NCBI RefSeq assembly: GCF_000143415.4 | Contig: NW_003314267.1 | Span: 2,955,839 to 3,019,838 of the forward strand | Reading direction: 5' to 3' | Length of the DNA stretch: 64,000 nt | Origin: Selaginella moellendorffii | Lineage: Eukaryota > Plantae > Lycopodiophyta | Shown: one piece after another, positions 1 to 64,000 of the stretch | How positions within the stretch are numbered: the first letter of the stretch is position 1 | Layout: each line of letters opens with the position of its first letter | Translations under genes and position numbers: made by a program | Notes under the pieces: model-generated | Databases searched by the model: none | What the model saw: only the letters and a program-made list of their open reading frames with translations | What the model was told of the DNA's origin: nothing

Positions 1-1
1 C

Positions 2-196
2 ATTGGAAAGCTTCCTCACGCAGCCGGTGTCTACTTGGCAACCGGCCACAGCTGCTGGGGAATCCTGAATGCACCGGCGACCGGTGCAAGTCTAGCGGAG
101 CTCATTGTCGAAAGCCATTCTACGACAGTGGATCTCAAGCCCTTCGACCCGGCTAGATTTCTCACCGCAGAGAAAGGGAGAAGAAAGTTTCTTTGA
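2..196 (+). CDS. 3' end of FAD-dependent oxidoreductase (DAO/TDA3-like family), truncated by window edge
   Basis: Frame 2 translates IGKLPHAAGVYLATGHSCWGILNAPATGASLAELIV...DLKPFDPARF...KFL*. The ATGH..WGI..AP.TG and F.P.RF motifs are typical of the DAO-family C-terminus. Confidence 0.8.
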   Translation: MGKLPHAAGVYLATGHSCWGILNAPATGASLAELIVESHSTTVDLKPFDPARFLTAEKGRRKFL

Positions 197-302
197 TCAG
201 ATTACCAGTCTTCCCCACTCCAGCAAGGCCCTCCAGAGTGATGAAGAGCGCCTGCTCTCTGCTAATCCCACTAGATGCGAAAGTGGTGGGGATGGTATGT
301 AT

Positions 303-1551
303 CTAGGCCCACTCACCATGAAACAGTGGTTTTCTAATAACATCCGATTCTATATCCACCATCTTAGCGATGTCTGCGCACAGCTTGGTGTCGTAATCCT
401 CGGGCTGTAGCTCCACTCCCAGCTCCTTGTCAATGTCATCTGATGCGGGTACGAGGATGAACTCACAGCCTTCGTAATTAAGAAGATCTGGAGGATGGAC
501 CGGCACAAACCTGTAGGACCCCATGAGCGCTTGCAGCTTGGCGGGGTACATTGCTTTTCTCTTGTTACCCAAGCCTGCATTCGGCGGTGCTCCAGCACTA
601 GGATTCTTTGCCTGAAAGAAACTCAACCTTAGCATCCATCTATCTACCTACGAACTTCGAGTCGAATCTCACTGAGATAATAAAGGAGGCCTCCTTTTCG
701 AGATTCAATTCCTCCTGCAGAGCAGTGTGTTCCTCCTTGGGTTTGTCCAGCTTGTATATGAGGTGTGTGTGATTCTTGTGCTTTAGAATGCAGTAAACGC
801 CTTCCCCTGCCGGACGGGCTCCTGGCTGGACCCGGTGCCCGCGAGTCTTCGTGTCATATTCATCTGGCATCTGGTTTCAGAAGAGAACGCAATAATGGAA
901 ATGTAGCTTACGAGCCGAAAGGCTGTCTTTCATCGCTTGGATGGAAGTCGTGACCAAGTCCACGTAGCTCCACGCCGGACGACCTTTTGCAGCGGGATCA
1001 GGCAAGACCTTCCGTCCTACTATTATCAGTCTCATCAGCAAGCGTGTTGTCAAATCCACCTCCTGCACGAAGTGATCGATCAGGAACCATGGATAACATA
1101 AAAGATGGTCAGGTCAACACACCTGCATGCCCTGCTCCCCTGGTTTATCATCCTTGATCTCCTCCCGTAGCTCCCCGGCAGACTTCTCATCTCCGTTGCC
1201 ATCCCTGTCACCTTCTTTAGGTGTCCCCTTCACATTAACCGTGCGCTGGATGTCGTCAGCTTCTTTCTTTCCTTCGACAGCGTCCTTGGACTCTTCCAGC
1301 GTCTCCTTCACATTCTCCGAATGTGGATCTTGCTTCACTTCCAGGCTGTTATCGGCTGCGACTGGGCGGAGAACCATGTAAAGACGCTGTACCTCTCCGG
1401 CTGAGTGTGGATGCTCCACGTCAATCTTCGGGCGGTAAAAGAAGAAAATCTCCCCTATTTCCTGCCAATGTTTCGACGCATGTGTCAACATAAACAAATC
1501 GTGGTAACATACCGACACTTCCAAATCACTTCGGTTCTGCAACTTCTCCAT
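303..1551 (-). CDS. Conserved uncharacterised protein (GEIFFFYRPK...RPAGEGVY...LLNYEGCEFIL family), 5 exons
   Basis: ORF pieces 1114-1653, 877-1068, 640-870 and 303-635 join in frame through GT-AG introns. The motif set recalls an uncharacterised family seen in plants, fungi and bacteria. Confidence 0.75.
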
Positions 1552-1644
1552 GTTGTTTCTTGTCAGGAACAGAAAGAAGAATACTTGCCCCGGCCCTCGG
1601 GACCCTTCACTTGCTAGTATAAGATAGAGACAAGTGTCTTGCGT

Positions 1645-1656
1645 ACGTGTCATGCA
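1645..1656. promoter_or_regulatory. Overlapping ABRE (ACGTGTC) and RY element (CATGCA)
   Basis: Sequence ACGTGTCATGCA lies ~95 bp upstream of the ATG at 1551. Confidence 0.45.
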
Positions 1657-1773
1657 ACCAGAATTTCAAGAAACAACCTTCATTGGAGGCGGCCCATTTA
1701 TTTCAGCTGCAGCTTGACACACACCATCAAAACTTTTAGAAATCTCGAAATCTAAAACAACAAGAACCTCTCC

Positions 1774-4211
1774 TCAATCGCTATCGCTGTCTTGACTTCC
1801 ATTCAGGTAGTCCAACAAAACTTGACTCGCCAGTTTGTGCACGCTAAGACCCTTCTCATCCGCCTGCTTCTCCAATGCAGCATGGACATCAGAGTCCAGA
1901 AGAATGCGTGACCTTCCAGTACGAGGTCCTTTGTAAGTTTCGATGTGACTTTTTAGTACATCAAATCCCTGCATCGAAGACATTATTCAGCAACAATACC
2001 AGGCATTTGGATTAACAATACCATTCTCATTGTAAAATCTCCAAAAGACTCTTCAGATGTTCGTCGTGCTTTCCACAGGTAGAAGAGAGGCTCTAAAACC
2101 CTTTCAAAGTCCTGAATCTTTACTTTCTCCATAAAAGTTTGAGCCAACCGTGTCTGGTTTGCCGTGCCTCCGAGCCAAATCTACCATTGACATAAACGTG
2201 TAAATTGAAAAAGCACCACAGAAAATTACCTGATAACTATTTGCTCCATCTCCGACCAGTCCAAGTTCTGCCATGTATGGCCTCGCACAACCATTAGGAC
2301 ACCCGGTGACTCGCACCACCATCGAATCCGCCTCCTTGAGGCCCACCTAAGCAAATAATAGAGAGCAAAGATTTAACACAAGAAACACAACAAGACATAT
2401 CACCTTATCGAACATAGCTCGGATTCTTTTAAGTATGCTCGGTATGCCTCGTTCAGCCTCTGCGATTGCCAACGGGCACAACGGTAGTGCTGGACATGCC
2501 ATGGACGTCAAGTTAAGACTATCTATGTGACGAGGGGCCTGCAATGTTTGTCATGAGAAAAGAGCTCACCATAAAAAATCAGCATACCAGCAGTCCCACT
2601 TGAGCAAGTGTCTTTGTAATCCGTGACTTCCAAGAAGGTCGAATGTCACATAGAATCAGATTTTGATTGGGAGTCAAACGCACACTTAGCTGATATGATT
2701 CGATTATCTCTCGGAGCGTTTTCTTGGCATCACCTTTGATTCTTCCGTTGTCTACATGAACACCAAAGAACAGTTTGCCATCTCCCTGACAATGTAAACC
2801 GTTTAGAAAGGGGGAAAAAACGCAAAGATGGAATACCTGTTCATGCCATCCTAAGTAGCTCTCAAACTTCCAAGGTGGAAGCGTCTGAAATGTTTCAAAC
2901 TGCTTGCCGTAATAGCTCTCTACAACCGAACGGAACTTGTCGATTCCCCAGTCATGAACCAGGTACTTCATCCTTGCCTGGCGTCTATCGTCGCGGCGGC
3001 CATAATCCCTCTGCGTCGCCACAATGGCTTTAACAGCGTGCAAGAGGTCATCTTTGGAGACATATCCCAGAGGTTCGGCCAACCGAGGAAATGAAGTTTC
3101 TATGCGATGTGTCCTGCCCATCCCTCCGCCGACCTTGAAACAAAAACAAGTCAGAACGTTCAGAAGGGTCGAGCTCGAGATAAAACTTACATAAATGTTG
3201 TAACCTTGAAGCTCGTCAGCCTCATTGACGATGGTGACAACCCCAATGTCGTTGGTGAGAATGTCGACTGAGTTGTCGGAAGGAACCGTGACGGCAATCT
3301 TGAACTTGCGCGGTAAGAACTGGGTGCCATAGATTGGTTCCGGGGAGCCCTCAAAGTTTGTCCCGTGAGAATTGTCATTACGGGCCTGGGTGACATCAGG
3401 TGGCTCAGCAGACATGACCTTCTCACCGTCCACCCAGAGGTCATAGTAAGAACCGGCTTGAGGTGCTAAAAGAGCCGCAAGTTTATCCGCAGCCTCCACT
3501 GCGTAGAGATAGTCCTTCCTGTTCTTGAAGGGTGCCGCCGGGGCCAGCACGTTTCGATTGACATCACCGCATGCGCCTAGCGTGGATCCCATGTTTTTGA
3601 TGATGGTGCTCATCACGGTCTTGAGATTGTGCTTGAGCACCCCGTGAAGTTGGAAGGTCTGCCGCGTCGTCAGCCGCAAGGTGCCGGATCCAAACTCGTC
3701 GGCAAGATCATCCATCACCTTGTAGAGCTGATTGGTGACGATACCCGCAGGCTGCTTGGTCCGGAGCATAAACTGGTACGCCTTTCCGCTGCGAACGTCC
3801 CGATCGGCCTGCTGGTAGCTACCGTGGAACTTGATCAGCTGGACAGCGGATTCATTGATGTTTGGAGCCTCGGTCTCAAGCTCCTCCCGCAGGGGAAAGC
3901 GCAAGAAGTTGCTGTTTTCCTTGATCAACTCCACCTTGCTCCGCTTGGCAGGAAGCGTGGCCGGAGGCCTGGCAGGCTGTGGGATTATTGTCAGAGGATC
4001 CAAGGGCGAGGGAATGTACGCGACTTACCGCGGCCACGGCTTCAGCACGGACGACGATCATCCGCGTTTGCTGCTGCTGCTGCTGCTGTTGCAAGGAATC
4101 CATCCGCCGCAGCAACATCGATGAGCTGGGGATGCTAGCCTTGGCGAGTCTGAGGCCTCCATAGCTGGGGAGAGAGGAGGAGCCGCATTCTGGTAGCGAG
4201 CAAGCCGCCAT
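1774..4211 (-). CDS. SIR: Ferredoxin-dependent sulfite reductase, plastid, with C-terminal ribbon-helix-helix-like extension
   Basis: Motifs [49 protein letters not shown], siroheme/4Fe-4S Cys motifs [12 protein letters not shown] and [11 protein letters not shown]; transit peptide contains poly-Q; multi-exon. Confidence 0.97.
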
Positions 4212-4242
4212 AGCGATCGTGGGCAATTTTGCTTTGCTCCCA

Positions 4243-4296
4243 AAACCCTAGAGGGTATTTGGACTGGATTCAATGAACATGGTGCTGCCACGTGTC
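4243..4296. promoter_or_regulatory. Bidirectional promoter elements: telo-box (AAACCCTA) and G-box/ABRE (GCCACGTGTC)
   Basis: Both motifs lie in the ~180 bp between the divergent SiR and F-box start codons. Confidence 0.45.
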
Positions 4297-4394
4297 GCGA
4301 AATTTCCATCTGGATTCCTGGGAAGCGGGTTAATCCAGCAAACTGAGCCCAGTTAGGGCAAATGGGTAGGTAGCGACACAGCAGTCATGTGTGG

Positions 4395-5764
4395 ATGGAG
4401 GAGGAGGGACAGGAGGTTTGTTTCGACGCGCTCCCGGATTCCGTAGCGTGCGCCATCCTGTCCAAGCTCAGGGACGCACAGACCGTGGCTCAATGCGCCG
4501 CGGTGTGCCGGCGGTGGAGGGCTCTGTGCGCTGCCGTGGACGCGCTGAGCTTCGAGTCGTTCCAGCTCTTCGAGAAGCGCGTGGGCAGGGCGAGCAAGGC
4601 GTCGTGCCTGGAGGCGATCGTGTCGCGGATGCTGCTACGGAGTGACGGGGTGAGGGAGCTGGGGATTTGCTACCACCCCGTGGAGTGGCCATGGATCCGC
4701 GGCGACCACTTCAGCGAGGACAAGGTGTGCGCGTGGCTGGGCCACGTCCGAGCCTCGCTGGAGAAGCTGGTGCTGGTCGACCCCAACAGGGAGAGGCCAC
4801 AGCCGCTCAAGCTGCTCCAGCTCTCGCGCTGCCCCAGGCTCAGGTGGCTCAACCTCTGCTACGGGATCATCCCCGACCTCCCAGGCGACATGAAGCGCAT
4901 GGAGAGCCTGCGGACGTGTGTGCTCGACCTCATTGCCATCACCGACTCGGCGCTCGAGGCGCTGCTGCTCCTCTGTCCTTGCCTCGAGGACCTGCGCCTC
5001 AACTCGTGCAAGGGGCTTCGCGCCCCAAGCCTCGTCTCGCCGAGACTGGCGTCGCTCGAGTTGGTGCACGAGATGGACATGTGCGAGGCGACCGTCGCCT
5101 GCCTCAGCCTCGACACGCCCAAGCTCACCAGGCTGTCGCTCAGCTACGTGGAGGAGCTCATTGCCGACGGCGAGGCGCTGCTGGAGCTAGGCCTGCTGTG
5201 CCACGTCCGTCCCAGGATCCGGGACCTGTCATACCTCACGGCGCTGCAAATGAAGGGCGAGGTGTGGCTGCTGGAGAGCATTGTGGAGCTGGTGCGGCTG
5301 GGAGCCAACGTAACTCAGCTCCATGTCGACGCCGTTATCGACAACAAGAGCCCCATTCAGCTCGACGCCTTGTTTCGCCACTTGCCGCTGCTCACCAAGC
5401 TCTACATTGGTGCCGACATGTTTGAGGTATGGCCTCCTTTCTCTTGCGTGACGCTATAGCTCGACTTTGCTGGCTGCGTGAGCAGTGCGTGCAAGCTGGT
5501 GCCGCCGGCGTCACGGGCAGCGCAACCTTGCGGCTCCCGCGACTGGAAGAAATAGTCGCCGTGGTGTGCAGCGGCAGCAACGGCTGCATCGCAGTGCTGG
5601 CCACGCTACTCCGATGCTCCTCGTCTCTGCGATCCCTGCGAATAAACGCGCACCAGCTGAGCAAAGGCGTTGGAAACATCACGTTCTTCACCGATGTCTT
5701 GGGCTTGCAGAGGGAGTTTTCGCAAGTCGAGATTGTCCTCGACTGTCCTTATACGTTACTGTGA
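4395..5764 (+). CDS. F-box/LRR-repeat protein, 2 exons
   Basis: N-terminal F-box FDALPDSVACAILSKL...CAAVCRRWRAL, then LxxLxL repeats (LEDLRLNSC); one intron ~5427-5484. Confidence 0.85.
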
Positions 5765-5860
5765 GATTTGGGGAATGGCTTGCCGTTGCAAGCGCGTGTA
5801 CATAAAAAGCGAATAACGAAGTGTAAATACAAATGGATCGATGACAAGCTTTGCTTCAGC

Positions 5861-8545
5861 TCACAAAATCCTCTTGAGCTCGTTCCTTAGTGCCTTCAGA
5901 GATACTGGCTTGGTGAGCACGGCCTTCATTCCCAGGCTCAAACACTTCTCGCGGGTGCTATCGTCGGTGTTTGCAGTCAAAGCCACAATGTGAAGCCCTT
6001 CTCTTGGATATAGCTTCTGGATCTCTGCTGTTAGTTCGTATCCGTCCATCTGATCGACACATAAGTTCGTTCAAGAGTGAAAAGAAAAGAAGGAAAGGGG
6101 ATCACCTCTGGCATGCACAAGTCGACGAGGACAATGCTATACGCCGAAGGTCCTTCTGCCGCAAGAGTTTTGAGGCAAGTTTCCCCGGATTCCACCACAG
6201 TCGATTTGCATCCAAGATTGTTAAGCAGCCTGCGAATCACTGTCCTGTTGACGGCATTGTCGTCCACAGCCAGGATCTGAAAGCCCGCACGGTCATTGAA
6301 GAATGTCCGAGTTAGAAGGGACTCAAATACCTTCAAGCTATGGAAATTATCTCCCGGGGCCTTTGGTGACAGGATCATATGAACTTGCTCCATCTCGGAG
6401 ACAACCGAGACTCGCACATAGAAGCGGCACGTACTGCCTTTGTCCAAGCCTTCAGAGGTGATGGAAATGCTGCCATTCATCAGCTATAACCCAAAACTGT
6501 GAGCCAGTTAACCACTTTGAGAACAAAAGCTGGCTGACACACAAACCTCGACAAACTTTTTGGAGATCGCGAGCCCCAGCCCGGATCCACCATACTTGCG
6601 GGACGTGCTACTATCCGCCTGAACGAACTTGTTGAACAAACGGGGGAGATCAGTAGCTCTGATGCCGATTCCGGTGTCCTCAACCTCAAAATGAATGTAC
6701 CTTTGCGTCATGCACCTTCCTGGTGATGCTGGCTCGTGTGATACCTGGGCGTCCGGAGCCTTGCTCGCAAACACTGTCAAGTGGACGTGGCCCTGAGCGG
6801 TGAATTTAATGGCATTCCCAACCTGCACATCACAAGTTTGAGGTGGTAAAACTTATCACCCTCAAGAGGTGATCAGAAAGTTACGTTTCCACTGCTCACC
6901 ACATTGAGAAGAACCTGTAGAATTCGAGTGCTGTCTCCCATGACAGTGTCCGGAAGGAATCCCATCCTCTTGAGAGCGAATGGAAGATGTTTAGCCACCG
7001 CCAACGGCGAGACGAGCCTCTCTGCATCGTCCAACAGCTTGGCCACCTTGAATGGTTGGATATCTAGCATCAGACTCCCAGCTTCGAGCCTGGAGAAGTC
7101 GAGCACATCGTTGATCAACGTGGATAGCAGGCTGCCACTCTTGGATATGGTCTCCACCATGGACTGCTGGTCGGACGTGAGGCCCGAGTCGAGGAGCAAG
7201 GAGGAGAGCGCGATGATGGCATGCATGGGAGTCCGCATCTCGTGGTTCATTACAACCAGAAACTCGTTGCGGGCCAGAACTGCAGACTCGGCTTCCTTTT
7301 TGGCCTTCTGCAGGGCCAGGTTCTGCTCGATGAGCTGATCTTGCACTTTCAACGTTTCCTCGACTACAGCAGCATGGGACAAGGCAACTGCAACCTTAAC
7401 AGATCAAATTAAGATGTCATTGTGAGAAACCACACCACCTGGCTGTAGAGTACCTGATCAGCAACAGCCTCGACGAGCTCAAGCTCGTGGTCACCCCATG
7501 CCTTTTGAAGGTTTTTTGGAAAGGACAGGACCATGAGAGCGTAGCATTCCTTGTCAGGATGACTAACGCAGCCGCTGCTGGCCAACAACGGGATTCTGAT
7601 AGCCACCACGCTACCATGGTTGAAACTCGTCTGGCCAGCTCCCGCTAGCGGGCCCAGTGCCTTGGATGGCACCACAACCGCACCATTGTTGCTAAAGACC
7701 TGTGAATCAAGAGCAGGGAATAGATCACTCCTCATGCAGGTGCCCAACATACCAGGTCAACGAGGCTGGTCGAGAGGGGAATTTCAGGCGGAGCAAAAGT
7801 GTCCTGCGCTCCAAGCTTGTGCGCAAGCTCCAGAACGTTGGCACTCGCCCTGGGCATCCAAATGTTGCAGCTTTCCAGCTCGAGGGTGTGCGACAGCTCT
7901 ATCATCGTCGTGCTTAGAATCTTGTGGCGATCCAGCGAGCTTCGGATCTCATCAGTGAGCATTCGGACATGCTTGAGGACTTGCTGATCTTTCTTGATAT
8001 TTCCCACCTCAACGTCCAGTTCTGCAGTCTGCAAATTCAAGTCAGCCCAGTTTCTGGAGTTGCGGGGTGTGTGCTTGCCTTTTGCGTATAAAACTCCTCT
8101 CTCTTCTTTACATCAAGTAACTCCGGGATGACCCAGATCAAGAGTACGGCAGTTAGGCACGAGACAGTTGCTGTGACCACTTTGGCAATCGTCATGCCAA
8201 TATGCGCCGCTTCCGAGTTCACGTAGAAGTTCCATAGCGTTAGCAAGTGTGTGATACCGCACAGGACAATGAAAAGACCAAAAAGAGCAATCACCCAGCG
8301 GAAGGGGAGCACCTGGAAAACCAAAAGCCGGCCTAAGGAGTGGCGTGTACGAGCTTCGAGACCACACGAACCTGGGATTTGATGAGAAAGTAGACCAGCT
8401 CAAGAGGGATCGAGAAATAAGCAACTGCAATGAGGAAATCGGAGCCAAGCTGCCATTTGGCGAGTACAGTGTGGCGCCTGTGTGACCAACCATTCGATTC
8501 CGTCAAGTCCGTCTGTCGGAGTTCCCTGAGAGCGAAGAAGAGCAT
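5861..8545 (-). CDS. ETR1: Ethylene receptor, ETR1-like hybrid histidine kinase (TM ethylene-binding domain, GAF, HK, receiver)
   Basis: SDFLIAVAYFSIPLEL and FIVLCGITHL (Cu-ligand Cys/His), H-box NHEMRTPMH, GNAIKFT, EDTGIGI, GSGLGLAISK, receiver DD...DLCMP...TKP. Start codon uncertain (8545, or 8633 with an extra intron). Confidence 0.93.
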
Positions 8546-8861
8546 CTTCTTCTCTGCTGCCTCCCTGCTGGTTCTACGTGACGAGCACGGGCACGAGCAA
8601 CAGCGGGATTTTCGCAATCCTGGGATTCGGCATCACCGAAGCGTTCCATAAGCGATTGCTACCATTTGCTCAATCTGCTCTTTGGTCGTCCCTGAGCGCC
8701 AGCGATGCCGCAAGAAGATGGATAAAGTCCCCTCAGGTTAACGGAAATGTCATGTGACACCATTCTAAATCTCGACCGTCTGCCTCCCACCCATCTCAGC
8801 CATTGGAAACGCCAGCGCCTCGACAGTTGCTTGGCTCAAGAAGAAAAAAAACAAGTGGATT

Positions 8862-10090
8862 TTACAGGGTCAAGAGGCCCACGGCCATGGCGGTGGCGGG
8901 CACCGTTAGATTGTCGTCAAGAGCGCTGCTTATGGGCAGCGATTCCACGACCGTGGTTGCCAGCGACACGGCCACAATCCCGATGATTGTCCTCACGCCC
9001 ATGTCAAAGTAGCCCAATTGCGAGAAGAGGAACGTATAGCTGCGCAGCAAAGGGCAAACAGCACAGGATGAGCATGGCCGTCAAGAGGCTCATTAGCTGG
9101 TACTGACAGCATGGAGAATGCGGCGCTCATGACAAACATCGCAACGCTTCCTTGGAGCGATTTGTTGGGATTGTAGGGGAGTTTCCAGCGACCGTACTTT
9201 CGTCCAAAGATATCAGCGAAGCCTGGTTGAGATTTCCGTCGACATCAAAGAGAAAAGAAAGGAAGTTTGTGTTACCATCTCCAGCACACAAGTTGGCGAT
9301 CGTAACCACACCACATGGTGAATTCCTCCAGAAAAAGAGCGTTGCAATGGAGATTGTGATGGCGTAGTACAGCGGCCCTTTGAGCAGTTCCCTGTCCAAC
9401 CACAGTTCTAAACTCATCTCCCTCGAAGAAGAATTTAGCCTGCTCCATACCTGGGGTGGCCATCACGGCTAACCGCCTTCACAAATGCCTTGTTCTCCAA
9501 CAGCCCAGTTCCAAATGCCACCATTCTCAAAGCGTTGGTGAGCGGGGCGATGGCCGCCAGGTATCGCGCCCGAGGAGCATCGCTGCGTGGTGGTATTTAG
9601 AAAATGAAAAGGTTCCAACACTCAACCTGAAGAGCGGCCAAAAGAGCATGAAGATGAGCCCCACGCATATGTGCACCAGCTTCCTGCTTAGTTTCTACTA
9701 AAACGCACAACATTATGATGCTGCCAATATGTCAATGTCGATGAGATTGGTTACCTTGTCGAACACGTCCCTCTTGGCGAGCTCGTCAAAGAACCTGAGC
9801 GATCCCAGAGCTCCGGACAGTGTGACGGCGGACATGAGCAGATCGTAGCCCAGTTGATGCTGCTGCGGAAGTGGTGCCACGGATCCCATGTTTTGCAGCA
9901 GCCCAAAACCTGCGCAGGATCCGGAGCTCCTCCTTGTCGAAAAGACTAGGTCGTGTCTCACACTCACTACTGATGCTGATGCCCGGCTCTTATCTAGAAT
10001 CCTCGGAATTGGGCACTCCCTCCGGGCGCCAAAACCTTGATCCCTGGCATGCAACGCGAACAGGGCCAGCTGACTAGCAGATGCCGCCAT
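8862..10090 (-). CDS. Phytol/farnesol kinase family protein (VTE5/FOLK-like), plastid
   Basis: KLSRKLVHICVGLIFMLFWPLF, RELLKGPLYY, LCAGDG, VESLPISSALDDNLTVP; multi-exon. Confidence 0.9.
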
Positions 10091-10127
10091 AGCCGGAGCT
10101 TGAACGGAGACTGATTCAACTTAAAAA

Positions 10128-12041
10128 ATGTCAAGCGTACACGTTTGCTCCACATCTAGAAGGATGGACGTGGAGAAGCTCATCAGATCCTGCAAGAGCG
10201 CCGCGCAAGCCCAGCAGATAGGCGACGAGCTCGGATGGCTTACCGGCTCCGAATCCAGCCCACTTCCGCCCTTCCGCCGCCTCTACTTCTCCAATCTCCT
10301 CATCCAAATGCTGGGAGCCGTCGGGTGCGTGGATCGCGCTCGCCAGATCTTCGACTCCATGGTGGCCAAAGATGGATTCTCCTGGAACCTGATGCTGGCT
10401 GCCTACATTCACAACGGCCAGTTGCATGAAGCACTCGGCCTCTTTGCAGTCATGCCACACCGGGACCTCGTTGCCATGAACACCATTCTCGCGGCTCATG
10501 CAAGGGAGGGACGTGTCAACGAGTGCCAGTCCCTCTTCTCTGCCATGCCTCATCTCACCCTCGTCTCCTGGAACTCCCTGCTCTCGGCGTATGCCCAAAC
10601 TGGGCATCTCGAAAGAGCAAGGAAAGTGTTTGCCTCCATGCCCGATAAGAACCAGGTCTCCTGGAACTCGATCCTTACGGCATTTTCAGAAGCAGGGAAT
10701 CTGGGCGAAGCAAAGAGGATGTTTTTTACAGAAATGCCGAGCTGGGACCTCCTCTCGTGGACTGTGTTGCTCTCGGCTTATGCCCAGTCGGGGCATCACA
10801 AAGAAACCAGGGCTGTGTTCGACGCGATGCCGGAGAGAGATATTGTGTCGTGGAACGCCATGCTGTCGGCGTACGCCCACGGCGGGGGGAGCTTAGCCGA
10901 CGCGGAGAGCTTCTATACAGAGGAGATGGAAGCCAGGAATCTGGTGTCGTCCAACGCGATGCTGGCGGCATTCATCAGGAAGCTCCAGATCCCACGGGCA
11001 AAGCAGTTCTTTGATTCGATGCCAGAGAGGAATCTCATCTCCTGGACGGCGCTCATGAACGGGTTCGCCGAGCACGGCGACGTGGAGAGCGCCGCCCGCC
11101 TGTTTGCGGAGATGCCGCAGCTCAGCGTCGTGTCTTGCAATGCGGTGCTGGCGGTACATGCCCAGGCGGGGCGCGTGCGGGAGGCGACAGATCTCTTCCA
11201 TGCCATGCCCGAGAGGAATCTCATCTCGTGGACGGCAATGCTCGAACTGTCTGCGCGATCGGGAGACTTGGAGTCGGCCAAGGCTCTGTTTGACGGAATG
11301 CCGGAGCAGGACGCGGCGGCGTGCACAGTTCTGCTCACTGCCTACGCCAATGCTGGGCTGTTGGAGCAAGCCAGATCCATCCTGGGCGCCACCCAGTCGC
11401 GGGATGTCATCCTGTGGAACAGCATGCTGACGATCCTTGGCAATCTCAGGGCCGTGGACGAGGCACGAGACTTGTTCCACGAGATGAGCGAGCGAAACCC
11501 CGTGTCCTGGACTGCCATGCTTGCTGCCTACGCCCACAACGGGCACTGCGGCTGCGCCGCCAGAATGTTTGAGCAGATGCCCGCTAGGAGCCTGGTGGCG
11601 TGGAACTCGATCCTCTCCATGCTTGCAAACAACGGCCACTGGCGCCGTGCGGTGGAGATGTCTTACGAGATGATGGTGGCGGGATTGGAGGCGGACGAGG
11701 CCAGCATCGTGTGCATACTGATCGCGAGCATTCACAGCGGCGACGTGGAAGCCGGGAGGAGGCATTTCCAGTCGGCAAGCTTCGACCAGTCGGTAAGAAC
11801 CAACAAGCAACACTACAGCTGCATGGTGCACCTGTTGAGCCGGGCCAAGCGTCTGGACGAGGCGCGCGAGCTCATCCACACCATGCCCTTCGCTCCCGAT
11901 TCCCAGGACTGGATTTGCTTGCTTGCTGCCGTCGGCGGTGGCAAACGCAGGGAGGAGAATGGAGGCGAGGCAGTGCAATGCGCCCTTGAGCTGGAGCCGA
12001 CGACTGGCGCGCCCTATGTGTTGCTTTCAGCCACAGCATAG
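10128..12041 (+). CDS. PLS-class PPR protein (tandem ~31-aa S/SS repeats, partial E domain, no DYW), intronless
   Basis: Repeats such as MPERNLISWTALMNGFAEHGDVESAARLFAE; ends HYSCMVHLLSRA...MPFAPD...YVLLSATA*. ATG at 10128 or 10163. Confidence 0.93.
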   Translation: MSSVHVCSTSRRMDVEKLIRSCKSAAQAQQIGDELGWLTGSESSPLPPFRRLYFSNLLIQMLGAVGCVDRARQIFDSMVAKDGFSWNLMLAAYIHNGQLHEALGLFAVMPHRDLVAMNTILAAHAREGRVNECQSLFSAMPHLTLVSWNSLLSAYAQTGHLERARKVFASMPDKNQVSWNSILTAFSEAGNLGEAKRMFFTEMPSWDLLSWTVLLSAYAQSGHHKETRAVFDAMPERDIVSWNAMLSAYAHGGGSLADAESFYTEEMEARNLVSSNAMLAAFIRKLQIPRAKQFFDSMPERNLISWTALMNGFAEHGDVESAARLFAEMPQLSVVSCNAVLAVHAQAGRVREATDLFHAMPERNLISWTAMLELSARSGDLESAKALFDGMPEQDAAACTVLLTAYANAGLLEQARSILGATQSRDVILWNSMLTILGNLRAVDEARDLFHEMSERNPVSWTAMLAAYAHNGHCGCAARMFEQMPARSLVAWNSILSMLANNGHWRRAVEMSYEMMVAGLEADEASIVCILIASIHSGDVEAGRRHFQSASFDQSVRTNKQHYSCMVHLLSRAKRLDEARELIHTMPFAPDSQDWICLLAAVGGGKRREENGGEAVQCALELEPTTGAPYVLLSATA

Positions 12042-12060
12042 GGGTTTAGGGTTCTTGGTC

Positions 12061-15000
12061 ATGGCGCAGTGGCGGACTCTCGTGGATGCGGCCTTGGATT
12101 CACAAAGCTCCGGCCATGATCGGGTACGTGACACAGGACAAGACATTGATTCCTTGCTTCCCTTGCAGGCTGCCGCTCAGGATGCGCTTCTCTTGCTCCT
12201 GCAACAGAGAAATATCTCGATCAATGACATCGTAAGAGGAGGAGGTGCTTCTTCTTTGCTCTTCTGAGCTTGTTCTTTACCTTGTAGGTGCTGCATTTGG
12301 GCCCGTGCCTCACTTCAACGGATTTTCTGGTCCGATCCAAAGGTATCGTGTATCTATCCACCATGCCACACACACGAGGCAATGTTTTTTCTCTGTTTTG
12401 CTGCAGGCATGACTTTCTTGGGAGAAATGGTGGCGCGGCTCCATTCAACACGACTGGAAGAGCATGTTGTCCACTCTCTGGCTTTGTTCTTCACTGCACG
12501 GATCGTAAGGAACTCAAGCTAATCTTTCGTCTGGTATTCATTTGTTTGGAAATGCAGGAAGATAGTGCTTGCTTGCACGGTGCGCTTCTGGGATGCAATA
12601 GCCTTCACAAAAGAGCGAAGGATGTGGGTGAAGTCGCGGCACAAGATGCTGTCCAAGTGATTAAAACAGTGAAATGGCTTGATATGCAGTCTCTGGCTCA
12701 ACAGGATAGACTGGTGTGCACATCCTTATTTTTTATTGCTGTGGAGCTACTTACATTTTTGTTTGACGCCAGCTATGTTTCGAGCTTTTGGTCACCCTCG
12801 TTGAGCGGCATCCTTCTGAAGTGGGAACTCTAGTAAGTAAATGCTGATATGTAAGTATGTAGCAACTATCCACTCATGTCTGTGTGTTTTTCTTGTACTA
12901 AAACATGCTGTTTTCATACTAGGGGACTGACCTCGTGACTGGAGCTGCTCAATTGATAGAAGGAGAAAAGGATCCTCGATGTTTGTTGCTGGCGTTTCGT
13001 TTGGTCGAGCGCTTGGGAAGTTTGTTTCCAGATCCGAAAGGCCCTCTCGCTCAAGCTGCACCTGATCTTTTTGATATCATCGCCTGCTATTTCCCTATAT
13101 CGTTCAAGCTGGTATGTAATTTACTTCCTTTAAGTAACGTTCTCAAGCGGCCTTCCTGCAGCGGCCAAACGACAGCAAAGATATTTCACGAGAAGATCTT
13201 ATTGCAAGTCTTAAGGTAGCACATACATCTATCTCATCGTCAACAAGTGCTGTGGTTTACAGAGTGCTTTTGCCGCTTCTTCATTTTTTGCTTCGGAGTG
13301 TATCCCTTTACTTCTTGAAAAGCTATCATCGTCAGTACAGGATTCTAAAGTACGTTTACGGTGTTTGATCTGCATCACAACCGACCCTCCTTGTTCTGCA
13401 GTTGCAATCCTTGGAGTTCCTTGGAGATTGTGCAGTTGCCTACGGTGAGCGTGTTATGGATGAGTATGCTCGTCCTATATGGGTCGCACTGAAAGCCGAG
13501 TTGTTTCCTCACTTGACCTCTTTCTACTCCGAGTCGGGAAAGCTACAAGATCCAGAAGTTTTCAGAGCGGCTACTATATGTTTGACGCAGTGTGTCAAGG
13601 CGTCTCTTAGCCATTCTGATCCCGATGGTGGCCAATTTCTTCGTTTGATACTGGACGACGAGATTTGTAGCCATCTTTTACAGTATCTCACGCGCAAGGC
13701 TACCATTGCAGATGCACAAGAGAAGCATCACATGCAGACTGTGGGACAGGTTCTTTCTGCTGCTGCGCGGGCATCACCTCTGTCTAGCAACATCATTTCT
13801 GCGACGATTTTACCAGCTTTTCTATCAAACAAGACTTGTTCCGATGCTCACGTTCTAGGTGTTGTCGTCTCAGTATTGACAGCTATACGAGAAGTTGCAG
13901 TGGAGCAGGTTTCTTTGCTATGTGACATCCAGTGGCTGGACCGAGTGTTTTCCTCACTGACAAAACTTCTGCTTATATTTTCGGACAACTTGAAATCAGC
14001 ATCTATGAATGAAGCTATAACGGCAATTTGTGGTATGTCCTCTACCATGATTTCGTTTTAAGTTCTCATTGGTTGCTCTCTTGTCGCCAGTTTCTGGCTT
14101 GCAATGCGTAGCTACTTTTCCGGGTTACCTTTCCTCTTTGTCCGAGGCTCAAGTTTACGAGTTTGTTTCACATTTGCTAGAGCTTGTCCTTGACAAGGGG
14201 AAGTATGCCAATTCCTGGGATCAGGCGGTCCAGGCCGTTGCTTCCATATGCGCAACTGAAGATCAACTGTCATCTTCGACTGGTTCTGCATCAGTAAGAA
14301 TTGTTCAAGGTCTTGTTCAGGCTGCTTTCCTGGAAGAGAGTGACGCCAAATCCTTGATGGCCGCCATCACCAGGATATCCAGGTCGAGCTGTTCCGCTCG
14401 TGATTTGTTCTTCAGCGAGCTCCAAAGACATCTATTGCCGTTGAATATTGAATCTGTAAGGATATACGTAGAAACGTTGCATGTTGGGCTGATGCTTGTT
14501 GTCAGGTCGCAGCCAAGCACCATCTCCTGATACCTCTATTTTCTGGAGAGTTTCTAGCGCTGTAAGATGAAGCGTTGTCTTCTGTCTTCGTTCCACTCCT
14601 TCCTAACTTGCGATTTCCAGATATGAAGATGATATCGAACGTGGACATGCACCTGCCCTACAATTTTCTATGCAACTATGGTCTTCTTTCCAGTCACTCC
14701 CTCTTGATATCGACATTCCTGAAGAGGTATCATGCTTTCGTTCAACTAGAAAAATTCTTTCTAACCGATTTTATATCTAGATATTAATCCCGTGGATGGA
14801 CCTAGTTCGCACTGCAGTCTCGATGTGTGATCTCAGCGGTCAGGAAGCTGTCGTCCTTAAGTCATACGACATCCTGTGTAGCCGATGTTCGAAAGACCAC
14901 GACACCATGGACGGTAAACAGGCATGGCTTATTGCCGTTTGGTCGTCAACGGCTGTAGCAATGAGGCCAAACATTCAGCTGTTGCAAGACGAGAAGATTA

Positions 15001-16189
15001 TTCAGCTCCTGCTGAAGACGTCCTTGGAAGTTCAAAGCTCGGCGGTAAGCGAATACATCGCGCAAGCACTGGCATCGATATTGAATAAGTGGCCTACAAC
15101 GTCATATCCGCTAGATGGTGTTGTCCAGAATGTTTTGGACGAGCTGCGTGCGTTTGGCACAGACACGCCTAGGTTGGTCAGCATCTTGGCTTGGATCGCA
15201 AAAGCGCTGGCAATGAGAGGTGACAACAAGGTGGCTTTGGTAGCAGGGATTCTCATTGAGATCCTGAGACAAGGGAAAGGAGCATTATATGCGGACGGAG
15301 ACGGGGAAGACAGCATGATCAGGAGAGCTGCTGCGAAAGCCCTGGGCGTCATAGTGGGTGATGCCAAGGCGCTAAACAAACGTCATTTTGCAACCGTTCA
15401 GCCTCTGTACACCCAGAGGTTCTTTCACAGCTTCCTGCCGCCACTTCTCCACGCGCTGAGAGATGCTCCAGATAACGTTTCACGGTACTTGCGAGTTTAG
15501 CTGGTCTTTTTGCTACGAACTGACCATCTCGCCTTGTCCAGGGTCTGGTTGATTCGCGGTTTCAGCCATCTTATTGTGAACGTCCCGACAACTGCTGTGC
15601 TTATGGAAGGCAACAAGGTAATTTCCGTTATTGTTTTTCTCTTCATGCTCCAGTGAGACACATGTCCAGGTGTTTCCACTTCTTTTGGAAGCGCTCTCCA
15701 ATGCCGAGGATTCTGACACGCTCCTGGGGAACCTTCTTATATTGTCTGCTTTTCTCATGGACGAGAAGAGCAAAGGTGGGACAGTACGCACTCTTGGAGT
15801 CTCCGGGATTGATTTATTTTTCGTTGCAGGTGCTGTGATAGATCGCATTGGACTTGTCATAAACTGCCTCGTGGAACTTGTACAGTATCAACACTCCACT
15901 GTGAGTCTGAGAGTTTGCCTCCAAAAGAAGTAATCGTTGTTGTGCTTTCTTTTCTCCAGGCTGTTCGTGAGACCGCTCTCCAGTGCCTCGGCGCCATTGT
16001 CAGCCTGCCATTCGCGTCAATCTATCCCTCGAGCCGGAAGGTAGGAAGTATCTCTTTTCGTCAGTGCTCATTACGTTGTGGAGCTGGGCTTTCCAGGTGT
16101 TGAAGACACTCCATCGAGCTCTTGATGATCCAAAGCGCTCCGTACGCAATGAAGCTGCTCACTGCTACCAGGCCTGGTGGATCAAATAA
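12061..16189 (+). CDS. MMS19: MMS19/MET18 cytosolic Fe-S assembly targeting factor (HEAT-repeat), many exons
   Basis: IEGEKDPRCLLLAF, LFDIIACYFPISF, PLYTQRFF, VRETALQCL, ALDDPKRSVRNEAAHCYQAW C-terminus. Confidence 0.9.
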
Positions 16190-16366
16190 AAACCACACTG
16201 AACCGACAGATATCCGCGGGAATATCCCCGTTACGGTCGGGGTACGTGTTTGCACTGAGAAAGACTCGTGCTAGCAATATTGTTGGAGAAGAGACCCTTT
16301 TCGAGTTAAGAATGAGGAGCGAGCGTTTGTAGAGAGAGCTCTCCCTAGGTCAAGCAAGCAGCGATC

Positions 16367-17552
16367 ATGTCCGTGACCAAGAGCCACAAGCTGGTGCTGG
16401 TGCTGGGCTCCGTCTACGCCAACGTGGTGGTGCAACTGGAGCGACTGCCTCTAGCTGGCGAGACGCTGGCCGCCAGGAGCAGCAGTTGCAGCGCCGGCGG
16501 GAGGGGAGTGAACCAGGCGGCGTGCGCCGCGCGCCTCTCCTGCCCGACCAACTTGATCGCCCAGGTGTGTGTGTTTTTTGAATGAAGGATCCATAGATTC
16601 ATCTCCTCACGCCAGGTCGGGAACGATGGACATGCCGCATTGGTGCGCGAGGCGCTGGCGAGCGCGGGAGTGCGGGTGGACCACCTGAGCACGGTGAGCG
16701 TTGCGACGGGGCAGGCGGTGGTGATGATGCAGGGCGTTGGCAAGACGGTCATCGTGGTGGAGGGAGCCAACGTGTCGTGGCCCCGTCTCGACGGCGGATA
16801 CGGGCGCCTCCAGCCGGCGGCGCAGCAAAACATCCGCGCCGCGGCGGTGCTGCTGCTCCAGCGAGAGATTCCCGACGCCGTCAACATCGAGGCCGCAAAG
16901 GTACTAAGAAAGCCATGTCATTGACTGCCAGGTTCGCGAAGCTAAAGCTGGCGATGCCAGATTGCAAAGACTGCCGGCGTTCCAGTGGTGCTGAGCACCG
17001 GCGGGAGCGAATCGCTGCTCCCCGCGGAGCTGCTCGAGTGTCTCACTGTGCTGAGCACGAGCGACGAGGAGCTGGCTCGGGCCGTGGCCTTGAAGGGCGA
17101 CACCGAAGACGACGCCGTGGCTGCGGCCAGAAGATGCATTGCCGACATGGTAACTCCAAGTCTCTCTAGAGTGGTGGCTCATCGAGTGGTGTCTTTCTTC
17201 CGACAGGGCGTGAAGCAAGTGCTGCTCCAGCTGCGGAGCCAAGGACTGCTCCTGCTGGTGACGCAAGACGAAGAAACGGCTGTCGTTTCGGCTCCAACGT
17301 CGTCACTTGGCGATGACATCGCCACCGCAGCCTACGCGGTTGCGGCCTTCGTCGACGCCCAGCCACATCCGTCCGCCCTCAAGTTCGCAGGTTCGCTTGC
17401 TTGCTCTTCTGCTTTTCTCTCTGCTCAAGAGTGTCCGTCCTGCTTCGCTTCCAGCCTGCGCGGCGCTCCTGTGCAACCGGCCTGGCGGGATCGCAGCATT
17501 GCCGGACAGGAAGGCCGTGCTAGATCACCTTGTCCACCACTCGAAGGAGTGA
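16367..17552 (+). CDS. Ribokinase-like PfkB protein with degenerate active site, 5 exons
   Basis: ERLPLAGETL, GGRGVNQAAC, LLQREIPDAVNI, GVKQVL, PDRKAVL match plant ribokinase, but substrate and ATP motifs are altered. No transit peptide. Confidence 0.85.
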
Positions 17553-17866
17553 GCTCCGAGAACTTGGGGATTGCGACGAGCAAAGTAGGTGTTTGTGCCC
17601 TTGTAGTGTACATATGCAAACGCGGAAATCGTTTTTTGGATTGCTCGTCTTGCGTGAAGCTTCCCGAGTCCCCCGCTGGAATATCCTTGTCGGACCGTGT
17701 CAAACCACAGCTACGGTCGTCGTTTCAAGACCAAGAAGTAACGACATGCAAAGTTTGAGCAACGTGACCGCGAGCACGATAGAGATAAATAGCTGCCCTT
17801 GCCATCTGGACAGCCTCACTTTGTTCCACGACCACCGCGAGCCACAGGGAGCGCGAGAGATTAGCG

Positions 17867-17947
17867 ATGGAGGCTGTCCGGTTGCAAGGAGCTAGGGTTT
17901 TGCGGGATGCCCAGGGCGGCGACGCTAGAGCGCTGCTTGGATCGCGG

Positions 17948-17979
<32 letters not shown>

Positions 17980-19415
17980 GAGTGGGCGCGTGAGGCTGCC
18001 GCTGCGCCGTTCCAAGTCGAGGCTGAGTGTGGTGGCGCTGGATGCTGCGCAGCCATTTGATTATGAGTCTAGGAGGATGGAGCAGATGCACAAGGAGAGC
18101 AAGCTCAAGGTCGGGATTGTGGGCTTTGGAAACTTTGGACAGTTCCTGGCGCAGCGGATCGTCAAGCAGGGCCACGCTGTGCTAGCGCATTCTCGCTCGG
18201 ATTACTCGAGCTTGTGTGACGAAATGGGAGTTTTGTTCTTCAGGTATGGAATTTTCCCTTCTTGCATGTATCTGGCGATTCCATCGCATTCTTCGCTCTT
18301 GCTCGCAGGGACGTGGATGACTTTTGCGAGGAGCATCCCGACGTTGTGTTGTTGTCCACCTCCATCCTCTCGACTGAAGCCGTCTTGCGATCTCTGCCGC
18401 TTCAGCGCCTCAAGAGGAGCACCTTGTTCGTGGATGTTCTTTCCGTCAAGGAGTTCCCAAAGACACTATTCCAGCAGGTAATCTCTATACTGTTCATGGC
18501 CCGCGCATTGGTTTCTAAGCTCGAGATGCTTGCACCGCACAGGTCTTGCCAGCCGAGTTTGACATTTTGTGCACGCATCCCATGTTCGGGCCCGAGAGTG
18601 GCCGGGGGAGCTGGAATTCTTTGCCACTTGTGTACGATAAAGTGCGGGTTGGAAGTGGGGTGAGGGACGAACGCTGCCAGAGGTTTCTTGAGATTTTCGA
18701 GCGAGAGGTAACGTCACCTCGTACGACTGCTTCCTTTTTCCTGAACTTTTCCTTGTGCCACAGGGCTGCCGAATGGTAGAGATGTCGTGTGCAGAGCACG
18801 ACCGCTTCGCTGCGAGCAGCCAGTTTATAACTCACACTGTTGGAAGGTTTGTTGCAGACTCTGCCACTTTTGCAAATTCGCTCACTCTCTTTCCAGGATG
18901 CTGGGAAAGCTGGAGCTGGAGTCGACTCCGATTAACACCAAAGGATACGAAACACTTCTGGACTTGGTAAGATTGCAATGCCTCCCCCACTCTTTTCTCA
19001 TCAAGCGTGCTCTCACCTCAGGTCCAAAACACTCAAGGCGACAGTTTTGACCTGTACTATGGCTTGTTCATGTACAATATCAATGCCACTGAAGAGGTAG
19101 TATGGCTGAAAATCACGCAACTTCGTCATTGATCCCTTGTTTCTACAGCTTGAACGACTGGAGCTCGCGTTTGACGCTCTGAAGAAGCAATTGTTTGGCA
19201 AGCTCCACAATGTTCTGAGGAAGCAACTATTTGACGTAGGGAGTGCAGCAACCAACCATGCCGTGGCCGTCGCCTCCACCGCAGCAACTGTTGCTGCTTC
19301 TGACAAGACTAGCAATGGAGCGTGTGTTGCTGCTTCAGAAAAGATTAGCAATGGATCTGCGGTCTCACAACTTACGCTTGTAAGCACTGTGGAAGAGGCC
19401 CAAGGCCACCAGTAA
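17867..19415 (+). CDS. TYRA: Arogenate dehydrogenase (plastid TyrA)
   Basis: KVGIVGFGNFGQFLA, LFVDVLSVKEFP, CTHPMFGPESG, EHDRFAASSQFITH, ESTPINTKGY, DSFDLYYGLFMYN; transit peptide contains poly-S. Confidence 0.94.
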
Positions 19416-19525
19416 CTTTGCAACACATTTTATTGAGTAGCTGTGAATAAACATTTTTTGGTAGAAAAGGTACCTCGCTTGTTCCCGGCACGGAAAAACG
19501 CTACAAACAGGTAGAGATAGATGCT

Positions 19526-20122
19526 TTAAAACAGGTGATGGTGATGGTGCTTCTTCCCTTCAACTTCGTCCTCACGGCGTTCGGTCGTCTTTACGGCGTG
19601 GTGCTCATAGAGGGCATAGCCTCCAGATCCGAGAGCCGCGACCCCAGCAATTTCCTCTTCGATTTTGTGAGTGCGAGCGTGCTCTGGATCCACCTTCACC
19701 TCGTGTGCTTCATACTGTCCCCCAACACCAAGACGTTAAGAAAAAAATACATGAAATCCTTCACTGCAGCTTACCATTGCAAAGGCACCAGCTGCAAGAG
19801 CTGCGGCCTCTCCATAGTGTTCACGTTTCTTGCCAGCCTTCACCTCTTGCTCATAAGTCCCAAAAGCTCGCTGCTCCTCGAGCTGCTGCTCACGCTGCCG
19901 TTCCTCGTAGCTGGATTGAGGAAACTGGTGGCCGTAAGCCGCAGGTGGAGGATTCGCGTAAGGGGACTGCTCGTAAGACGACTGCTGATATGAGGACTGC
20001 TCGTAAGGCGACGGCTGGTAAGCAGGATTCCCATAAGCCGCTTGATAAGGAGAATTTACATCGTTGCCATAGGCTGCGTCCTGCTCCTGCTGGTGGTGGT
20101 GGTGGTGGTGGTGATGAGCCAT
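19526..20122 (-). CDS. ASR: ASR (ABA/WDS; abscisic acid-stress-ripening) protein, 2 exons
   Basis: MAHHHHHHHH N-terminus; EHYGEAAALAAGAFAM|YEAHEVKVDPEHARTHKIEEEIAGVAALGSGGYALYEHH...GKKHHHHHLF*. Exon 2 is not in the ORF track. Confidence 0.92.
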
Positions 20123-20207
20123 GCCTGCTGCAAAAAGGAGGCGGCTTAAATCAGAATCGGAGCCTCCCAGAAACACGCTTACTTGCTACCAAAATTGCCA
20201 ATCACGG

Positions 20208-22891
20208 CTATTGATAGGAGATGATCCGCGTGATGATTCCCACCGCCAGTGTCCGCCCTTCGCTCCGCAAAACAACTCGTCCAAGGCCACGAAACTTTAT
20301 ATACTCTTGAACACATAATCCCCGCTCCGGTGCCACCTGAACGCGATACAAAGTCAAACTTGCTGAAGCCATCGAGACTAAAAGGAGATATACCTCGACC
20401 AACGCGCTTTGGTTAGACGTCAAGCAACGTGGGGACCGCTTGACGGCTTGGCCAGTTTTTGCATCGATCAAAGCCGTTAGATTCGTGACAGTACCTGGCT
20501 CCTTTGCATGATGTGCATGCACAACCACCTGAAGAATACTGCGTCACATTCCAAACACCAAAATAGAAACAAACCTGGGCACCGGGAAGCATCGGGAACG
20601 CGAGTTTCAGTGTCAGGATTCTCAGTTCGAAACGCGTGGCAATCGGGACCGGGTAATCGGGATGGCATAGAACTCCCCCGGGGACTATCACACCGGCATC
20701 AACTCCCTGTAGACCAATATCCACGCCATCACCGGCTCTTGCTGTTTGCAGGGCTTTCCCGTCCTGCTCTAGATTTTTGACAACCCCCACCTCCCTTGAA
20801 GGCATTACCATTACCTGCAACCAAACAAAAACGTAGAAACCAAATAGATGACGTGATGATAAAAAGTGGAGGCCAACACACATACCTTGCTCCCAATTTT
20901 TATGGCTCCACTCTCGACTTTCCCACCCGCAGCAGCAGAACCAAGGGAACGTGATCTTACGACTTCAGCTACAGCCAGTCTGAAAGGCTTGGCGATGTCT
21001 CTCTCCGGAGGCTCAAGCCTGTTTAGAGCGTCAAGGAGCGTGCCGTCTTTGCCTGTGTACCTGGTCCATGGCAAACCAGTTAAAGATGATTCCAAATCAT
21101 GAAACTAAGAAATGCTTACCACGCTCGAAACAAGTCATCACTCGGAGTTGAGACCAGGTTCTCTCCAGCGATTGCACTGACAGGAACGTAGGACACGCTC
21201 GAGTCCCGAAATCCACAATGTCGTAAAAACGGAGTAAGGATGCGCTTGATCTCTTCAAACCTCTCTTGCGAATACTGCACCTCATCCATCTTGTTCACAG
21301 CTACAACAAGCTGGCTGACTCCAAGGCTCCGAACTAATTGAGCATGCTCTCTTGTCTGGCCACTCTCGCGGCCTTCTGCTCCCATTCCAGCTTCAAAGCC
21401 ACCTTCCGCGGCGTCAACAACAAGAACAGCAGCATCAGCTTGCGAAGCTCCAGAAATCATGTTAGGCACGAAGTCCTTGTGGCCGGGGGCGTCCAACAGT
21501 ACGACACGTAGTTTAGCTGTCTCGAAGTGAGCCACGGCAACCGTTATAGTAACACCCCGTGCCCTCTCCTCGACGCCCTCGTCAAGCGCCCAAGCGTACG
21601 CAAAAGAACCTTTTCCCTGTGAAGTGAACACGTCATGACATAAAAGACTCAAAAATAAAAATGATACAAACCATCTCGTTAGCCTCCTTTGTGTTTTTGT
21701 GCATTTCCTTTTGAGAAACTCGTCCCAGGCTATGCAGGATTCTTCCCATCAATGTGGACTTGCCAGCATCAACATGTCCAACCTGCATGTTACTCGTTGA
21801 TAAATCAAGACCATGAGGAACTACTTAAAGCTTACCACTACAAGGTTTAACAAGCTCTTCTCCGCAGTTTTTGATCCTTGGTGCATCATCCATGGCTCGG
21901 GCTTGTAGCTTTCCAGCGGCAACCCCTTGTTACTCGTAGACTGCAACCGTTGCTTTGAGCTTTCTTTGACGTCTTCGCTATCACCGTCAAGGACCAGGCT
22001 CTTTTTCAGCTTTTCGGATACGCCGTGCTCCTTGTCGCTCAGCTTGCTCTGGTTTCCAGGTGAATCCGAAGTAGGCGCTGCTGCTTTGGACTTTGCTCTT
22101 GCATGGCTGTTACCTGGAAGCAAAGAAAGAGAGTCAGTCAGCTAAGTAACATAAGATGGAGAGAAAAAAAAAAAAAGCTTTTCACCTTGCACGGGCTTTT
22201 TGCTTCCTTGTACTGCTCCGAGTATTGCATCATCTGGAGAAGGTCCGTCAAACTTGAAGGGCACTGTGCAAGGGCCACTTCAGCCCAAATAAGTTTTCAG
22301 CAACTAATCAAGCTCAAACAAGGCAGAGCTACCAAGCACCAGAGCTGACTCTATCGAAAGTGAGGCTGACTGACCTATCGGGGAGGAGCTAGAGGACACA
22401 AGGTCTCTGTCACTGCGTGACTGGAAAGTTTGCTTAATGCTCTCGGAAGTTATGCCTTTCTTGAGTGCCAGAGGAGGGAGAGGAGCAAACAAGGACGTTG
22501 CAAGCTGCGAAGGCTCAGCCCTTGGACGCGCACTTCTAACTGCATTGATGGATTCAATCGGGCTACTACGATCGTTTTGCTCAGCAAGTTTTAGAGTGAT
22601 TTACCTGAGCCGGAAGCGTGAATTGGAGCTGGAGAGTCTCGCACCACTCCACACATCTCACACGACTGATGTTCCTCCAGATTATCGTATGTACAGATGG
22701 GGCAAGCCCAGATTGGTTGCTGCGGCGCTGTTCCTGGAAGAGATCTGGAGATAAATCCCGCGCTCGTCGATGAATCGCTTACCCGGAGCTGAGGCTGAGC
22801 TGCTGTCGGCGTAATCTTCCTCCTCGTAGTCATCGTAGTAGTCATCATAGCTGTCGTCGTAGTAGCTCTGCCGGCTCCCCTTGCGCGGCAT
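20208..22891 (-). CDS. HBS1: HBS1-like translational GTPase with N-terminal RanBP2-type Zn finger
   Basis: WACPICTYDN...CEMC, VGHVDAGKSTLMG, ERARGVTI, LDAPGHKDFVPNMISG, VNKMD, LGRVVLRSEGRTLAVG. Confidence 0.93.
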
Positions 22892-22937
22892 TGCGATAAA
22901 CCCTAAAAATGCCAAAGAACCCTAGATTCTGGGGAGC
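22892..22937. promoter_or_regulatory. Ultra-short divergent intergenic region with telo-boxes
   Basis: 46 bp between divergent ATGs; contains AAACCCTAA and AACCCTAG. Confidence 0.5.
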
Positions 22938-23762
22938 ATGAATGACGAGGACGCGACGGTGATTGCGTGCTTGGATTCCGCGGATGCGATCCTCAGGCTT
23001 CGCGATGTGCTCAACACCCAACTCGCGCAGGCAAGTGAGTGCTACATCGTCTAGCAGCTCCTTCTACATCGCATTTTCTTCCAGGGGTGGATAGAGATGG
23101 CGCGTGCTCGCTACTCCATGGGGCATTCCAGGATCAACGAGTCGCTCTTCAGCCTGAGAGCGCACCGCTCGCTTGTGTGCGTTAGCGGTAAGCTCTGCTT
23201 TGCGCTGGATCGAAATCAAAGCTAGGGCGATTTCTTCACAGAAGGCGAGCTGGAGATCAAGCCAAGCGGCTCTGCGCAAGGTAAGTAGCTTCTTTCCTCG
23301 TCTCTTAACTGTGCCATTCTCTCGCATCCAGAAGAAGAAGAAGAAGACTCGAGTGACGATGAAGTGGTGGTACGAGACGATTGTTTCGCCTTGCGATGTT
23401 GTGGTGATCGTAGTTACATTCGCAGACGATGGACAGCAAGAGAGTGGATCCCCTGTGCTGGTTTGGCAGCCTCGTCTCGCCTCATTTGCGAGCTTCACAG
23501 CAATCCTTCCAGAAAGGTTCGTGCACAACACTAGATAGAGTGAGTAATCGCGATCGCTTTTTTTTTTCTTTTTTCCTCCAGCATTGCGGACACTGGTGGA
23601 AATCGCGAACGCTCAATGCGACGCACAGATCCAGTGCGGTAAGAACGGTTGCTTTCGGCATCGAATGTTCTTCAAATCAACACTCGCTCTCTTTCTTTCC
23701 GATTTTTTGTGTTCTTCCCAGACAAAGTATCGAGAGGGAGGGTCCAAGCCAGTAATTACTAA
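22938..23762 (+). CDS. CCDC115: CCDC115/Vma22 V-ATPase assembly factor
   Basis: LAQ|GWIEMARARYSMG, DPLCWFGSLVSPHLRASQQSF, LVEIAN. First intron is GC-AG; last exon approximate. Confidence 0.8.
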
Positions 23763-24089
23763 TGACGACGATGTTGCTGGCTGGCCAAGGAAAACCAGGT
23801 CACGAAATCACGATCTACCCACGTCTGCCCTAGCCGGCACGTGTCGGTGGATCTCCAAAACGGCAGCTCTGTTTTGCGTAGGAGGACCTAATATATTTCC
23901 ATGCTCTCTTTCTTTGCGCGTCTTTCTGGTCGCGGGCACGAGCTGGGATAGAGGAGGAGGACGGGGTCGTCTCCACATCGCCAAGGCACAGCCCTCGAGC
24001 GTGAGTGTGGTGGTGCGGTAGATCTGGTAGATCTGTGCGTGTGCGTGTGCGTGTGTGGGATCTCAGCCGATCTAAGCCAGGCCGCCAGG

Positions 24090-25535
24090 ATGGTGAAGAT
24101 CTGCTGCATTGGCGCCGGGTATGTGGGCGGGCCGACCATGGCGGTGATTGCCCTCAAGTGCCCCGAGATCGAGGTGGCGGTGGTGGACATCTCGCTGCAG
24201 CGGATTGCGCAGTGGAACAGCGAGAGCCTGCCAATCTTCGAGCCGGGGCTGGACGAGGTGGTGAAGGCGTGCCGCGGGAGGAACCTCTTCTTCAGCTCGG
24301 ACGTGGAGAAGCACGTCGCGGAGGCGGACATCGTGTTCGTGTCCGTGAACACGCCCACCAAGACGCGCGGGCTGGGCGCGGGCAAGGCCGCGGATCTCAC
24401 CTACTGGGAGAGCGCCGCGCGCATGATCGCCGACGTCTCCAGATCTGACAAGATCGTGGTGGAGAAGTCGACGGTGCCCGTCAAGACCGCCGAGGCCATC
24501 GAGAAGATCCTCACCCACAACAACAAGGGCATCAACTTCCAGATCCTGTCCAACCCCGAGTTCCTGGCCGAGGGCACCGCCATCGACGACCTGTTCAAGC
24601 CCGACCGCGTGCTCATCGGCGGCCGCGAGACCCCCGACGGCCAGCGCGCGGTGGCGTCGCTCAAGGCCGTCTACGCGCACTGGGTGCCCGAGGACCGCAT
24701 CCTCACCACCAACCTGTGGTCCGCGGAGCTGTCCAAGCTCGCCGCCAACGCCTTCCTGGCGCAGCGCATCTCCTCCGTCAACGCCATGTCCGCGCTGTGC
24801 GAGGCCACCGGCGCGGACGTGTCCGAGGTGGCGTTCGCCATCGGCAAGGACTCGCGGATCGGCCCGCGCTTCCTCAACTCGAGCGTCGGCTTCGGCGGCT
24901 CGTGCTTCCAGAAGGACATCCTCAACCTCGTCTACATCTGCGAGTGCAACGGGCTGGCGGAGGTGGCCAGCTACTGGAAGCAGGTGGTGCACATCAACGA
25001 CTACCAGAAGAACCGCTTCGTCAAGCGCGTCGTCTCCTCCATGTTCAACACGGTGTCGGGCAAGAAGATCGCGGTGCTGGGCTTCGCGTTCAAGAAGGAC
25101 ACGGGCGACACGCGCGAGACGCCCGCCATCGACGTCTGCAACGGCCTGCTGGGCGACAAGGCGCTGCTGAGCATCTACGACCCGCAGGTGTCGGAGGAGC
25201 AGATCCGCCGCGACCTGGCCATGAACAAGTTCGACTGGGATCACCCGCAGCACCTCCAGCCGCTGAGCCCCACCGCCTCCTCCAACAGCGTGCGCGTCGT
25301 GTGGGACGCGTACGAGGCCACCAAGGACGCGCACGGCATCTGCATCCTCACCGAGTGGGACGAGTTCCGCAAGCTCGACTTCCGCAAGATCTACGCCGCC
25401 ATGCAGAAGCCCGCATTCGTCTTCGACGGCCGCAACATCGTCAACGTCGACGAGCTGCGCGACATCGGCTTCATCGTCTACTCCATTGGCAAGCCGCTCG
25501 ACCCCTGGGTCAAGGATCTGCCAGCCTCCTCCTGA
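24090..25535 (+). CDS. UGD: UDP-glucose 6-dehydrogenase, intronless CDS
   Basis: [46 protein letters not shown]; third codon positions almost all G/C. Confidence 0.98.
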
Positions 25536-26083
25536 TTGATTTTGTTGTCATCTGAGTAACCAACGCTTGCTCTCGCGGCTGGCTGGCTGGCCTCCTTCCT
25601 TCCTACTTGAAGAAGATTTTTTTGTTTCGCAGGGGCTTTAAAGAGCCACCATTTTTTTTCATGATCCATCTATCTAGGCACTAGGCAGTAAGTTATAATC
25701 AATAATCGAATCGTTCTTTTTGTTGGGCACTTCAACTTTTCTCTTCTTGTTTGTCACTCATTAAGTTTGCTTGTATTTTTTCTGGTCTATCTAGAAGAGA
25801 CACGAACCACACAGCGAAAATAAAGGTAAGTATAAAAAAATGTCAGAATGTCTTTGCTACCACTTTTTTTTTCCAAGATCGAGTTCGATTTGGGCACTTT
25901 TCTTGTCACTAAAACATCAAGGTTGCTCGTATGTACACTCACTAGCTGGTTTTGAGCCTCTCGAAGAGGATCACGAACCACAAAACAAAAAAACAAGGAG
26001 ACCAGAGAGTATACTAAGTAGAAAAGATTGTAAGAATTTCGTCGATATCTATCATGCCCGTCACGACCCGAACCGCGGCACCG

Positions 26084-27184
26084 CTACTGACGCAGACTTT
26101 CCACGATGTAGGACGCGTACAGATCCCTGAAACAAGCAGAGAATCACGGCTTTAGTCTAGTGTTTTCTACGCTAGCGAGTGAGAGTGTATCCCACTCAAG
26201 TCCCCACACTCACATGGAATGCTGGATCGCCTGCACGGCGTTTTCTGCTGGCAGGAAGTCGTTCACAGCCACGGTCTTGTTCTCGTTCTTCTTGTCTGAC
26301 TCCCTCCAGTTAAAGAAAGCAGACAAAGAGAGAAAATTCCAACACGCTCACACAGCCGGCACAAAAGGATACAGTCCTCGAAGAACCTCCGGATCTCTGC
26401 CAGCCTGTGGGGTGGGAGATCCTTGATGTCTTGGTAGTGTGTGAACTCGGGATCGTCAGCGCACACGGCGATGATCTTATCGTCCTTCTCGCCCTGGAGC
26501 AGTCCACCAATTAATCTTCCATATGCATTCAGACAAGAGCAAGATGATTGTTACCTGATCAATCATCGGCATCAGTCCAATCGCTCTCGCTCGCAGAAAG
26601 CATCCAGGCAACACAGGCTCCTGAAACCCCCACCGTAGTAACTTCGTCTTACAAAAAGAACACTACCTGCATCAGGACCAAGACGTCCAATGGATCGTTG
26701 TCTTCGCACAGAGTACGAGGAATGAAGCCATAGTTGTGGGGGTACACGACCGACGAGTACAGCACCCTGTCAACCTGCGCAGTTTTAAAATAAGAAGTAT
26801 CCAAAATGTTTGTTCTCCTCAATCAAACCTTGATGAGACCACTCTTCTTGTCCAGCTCGTATTTCACTTTGCCTCCTTTGCTGATCTCCACAACCTGCAC
26901 ACGAGGCCTCACTCACCATCAAGCTCAAGATCAATCGCGGAAAATGGGCAGCGACTTACACAGTTGAAGACGGCAGGTGCTCCGGGGCCTGAGGAAAAAA
27001 CATTGTGTGTGAGCGGTTCCTTCCTGCATTTGAAAGAAGCAACAAAGACGCAAGCTTTACCGATTTCGAGATCGTGCCAGGGATGCGCCGCGACGGAGCG
27101 GCGGGAGAGCGACGAGAGGATGCGCTTGTTAAGCGGGCTTTTGGCAGAACCCGAGTTCGCGATCGGTCCATTGGGCGTCGACAT
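26084..27184 (-). CDS. PPA: Soluble inorganic pyrophosphatase (family I)
   Basis: [65 protein letters not shown]. Confidence 0.96.
26296..26372 (-). other. U12-type (minor spliceosome) GT-AG intron in PPa
   Basis: Donor GTATCCTTTT, branch-like TTCTTTAAC 13 nt before the 3' end, no polypyrimidine tract. Splicing restores FFEDY|KKN. Confidence 0.9.
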
Positions 27185-27790
27185 CGCTCTGCTCGAACTA
27201 GAGCAAACAAAAAAAAAGTTAGGGAAGAGCGATGAAACCACACGTGCGATCCAAGATTCCAGACGACATCTCAGAGAATCCGCATTGCGCATTCTACCAA
27301 AACCTACGCTCACCAGATTCCAATCGAAATCGAGCCAAGGGGAGATCCTCAAGCGGTAGCGGCAGCGCCGCCTTTTTGGACTAGGTCGCCTGCTGCGAGA
27401 TCACAGATCCACAGCGCTTTCTTCCGCTCAAAATGCGCACACGATCGATCGTCGCGCCCTCGTCTTCCTTTTCCCACTCAAGAACGAGCTGCCATAGCCC
27501 TGTAAAGAAAAAATGTAGGGTATATATACCAGCACCTAGGCGCATATTCGAACATACTGCCACGTCACTGGGAAATTTGCGAGAATTCAGCCATAACTTC
27601 GTGTGTGGTCCGGGTTGAAACGATCAGCCACTGCTTGCTGCCTTAGAATTTGTCCAAGTTTCCAGCCATGGTCTTTCAACTTTTAAGAAGAATCTCAGTA
27701 AAAAATTTACGGCCAAAACTTTGATTTGAGCACATTCATGTAAGTTTCTGGGTTTTTTCTTTTTTTTTCTTCAAACCCGAGAGCGACCGC

Positions 27791-30700
27791 TCAGTAAGAA
27801 ACGTGCAATCTCCGGAGCTCTGCCTGGAACACGGAACTGGCGTTCAATGTTTTCTGCGCGAGATTTCTTATGTCCTCTCGTGAGCACTCTCTGGAGATCC
27901 GAACAAGCTCCCACAGTGCTCCGCCAGTAGCCAAGTCCCTGGCATTCACTTCTGCATTGGGAGGTAGAGCCTCTGGTGAGAGATCCGCCGCTAGAAAAGG
28001 AACAAAGAAACTTACCATGCTGTGCCAGATGACAAAGCGCGAGCTCGATGTGTCTACGAATAGGAGACGACTCGTTATTGGCATTCGCAACTATCCAGGG
28101 AAGCGCTCCATCTTCAATTAGCAGCGACCTCCCCACCCGATGACCTGCATTTATCGGCTGAGCAAAGCTACAAACTGGAAAGTAAAATTCTCACCGCTCT
28201 GAGAAACGGCACGAGATTCGCATTTTGCAAAGTTGGCTATCCCTCTAGCAACCTGGGCCAAAACGTCTGGATGCCTTGTTCTCACCATCCCGAGAAGGGC
28301 CTTAATACCACCTTCATCTCGCAGCTTCACTTGTAACGTTTCTGCAAAGGCGGACAGACATGATGACAGCTGATTTCAAAAGAATTAAGCGCATACCATT
28401 GCCGCATAAATTCGCAATGGCGCCAGCAACCATCCTTAGAGTTTGAGGATCCTCGGCTTCGTTCGCTGTTGTCGCTAGAAGCGTGATACCGCCTTGTCCC
28501 ATTATAAGCTCTTGATTTTTTTCTGCCGTTTAAAGAGCCATGTTATTGATGCAATACGTGCAGGAAATGCTTACCATTCATAGCCAAATTGGCAATAGCA
28601 CCAGCAGCTACGCGCCTGATAGTTTCGTCCTCGGAGTTGCCTAGCAGCACCAACAATGACTTGAGGCCTCCAGCTTCCACGATTTTCTCCTGGTTTGCTT
28701 CTGCAACCAAAGCACTATGTACTGGTTATCATACCATTGCAAATATTTCATAATGCTAGTTACCTTCGGCAGCAAGATTTGCAACGACCTTTACAGCGTG
28801 CACTCTAACGTCGGCATCTTCCGACTCCAACAAGGACAGGATCTTTTGCAGGCCAACTAAATGCTGCATGGTTAAAAATGTTCAAAACAGCATTGAATCG
28901 GCTTACCTTGTTCGAAAAGCTTTGCAATTGTAGCTCGCTGACCATTGATTGTGTCTCTTAGGATGTTTGGCCTATGCAAGTTCAAAGGACTATCAGATCC
29001 GAATGAACTCCTACCAGAGCCTCCTTTCTCAATTCTCTTGATCTGCATTGGCAATAACATAAACAATTTGAGATGATAACCCGACCTCATACCTCAGCAT
29101 CTTCGTTACTTTGGGCTAGTTGATATCTCAAGTTCCTGATTTCCTCCTCCCGCTTCTTTCTCTGCTTGCTTTCTTCATCGAGTTTTTTCTTGAGATTCAA
29201 AATTTCCTCATTCTGCTTTTCCTTCAAAACCATCATATGAATTTGTTTTTTCACCAGCTCTAATCTAAAGGAAATCAAATGAGGACTGTACCTTGATGGC
29301 TTCAGTACTACCGGTCGAGTAGTTTTCCTTGTTCTGAAGCATCCTCAACTCAAGTTCCAAGTTCTCACGGGTAAGGCGTTCCTTATCAAGTCGCTCCTTC
29401 AGCTCAGTAAGCTGATCAGCAACACATTGCTCTGGCACCTGCATCAAGACAAATAAGCTTTCTGACTGACTTCCAAACCAGGAATCTACCTGTTTTGAGC
29501 TACTTCTAACAGCTGAGAGTTCCTCCTCAAGCTGCAGCCTTAGAGTTCGTTCTATTTGGAGCTGTTCTGATAGATTGAGGTTCTGACGTTTATAGTTGTC
29601 TGCCAAATTTGTGATTTCCTCCTCGTGTTTGATCCTTTCGGCGTGTATCTCCCTCTGAGGACGTTATCTCGATAGGAGTAAGAGAGCAGAAATATATTAA
29701 TACCTCTTTTTGACTGTTTAAACCTGCTGCATTCTCCTCCAGCTTTTTTTCCAAAGATTTTATGTCATTAACATGATGCAATGCTTGCCTGCGTAATTCC
29801 TCAGTATCCTTTTGGTATCTTGATCGTTCCAAAGACATTTCCTAGAAAAAAGAAAAAACAAACGTGTTAACATAAACAAAAACGAGAAAGGAGACTTACC
29901 CCCAAGGCTGATGCAAGCTTACCCTCTGCCTCTGCAACGCGAGATCTCGCTTCATTAAGCTTGTCATGAAGCTCCTCTTCAGCATCAACAACAGCTTTCA
30001 CGTGTCTTTCGTTCTCCACAATAAGCTTGTCCAAATCAGCTTCCAGTCGACGACACAAACTTTTATAGTCGAATTCTTCTTTCAGCTTCAGCATGTTTTC
30101 GACTTTCATAGCCTATAAACCGCGTGATCAACTTTGATGAGAAACTTGATGCAAAACACTTACCCGTTGACCGAACAAGATGGTACTGGCAGTTTCTCCG
30201 CGATGGCGGGGTGATGGTCCAATGGTTGTTATTAAAGACGTTCTTGCACTACCTAAGATTTGTTGCTGAAGTTTTACATAGGAAATGAGCTTTGTATGAA
30301 GTGTTACCTCCAAAGGAGTCCCTTAGCAGCCTTGTCAGCTTCGAATCCCTGGTAGGAACATGCGGGCTGTTCTCAGCGAGTGCGTTAATGCACTTACCAA
30401 GAGCTGTGAGAGAGAGATTAATGAACTTCGCCTCTTCTAAGGTGATCCCCTCGCTGCCTGTGGCAACATGTCAATCTCGATGCAGTTGGTTACAGGTCCG
30501 CTTACCAGATTTATCAACACGCTCTGATCCTGCCAAGTCAACTATAAGCAATTTGCTTCTCCGAATAACTGGTGCACGGCTATTCCGCGACCCGTTCTCA
30601 TTCGAACTTTCCTTGGCTTTCACATGCTTTTTGATATACACCTGAACGTGCACCAACATGAAAAGAAAAACGAAAAACGAAATGAGAATGGAAATGAATG

Positions 30701-31721
30701 GAAGCAACGTAACACACTCACGAGGAGAACTGCGTGACTTCTCGAAGATTCTGTGTTAAGCTTGGTGTTTGCGGCAACTCTATTGGCTTCTCCGGTTTGT
30801 AAGAGTCCAATAAAGCTTTTGTAGTTCTTCAGCTGAATCAGTGTTGCTCCGGGTAAAGACACGTCTCCAGTTTTGGGGTCCTCAGCAATAGGGATGTTGT
30901 CCCTCTCAGGTGCAAGCAGATCTTGGATAGACTCCATGTAGAGCTGTTAACATCCCTCGAAAACAATTACTCTGCGTAGAGCTTGAAAACCAAAAACTCA
31001 CCTGGAGATAGGAGACACAAACAGTATCATTTTCTGGATTGGTATCAGCCATGATATCTTCCAGCGCACGGACCATAATCCCCCTATCAGCACAGTCCTC
31101 CTCTCCTAGCTTGCCAAGAGTGTAAGTTTTTCCCGTGCCAGTTTGCCCGTAAGCCATCACTGTCCCATTGTACCCGTCTAATACACTCTGCGAAGAAGTG
31201 AAAATGTTACTTTAGAGCTCGTTTGTAGAAAGCTCGGACAGACCTCAACAACAGGTTTGGCGACAACTTCATACACTCTTTTTTGAGACGCTGTGTCCGG
31301 AAACACCTCATCGAATTGGTATGTCTCCGAATCCCAGTTGTTCTTGCGAAGCTTTAATCTCTTGAGCTGTGCATGACAGAGAATGCACGTTAGCAATGCC
31401 AGAGCCAGCAAAATCTCAATTCTTACCTCTGGCTGGAGCTCGACGCCGTCTGGAAAATCCGCATCCGCGACAAGCTCCTCGGCGTTCCTGGGCCGAAGCC
31501 TCACTGCCACTCTTACTCTTGCTGGATCGGCAAACATGTAACGATATCATACAAGGATCCTGGTCGCAAAACAACAAAAAGGCTCACTCACCTCCCCCAT
31601 CGTTCTTCCCTGCGCTGCTTCTCCGCGGCGCCGAGAGAGACGCCGACCTAGGCCTGGAACTCATGCTCGTCGCGCTCGTCGTCGGCGCAGCAGCTGCAGC
31701 TGATTGGGCGCCACTCTTCAT
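27791..31721 (-). CDS. ARK: Armadillo repeat-containing kinesin (ARK)
   Basis: [38 protein letters not shown], coiled coil, ARM repeats ([26 protein letters not shown]). Confidence 0.96.
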
Positions 31722-32485
31722 CGCTCATGGATCGCCCGAAATACCGCGCTGCGATCGAAATATCGCGATTCAGCGCATCCCCGCGCGAGATTCAACCTGC
31801 ATTCTCTCGGAATCGCCAAGACCTAATCGTCCGTGACCAGGAGAGCGCGACGCGGCTGCCGCCGGCGGCATAGAGACGAAGCACAGGGCACGCAGAGGAA
31901 GAACTGTTTGACGGGGACGGCGTAAAGCCCAACGAGAGGGAAGAGAGAAAGATACCCCAAAATATGCCCTCCCTCCCCTCTTTTCTTTTGGTTTTCTTCG
32001 AGTGTGTCTTCTTTCTTCGGCGTCGTGCGTTCGTGGGTGGTGCGTGCGCTGACGTGGCTGCGGACGTGGACGTTACATGGCACGTCCACCCAGCACGTTG
32101 ACATTTTTGTTAATAGAAACCAACACGAACGCACACCATTTGTTCGTTGATGCCCGCCGCTATTTCTTTTTCCCTTTCTCTCCCCAACGCTCGTTTCCAT
32201 TCAAGCTCCTCCAGCGAGCTCCACGAGCTCCATCCATCCACAGCTTCTTTTAAGCGCGATCTTCCATCTCGATCGATCCATTTAGACATCCATCAATCTA
32301 TTGAAGCATCGATCGAAGAAACTTTATTGTCTGGCTAGTGGCGATGATCACATTTCTATCACACCTCCACGAAGAACCAGTAGAAAAAAAGGACTAATCC
32401 TCCTAAAAGACCCGCGATCACGCAATCCGCCTATACACAAGGAACTCTTCCTGTTCTTCCGCCTCGTACACTGCCGATCAGTGAA

Positions 32486-32779
32486 TCAATTGTGGAGAGG
32501 ATTGGGTCCCGTGGGAACCGTTCTCTTGGAGGTTCCAAACATTGGAGGGCTGCAGAGGTGATCGGCGTCGCACGGGGAAGAAGATGATGCCGCTTGCTCC
32601 TGCAAAGTCGCGGTGACCTCCGTCGCGATGGATGGCTCTCTGGAATCAAGCCTCGGATCGCTGCTGCGGGGAATTCCGCAATCGGGAGCTGGACCATGTC
32701 GCGCCTGGACCAAAACCGGGGCTACAACAAGCATTGCCACCGTTGCCACCATCAAAATCTTCGCCATCGCCATAGTCAT
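32486..32779 (-). CDS. CLE: CLE (CLAVATA3/ESR-related) peptide precursor, R-type
   Basis: Signal peptide MAMAKILMVATVAMLVVAPVLVQA; C-terminal CLE motif RTVPTGPNPLHN immediately before the stop; TATATAA upstream near 33095. Confidence 0.93.
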   Translation of the reverse strand: MTMAMAKILMVATVAMLVVAPVLVQARHGPAPDCGIPRSSDPRLDSREPSIATEVTATLQEQAASSSSPCDADHLCSPPMFGTSKRTVPTGPNPLHN

Positions 32780-33433
32780 CGCTGCGGCTGCTCTGCTGCT
32801 GCTGCTGATCGAGAACTCGACACCGATCGATCGATCACCTGAGAATTCCTGATGCGCGAAGAACAAGGATCCCTTTCTCCAGCTAACGCTGCTTTGACTT
32901 TGCGTCTGGGGGTGTATTTTCTCTTTTTTATGTGAGACAGCTCGAGGACTTTGGCTTGGAACAAACAACACGCAAACAAAACAATGGTAGAGTCAAGGAT
33001 CAAGGATCAAGGAATGGGCCAGGGAAAGAATTTTATCAAGAGAACGCGCAAATCAACCGAATTCTGGGAGATAGGCAATAGGTATTGCGTGCTTATATAA
33101 AGAGGATCATCCCCAGGAGGGACCGTCAGTTCACGAATCCATGTGTGTTAGTTTAAAACCCCACATTAGTTTGTTAACTACGCCACCTCCTCTCGTCGCC
33201 ATCTCGCCGCCCCGGTTCGAATCTTCCCGGGTGTTTGTGGCAGACAGTGCGCAGCCGTAGCGTGAGCGAAAGGAAAGCGAAAACCCTAGAAAAGCCCTAA
33301 TCGCAGGGGATGCTCTGTTCTAGGGCAAGGGCCCCACACGTGTTTAGAACCCTATACTACTCAGCAATGGAGGCGCTAGAGAGGTAAATTTCTTCCCGAT
33401 CGATCGCTCGATCCATCCATTTCTTGATCGGCG

Positions 33434-35032
33434 ATGTCCGCGGCGATTGGAGTGCCGCTGCTCGAGGCCATCTACTGCCTGGGGTGTACGCGCTGGGCGT
33501 ACAAGCGATGCATCTACATCGGGGCAGACGATAGCAGCTCTTGGACGGCGGCGGAGGCGCACGAGCTGGAGCCGATCCCGCGTGTGTGCCAGCTCGTCCT
33601 GGCGGTGTACGAGAGGGATTTGCAGCACCCGAAGTGGGCGCCCCCCGGCGGCTACAAAATCTCGCTCGAGAATGTGGTGAAGAAGACGAGCGATCTGGAG
33701 AGGATTGTGCCACCGTATCTCATCTATGTGGATCACGAGCACAGGGACATCGTTCTGACGATTAGGGGGCTCAACCTCCGGCGGGAGAACGACTACTTGG
33801 TTCTTTGGGACAACAAGCTTGGCAGGCAGGAGTTTCTGGATGGCTATGTCCACCATGGATTGCTCAGAGCTGCGGTGTGGCTGCTCTACCAGGAGAAGGA
33901 AACGCTCAGGAACTGCATCACCAAGCACCCCACGTATACTTTGACGTTTGGAGGACACTCTTTGGGTTCCGGAGTGGCCGCGCTCATGGCTGTTCTAGCG
34001 ATCCAATTCCCGTTTCTTCTCGCGGATATCCCTCGGAAACAGATTCGCTGCTACGCCATAGCTCCTGCCAGGTGCATGTCGCTCAACCTTGCTGTCAAGT
34101 ACGCAGATGTCATCAACTCGATCATCTTGCAGGTGAGAGCTCGCTTTTTTATCGTTCTTTTCTCCACACCAGAGTGGTTCGTTTGTTTATGGCCTTCTGA
34201 CTTCCACAGGACGACTTCCTTCCTCGGACGGCCACCCCTCTGGAAGATATCTTTAAGTCGATGTTTTGGTAAGCAAAGGATTGCTTTCGAGTGTTTGCGT
34301 GACCGATGGATTGGCTAGTCTTCCTTGTTTGCTAGGCTACAGATGCCTCAAGGACACCTGCATTTCGGAGGAGAAGCTGCTGCATGACCCCAGGCGGCTG
34401 TATGCACCCGGAAGAATGTATCACATCGTCGAGCGGAAGTTTTGTAGGTAACCATCCTTTCTCATGCCTTATTGAGTTTCTCTCGTCCTTTGCGGAAGCA
34501 GCTGCTGGAAGCATCCTCCGGTAGTCAAGTCCGGCATTCCCGTGGAAGGACGGTTCGAGCACATTGTTCTCTCGTGCAACGCAATCTCGGATCACTCCAT
34601 TCTGGCGATCATGGAGGAGTCAGAGAAAGCTTTGCAGGTACTTAAGATCAAACTTGTATAACTTTGCGTAAAGATGGCTTTGCTGTGTAGATGCTGAGGG
34701 ACAAAGACACCGAAACGAACACGCCACCAATCCAAAAGATGACAAGGCAGCAAACGCGAGCTAAAGAACAAGACCAAGAACACAAGGCAGCTCTCAGGAG
34801 AGCCGCGACGCTCGAGGTCCCATCAGCCGGCTACGAATCAGCAGACGAAACTCAAGCAAATGGAAACGGCGATTGTGGTGTTTGTCCCGACGATGAAGCA
34901 GCGGGCGAGGTTTGTCCACAACCAGAAGCCCCCTGCGAAGCTGGTCAGCTCAAGTTGAAGATCGAGTGGGACGAACTGCTAGACAAGTTGTTCCGGAAAG
35001 ACGACGCTGGGAAGTTTGTGTGGAATAAATAA
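33434..35032 (+). CDS. Class 3 lipase / alpha-beta hydrolase (lipase3 N-terminal domain family)
   Basis: CLGCTRWAYKRC, DIVLTIRGLNL, GYVHHGLL, GHSLG, APARCMSLNLA, LYAPGRMYHIVERK. Confidence 0.9.
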
Positions 35033-35140
35033 GAGGCCTCAGCAATGCATTTGTAAATGGGAAAGGTGGGGAATAAAAGCTCGTGAGGATCTTTCTGTAT
35101 ACGTGTCGTGAAAGAGCCCTACGTAGTGAAAAAGTAGGCT

Positions 35141-37041
<1,901 letters not shown>

Positions 37042-37229
37042 AACCAATCTTGTCGATGAAAAGAAAACAAACACACAGGTCTGATCAAATTCACATTTTT
37101 ACGAGTTACAGAGCGAGGGCCGACACAGGATTTGCATGCAGGGCTCAATCAAACGCGTGGCGGAATCCGGATGCTATTTCAGCTGGTCCGGACGAGAGCG
37201 CAGACAAAGAGAAACGCAGAAGCAGGATC

Positions 37230-38129
37230 ATGGGCGCCTCGCAGTCTCAGCAGCTAGAGCAGCAGCCGAGCGGCGGCGTGGTCTTTCCCGGCGAAGAAGA
37301 AGAGAGGGGCTTCTATGGACAGCCAGCTTCGACCATGGAACCGGCACCGCCACCTCCAGCCAGCAGCTACACCCTCTTCATGAACGCCTTGACAGCCTTC
37401 GTGCCGGAGGAGCACGTAGGCCGGCTGGTGATGTACATGGCAATCTTCGGTGTCCTCTTCGCGGTGATCGGCTTGATCGGCCTCGTCTTCCCGTTCGTTT
37501 TCGCTATAGCGGTGGAGCAAGTGATGGGAGCTGTGATGGTGCTGGGTGGGATCTTCTCCGCGGTGCAATTCGGGGTCATGTACGACATACCCGGGAACAG
37601 CTCGTTTCTTCTCATGGGATTCCTGCATTTGGGATTCGGGCTGTGGATGCTGCTCCAACCGGTTGAAGCCGGAGTCATGCTCATGTTCGTGCTCTCTGGA
37701 TGGCTCCTGGGACATGTAAGTTATCTTCTTTGTATTGATCAACTTTGCTTGTGTGTTTTCTTGTTTTCAGGGGCTGCTCAAGACCTTCATGGCTTGTCAA
37801 GTTCGTAACTTGTCGTCGTGGCCGTTTGTGTTCGTGAGTGGAATTCTTTCGATACTGCTGGCGCTGCTTATCCTCGTCCTGGCTCCCAAGTACGGTGTGG
37901 TTCTTTTGGGAATTACTTTTGGCGCAGACATGTTTGTCTCGGGGCTGTCGATGATTTTAATTGCCGCAACCACTTACTTCTGTAAGTAGTCTGACCATGA
38001 TCCATTTGTTTTTTTAGTGTCCGATTCTAACTTTCTAACCTTTTTTTTTTGGTTCTTCCAGCCCGGAGAAGTCGTCCTCGGATCGACACTGAGCCTCTGC
38101 TTCCACCTGCGACAGCTCCTCCTGCGTAG
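37230..38129 (+). CDS. HdeD/DUF308-like multi-pass membrane protein, 3 exons
   Basis: Six hydrophobic helices in the HdeD pattern (G.L..IG.I.LVFP...G....LGG..., LL.P..G, W.....SGILS.LL, LLG...G.D...SG). N-terminus MGASQS; C-terminus DTEPLL. Confidence 0.75.
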
Positions 38130-38192
38130 CTACGTGTTTCTATTCCTTTTTTTTTTGTGATGTGATCCTTTGAATACAATTCCGTTATCATT

Positions 38193-38468
38193 TCAGGAAG
38201 AAAGAATACATGGGACGGTGCCGACTCTAGAATCGGTGCTCGAGTTCTCTCGCCATTTGAAAACCTCGATCGAGCGCAGGGCTTGCTCTTGGAGATAAGG
38301 ATGCTCGGAACTGGAGCTGCCAATGAACTGATCGCCAGCATCCTCGACAAGCATGTGTTGCTCCTTTTGGCGAACGGAATTTCCTGAGATCAAGCTCTCT
38401 CTGAAAAGAACAATAACGAGGACGAACACCATGAACTGGATTGTTCCTCCTCCTCCGGAAGATGCCAT
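38193..38468 (-). CDS. Putative small secreted protein (91 aa), unknown family
   Basis: Good ATG context and hydrophobic segment FMVFVLVIVLF followed by a polar region; no recognised motif. Confidence 0.4.
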   Translation of the reverse strand: MASSGGGGTIQFMVFVLVIVLFRESLISGNSVRQKEQHMLVEDAGDQFIGSSSSEHPYLQEQALRSIEVFKWRENSSTDSRVGTVPCILSS

Positions 38469-38786
38469 GCGATGCGAAGAAAAGGAGTGAGGCTCTGCCC
38501 TTTTCAATTCGGGTTCGAAAAGGAATATAACCCTCGCAGATGCTCGCACATTCCGAACGGCAGATTCCGAGATACCATCACAGTAACCACACTCTTCTCT
38601 GTACGTACGTGACTACGATTGATATTTGTTGCATGTCGACAAGAAAATCCGCTCAAAACTTTCGGCCCGCAAGTTGATGATGATTTTATATGCAGCTTCC
38701 AGCCCACAAGTTGATGATTTAATATGTGCAAGAAATTTCTCGCCGCAAGCAAGGAACCTACAAAGGTGGCGTAACGATTTTCATTT

Positions 38787-39842
38787 CTAACCCAGCTCCG
38801 ATGGAGCCTTCGCCACGATGGAGAGCGCGTGGAGCCCGCTCTTGAGCTCGTCCTCCAAGAGCTGATACACCCGCCTGTGCCGCTTCACCACGCTCTGGCC
38901 TTCAAACTCTGCCGCCACCACCTTGACGTTGAAGTGCGTCTCGCCGCCGGTGGTTCCACGAACAGCAGCGTGCCCGGCATGCTGGTGAGACACATCCTCC
39001 ACTTCCAACACCGTCGGCGCTAGCGCTTCCTGGAGCTTCTTCTCAATCGCCACGGACCGTGAGGTAGCTGGCGGCGAGCTCTCGGCTATCGTGGATGGTG
39101 ATCGCGTAGCAGCAGAAGCAGCAGGAGCAGCAGGCGTAGCAGCGCTCCTAGCATCATCACTCTCCTTGGGCGACGCTAAGACGGCGGCGGTGGCCGGAGA
39201 GGAACCGGCCGACGAATCCATCTCCATCTCCAAGGCCTTCTTCTGCATCAATCTAAACATGTTGTAGAAGCCGCTGGTGCGAGCGGGCGTGAGGCTCTGC
39301 TTGAGGCCGAGCATGTGGAAGAAGGCCGGAGTCAAGCGGACGATCTCTCGGGGCCTGGATCCCGACAACCCTTCGACGAGGAGCGCCGCCAAGCCCTTGG
39401 TGAGGATGGAGTCGGAGTCGGCCTCGTAGAACACCTTGCCGTGGTCACCGAGGTAGGCTCGCACCCAGACGCGGGAGACGCAGCCCACCACCTTGTTGGC
39501 GTCCGTGCGGTGCTCGTCCGGCAGCGGTGGAAGCCTCTTGGCGTAGTGCATCAACTGCTCGTACGCTGCGCGTTGGTCCCGCACCGCTGCAAACAGGCTC
39601 ACAATCTCACGCAGCTTATCGGGGAGTACCTCCTCTTCTAATTGCTCTCCAGCTGCTGCTGCTGCTGTGCAATTCACTCGAAATACCTTTGCCGATCTGG
39701 AGCTGGCAGCAATCGCGCTCAAGCTCACGCCCCCTAGCGGCGATGGCGCCGCCGAGACTCGCAAGAGCGCCGCCCTCTTGCCTGGCGCCGGCCAATCCCC
39801 TACGCACAACCAGGAACCCTGAAAATGTCTAGCAGCCTCCAT
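38787..39842 (-). CDS. SUFE1: SufE1 (SufE-BolA fusion) Fe-S assembly sulfur-transfer protein, intronless
   Basis: NKVVGCVSRVWV, ADSDSILTKGLAALL, LTPARTSGFYNM; BolA part EDVSHQHAGH...ETHFNV...VKRHRRVY...GLHALSI. Confidence 0.95.
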   Translation of the reverse strand: MEAARHFQGSWLCVGDWPAPGKRAALLRVSAAPSPLGGVSLSAIAASSRSAKVFRVNCTAAAAAGEQLEEEVLPDKLREIVSLFAAVRDQRAAYEQLMHYAKRLPPLPDEHRTDANKVVGCVSRVWVRAYLGDHGKVFYEADSDSILTKGLAALLVEGLSGSRPREIVRLTPAFFHMLGLKQSLTPARTSGFYNMFRLMQKKALEMEMDSSAGSSPATAAVLASPKESDDARSAATPAAPAASAATRSPSTIAESSPPATSRSVAIEKKLQEALAPTVLEVEDVSHQHAGHAAVRGTTGGETHFNVKVVAAEFEGQSVVKRHRRVYQLLEDELKSGLHALSIVAKAPSELG

Positions 39843-39983
39843 TCTCTCCCCTAGAAACCCTAATTCGAATCTTAGAGGAATCTCTAGAGTACCTTTGTCA
39901 GCGTTTCTTTTGCATCAATCAACGTTTTCTATCCTCTAATTCGTCTGTCTAAGTTTGGAAAAAAATTTCTTGATGAACTTCAA

Positions 39984-41426
39984 TCATCTGGCAGGTTGTA
40001 GAGAAAATGTGAATGGCACGGGCTGTTTGGATCCCCAGAAGCTGGGAATTCCAAGACTCGGATCCAGCAAGTCCGAGTCCTTGTTCACGAGAGCCAGATC
40101 CCTCCTCCCAGACGGCTCAAACCCCCTGTACGGCCCCCTGTATCCATCCACGAGGTGCAAGAGCCCCTCCAAATTGTGCCATCCCGCCAGGTTCGCGCCA
40201 CGCCTCAGGTACGGTGACACGCCACAGTCGAGCGCCACCTCCGTGCCGACGTGCGAATATGCCCAGGGAATCATCTCCCCGATGGCGCCACTCATCCACT
40301 GGTGCTGCTCGTTGACAAAGATCCCGGGGACCTTTGGGACGATGTCCCGCGTGTTGACGACGCGCAGGACCTTGAGATCGAGCTCCCGGCACCGCGCGGC
40401 GAAGCAGCGATTGCCCACCCGCGGTGCGGAGAAGGAGACGACGGTGGCGGGGATCTGGGTCTTATCCCCGGCGATGCCAAGCTCCGCGAGATCATAGGCG
40501 CTGAGCAGCGCCAGCGCGCCGCCGAGGCTGTGGCCAGTGACCGTGACGCTCACCGCCTCGCCGTCGGCCTGGAACTGGGCGATCAGGCGGCGGAGCTCGC
40601 AGATGAGCTGCTGCCGCGCGCTCAACTTGTTGTATCGGCTCCGGGACTTGCTGGCCGTGTAGATGTCGAGGAAGCCACTCTCCACCTTGACGCCCGCCGT
40701 GGATCTGTCCCGCGGATCCAAACCCACTGGCATGAGATAGTCCTGGAGATTCTCCAGCCACTCCACGCCAGTCACGGTTCCTCGCCACGCGATCACGATG
40801 TGCCGCCGGCCAATCTCGGCAGTCAAAGACGGACGACTCACGGCCACGAAGCCCATCCAATTGGAATCTCGGCTCCATGGCTCTCCTTGCTCCTCGTCTC
40901 TAGCTCTTGGCCTGGGAAAGATTCTCGGCAGCTCTAGATCCGTGGTGGCGTACAGATATTTGGTGATCTCGTACTCTTGGTCCCGCGCGGCTACAGTCTT
41001 TCCCAGGAGCTCGCTGGGACTGTAGCGGCAATTTCCACGCCTGCGCGAGTGGTCGTCGTTGTCGAATCCATCGTAGCAGGCTTGAGACAGATCGCCGTAC
41101 TTGAGAATCTCGCGCCGTAGCTCCTCGTCTATGAAATCGCTGCATGGCCCTGCGGCGTCGCCATCCTGGTAGCTATCCACGGCTTTGCGGGGTGACGGGA
41201 GCAGCAATCCCAGCCAATTGTCAGCTCCTTGCAGCTCTCGCCACTTACTCCACAGGCGACCACTAGGTGGTCTGAGCGCTCGCTTTGCGTGAATCTTCGA
41301 TGCGAATTGGAAAGATTTGTGGGTCGATAGTGCCAGACAGGTGGAATCCTTCACATCTAAACACTGTGGATGTGAAGGCGGGCCAATGATCTTAGCGCTG
41401 CTGGGAGCTGCGGCCATGGCGGCCAT
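39984..41426 (-). CDS. Phospholipase A1 (DAD1-like/PLA1-I), intronless, copy 1
   Basis: WRELQGADNW, YGDLSQACYD, DSNWMGFVAV, IAWRGT, TGHSLGGALA, PRVGN, HNLE. ATG at 41426 (or 41450). Confidence 0.93.
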   Translation of the reverse strand: MAAMAAAPSSAKIIGPPSHPQCLDVKDSTCLALSTHKSFQFASKIHAKRALRPPSGRLWSKWRELQGADNWLGLLLPSPRKAVDSYQDGDAAGPCSDFIDEELRREILKYGDLSQACYDGFDNDDHSRRRGNCRYSPSELLGKTVAARDQEYEITKYLYATTDLELPRIFPRPRARDEEQGEPWSRDSNWMGFVAVSRPSLTAEIGRRHIVIAWRGTVTGVEWLENLQDYLMPVGLDPRDRSTAGVKVESGFLDIYTASKSRSRYNKLSARQQLICELRRLIAQFQADGEAVSVTVTGHSLGGALALLSAYDLAELGIAGDKTQIPATVVSFSAPRVGNRCFAARCRELDLKVLRVVNTRDIVPKVPGIFVNEQHQWMSGAIGEMIPWAYSHVGTEVALDCGVSPYLRRGANLAGWHNLEGLLHLVDGYRGPYRGFEPSGRRDLALVNKDSDLLDPSLGIPSFWGSKQPVPFTFSLQPAR

Positions 41427-41706
41427 TGTGATAAGAAATTCCAGTCTCATCGATCCCTATTATAGTCAAGTCAGCCGCGTGTTTGACCTTCCTTTTACTT
41501 TGAATTTTAAACTTTCAAACTGAAACGCTCGAGCTCATCCTGTCACTCTTCAACATTGACAAATTCTTTCTGTACGCAAATCCATTCATTATTGTATTCA
41601 CAACTTGTACAGGCTCCGAAATATGCTGTTTGTCACTAAACATTGTTCTTTACGCAATGCAATTATTGTGCCAACCTTCGCTACTCTCTTTCCGTAGCAC
41701 AGTCCC

Positions 41707-43371
41707 TCAGTGACGTCGATGATATTTGCAACAATCTTCGTCGTCTCCATCGTGGGGTTCCCTGTGAGGCTGCACCCATCTTCCAGATAAATCCTTTACC
41801 AGACCCTTGTGCATCTCTTGCCACCAAAAACCCGGGATACCCATTTCCTCGATCAAGAAATCGGCAGCCTTGTTCACCAGCGCTGGATCCCTCTGCGTCA
41901 TTGAAGAAAACGGCTTGTCTGGGCCGTGATACCCATCTAAGAGATGCAAGTGGGCTTCCAAGTTGTGATGCCAGGACGGATTCATCGTGGGCTGGAGCAA
42001 TGGCGAGTGCGTGCTGCAAACCTGGAGCTGCTGGCCGACGTGAGAATAGGTCCATGGGAGCTTGTCGATCACCGCCCGGATGAATGCGAAGCTGTTCTCG
42101 TTGAAGAAGATCCCCGGAGTTTTGGGGACCAAGTCCTTCTCGTTGACAACGCGAAGGACTTTGATACCGAGCGAGTCGCATCGATCACGGAACGCATCGT
42201 TCCCGACCCGGGGGGCGGCAAAGGAGAAGACAGCGACGGGGATGTTGTTGGTCGGATCGTCGTCGATGTTGTGAGGCCGGGGGAGGCTCTCGAAGATGGG
42301 ATCCATAGTTCCGGTTGGAGCTCCCTGCTGCTCGCAGTAGCTCCCGGACACGACGCTCGTGAGGGGCTCGTCCATGCCTGACTCAGCGATATCGTAGGCG
42401 CTGAGGAGCGCCAGGGCTCCGCCGAGGCTGTGCCCAGTCACCGTGATGCTCAGCTGCTCGCCCTTGTAGAGACCAACAAGGCGATGGATCTCCCACAGCA
42501 GCTGCTCGCGGGCACTCCGATTCTTCTTCTTCTTGGCACTCTTCTTCTTGGACGTGTACAAGTGGAGGAAGCCATTCTCCACCTTGACACCGTCGAGGAA
42601 CGAGCACTTGTTCTTGTCCCAGTGTCGCTGATCCAGCCCCGCGGGTGTGAGGAAGTCCTTGAAGTTCTCGGACCACTCGATCGAGGTGACGGTCCCCCGC
42701 CAGGCAACGACGATGTCTCGCCTCCCTAGCCTTGCGATCTCCTTCTCGCAGGTAGCCACGGCGACGTAGCCGATCCAGTTGGAGTCCCGGTTGGGAGAGT
42801 CCGAGGCCTCGGAGCTTTTGAAGAAGAACGGGATCTCCGGGTCCGCGGTGGCGTAGAGAAACTTGGTCACTTCGTAACCTCGGCCCGGTAGATCCACTCG
42901 GTCAAAGAGCTCTTTCTTGCAATACTTACAGCTTCCGCAGTACTTGGACCGAGTGTTCATGTCGAAGGCGTCATAGCAAGCTTGAGCAAACTCGCCGTAG
43001 CGGATGATCTCGGCTCGCAGGCATGGATCGATAGGATGCTCCAGCAGGCCCTCCCAGTGGTAAGCCCCTTGAATTTCTCTCCATCTCTGGCTCAGCTCTG
43101 ACTTCTTTTCCTCGGCTGGGGGATGAAGCTCCTCCGCTGGTGGTGCCGGAAGAGTTTTGATGGGCGAGACTTTGTATGCCTGCTCTAGCTCCTTGACCAG
43201 AACTTTCTCCACGGAGACATCTACTTTGCTGCCAATTACAAGCGAAACATCCTCGTTGTTCTTGTTTGGAGCGAATCTTACCGCACTTGCAACAACCAAG
43301 GATGGCCTTGCAGGCTTGAAGCTGCTCTTCGGGAAGCACGAAGTGTAATTTCTAAGCTGAGTGGAAGCCAT
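41707..43371 (-). CDS. Phospholipase A1 (DAD1-like/PLA1-I), intronless, copy 2
   Basis: WREIQGAYHWEGLL, YGEFAQACYD, SNWIGYVAV, TGHSLGGALA, HNLEAHLH, WWQEMHKGLVK. Confidence 0.94.
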   Translation of the reverse strand: MASTQLRNYTSCFPKSSFKPARPSLVVASAVRFAPNKNNEDVSLVIGSKVDVSVEKVLVKELEQAYKVSPIKTLPAPPAEELHPPAEEKKSELSQRWREIQGAYHWEGLLEHPIDPCLRAEIIRYGEFAQACYDAFDMNTRSKYCGSCKYCKKELFDRVDLPGRGYEVTKFLYATADPEIPFFFKSSEASDSPNRDSNWIGYVAVATCEKEIARLGRRDIVVAWRGTVTSIEWSENFKDFLTPAGLDQRHWDKNKCSFLDGVKVENGFLHLYTSKKKSAKKKKNRSAREQLLWEIHRLVGLYKGEQLSITVTGHSLGGALALLSAYDIAESGMDEPLTSVVSGSYCEQQGAPTGTMDPIFESLPRPHNIDDDPTNNIPVAVFSFAAPRVGNDAFRDRCDSLGIKVLRVVNEKDLVPKTPGIFFNENSFAFIRAVIDKLPWTYSHVGQQLQVCSTHSPLLQPTMNPSWHHNLEAHLHLLDGYHGPDKPFSSMTQRDPALVNKAADFLIEEMGIPGFWWQEMHKGLVKDLSGRWVQPHREPHDGDDEDCCKYHRRH

Positions 43372-43738
43372 GAGATTCACTTCAAAAGCATGCAAACAAA
43401 GTCCTTCCAAGATTTTTCAGCAGAGACAAACTAGGAGCTCCTTCTACTTCGATGGTTCCTCACAGGAGCTGCGAGCCCTCTTTTGAAGTACCTCTTTTAC
43501 CACCCTATGAGTCGTACCGGTACTGTGCTAAAGTGGTCCGTATTGTCTGATGTGTCCAGCACTAAACAATATGTGGCGCTCTATGGAGCACGTTTCCGCT
43601 TGGATCCAACCATGAAGCCAAGAAGCCAAGCACCTCCATTCCGACATAGCCATCCACATTGAAAACGTTTGGAATTCAATATTGCTTGGTTTCATAGTCA
43701 AAGCAAAGCTCAATACCTTGATAGGTACCTTGATAGAT

Positions 43739-45610
43739 ATGAGCGTCGAGCGGGAAGAACTCGCAGCGCTCTTGCGCACTTGCGGCATTGCCAGGGATCT
43801 TGGGCAGGCCAGGCGGCACCACGTGAGGATTCTGTCGAGCAGCAGCCATCGCAGCGATAGATTTCTCTTGAATTTGGCGGTGCAAATGTATGGGAGGTGC
43901 GGTGATCTCCAGAGCGCGAAGGAGGTTTTCAATTCCATTGCGCAGCCCAATGCCTTCTCCTGGAACATCATGATCTCCGCTTGTGCTCAGAATGGCCGTG
44001 CTGAGGACGCGATGCTCGCGTTCCAGAAGAATCCTCACAAAAACCAAGTTTCCTGGAATGCATTGATCACGGCGTTTGCCGAGAACAGCAATCTCCACGC
44101 AGCAAGAGAGATTTTTGAGAGGATACCTGAGCTCAGGAGCGTTCTCTCTTGGAACATCATGATCTCTGCCTACGCACGGTGCGGACAATTCTTCCAAGCG
44201 AAGGACTTGTTTGATAGAATGGAGATCCGAGACACTGTTTCCTGGAACATCATGATCCAAGCTTACAGTAACTTTGGAGATCTTTCCGGGGCAGAGCAAT
44301 TGTTTCGATCAATGCCAGATCGCGACACTGGATCTTGGAATTCCATACTTACAGCATATGCAATTTCTGGACATTTGGAAAAGGCCAAGCAAACGTTTGA
44401 TAGAACACCTGAGAGGGATCTAATTACCTGGAACACAATGATAGCGGCTTTTCTTCGATACAATGACATGGACAACGCTATTACCATGTTTCAAAGGATG
44501 CCACGGTTGGACCTGGTGACGTGGAATGCCATGGTACAAGCGTTTACACGCAATGGGCATCTAGAAAGTGCTAAAAGAATCTTCAACACAATGCTGGAAA
44601 GGGATATAGTTTCCTGGAATCTTATTCTCCAGCTTTATTCTCAAACATTAAAGATATCTAAAACACGTCAGTGGTTTGATTCCATGCCCGAGCACAACAC
44701 AGCATCTCTCACGATTATGCTTACAGCATATGCCGCTGACGGGCATCTACGTCAAGCACGAAATGTCTTTGACTGCATGCCAGCTCGGCGATTAGTAACA
44801 TGGAATGCCATGATGGCAGCTTACGTGAACTCAAAAGATCAAGCCAGTTCACTCGATTTGTTTCTAGAAATGCCTCAACGGGATATTGCTTCATGGAATG
44901 TGGCTCTTCAAGGATTTGCCCAGGCAAGGCATCTGGAACATGCTTTTGGCATTTTTCACGAGATGCCCGAGTGGGACATAGTATCGTGGACTGCATTGCT
45001 AGGAGCTTATGCACTCGCAGCTATGGTGGAAGAGGCCACGGCGGTGTTTGATCAGATGCCGGAGCACGATTCAATCTCATGGAGCGCAATGGTGGGTGCC
45101 TATGCGTCAAGTGGAATGATCGCCCATGCCAAGAGATTGCATGATTTGATGCTCGATCGGAGCTTGGCATCCTGGAATGCAATGCTTGCTGCTTATGCAC
45201 AAACAGGGGCTCTCTTAGAATCGAGGCGATTCTTTGATTCTATGCCAGAATTAGATGAAATATCGTGGAATTCAATGCTGGCAGCATTCGTCTATGCGGG
45301 TAATGGTGGATGCGCTTTGGAATTTTTGCAGGAGATGGCTGTGAATGCCGTGAGTGCCAATGGGAAGACATTTGCGATGGTGCTGTGCGTGTGCGATCAC
45401 ATTGGGCTGCTTAAAAGAGGGCGGAGGGAATTCAGCAGAATGCTTTTCGACTATGCAATTCATCCCAATATTGAGCATTTTGGATCTATGGCAGATATTT
45501 TAGGGAGGAGTGGTATGTTAAGTGATGCTAAAGAGCTTGTTTACACAATGCCTTATCAACCAGACATTGTTTCATGGGGGTCATTACTTGGAACCTGTAA
45601 AATATTGTAA
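43739..45610 (+). CDS. PLS-class PPR protein (S/SS repeat array), truncated early in E domain
   Basis: Repeats MPERDLITWNTMIAAF..., HFGSMADILGRSG, ends MPYQPDIVSWGSLLGTCKIL*. Confidence 0.9.
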   Translation: MSVEREELAALLRTCGIARDLGQARRHHVRILSSSSHRSDRFLLNLAVQMYGRCGDLQSAKEVFNSIAQPNAFSWNIMISACAQNGRAEDAMLAFQKNPHKNQVSWNALITAFAENSNLHAAREIFERIPELRSVLSWNIMISAYARCGQFFQAKDLFDRMEIRDTVSWNIMIQAYSNFGDLSGAEQLFRSMPDRDTGSWNSILTAYAISGHLEKAKQTFDRTPERDLITWNTMIAAFLRYNDMDNAITMFQRMPRLDLVTWNAMVQAFTRNGHLESAKRIFNTMLERDIVSWNLILQLYSQTLKISKTRQWFDSMPEHNTASLTIMLTAYAADGHLRQARNVFDCMPARRLVTWNAMMAAYVNSKDQASSLDLFLEMPQRDIASWNVALQGFAQARHLEHAFGIFHEMPEWDIVSWTALLGAYALAAMVEEATAVFDQMPEHDSISWSAMVGAYASSGMIAHAKRLHDLMLDRSLASWNAMLAAYAQTGALLESRRFFDSMPELDEISWNSMLAAFVYAGNGGCALEFLQEMAVNAVSANGKTFAMVLCVCDHIGLLKRGRREFSRMLFDYAIHPNIEHFGSMADILGRSGMLSDAKELVYTMPYQPDIVSWGSLLGTCKIL

Positions 45611-46475
45611 ATGGTTCTATATTGAACAGTTTTGAAGATACTGATGATTATAGTTGGAAGGCACAAAATATTTCTTAACTCCTTTCTTGAGAAAATTATT
45701 TCTATTTACATTCATTGGGGATGCTTATATAGTATAATTAGAGTGGGAATTTCCTAGCATTTTTTTCTTTTTGCTCTTTTTTAACTGACTTTGATGTAAA
45801 CTTGTGAAAGTTGAAATTCCATAATCTAAAGGTCTGTAAATTACATATATATTTATGCATATCAAGGTAAATATGCTAATTATAGTAGTGTTACACATGG
45901 ATGGACATGTCAACTGAGACTGAATTTTGTCCATCAGCAGGGACTAATAAATAAAATTATTTATCTCTCTATATTTATTAATTCTATCTATAAGATTTAT
46001 CCAAAGATTTTGTCTATATTTTAAAATCTCAATAGCTACCTGATGATGCTATGCTTCAATGGCAGCATTAGATATGTCTATCCAAAGCTGAATATTCCTT
46101 GAGATCAATATCAAACTAATTGAACTGGTTCACTGTTAAAATATTATTGAGGGGAAAAAATAGATAAAATATTATCAAGCTGTTTAAGAGAGTTTTAAAA
46201 GGAGGAGTTGACTAGCTTTTTATATAAACTTATGTCATGCCAATTTTTTTTTTTAGTACTAAAAACAATTTACTGATCTGGTTAAAAAGGATTTTGATAT
46301 TTGGTACTTACATATAGCTAAATTAATAAACATTCACAACAAAAACTAATTGATCATTTATAATTTTATACACAACCTTCTTTCCTTTTGTCACATTATT
46401 TAGTTTGTGCAATTGAATCACTACCCTTGACATGGTGAAGGTCTAGGAGACAATTGCTTTGGGCTTTCACCTTTG

Positions 46476-46915
46476 GACTCGAAATCAAATTCAGACTTAA
46501 ACTCGGTCTCAAACTTAGTCTTGGTTTTGGTCTCAAATTCGGTTTCAAACTCAAACTCGGTCTCGGACTCAGTCTTAATATTGGATGTGGTCTTAGTCTT
46601 GGACTCGGTTTCAATTTCAATTTTGGTCTCTTTCCCAGCTTTGACCTCAAACTCCATCTTAAGTCCATTTTAGATTCGACCTCGAACTCCATCTTGGAGT
46701 CCATCTTGGGTTAATCTCGAACTCTATCTCAGATTGCATCTTGAGTCTATCTTAGACTCTATCTCGAAATCCACCTTGGGTCGATCTCGAACTCTATCTC
46801 AGACTGCATCTTGAGTCCATTTTAGATTGCATTTCGGGTCAATCTTGAACTCCATATCAGATTATCTCAAGTCTATATTAAACTCCATCTCGGACTTTTT
46901 CTCGGACTCATTCTT
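46476..46915. repeat. Degenerate tandem array: 6-mer (GGACTC/GGTCTC) block, then 11-12-mer (GGACTCCATCTC-like) block with ~70-bp higher-order unit
   Basis: Units such as aaactc ggtctc ggactc agtctt and gaactctatctc agactgcatctt gagtccatttt; variants differ mainly by C>T/G>A changes. Confidence 0.85.
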
Positions 46916-47389
46916 GACATTTCCATATGTCACAACACTTGCCACGTGTTAGTCCTTGTGTCCCTTTTTAGAGACTCATTCACCAATTACTTTATGCTTA
47001 TCCTTCGAACATTTCATTTGGAGTTCCACTCCTATTCTCAACTTTCTAAGTTAGAGTTTTTGGTCCAAACATATTATGTTTATTGGATTTCACTACCATG
47101 TGGCACCCTTTTCTGCTCCACTTTGGGGATTAGGGATTTGTGTCTCACATAAAAATTACAACACTAAACACCATTAAATTTTGTTGACAATATATATATA
47201 AACTTATACCTTTTTCTTTTTGACCAACCTCAAAACTAATCTAACACCAAGTCTAACACCAAGTTACTTAAAGAGAAATAACAAAGTTTCTTGGAAAAAA
47301 ATTGATCATTATAACCTAAGCCTTCCAATAGTAACCTACACAAAATATTTAGTGCTTCAACACTATTCATCTCACGACTCACCATTTGT

Positions 47390-48615
47390 AAAACTATCAT
47401 ACCTATATGCATCAAGGTAGAGATTTTTGATTGTATGTTGTGAACATGAATAATGAGATCACAACTCGTTGCAAATCATCTCTCATGGAAAAAAAATTTA
47501 TTTACATATTTGATCCTTTGTCTCTGATGAATTTTTTTTTTATCTTAACTTTCACTAAACCTCAAACTTGTATTCGCACTACCTTGAAAAAAAATGTATG
47601 AGAGAGCATGACAAACACTGGGAAATATACTAAGAATTGGAATTAAGCCTATTGCCAAAATAGTACACTTGCAAATGCAAAAAGAAAAAAAATTGATTTC
47701 TTTTGTTTATTTATATGGCTTAATGGAACCTTGTTCTAAGCCCATGGCTAGAGCACCCAAAGGCGGAAGGTGGGGAGAGTACCCATGAAGGTCACGTAAG
47801 GCTACGGTGTTTATCAATCCATGTATCGTTACATGAACTTTTCTGAAACTTTCCCATCTACCTTACATAGTGAATTAATAGACTAATCCCTATAGTCTTA
47901 ATTGATCCACTTATAATCATGCTTAAAAATGATTTGTTAGTGCCGTACTAAATAGCTATGGACCAACCTATTTGCCACTCATAACAAACCTAAGGGAGAT
48001 TTACATTTACCTACAGTAACGTAGAATAACTTATAGTAAATATTAATATGATAAAATTAATATTACAAACTCAAAGTGTAAACTTGAGTTGTTAATGTGC
48101 CTTGTTTAAAAGGCCAAGCAAAAACTTATGCAAAAGATACATCTAAAATCTAACTTAATAAGCTCAAGCACAAGCTCATACAATATCGTATAAATAGTAA
48201 CCAAAATCCATACTCCCAAACTCTCAAGTGTTCAATTAGCAAATGAAGGAATTGAAGCACAGAAAGACTTTTAAGGGAACAAGAGTAGAAGCAATATAGG
48301 AACAATCCTATGACATTTAGCATCCTAATGCCAAGACTAATATACAAAATGGAGTTAAATGGAGTTTGCCACAATTTTAGCATATTAGTGGTATAAAATG
48401 AGGATACGGGCGCTTCACTAGCTAGCCTAGTATGGAGCTTGAACTAGACCTAAGTCAAACGCTTAACAAGAATAAACATATAAAAGGGAGTTAAATTGTA
48501 CCTCATGTTGGTCAATTATGCCTAACCTACTCACTATCCCTATTATACATTTGAAATCCATTACACCCCCTACCCCTCCCCCTCTAGAGGAACTCATGCT
48601 TTGGGCTTTCACCCT
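47390..48615 (-). mobile_element. Possible LTR retrotransposon relic (PPT plus start of 3' LTR)
   Basis: Minus strand reads AGAGGGGGAGGGGTAGGGGG (48585-48566) immediately followed by TGTAA. The LTR end was not located, so the left coordinate is a guess. Confidence 0.4.
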
Positions 48616-49116
48616 AGCCCTAAGAGTTAATCTTTAGGACATCATGTCATCGTGTTTGGGACAATCTCTATTTCGTAAATATGCCTTAGTAACAAATCTA
48701 AATACTTTCCATAAATTGCTGATAAGACCAAATATCTATAATAATAAGGAATGATTGCCAAACTTTCTAGGCCGCCAGATCTAGCCAATGGCAGCCATCT
48801 GATAGGGGGTAATTGTACAACAATTATTTCTTTAACCACGTTTTTAGCAAATAATCATGTTGATGTTTGCCAATGGGGGGGGAACCAATTGCCTGCGGTG
48901 AGAGAAGAAGGCACTACAACACATGTCATATGCAAAATGTTGACTGGTATTGACACTCAACCTTTTATAATAAAGACCCTCTGAAATCGAGAGGGTAAGC
49001 TCTAAAGTTTAGTGGAGAGTGTCTACAATGACAACACGCATGACTATTGGTGCCTTTAAATTGTAATTCAAGTTTATAATTGAATCTCTTTCCTTCAATT
49101 TAGGGTTTTGTGAGCT

Positions 49117-49690
49117 ATGGCATGTGCTCTTGCCAATCCCTGGCAATGGCACCTCACATTCATCCCAAATGTGCAAATTCCTATATAGTGCCCTTCTTTT
49201 CTTGTTGTGGCTGCTGGTCTATTGCCTGTTTTGAAAATTGAGATGAGCTGCAATGCAATTGGAGCCATTGTTGTAAGTGGATTTTCTTGTAGTGAGATTG
49301 CATTTTCTCAAACTTCTTATCAAGTCACTAGTGATGGAAAGATTTTGGGAGAATCACTGAGATCACAAGTACTTTTTTTTCTCTCTTCATTTTTATTTTG
49401 TTTTGTTTTATTTCTTTGGATTCAAGGCAAAGTTGCTTCAACAGTATGGTGGTGTGATACCCCTAATAGCATGTCTAAACCACAAGCAAGCAATTGACAA
49501 AGTAAGTTATTCTCCTTTCAATGGAAGTTTTGAGAGTTCTTTTATGTTCTTTAGGTGGTGGCACAAGCTCTAGAGAATGCAAAAGTGAAGGAGTTAGAAC
49601 TTGCAGTAGTAGCTGTGACAATTGGTTTTGGCTTGAGTTTATGCTTGGATGATAATGTTCTTTATGATGGGCTTATTGTCGTGTTCAGTG
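49117..49690 (+). pseudogene. Decayed 5' copy of organellar GCP1/TsaD (t6A threonylcarbamoyltransferase) gene with introns
   Basis: VLKIEMSCNAIGAIV|VTSDGKILGESLRSQ|AKLLQQYGGVIP...IDK|VVAQALENA...VAVTIGFGLSLCL resembles VLGIETSCDD..A.V / YGGV.P / AVTIGPGLSLCL; in-frame TAG and broken splice sites. Confidence 0.82.
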
Positions 49691-51460
49691 CCAAGAGGAT
49701 TATGTTGCGCATCACATTGAAGAATTGCTTACATGTAGTTTCTCAGCCACTAGCACAAGAGGAGGGCATTCACATTTCATATGCTTCTCATTATGGCAGA
49801 TTTGCATAAGTTTTTTACTTTCTTTACCAAGCGATTTCATGGGTGTAAAGATTGGGACATTGGGTACTAATTGCTTGCTAGACTCTAATAGTAAGTTCTA
49901 TCTCTTGCTAATTGTGCTGCCATGGTGATGGAAGTGTGGTATTAAAAGATTTTGGGTTATCTAAGTAGCAATACACAATGCTCTTGCTCATATAACCAAT
50001 GACAAGGTGTACATGAGGTGATCTTTGGTGGCATCACCAGATCAAAATCCAAAACTGGTAGAGCTTTGAATTCTATTTAATAGGTTGCCCCAAGAGAATG
50101 AATATTCATTTTTTTGTGAATAACTTTATTTTTAATGCTTTATAAATAGAATAATCAACTTACCTAAACTTATTTTGTTTTATAAATTATGATAATCTTT
50201 GAATATTTTAGGTCAAAATAAATTTTATAATTTGATACAAAAATTAAAAAACTTTAATAATAAGAGTACATATTATATTTTTATATGTAGCCTTAGCTAT
50301 TTATAATATAACTCATTATCAAAAAAACTAAGATAATGTATATAGTATTTGATATTTTAAAATCTTTTTCCTAACTGCAAATATAGTTTATTAGTAGATA
50401 ATACTATGGAATATAAGATTTGAATTTACAGTTTCTAATAATATATATATTTTCAAATAATTATTTTCTTGACTGGATCTGGATAGTAATATATTAATGT
50501 TCCTAAAAACTTATTGTTTTATATTCTTAGTAAAATGCATAATTGAGTAATGTCTTGCAGTAGTTATTCTCTATTGTTTGATAAAATCTTAATATCAGTT
50601 TATCCCAAGTAAAATTATAATTACATATTACATATTATTAATAATAGAAATATCATTTTTACCTTTTCCTGGGTCAGGTAGTTTTCTAAATATATTCATA
50701 TTTCCAAATAATAGTTTGTATCTAATATTTTATTATTGAGTATTTATTCTTACTTATATCTAGAAATATATTTTGTTCTAAATATTTATATTATCAAGTT
50801 TACAAGAATTGATTTTTGTGTTCATCTAGCATTTTCTGGGCATAATTCCCTCAATCCTTCTTTCAAAGTGGAATATAGTATTTGTTGCTTTGATACTATT
50901 CTAATTTAGATTTTAATATATTAAAAAACCAAAAGAGCATTTTGCTAACTGTGCAGCATATGCTAGCAATATCTAACATATATATATACATACATCATAT
51001 CACCTTTGGATGGATCAGCCTCAAAATAAATCCTTTCTATTAAGAAGTGTCCACAAAATTCCATCATGTGTCATGGCTGTTCACCCTTGCTTGGCTTGCC
51101 ACTGAAACAAAAGAGCTAAGCCCCATCTTTCTCTGTGAATCTCTCCTAGGATTGTGAATTTGCCAAACGTTTTACCTGATGAGGTTGAGGTGGGAATGGT
51201 GGAGCGCCTCATGAAGCGAATGGAGTTTTATCAATTGTGGTTTCAATATCTGGATGATCTGGATCTGGGAGCTTTGTTACTGCCTCTGCTCGATCGCCAG
51301 CAACTGAGGCTCACGAAGAGCTGCTCGTGGCCGAAAACTAGCTTTCTAAAGCAGACCAAAATTACAATTCGTCCATACATTTCAAAATTGGCTTACACAG
51401 AACTCAGAAGAAAATATATTTTCAAAGCTAAGTATCGACAAAAATTATCCCACCGAAGTT

Positions 51461-53775
51461 TTACTCTGGGCCTTCTAAAAGCTTTCTCATCTCCATTATC
51501 TTGTGGATTGCATGAAGCTGCTGAGATCTCACCATGATTCCCTCCACAACATCACGCTGTGCCCTCCACTCCTCTATGACCATCGTCAGCTTACTCAGGT
51601 ACTCGTTTAGATTCGTCACATCCGAGCGCCCGAGCGTGCAACAGATGGCATGCAGAATGGATATCTCCTGTTCCAGGTTCCATTGCAGCAGCTCCCGCGA
51701 GCCACTGGAGACCCCTTGAGAGCTTTCCAGCATCTTGAGCACGTCCACTCGCTTGGAAGCCTTTTCAGAGTCGAGCTTGGAGCAATGCGCTGCGCTGCTT
51801 CGTTCTTCACACTCTGCCTCGGCCGCCGCCAGTAGCTGCTTCCGATTCTCGACGTTTCTTACGCTGCTCAGCCACTCCGAATACTCTGCCTCAGCTTTCT
51901 TCTGGAGATCCATAGCTCTCGCTTCTTCCTCGATGAGCGTCCCCGCTTTGGACCCTTCAGCCAGTAGCTCCATTAATACGCCTTGGTCTATCATCTTATC
52001 GTCATAATCTGGATGCAACGCACGACCAACCTGAGAAAAATCAGTTAAGCTATATGAGAGAAACTCACCATCTAAGCGCTGCCAATCGTTAAAAGAATCA
52101 ACCACCTGTTCCAAAACTTTGTGAAAGTCGGGACATTCCTGGTGAGACGCGAGGTCCCTCACCAGCTCCTTCACCCTCAAGTGCGCGAGCTTGTACCAGC
52201 TCGAGCCCAGTTTCTCCATCACCTTCACTGCCGACGACAGTTGCAACTCCAACACCTTCCTGTCCGTCGTCGCCACCGCTTCTTTTATCATCGTCTTCCA
52301 GAATACCACCAGATCACTGTTCTTCAGGCAAGTGACGCACGAGGAGCGCCGATCAGACTCCTTGATGGCTTGCAGCGCACAGTCCAAGTGCGCGAGGTGG
52401 TGACAAGCGTCGCATCTCAAGTAGTTCCAACTCTTTCTCGCCTCGACTTCGCCGTAGCAGATGTTGCAAGTGCATCCCGGACAGAAGTCCCGACCCGAGC
52501 AGCAAGCCTCGATCTTACAGCTCCCACAGTCGAGCAGGACGATCTCGGCCGTCTTCTTGTCCATGGGAAAGCTCTCGAGCGTAACGTTGTCTTGTTCCTC
52601 GGCGATGCACTGGAGTACCAGCTTGTGAGCCGCTTCGAGAAAGCACGACGGACGCTGGCGTCTGCACGACCAGCTGCTACACATCTTGACGAGCTCGTTC
52701 ACTCCAAAGCTTGATGGAGCCACTTCACCCCGCAGGACATGGAAAAACATGCGCAGCGCTTCCCTGGAATGCTTGCGAAACGTGTTCCCGTCACGGGCCT
52801 TTGCAGCGATGGCCTCCTGGAGTTGTTTGATCTCGTTGGCGCTCTTGTCATCCAAACGCGATTCTTCTTCCAGCAGCTTGCTCATCACGTAGGACTCTTG
52901 AACGAGGGCGTGACTCCTTGTGGAGGCCAGTATGGTTGCCAAGCTCACACTGTCCGGGATGATCATGTCGCTTACAAGCGGTGGAGATCTCAAGTTTTCT
53001 TCTTGAGTAGTCTCGTTGTCTGGAGGGGGAGTTTCATCTCGAGTTCCATCGCCAAAGGCCGAAGGCCCAGGTGTCTTGTTGTCTGGCGGGGGAGTTTTAT
53101 CTCGAGTCCCATCGCCAAAGGCTCCAGGAGATACTTCGTCCTAGAGAGAGCAACGTGAAAGACAAGAAAAAGCGCAAACTTTCAAACCTCGTTGATAACC
53201 ATCGTAGCTTCGTAGCCTTCGTCGAGTATCTAGATGAAGAACAGCACCGATAGAAAGAACAAAGAAGATCTCTTCCAGAGGCGAACCTTTTCAACGCTTA
53301 TTAGCTCTTGTCTCTTCGGGACACTAGTCGGGGACTCCATTTCTAGGCCTCTGGACGATCGTGTTCGTTTTCTCGTCGATCGAGCATTGACCTTGTGCCG
53401 CTTACGCTGCGGAGTGGCGGTACTCGAAGTAGGAGTAGCTGCGATCTTATCCGGCGCGGGAGCTCCACCCGGCTCGCTCTGCAAACCTACAAGAGAGCTA
53501 GAGCAAACAAGAAAAGAAGAGAAAGAGAACATGCTACCGCTCCGTTCGAAATTCCAGCGGAACTGCGATGGCGATGGCGTGCCCGGCGTGGATTCCAGAT
53601 ATGCCCGGAGCTGGACCCGCGATCGAAAGCACTGGCCATCCGGAGAGTAGAAATAAGTGTCGGTCACGCGATTCCCCACTCGCCATCGCCATTCCGGCGG
53701 TGCGATCGGCGGCCCCGTCCCGCTCTTCCCAGCGAGCGGATGGCTGCGAGCTCGCCGGCCGGAGGAGCCTGCCAT
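51461..53775 (-). CDS. MBD-like domain + OBERON-type PHD finger + coiled-coil protein
   Basis: Exon 1 WRWRVGNRVTDTYFYSPDGQCFRSRVQLRAYL splices in frame through three introns to the long exon with CCSGRDFCPGCTCNIC...WNYLRCDACHHLAHLDCA...CVTC. A further in-frame intron is likely at 52009-52068. Confidence 0.75.
53010..53123. repeat. Coding tandem duplication, 63-bp period (AFGDGTRD.TPPPDN x2)
   Basis: gttgtctggagggggagtttcatctcgagttccatcgccaaaggc at 53015 recurs near-identically at 53078. Confidence 0.85.
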
Positions 53776-53940
53776 GGCGAACGAGGAACCCTAGCGGGAA
53801 TTGCCACGTGGAGGGCACTTGGCTCGGTTTACTGCCAACTAGGCGCCACGTAGCGCGGAGAGGTTTGCAGTTTTTGGGCGCGGCCAGTAGGGAAAGAGAG
53901 CATCCATCGCGATGGGCTAGGCGCAGGGTGTAGCAGCGCG

Positions 53941-55062
53941 ATGAATCCTTCCAATGCGGGGCGAGAGGAGGAGCGGGATCGCGAGCGCGGTGGCGGCGCC
54001 GATCGCCACCACAACAGCTTGGAGGTGACCATCATCTCGGCGCAGGGATTGCGCGACACTTGCATCTTCGGGCGGATGAGCCCCTACGCGCTGGCCTGGA
54101 TCGATCCGGAGGTGAAGTACTGCACCCATGTCGCGCACAACGCCGGCTCCAATCCAGCTTGGGATCACAAGATGTACATCCCCCGCCCGGGCTCGCTGCG
54201 CGGGGTGGAGCTGTGTGTCCAGATCTTCAGCCGGGGCAGCGGCACCAACGATCCCATCGTGGGCAGCACCAAGATCCCGCTGGGCGACGTGATCGATGGC
54301 GGGCTCCAGTACATGGCGTGCCAGTTGCAGCGGCCGTCGGGGAGGATCCACGGCCTCCTCAACATCTCCGTCCAGACGTGCCACTCGGACCGCGAGGCGC
54401 TCGAGAGCTCCACGCTCAAGCGCAGCCTCGAGGTGTCCGGATCTTTCAAGGCGCCCAGGAGCTCCTCCTCGTCGGACGAGGATCGCGATCAGCTGGACAC
54501 CACGCCTGAGGATCACCCCGAGGAGAGGGAGAGAGCCCAGCTCCACGATCATCTGGCGAGATTGCGGGTGGATCCGGGCACCACTGCGGTGGCAGCATCC
54601 ACTTCGTCCTGCGCCCCGACTCCGGCGGCGCCCGCGCGGTCCCGGAGAGCGTCGGCGATCCTCACAGCACCCGACATTCTTGATCTGGGCGAGATCGAGG
54701 ACCCCAGGGATCGGCCGTTGGGCGAGAGGGACCGAGAGCGCGAGCGGGAGCGCGAGCGCGAGAGAGACCGAGACCGCGAGCGGGAGAGAGAGCTGCGGGA
54801 GAGGGAGCGGGATCGAGACAGGGAGCGGGAGAGGGAGAGGGATCGCGAGCGCGAGCGCTTGAGATCCGGGCAGTATGGCGTCTTTGCCGGTGGCGGAGGC
54901 GATCAGCCCGGCGGGGGCGGCCACCAAGGCGGCGGTGGCAGCGGCGGCGGCGATGCCACTGGCGTGGATCTTGGGGGTGGCGGTGTAGAAGGCGGCACCA
55001 TTGGAACGTACTATCTAGGATCTCAAGCGACCTCGGCTATGGATCATCTGGCTGGCCACTAA
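53941..55062 (+). CDS. C2 (calcium/lipid-binding) domain protein with RE/RD dipeptide tract and Gly-rich tail, intronless
   Basis: LEVTIISAQGLRD...MSPYALAWIDP...AGSNPAWD...DPIVGSTKIPL...QLQRPSGRIHGLLNISV; RE/RD repeat ~54724-54857. Confidence 0.85.
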   Translation: MNPSNAGREEERDRERGGGADRHHNSLEVTIISAQGLRDTCIFGRMSPYALAWIDPEVKYCTHVAHNAGSNPAWDHKMYIPRPGSLRGVELCVQIFSRGSGTNDPIVGSTKIPLGDVIDGGLQYMACQLQRPSGRIHGLLNISVQTCHSDREALESSTLKRSLEVSGSFKAPRSSSSSDEDRDQLDTTPEDHPEERERAQLHDHLARLRVDPGTTAVAASTSSCAPTPAAPARSRRASAILTAPDILDLGEIEDPRDRPLGERDRERERERERERDRDRERERELRERERDRDRERERERDRERERLRSGQYGVFAGGGGDQPGGGGHQGGGGSGGGDATGVDLGGGGVEGGTIGTYYLGSQATSAMDHLAGH

Positions 55063-55479
55063 GTGGGTTGACGAACTACTATTCTTCCCAAGATCTTGGA
55101 GGATCTGACGCATTCTTCCTTGTGTGCCAGGTCCTTGCGAGAGATATTTGTAACGTCGCCATCGCGTGCTTGCTCGCTTTTATCTTCAAAGGAGAAGCGA
55201 GAAGAGTAACACCGCCCCATAGAGAAATTATTTCATTCATCAATCTTCACGGGTTTCGAGCAAAATATTGTTTTACCTAGGGTCCGCTCGATCGATGGCG
55301 GTGCGTCGCCGGCGCTAGGCGCGAGGCGCGCGGGGGGCGGGGCGGCGGCGCGGTAAGAAAGATTGCGTGACGGCTTTGGATTAGAATTCTCATCTGGGAA
55401 AGAAGACAGAAATTCTCCGATTTCTTCCTCCGCCCCGGTTCCTCGATTTCCTGCTGTTCTTGATCGATCCGGAGCGCCA

Positions 55480-56886
55480 ATGAAGCAGCTCGTAGATCTC
55501 CTCCACCGGCGCAAGAAGGCTTTCTTGATCGCCGCGGCGCTGGCTGCCGGGGGCTACGCGTCCTACTCGTATTACCGCTCGGAGTCGTTTCAGAGAAGGA
55601 AGAGGCAAGTAATTCTCATCTTGGATGGATTGGGGAAGCTGCTCCAGGCGGCGGCCAGCGCTGCCGACTCGGCGTCTCTCATCTCCGGTGATCTCAAGGA
55701 TTTTCTGGAATCGAGCAACGAAGAAGGCGAGGTTCCTCGCAGCATCCGGCAGCTCCTCAAGATCTTGCGCTGTCCGGAACTCCAGGATCTTGTCGCGGTC
55801 ACCACTTCTAGCGTCTGCAAGGTGATTATGGCCGGTACTTCTCCTGAGGATACTTCTCCTTCCAGGGCTCATCATGAGAAATCGCTAGACAGGAACAATC
55901 TGGTCATGTATAGGGACAGGCTCCAATTCAGGGCAGAGAGCAGTGACGGATGGAGGCGTGAGAGATATGAGAACTTCGAGGTGAAACGAACAGTTCCAGG
56001 GAGCTCTAGCAAGCCTAGCAGAACAATGAGGCACGAAGGACTTTCAGAGAAGTTGCTAAACAAGCTTTTCAGTGACCCCGGGAAAGGTTTTGCGTCAGCC
56101 ATTGTTGGAAGTGCGGTGAGAAACTTGGTGGTGTGTTACTTCGAAGAGATGGAGCGCAAGGCGGAGCTAGAGAACGAGTCGGCTCCAGAGATTTTCGAGC
56201 TGGGAGCCAACGGGATCGTGCGAACTCATGGAAGATTGAGTGAAGATCCAGGGGAATGGAAGCCCGCCAAGCTCTTGGATCTGGCATGCAGCACCAAAGG
56301 AAAAGCTCTTCTCGCGGAGTGCATACAGATCGTTGTGGAGGCCACGGTGTCGACGTACTTGGACAAAACACAGGAGGTGAATATGTTTGAGGAGATGGTG
56401 GAAGCGGTGACAAAACCCGTCCACCGAGTTCCGGCCCAAGAAATGATCGTGAGTGTTTGCAACGGGGCCGTGGATACGTTCGTACGAACTTCGTACGAGG
56501 TTCTGTCCGAGAGCTCGAAACAGACGACGCGCCTGGACATGACACCGGTGAGTTTCAATAGCAGCGAAGCGGTTTCGGCCTTGCAACAGGGTCCTGGGAA
56601 TTATCTCGAGAAGATATTCGGCGCCTTGACGATTCCAAGCAATCGCATGCTCGTCATGGATTTAGCTGGAAAAGTGACAGCCGAAGCAGTGAGATCCTTC
56701 TTCGGCCTCGTCATAGCCGTCTCCGCTCCATATGTGAGAAGTTCCAGGGACGTGGTTCATTCCAAGGCGGCCGTGGTCAGGACTCGTTTCTCTCAAGACG
56801 CTGCTACCAAAGTTCTGGTGTTGGTCACAGTGTGCCTGGCCGTGTTCTTACACATATTTGTCAACACCAGCATCTCACTGAAATGA
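55480..56886 (+). CDS. PHLOEM PROTEIN 2-LIKE A10-type protein, intronless CDS
   Basis: RRKK..LIAAALAAGGY..Y, ISGDLKDFLES..EVPRSIRQLLKI, GKGFASAIVGSAVRNLV, VCNGAVDTFVRTS, C-terminal TM segment. Confidence 0.75.
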   Translation: MKQLVDLLHRRKKAFLIAAALAAGGYASYSYYRSESFQRRKRQVILILDGLGKLLQAAASAADSASLISGDLKDFLESSNEEGEVPRSIRQLLKILRCPELQDLVAVTTSSVCKVIMAGTSPEDTSPSRAHHEKSLDRNNLVMYRDRLQFRAESSDGWRRERYENFEVKRTVPGSSSKPSRTMRHEGLSEKLLNKLFSDPGKGFASAIVGSAVRNLVVCYFEEMERKAELENESAPEIFELGANGIVRTHGRLSEDPGEWKPAKLLDLACSTKGKALLAECIQIVVEATVSTYLDKTQEVNMFEEMVEAVTKPVHRVPAQEMIVSVCNGAVDTFVRTSYEVLSESSKQTTRLDMTPVSFNSSEAVSALQQGPGNYLEKIFGALTIPSNRMLVMDLAGKVTAEAVRSFFGLVIAVSAPYVRSSRDVVHSKAAVVRTRFSQDAATKVLVLVTVCLAVFLHIFVNTSISLK

Positions 56887-56917
56887 GAAATAATCCAGGT
56901 ACGTGTGTTTTTGTTTG

Positions 56918-57901
56918 TCAAGCTCGTGCTTTCTTGGTTCTCATCTCCTTCATGCAGGCCCGGCATAGATCCAGCCCAAGCACGATGTTTAGAACGTTGA
57001 GGCCGAGCATTCCTGAGCTAGCTAGTAGCAACTCAAGCTTACTGGGGAACTTGGTGGCATCCATGTAGAGCTTCACGGATATGACTCCATGCACTAGTAA
57101 TCTGGAAGTGAAGTAAGTGATCCAGTTGAGAATCCATTCCGCGATCACGGCGACGCTACCGAGCTTTCGTATGCCCGTCATCCGGCTTATGCGTCTCCAG
57201 TGCAGGAACACCGAGTGCATCTGTTAGAAGCTAATGAAGTTGGTCCAGGTGACAGGAGCAATGCAAGGGAAGTTTTAGTCACCTCGCAGAGTAGCGTGAG
57301 AACTAGATAGTTTATAGAAACGTTCCGGAGGAGTGCCAAGGTGAAGCAGTTTAGCAGCAGCCAGTGATGGACGAGAAGCGGAGGAAACCATCCTTGATAG
57401 AGGTGCCTGCGAATCATGTCGACTTGGTCATAGGCGAAGTAGCCACAGGAGAAGGCTAGCACCGAGTACGCTCCAGGCCAAGAGCGAGAGTACAAGCTTT
57501 CAAACTCCAGCATTTTTGCGACGGATCCAGTGCGGTAGAGCTCGACGAGCACGCAAGCTCCAACTGGAGGAAAGCCAAGTTTCTAGCGCAATGAAGAAAG
57601 AGATGTGGGAAGGAATTCTTCGCGTACCAGAGAGAGACACGAGCAACGAGTGCAGCAACGAGACACCAATGTTCGTGAAGTCGTGGGGTGAAGAAGCTGG
57701 TGTGAGACGAATTTTGTGCCTGGAGAGGGAGGAGCCGAGAGCTCCATTGAAAGACTGGAAGAACACGAAACCGGCGATGATGGGCAGTAGCCGCGATCGA
57801 CCATTGAGCAATTCGCTAGCTACGACCAGCAGCCACACAAGCATCATACTTCCAAACAGCCAGGCGGCGAAGTCGGGGACCTTGTTCTCGCGCTCGGCCA
57901 T
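56918..57901 (-). CDS. TLC (TRAM/LAG1/CLN8) domain membrane protein
   Basis: VSLLHS, FSCGYFAYDQVDM, LVHH, LTLLCE|MHSVFLHWRR, YFTSRLLVH, LNVLN. Confidence 0.85.
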
Positions 57902-57956
57902 GGCTGGGACTGTGATTTAGCTTGCGAGCTCGCCCTAAAGCCAAGAAGTCAGGCTC

Positions 57957-59075
57957 ATGGGAAAGACGAAGGTGTATGCCGTTCGCAAGGGGAGGCAGCC
58001 AGGTATCTACGAGAGCTGGGATCAATGCAAACGCCAGGTACTCGATCGAGCTCTTCTCTTTCTCTTCTTTTCTAAAATCTTTCGTTTTGTTCTTCCTTTT
58101 TGGAGACTGATGGATTCAAAGGCTGTGAGTACAAGAGCTTCAGCTCCTTCAGTGACGCGGAGAGCTACATGAACGGGATCAGCCCAACCAAGACCGAGGC
58201 CGTACTTCGTTCGGTGACGGGCGATGCAGCAGTCGCCAAGCCAAGACCGAAAATCGCTTGCATCTCCGCTGATGCCGTCTCTGCCGAGGTAGCTCAACGT
58301 CTTTCTTTTGAAACAAAGTTGGAACTGTCTTTTGCTCCAGGAACTCATCCATGTTTCCTCGTCCAGCTGCTCCAAGATCAAGCAAGGAGCTGTACCGATT
58401 CAAGCCGGACGAGTGTACCAGGTAGAGTTTGATGGTGCATCGAAAGGGAACCCGGGAAGAGCTGGAGCTGGAGCTCTTCTCAAAGACCCAGATGGCAATG
58501 TGGTAAGATTTTCGTGTTAAAAAATTGTGTTTTCTTGGGTACTCACTCGTAGCTTATTATGATCCAGGAATGTGAGATGAGCGAAGGTGTGGGTCACGCA
58601 ACCAACAACGTTGCCGAGTACCGTGGCTTGATCCTGGGCTTGAAAACAGCACTAGACAAGGGGATTAAAAAGATCATTGTGAAAGGAGATTCCAAGCTAG
58701 TCTGTGAACAGGTAAAAGCTTTTCTTACAGTTCTTTCATTCTACGAACGAGTTTCATCAGATAATGGAGCGCTGGAAAGTTCGGAATGAAGGGCTCAAAG
58801 ATCTCTGGCAGGAAGCAATGTACCTCAAATCGCAGTTCTTGGAGTTTAAAATCCAACACGTCGATAGAGTAAGCGAAAGCCCAGTGTTTTCTTGTTTGAT
58901 CGAAAGTTTCTCCTGGCTGGTATCAGGAATTCAATCCTCTAGCCGATCAGCTGGCCAACATTGGAGTCACACTGCCAGGTAATGAAGCTCGAGTGTATTG
59001 AAAATGGAAGCCTACTTACATTTCTTTCATCTCGTGATTCTAGAGACCAAGTTCGTGAGCTCTTCAAGGAGTTGA
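57957..59075 (+). CDS. RNH1: Ribonuclease H1 (hybrid-binding domain + RNase H)
   Basis: YAVRKGRQPGIYESWDQCK, VEFDGASKGNPGRAGAG, TNNVAEYRGLILGL, GDSKLV, NPLADQLAN. Confidence 0.92.
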
Positions 59076-59438
59076 GACGCTGTTATTTTGCTGGAGCGCG
59101 ATCATCCTTGCTGGGGCTGTTGCGGGACTTGGATTTCCTCCTTTGGATCGTTCTGGTAGAAGAAAGAAGAAGAAAAAAATGCTGCATTATAAGGGCAAAA
59201 AGAAAGAGCGCCTTACTCTGTGCTCGATGTGCCACTGGATCGCGGAATACAAATTCATGGAGAAATTAATCCCGAGGTAGATGGTCGCGACGCCCAGCAG
59301 CGATGTCACCGTCTTGTACCCGATGTCTGCGATCTTCCTCATGATGCCGCGCCTTCGCTCTTCGCAAGAACCCTAAAGTATGAAATAGGGTTTATGGGAG
59401 CTTCTCTATTCGGGTTTTAGGAGCAGCAATCCACGACG

Positions 59439-60284
59439 ATGGCGGCTGCGGAGGAGGCGCCTGCGCCAGTCGATCGCTTCGATCTCAATGTAGGTTCTCG
59501 ATTCTCCTGGAGTAGAGCGGATAGAGAAATTTGCAGAAATTTTGCAGTCCAAGAGGGTCCAGGATGCGTTTGAGGACTGGGGATCCAAGACGACGATCGG
59601 TATCGTGGCGGGCATGATCTTTGGAGGGCTAAAGGAGGGTCGAGCATCCGCTGTGAGATTTCACTTCATTTGCTCCCTTTGGATTTTCATTCGTTTGGTG
59701 TGTTGTTGTAGCACTGGCAACCTTTTCTTCCATCCCAGGCCGGAAGTAGCACTTGGAACGAGCGGCAAAGAGTTTGGAGGAACGTTTGGGAGCAAAGATT
59801 CGTGAGAGTCGCGGGAGGAACGGTGTCGGGAGGCGCCAAGCTTGGATTCTTCACGTCCATGTACTGTGGCCTCCAGCACGCTCTTGCGATCTACAGAGAC
59901 GTGGATGATGCTTTCAACACCGCCATCGCTGCGAGCGCCACCGCTGCAACCCTGGGACTTGTTTGTAAGTTTCGCTCTTTCGCAGGCATTCGTTTTACTT
60001 CGCATTTCCTCTCTAGAGCCTCCGCATTTCTCGTTCTCGCTCGATCTTTCTAACGATTTGATCAAACAGTGCCAGGATCGTTGAGATGGCGATTGAGGAC
60101 ATCATCTCTGGGGATTGTTCTTGGAGCAGTAGCCGGGCTTCCCATCGGTGAGCAAAAAAGAAATCCAAGCTTTCGATCGCTCTTCATAGCTGACTTTGAG
60201 CATGGTTCCACAGGCTACATCCAGACCTCGCTCAACAAGAAAGCAGAAGAACTCATGAAAAACGCTCCAAGCCCAAGCTCGTAA
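59439..60284 (+). CDS. Tim17/Tim22/Tim23 (PRAT) family membrane protein
   Basis: GIVAGMIFGGLKEG, GGAKLGFFTSMYCGLQHALAIYRDVDDAFNTAIAASATAATLG, GIVLGAVAGLP. Confidence 0.7.
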
Positions 60285-60345
60285 AAAAGCTGCCGTATGT
60301 AGCGTGCTAGAAATACGATGCACCGTATGATTTTCGTACTGCTTG

Positions 60346-60372
60346 GACACGTGTTGGCACCCAACGCGGTGC
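60346..60372. promoter_or_regulatory. ABRE/G-box (GACACGTGT) plus CGCG-like element upstream of the ABI5/ABF gene
   Basis: Motifs lie ~210-230 bp upstream of the ATG at 60578. Confidence 0.4.
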
Positions 60373-60577
60373 ACGGGGGCCTGGCCGCGCAAGAAGCTCT
60401 AGGGCGTGACACCTGCCCCTATTTCCGTACGACTCGATTCTTATGGTTTACCTAGGGTTTGTGCTCTTGCGTGAACCTTCTAGAATGTGGGCTATGGCGA
60501 GCGTGAGCGACATGGATCGTGGAATCTAGCTGCTTCGGATGCCAGATTGAGGTGTGTATCCAGCGCGCGGATTTGCG

Positions 60578-61907
60578 ATGGCGGCGGCAGCGGCGGGCGA
60601 GGATGGGGCGAAGCATGGGGCGGGATCTATCGCTCGGCAGACCTCCATTTACTCGCTCACGCTGGACGAGCTCCAGACGACGCTCGGCGAGCCGGGGAAG
60701 AATTTCGGATCCATGAACATGGACGAGTTCCTCAAGAACATCTGGACCGCGGAGGAGAGCCAGGCAATGGCGGCGGCCATGGCGCCGGACAACAGCGCGC
60801 TGTGCCGGCAGCCCAGCCTCCGGGCGCCGCTGCCAAGGACTCTGAGCAGGAAGACGGTGGACGAGGTGTGGAAGGGCATCCATCGGCCGGGCGAGGAGGA
60901 TCAATCGCAAGGCGAGAATGGGCGAGAGGCGGCGCATGCAACGCAAGCCACTCTTGGAGAGATGACTTTGGAGGATTTTCTCATCAAGGCCGGGGTGATG
61001 AACGATGAAGCTGGCGCTGCTCAGGACCCAAAGCCTGTCGTGGCTACTGCGAATGGAGGCGGAGTTCCTCACGCTGCTGCGCTGGGTATGGAGTCCAACC
61101 AGCAGGGAGATTGGCTGGCGGCGAACCAGTATGGGAATACTGCGACGATGGCTGCCGCGATCTCTCAGCAGCAGCAGCAACACCAGCAGCAGCAGCAGCA
61201 GCAGCAGCAACGCCAGCAGCAGCAGTTCCTCCAGCAGCAAGTGGAGGTGGCGGCTTACATGAACGCTTCAAAGATGGGAAACGGAGGAGCTATGACTGCG
61301 CTTGGACAAGCTGGGATGTTTGGAGCGAGTTCTCCACCGAGCCCCGGATCGGACAGCCAAGGGAATGGTTTTGGGCTTCCTTCGATGGGATTCGGGATGG
61401 AAGGAAGGGGTCGGAAGAGGGGACTGGACGGACCGGTTGAGGTGGTTTTGGAGCGGAGGCAGCGACGGATGATCAAGAATCGCGAGTCGGCTGCGAGGTC
61501 TCGAGCTCGCAAACAGGTTGGTTCTCTTTCTTCCTGTCTGCTTTTGATATTTAGCATTGATGATGTCAAAGCTGAGACAAAGATTTGTTTTATGTTTTTC
61601 CAAGGCTTACACAGTGGAGCTGGAAGCCGAAGTGAGCCACCTCAAGGAAGAGAATACGAGGCTCAAGAAGCAACAGGTCAGATCCTTGGACTTTTTCTCT
61701 CCTTGGTTTCTAAAACAACGAGGAAACTTGCAGGAAGAATGCGAAGTGAGAGATAGAAAGCAAGCAAAGGTACTGGAAAAGAAATCAATCTTGCTGAGAT
61801 TTATTTTCCTTTCTTCGCAGATATTGGAAGCAATTGTATCCAAAAGCGAGCCTATGTGTTTACCAAAGCCAAAGCCATTGAAGAGAACGCTAACTGGGCC
61901 CTGGTAG
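60578..61907 (+). CDS. Group A bZIP transcription factor (ABI5/ABF/AREB-like)
   Basis: RQTSIYSLTLDELQ, GSMNMDEFLKNIW, LSRKTVDEVW, TLGEMTLEDFL, ERRQRRMIKNRESAARSRARKQAYT, C-terminal RTLTGPW; poly-Q (CAG)n ~61167-61220. Confidence 0.95.
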
Positions 61908-62128
61908 ATGTTAAGTCACTGCTCCTCTTAGCTATTAATGTGTACATTAACATTACATTAAGTTAACTGGAGTCAATCTCATCCAACGGCGTGGATGTGC
62001 CAGTAAACCATAGCCACAAGCTTCCACGAGCGTTTAAAGGCCGTTTGATCCAGTACGTGGACGGTCCAGATGGTGGCGTCCATCCAAAATCCTCTATCCC
62101 AGACCTAGGTCTTTGGAGTGGAGGAAGA

Positions 62129-62818
62129 ATGGCGATTGCTGTGGTGGACGCGTCAGGTACGTGCACGTCTTCTATGTTTTGCCCCGCGGCAGCTGCGTCG
62201 TCCTCGAGCGTCGCATTCGCAGCGTTGCCTTCTCCATCCTCGTCGTCGACACGAATCAGCGCGTCGTGGAGGAAATCCGCGAGCTTGAAATCGCAGCGGA
62301 GAGGCGGCACAGGCACGGGAGCTCTCAGGCGCCGATTCTCGGCCGCTTGCATCGTTTCCGAGACCAAGGAAGCCTCTCCAGGTGGATTTCTCTAGATTCA
62401 ATTGGATTCCAATGCCTGATCTGTAGCACTTTCATTTTGAGAACTTTTAGTTTGTCTTTTCTATGATGTTTCCCAATGCTGATCTTCGATTTTGTGATCT
62501 CCAGCCGGAGCTGTGGATGACACGACCTTTAAATCTCTAGTGCTCGAGTCTGAGATTCCCGTTTTGGTGGACTTCTGGGCTCCCTGGTGCGGGCCGTGCC
62601 GGATGCTGGACCCGGTGATCGACAGCATTGCCGAGAAATACAAGGGCAGGATCAAGTGTTACAAAGTTAACACCGATGACAGCTCCAAGACCGCAACGGA
62701 GCTGGGAATTCGCAGCATCCCGACGTGCATGATCTTCAAGCAAGGCGAGAGATTGGACACCGTCATAGGCTGCGTTCCAGAGACCACTTTGATTACCACC
62801 ATCGAGAAGTACATATGA
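62129..62818 (+). CDS. Plastid thioredoxin, m-type
   Basis: Ser-rich transit peptide exon; [42 protein letters not shown]...IEKY. Confidence 0.9.
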
Positions 62819-62899
62819 AGCAAACAGGGGGGTATAGCCTTTGACGTTTGCAGCTTGTTGCTCATCCGACCAGCCAAGAAGCCGAGAGAAAATAATTAC

Positions 62900-64000
62900 T
62901 TTGGTTAATTGAGCATCTTCTGTATTATACTTTGTCTACCTTCATTGCCAAGACAAATTTTATATTTAATCTTGTTGATATACTTAAGGGTTATATAAAA
63001 GGTTCAATGATGCTGTAGCTCTTTCAAACACTGTCATGGAATATAAAAATGGAATAGAAAAATGTACATCCCAATTAACCCAAAAACCTTTATTTATATA
63101 TAAAAACTAGAGGTTTGGATTAAAACCAATCTGATATCTATTAAAATTCCATTATGTTAATTTTAGTATACGGGCAATATATGAAAAGAAAGTGTACTTT
63201 ACTATCTTAAAAGAAAGTGTACTTTCTTTTCCTTTACAAACAGCTTTGATCCAATTGTTAGGTTTTTTTTGCTTCTCAAAAAATAGTGGTAACCATATTT
63301 TCAGCCTATTATAAATTATAAAATTAATAATAAAAATAATATATTTGTACCTTCCATTCTTCACAATGAGCTCTTCTTTTTATAGATTTTTCTTTTTGCA
63401 GATTATTTGAGTTAAGTGGAAGACAAAGAATGCCATATTTGGTTGTAACATTGCCACTTATCAATCATTCTACATTTACACCAGCAAAGCATGAAGTCCA
63501 ATTCAAAATCTTCTTTAGGGAGTGTGAACAACTTGATGGTTTTTTAGCAACTATGTTTGCATATATTTCAAAAATATTTATTATTTACTCTTCTTTTACA
63601 TTGACTAATTAACAAAGAGGAAATACCTAAGAAAAACTTCATATTAATTCTTCAAAACCTTTCTCTTCCCATTTAAATTGTTTATTAATAAATTTATCAA
63701 ATTTACTAATAAATCTATTTTTTTAAAATAGGGTTGTAGGATGATATCCCTATGGAAATGAGCCTCATGCTTTTCATTCAGAAAAATTGTTTGTAAATAA
63801 AACTTTATACACCTTATGTTATTACATTATCCCCTGATTCATAATTTACTATCATATGTTTAAAAATAATTAAATATGGAATTAATGTATTTCTAAAATA
63901 AAAAATCCTAATTTTTAATTATGTGTTACAATTGATTGAACTTACAAAAGAAAACTTTAAAGTGATTTATTTAAATAAACTATTATTATATTACTTTAAA
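62900..64000. other. Start of a second AT-rich, CpG-poor non-genic tract (probable TE-derived)
   Basis: Very AT-rich with almost no CG dinucleotides and no credible ORF. Confidence 0.5.

What the first reader, a model, noticed from the sequence alone, without database searches (positions are those of the whole stretch)
37230..38129. Bacterial HdeD/DUF308-like membrane protein domesticated in a plant, with eukaryotic sorting signals
Seen: the six-helix core follows the bacterial HdeD pattern closely (GVLFAVIGLIGLVFPF...GAVMVLGGIF; LLQPVEAG; WPFVFVSGILSILL; LLGITFGADMFVSG). The gene has two spliceosomal introns, an N-terminal MGASQS and a last exon encoding RIDTEPLL. Established: HdeD is an enterobacterial acid-resistance inner-membrane protein; MGxxxS is the N-myristoylation consensus; [DE]xxxLL is an adaptor-dependent endosomal/tonoplast sorting motif. 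Inference: a horizontally acquired bacterial gene rewired to an acidic endomembrane compartment, possibly for vacuolar pH or desiccation stress. I do not recall a characterised seed-plant orthologue.
Basis: partly seen in the sequence, partly recalled or inferred. Interest (0 to 1): 0.75.

Follow-up and report, generated by a model that had tools for sequence, protein, structure and literature searches.

The report
Ancient streptophyte DUF308 (HdeD-like) membrane protein
This is a real, transcribed Selaginella gene for a six-helix membrane protein of the mostly bacterial DUF308/HdeD family, but it belongs to an old gene family shared by green algae related to land plants, liverworts, lycophytes and ferns, so it is not a recent bacterial import.

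Summary
Window 37230-38129 (+) in Selaginella moellendorffii carries a three-exon gene for a 254-aa protein. Its core matches Pfam DUF308 and runs collinear with the NCBIfam HdeD model. It folds confidently as six helices, like bacterial DUF308 proteins.

- **Age of the family:** relatives occur in Chlorokybus, Klebsormidium, Chara, Zygnematophyceae, liverworts, lycophytes (two Selaginella and three Diphasiastrum copies) and a fern. They form one clade (bootstrap 100) whose branching follows the species tree. Any bacterial acquisition therefore dates to the streptophyte ancestor. The donor is unresolved. No seed-plant or non-streptophyte eukaryotic member was found.
- **C-terminal motif:** a P-L-L core, usually E-P-L-L, sits in about 18 of 23 streptophyte tails. 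This supports a dileucine-type sorting signal.
- **N-terminal motif:** MGASQS is not conserved, so myristoylation is weakly supported.
- **Introns:** RNA contigs from four studies confirm intron 2 and a 5'UTR intron. They retain the 55-nt intron 1 in three of four runs, which would truncate the protein.

The E. coli HdeD equivalog threshold is far from met. The biochemical function is unknown. This is a modestly interesting, uncharacterised eukaryotic branch of a known family.

The parts
37079..37141 (+). 5'UTR intron (GT..AG) with an alternative 3' splice site at 37128. It begins only 38 nt after the stop codon of the upstream tocopherol cyclase gene.
   Evidence: Joints 37078>37129 and 37078>37142 in RNA contigs of four runs; sequence read.
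37171..37257 (+). Upstream ORF of 28 codons in another frame. It overlaps the main ATG.
   Evidence: ORF list, (the listed ORF 37132-37257 holds this ATG); sequence; also present in haplotype 2. No evidence that it is translated.
37230..37715 (+). Exon 1, 162 codons. It encodes an acidic, proline-rich N-terminal extension (starting MGASQS, 37230-37247), a pre-TM1 motif specific to streptophytes, and helices 1-4 of the DUF308 core.
   Evidence: Translation. Pfam DUF308 at 26.3 bits, residues 72-141. HdeD profile positions 14-110. Covered by RNA contigs.
37716..37770 (+). Intron 1, 55 nt, phase 0, GTAAGT..(T/G)CAG. It is retained in the assembled RNA contigs. If retained, the frame stops at 37806-37808, giving a truncated product of 192 aa.
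   Evidence: Splicing is supported by the JGI model P0001 and by the same intron position in Diphasiastrum. The intron is absent in Riccia and Chara.
37771..37981 (+). Exon 2. It encodes helices 5-6 of the DUF308 core and ends in phase 1.
   Evidence: Translation. Pfam DUF308 at 20.1 bits. HdeD profile positions 120-184.
37982..38061 (+). Intron 2, 80 nt, GTAAGT..CAG.
   Evidence: Exact joint 37981>38062 in the contigs of all four runs. Diphasiastrum has an intron near the same position.
38062..38129 (+). Exon 3. It encodes the basic juxtamembrane stretch (SRRSRPR), the DTEPLL motif (38085-38102) and the TAG stop.
   Evidence: The P-L-L core is conserved in streptophyte relatives.
38130..38681 (+). 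3'UTR, or a region of overlap with the convergent SufE/BolA gene's transcript.
   Evidence: RNA contigs run on from exon 3 to 38681 and beyond. SufE/BolA is called on the minus strand downstream. The break at 38681 is a 37-nt haplotype indel, not an intron.

Best explanation
A nuclear, transcribed gene of Selaginella moellendorffii encodes a 254-aa integral membrane protein. Its core is a DUF308 (HdeD-like) six-helix bundle made of three two-helix hairpins.

It is one of two Selaginella copies of a family that has been inherited vertically since the common ancestor of streptophytes. That family most likely entered the ancestor once from a bacterium (inferred). Compared with bacterial DUF308 proteins, the streptophyte proteins gained three things: an acidic, proline-rich N-terminal extension with a conserved motif before helix 1; a basic C-terminal tail ending in a conserved E-P-L-L type dileucine signal; and characteristic core residues.

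Both termini are predicted to face the cytosol. The most likely mechanism (inferred, untested) is that adaptor-protein complexes read the tail and send the protein to a post-Golgi compartment, either the vacuolar or late-endosomal membrane or by endocytic cycling from the plasma membrane. There the helix bundle would perform the still unknown DUF308 function, perhaps involving titratable residues buried in the membrane.
For: - **Family membership.**
  - Pfam DUF308 scores above the gathering threshold for exon 1 and gives a second hit in exon 2.
  - Both exons match the HdeD profile collinearly.
  - An exhaustive phmmer search found 460 hits, with more than 100 DUF308 proteins of about 190 aa at E 1e-14 to 1e-6.
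  - The AlphaFold model of the core has pLDDT 94.9 and six helices. Its best Atlas match is a bacterial DUF308 cluster at TM 0.75.
- **Host genome.**
  - The neighbours are ordinary plant genes: tocopherol cyclase, SufE/BolA and lipases.
  - A second haplotype carries the same gene.
- **Transcription.** RNA contigs from four studies cover the gene and show intron 2 and the 5'UTR intron spliced.
- **Family range and vertical descent.**
  - Named relatives come from Diphasiastrum, Riccia, Spirogloea, Chara, Mesotaenium, Ceratopteris, Closterium, Netrium, Chlorokybus and Klebsormidium, plus a Selaginella paralogue.
  - They form one clade (UFBoot 100, SH-aLRT 98, and all 200 bootstrap trees).
  - Algal grades, Zygnematophyceae, embryophytes and lycophytes nest as in the species tree.
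- **C-terminal signal.**
  - A P-[LIF]-[LIMV] core, mostly preceded by E, lies 5-25 residues from the C-terminus in about 18 of 23 streptophyte tails. The tails are otherwise unalignable.
  - The proven lysosomal signal of human TPC2 is ESEPLL, and Arabidopsis TPC1 uses a similar signal for the tonoplast (PMC8946281).
  - AP complexes read dileucine motifs in plants (PMC9402974).
- **Topology.**
  - The basic residues cluster in the N-terminal segment, the loop between helices 4 and 5, and the tail (R12, K113, R121, SRRSRPR). The opposite side has only K149.
  - The N-terminus is acidic and does not resemble a transit peptide.
- **Selection.** The window copy keeps the family-conserved residues E43, H80, W105, H109, K113, R121, W126, P127 and D162.
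Against: - No localisation, binding or functional data exist.
- The acidic residue at position -4 of the classical [DE]xxxL[LI] motif is present here (D) but is not conserved. Relatives mostly have E at -2 or -3.
- The assembled RNA contigs retain intron 1 in three of four runs. Much of the mRNA may therefore encode a truncated 192-aa product lacking helices 5-6 and the tail.
- Bacterial origin rests on distribution and on a tree whose deep prokaryotic nodes are unresolved. Only the best 150 of 460 hits could be inspected, and only 30 of them were traced to a source.
- No solved structure resembles the fold significantly, so the core's activity cannot be inferred.
Confidence: 0.6

Rival explanations
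1. A bacterial HdeD gene was acquired by a plant lineage and rewired by N-myristoylation plus a dileucine signal to an acidic compartment, where it serves vacuolar pH control or desiccation tolerance.
For: MGASQS fits the myristoylation consensus, and DTEPLL fits [DE]xxxLL. DUF308 membership is confirmed.
Against: - The family predates land plants.
- Among the 26 N-termini inspected (this gene plus 25 relatives), G2 occurs only in this gene and in two divergent relatives, P0016 and P0260.
- A uORF overlaps the start codon.
- The HdeD equivalog score is 17-22 bits against a cut-off of 189.
- E. coli HdeD's own mechanism is unknown. It is described as an inner-membrane protein of the acid fitness island that also represses flagellar genes (PMC9769608).
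Confidence: 0.12
2. There was no horizontal transfer. The family is an old eukaryotic or plastid-endosymbiont (cyanobacterial) inheritance that survives only in streptophytes after losses elsewhere.
For: The gene tree follows the species tree back to the deepest streptophyte branches. The prokaryotic sister group is unresolved. DUF308 proteins do occur in cyanobacteria, for example Vulcanococcus P0239.
Against: - No non-streptophyte eukaryote appeared in any search, although EukProt proteomes are part of the library.
- The N-terminus is acidic and lacks transit-peptide character.
- The cyanobacterial sequence did not group with streptophytes.
- The cores of the Chara and Riccia genes are intronless, and Klebsormidium has introns at other sites. 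That pattern fits a gene that arrived without introns.
Confidence: 0.25
3. This particular copy is poorly productive. Intron 1 is mostly retained, so the main product is a truncated protein or an NMD target. The paralogue (LOC9650621/LOC112351400) would then carry the family's function.
For: - Contigs in three of four RNA runs run unbroken through intron 1, while introns on both sides are removed in the same contigs.
- No protein of 89-283 aa other than the partial JGI model was found for this locus in the 5.8-billion-protein collection, whereas the paralogue has RefSeq isoforms.
- The window copy departs from the family's CGAPG loop (it has YDIPG) and from W48 (it has A).
Against: - The ORF, both splice sites and the C-terminal motif in exon 3 are intact in both haplotypes.
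- Most family-specific residues are kept.
- Its branch length is ordinary (0.59).
- Contigs drop minor variants and cannot give isoform ratios. In the fourth run the contigs break on both sides of the intron, as expected for a mixture.
Confidence: 0.2

Closest known systems
Bacterial and archaeal DUF308 proteins (Pfam PF03729), about 180-200 aa
   Same: - Both have the same six-helix, three-hairpin core.
- Sequence identity is 25-33% over about 155 residues.
- The predicted fold matches a bacterial DUF308 cluster at TM 0.75.
- Both share glycines and prolines at helix ends, and the R...W motif in the loop between helices 4 and 5.
   Different: - The streptophyte proteins add an N-terminal extension of 45-120 aa and a C-terminal tail of 25-45 aa with the E-P-L-L motif.
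- They carry W105, P127 and a CGAPG loop.
- At position 109 they have H or Q, where 30 of 53 prokaryotic sequences have E or D.
- Some members contain spliceosomal introns.
E. coli HdeD (NCBIfam NF007577, acid fitness island inner-membrane protein)
   Same: It belongs to the same Pfam family. The two exons align collinearly to profile positions 14-184 of 190. N-in/C-in six-helix topology is expected for both.
   Different: - The scores of 17.4 and 21.8 bits fall far below the equivalog cut-off of 189.
- The gene has no acid-island context.
- HdeD's reported roles (PMC9769608) cannot be transferred to this protein.
Dileucine-sorted vacuolar and lysosomal membrane proteins (human TPC2 ESEPLL; Arabidopsis TPC1, NRAMP3/4, VIT1, INT1)
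   Same: Both have a short acidic-proline-dileucine motif in a cytosolic tail next to a basic stretch. E-P-L-L is identical to the end of the TPC2 signal (PMC8946281).
   Different: - The proteins are unrelated.
- Here the motif is C-terminal.
- Its function is untested.
- The acid at position -4 is not conserved among relatives.
SatP/AceTr succinate-acetate channels (PDB 5ys3)
   Same: This is the only solved six-helix protein aligning over most of the model (118 residues, 19% identity; Foldseek probability 0.75).
   Different: Z 6.8, rmsd 4.3 Å and E 0.69 are all within the noise for helical bundles. This is not evidence of kinship or of channel function.

Membership tests
Pfam DUF308 (PF03729) | Profile match at or above the gathering score | tested here: met
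   Exon 1 alone scores 26.3 bits against a gathering score of 25. Exon 2 alone scores 20.1 bits. Relatives carry precomputed PF03729.
Pfam DUF308 (PF03729) | Repeated two-helix hairpins forming a six-helix membrane core | tested here: met
   The AlphaFold model of allele P0001 has pLDDT 94.9 and helices at 7-33, 35-63, 70-89, 91-119, 126-150 and 152-173. It matches a bacterial DUF308 cluster at TM 0.75.
HdeD equivalog (NCBIfam NF007577) | Whole-protein score at or above the curated cut-off of 189 bits | tested here: not met
   17.4 bits for exon 1 and 21.8 bits for exon 2. The exons were scored separately. Even their sum is far below the cut-off.
HdeD equivalog (NCBIfam NF007577) | Contribution to acid resistance | not testable with these tools
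   This needs genetics, such as complementation of an E. coli hdeD mutant or plant knock-outs.
Acidic dileucine sorting signal [DE]xxxL[LI] | Sequence match in a tail of the protein | tested here: met
   D-T-E-P-L-L at 38085-38102, 8 residues before the C-terminus.
Acidic dileucine sorting signal [DE]xxxL[LI] | Conservation among orthologues | tested here: met
   A P-[LIF]-[LIMV] core, mostly E-P-L-L, is found in about 18 of 23 streptophyte tails from Chlorokybus to lycophytes. The acid at position -4 itself is variable.
Acidic dileucine sorting signal [DE]xxxL[LI] | Cytosolic exposure | tested here: inconclusive
   The charge distribution and the even helix number predict N-in/C-in. There is no experimental topology.
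Acidic dileucine sorting signal [DE]xxxL[LI] | AP-complex binding and motif-dependent localisation | not testable with these tools
   This needs GFP fusions with LL>AA mutations and AP mutants.
N-myristoylated proteins | M-G-x-x-x-[STAGCN] at the true N-terminus | tested here: inconclusive
   MGASQS fits the pattern. However, a uORF overlaps the ATG, and the start codon has not been mapped experimentally.
N-myristoylated proteins | Gly2 conserved in orthologues | tested here: not met
   Of the 25 relatives' N-termini inspected, only P0016 and P0260 start MG. The rest start MA, MV, MS, MK or MF.
Horizontally acquired bacterial gene | Eukaryotic members restricted to one lineage and monophyletic | tested here: met
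   Only streptophytes were found. The clade has support 100/98. Caveat: only 150 of 460 hits were listed and 30 traced to a source.
Horizontally acquired bacterial gene | Nested inside an identifiable bacterial donor clade | tested here: inconclusive
   Deep prokaryotic nodes are unresolved. One high-scoring prokaryotic group is soil Alphaproteobacteria/Xanthobacteraceae, but it is not sister to the streptophytes in the tree.

The most novel reading that the evidence does not exclude
A single bacterial DUF308 gene entered the streptophyte stem lineage. It gained a cytosolic E-P-L-L sorting tail and replaced a membrane-buried acidic residue with histidine. It then became a conserved protein of the vacuolar or endolysosomal membrane in streptophyte algae, bryophytes, lycophytes and ferns, and was later lost in seed plants. 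In Selaginella its output would additionally be gated by retention of a 55-nt intron.
Probability: 0.25. Interest if true: 0.55.

Novelty: new variant of a known kind. Interest (0 to 1): 0.35.

Why it matters
DUF308/HdeD is a very large prokaryotic membrane-protein family with no known biochemical activity and no solved structure. A eukaryotic branch conserved for roughly a billion years, from Chlorokybus to ferns, gives a second, genetically tractable setting in which to find out what the fold does. Marchantia-like liverworts, Ceratopteris and Selaginella are all candidates. The conserved sorting-type tail gives a concrete first experiment.

The family is also a clean candidate for an ancient bacterium-to-streptophyte gene transfer followed by loss in seed plants. 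That would explain why it has escaped attention in Arabidopsis-centred biology. It is not a dramatic discovery: the proteins already carry automatic DUF308 annotations, and the function remains unknown.

Tried and rejected
- **Contamination or a recent transfer into Selaginella.** I rejected this. The gene has plant neighbours, spliced transcripts, a second haplotype and relatives across the streptophytes.
- **Word-indexed protein searches.** They were insensitive. One hit came from exon 1, a few eukaryotes from the streptophyte profile and six hits from Chara. Their blanks say little.
- **Degenerate-pattern scan of prokaryotic genomes.** A single-protein scan with P0187 named only soil Alphaproteobacteria close to that query, and these are not sister to the plant clade. 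The donor remains unresolved.
- **Solved structures.**
  - The sequence search was blank.
  - Foldseek against the PDB gave nothing at E<=0.001.
  - The exhaustive VIA-align search gave a best Z of 8.4 on two-helix fragments, and SatP at Z 6.8, which is noise for helical bundles.
  - I therefore dropped the idea of inferring a channel function.
- **An early idea of mine.** I thought intron 1 was conserved family-wide, because many prokaryote-style ORFs end at '...H V'. This was corrected. Diphasiastrum shares the intron, but Riccia and Chara lack it and Klebsormidium has other introns.
- **The contig break at 38681.** It looked like a 3'UTR intron but is a 37-nt haplotype indel in a tandem duplication.
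- **Literature.** No paper in the library links HdeD or DUF308 with streptophytes or plant HGT. The scan's own notes hold nothing under these words.
- Exons were used by reference. The database model P0001 (the other haplotype's core, 174 aa, one residue different) stood in for the spliced core. The full-length 254-aa protein was therefore never folded or searched as one chain.

Full report
**What is at the coordinates.** The window comes from Selaginella moellendorffii.

On the + strand an ATG at 37230 opens a 162-codon exon that ends CAT|GTAAGT at 37715. A 55-nt intron ends ..TTTTCAG at 37770. Exon 2 runs 37771-37981 and ends in phase 1 at T|GTAAGT. An 80-nt intron ends at 38061. Exon 3 runs 38062-38129 and ends TAG. 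The predicted product is 254 aa.

I used the exons by reference. P0001, the other haplotype's spliced core as deposited, served for analyses of the spliced core.

**Is it DUF308/HdeD-like beyond chance?** Yes.
- Pfam DUF308 hits exon 1 above the gathering score (26.3 against 25 bits, E 9e-6) and exon 2 at 20.1 bits.
- The NCBIfam HdeD model aligns exon 1 to positions 14-110 and exon 2 to positions 120-184 of 190. Homology therefore continues across the proposed splice in the shifted frame.
- An exhaustive phmmer search of 1.84 billion representatives gave 460 hits at E<=1e-3. More than a hundred of them are proteins of about 190 aa at 25-33% identity across the whole core.
- An AlphaFold model of P0001 built on a 70-sequence alignment has mean pLDDT 94.9 and six helices paired as three hairpins. 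Its best Atlas match is a bacterial DUF308 cluster (TM 0.75, 168 residues, rmsd 3.1).
- All 30 nearest language-model neighbours of the Diphasiastrum orthologue are bacterial DUF308/HdeD clusters.
- The HdeD equivalog cut-off of 189 bits is nowhere near met. This is a DUF308 family member, not an HdeD orthologue.

**Is it a real gene of this genome?**
- The neighbours are ordinary plant genes. Tocopherol cyclase lies immediately upstream on the same strand, SufE/BolA lies downstream on the opposite strand, and lipases, a CLE peptide gene and a kinesin lie further out.
- The second haplotype carries the same gene with one amino-acid difference.
- Sixteen public runs from eight studies hold at least half of the sampled words of the stretch.
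- I laid four runs from four studies on 36600-38700. All four show the exact 37981>38062 joint for intron 2. They also show a spliced 5'UTR intron (37079 to 37128 or 37141, GT..AG). The runs are therefore RNA, and the gene is transcribed.

**An unexpected point: intron 1 is retained.** In three of the four runs a single contig runs unbroken from 37139 to 37981, through the 55-nt intron 1. That same contig lacks intron 2 and, in one run, the 5'UTR intron. In the fourth run the contigs stop at 37722 and resume at 37768. No contig shows the 37715>37771 joint.

With the intron retained, the frame stops at 37806-37808. The product would be 192 aa and would lack helices 5-6 and the tail. Contigs cannot give isoform ratios and they drop minor variants. 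Even so, intron retention is at least common.

Four things support the spliced model:
- homology continues into exon 2;
- the splice-site consensus is strong;
- the JGI model splices there;
- the Diphasiastrum complanatum orthologue has the same three-exon structure, with exon 1 ending '...GWLFGQ|' at the homologous codon and phase.

Several unnamed relatives recorded as prokaryote-style ORFs also end '...GW[FLI][LI].HV' at this site, meaning the ORF call read into a GT. The intron is not family-wide. The cores of the Riccia sorocarpa and Chara braunii genes are intronless, and Klebsormidium nitens has introns elsewhere.

**Who else has it.** The top tier of the exhaustive search is entirely streptophyte wherever a source name exists:

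| Group | Member found |
|---|---|
| Lycophytes | Diphasiastrum complanatum (three copies) |
| Lycophytes | a second Selaginella gene (LOC9650621/LOC112351400, 40% identity) |
| Liverworts | Riccia sorocarpa, R. fluitans |
| Fern | Ceratopteris richardii |
| Charophyceae | Chara braunii |
| Zygnematophyceae | Spirogloea, Mesotaenium, Closterium, Netrium |
| Klebsormidiophyceae | Klebsormidium nitens, K. subtile |
| Chlorokybophyceae | Chlorokybus atmophyticus |

A maximum-likelihood tree (LG+C20 PMSF; 64 sequences, 195 columns) puts all 20 streptophyte sequences in one clade. Support is ultrafast bootstrap 100 and SH-aLRT 98, and the clade appears in all 200 bootstrap trees. Inside it, Klebsormidium and Chlorokybus are basal and Chara comes next (97/98). 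Then come a Zygnematophyceae group (91/82) and an embryophyte group (98/89), which contains a lycophyte clade (98/96). In that clade the two Selaginella genes pair with different Diphasiastrum genes. A 137-sequence quick tree agrees.

The gene tree thus tracks the species tree. The family has been inherited vertically since the streptophyte ancestor, and it duplicated in early lycophytes.

No seed-plant protein and no non-streptophyte eukaryote turned up. Two limits apply. Only the best 150 of 460 hits were listed, and only 30 could be traced to a source. The word-indexed searches are insensitive.

**Bacterial origin?** This is plausible but ancient, and it is inferred rather than shown.
- In favour:
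  - The family is huge in prokaryotes and, as far as I could see, is confined to one eukaryotic lineage.
  - The streptophyte clade is monophyletic.
  - Its N-termini are acidic and proline-rich, not transit-peptide-like.
  - Intron positions differ between lineages, and some members have intronless cores.
- Against certainty:
  - The prokaryotic side of the tree is unresolved.
  - A high-scoring prokaryotic group identified as soil Alphaproteobacteria/Xanthobacteraceae is not sister to the plants.
  - A cyanobacterial sequence did not group with them either.
- I put ancient HGT at about 0.6, and old eukaryotic or endosymbiotic inheritance with losses at about 0.25.

**Eukaryote-specific features and likely mechanism.** Streptophyte members add three things.
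1. An N-terminal extension of 45-120 aa ending in a conserved segment before helix 1. Relatives have Y.F.IPIRPL.G.I.E.HLE+L, and this gene has YTLFMNALTAFVPEEHVGRL.
2. Core signatures. W105 is present in 17 of 17 sequences, and P127 in the W-P motif in 16 of 17. There is a CGAPG loop. Position 109 is H or Q, where 30 of 53 prokaryotic sequences have E or D. K113 is present in 16 of 17.
3. A tail that starts basic (here SRRSRPR) and carries a P-[LIF]-[LIMV] core, mostly E-P-L-L, in about 18 of 23 proteins. These range from Chlorokybus (REPLL) and Closterium (EEPLL) to Diphasiastrum (REPLL) and this gene (DTEPLL). The rest of the tail does not align.

The distribution of basic residues and the even helix number predict that both termini are cytosolic.

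E-P-L-L matches the end of the proven lysosomal signal of human TPC2 (ESEPLL). Arabidopsis TPC1 uses a related N-terminal dileucine signal for the tonoplast (PMC8946281). AP complexes read such motifs in plants (PMC9402974). The best-supported mechanistic statement is therefore adaptor-dependent post-Golgi sorting of a six-helix DUF308 protein. Whether the destination is the tonoplast, an endosome or endocytic cycling cannot be told from sequence.

The N-myristoylation idea is weak. Gly2 occurs only in this gene and in two divergent relatives. A 28-codon uORF also overlaps the start codon.

What the core does is unknown, even in E. coli. [quoted passage not shown] No solved structure resembles the fold significantly. 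Conserved titratable residues inside the helices (E43, H80, H109, K113, D162) hint at proton or ion handling or sensing. That is speculation.

The gene is an ordinary-looking but uncharacterised member of a pan-streptophyte branch of the DUF308 family. It carries a conserved dileucine-type tail and probably has an ancient bacterial origin. It appears to be absent from seed plants.

I found no paper linking HdeD or DUF308 with streptophytes. Interest is moderate to low: it offers a tractable entry point to an unknown fold and a candidate ancient HGT, but not a surprising new system.

Noticed in passing
window 36645-37229: The tocopherol cyclase gene has its last exons at 36645-36791 and 36863-37041, with the stop at 37039-37041. 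That stop lies 189 nt before the DUF308 ATG. A GT..AG intron (37079 to 37128 or 37141) is spliced out of the spacer. In two runs single RNA contigs join tocopherol cyclase exons to the DUF308 gene. This means either overlapping UTRs or read-through/shared transcripts. Contigs cannot tell which.
   Followed up: partly
window 37716-37770: The 55-nt intron 1 is retained in the assembled RNA contigs of three of four runs. Flanking introns are removed in the same contigs. Retention gives a premature stop at 37806-37808.
   Followed up: partly
window 37171-37257: A 28-codon uORF in another frame overlaps the main start codon. It is present in both haplotypes.
   Followed up: no
window 37066-37070 and 38682-38718: There are haplotype indels. 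About 4 nt of the spacer are absent in the other haplotype (L001). A 37-nt tandem-duplicated unit in the 3' region is absent from the RNA contigs of two runs (X1 and X7). Both produce false-looking 'joints' or loose ends when contigs are laid.
   Followed up: yes
P0006/P0151 (Selaginella paralogue LOC112351400/LOC9650621): RefSeq isoforms X1 (265 aa) and X2 (253 aa) diverge exactly at the position of intron 2. Only X2 carries the conserved REPLM tail, so X1 looks like an intron-retention or alternative-splice product.
   Followed up: no
P0004 (Spirogloea, 1208 aa) and P0005/L084 (Chara, 357 aa): These look like mis-modelled genes. The Spirogloea DUF308 domain is the last ~200 residues of a 1208-aa model, which is probably a fusion of neighbouring genes. 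The Chara model runs on past helix 6 into unconserved sequence and lacks the E-P-L-L tail.
   Followed up: no
P0011 cluster (19 members; JGI/IMG metagenome contigs up to 210 kb), P0015: Metagenome proteins labelled 'uncharacterized membrane protein HdeD (DUF308 family)' are in fact exon-1 fragments of streptophyte genes. They carry the eukaryote-specific N-terminal motif and stop just after reading into the intron. Plant or algal DNA is therefore being annotated as prokaryotic in metagenomes.
   Followed up: partly
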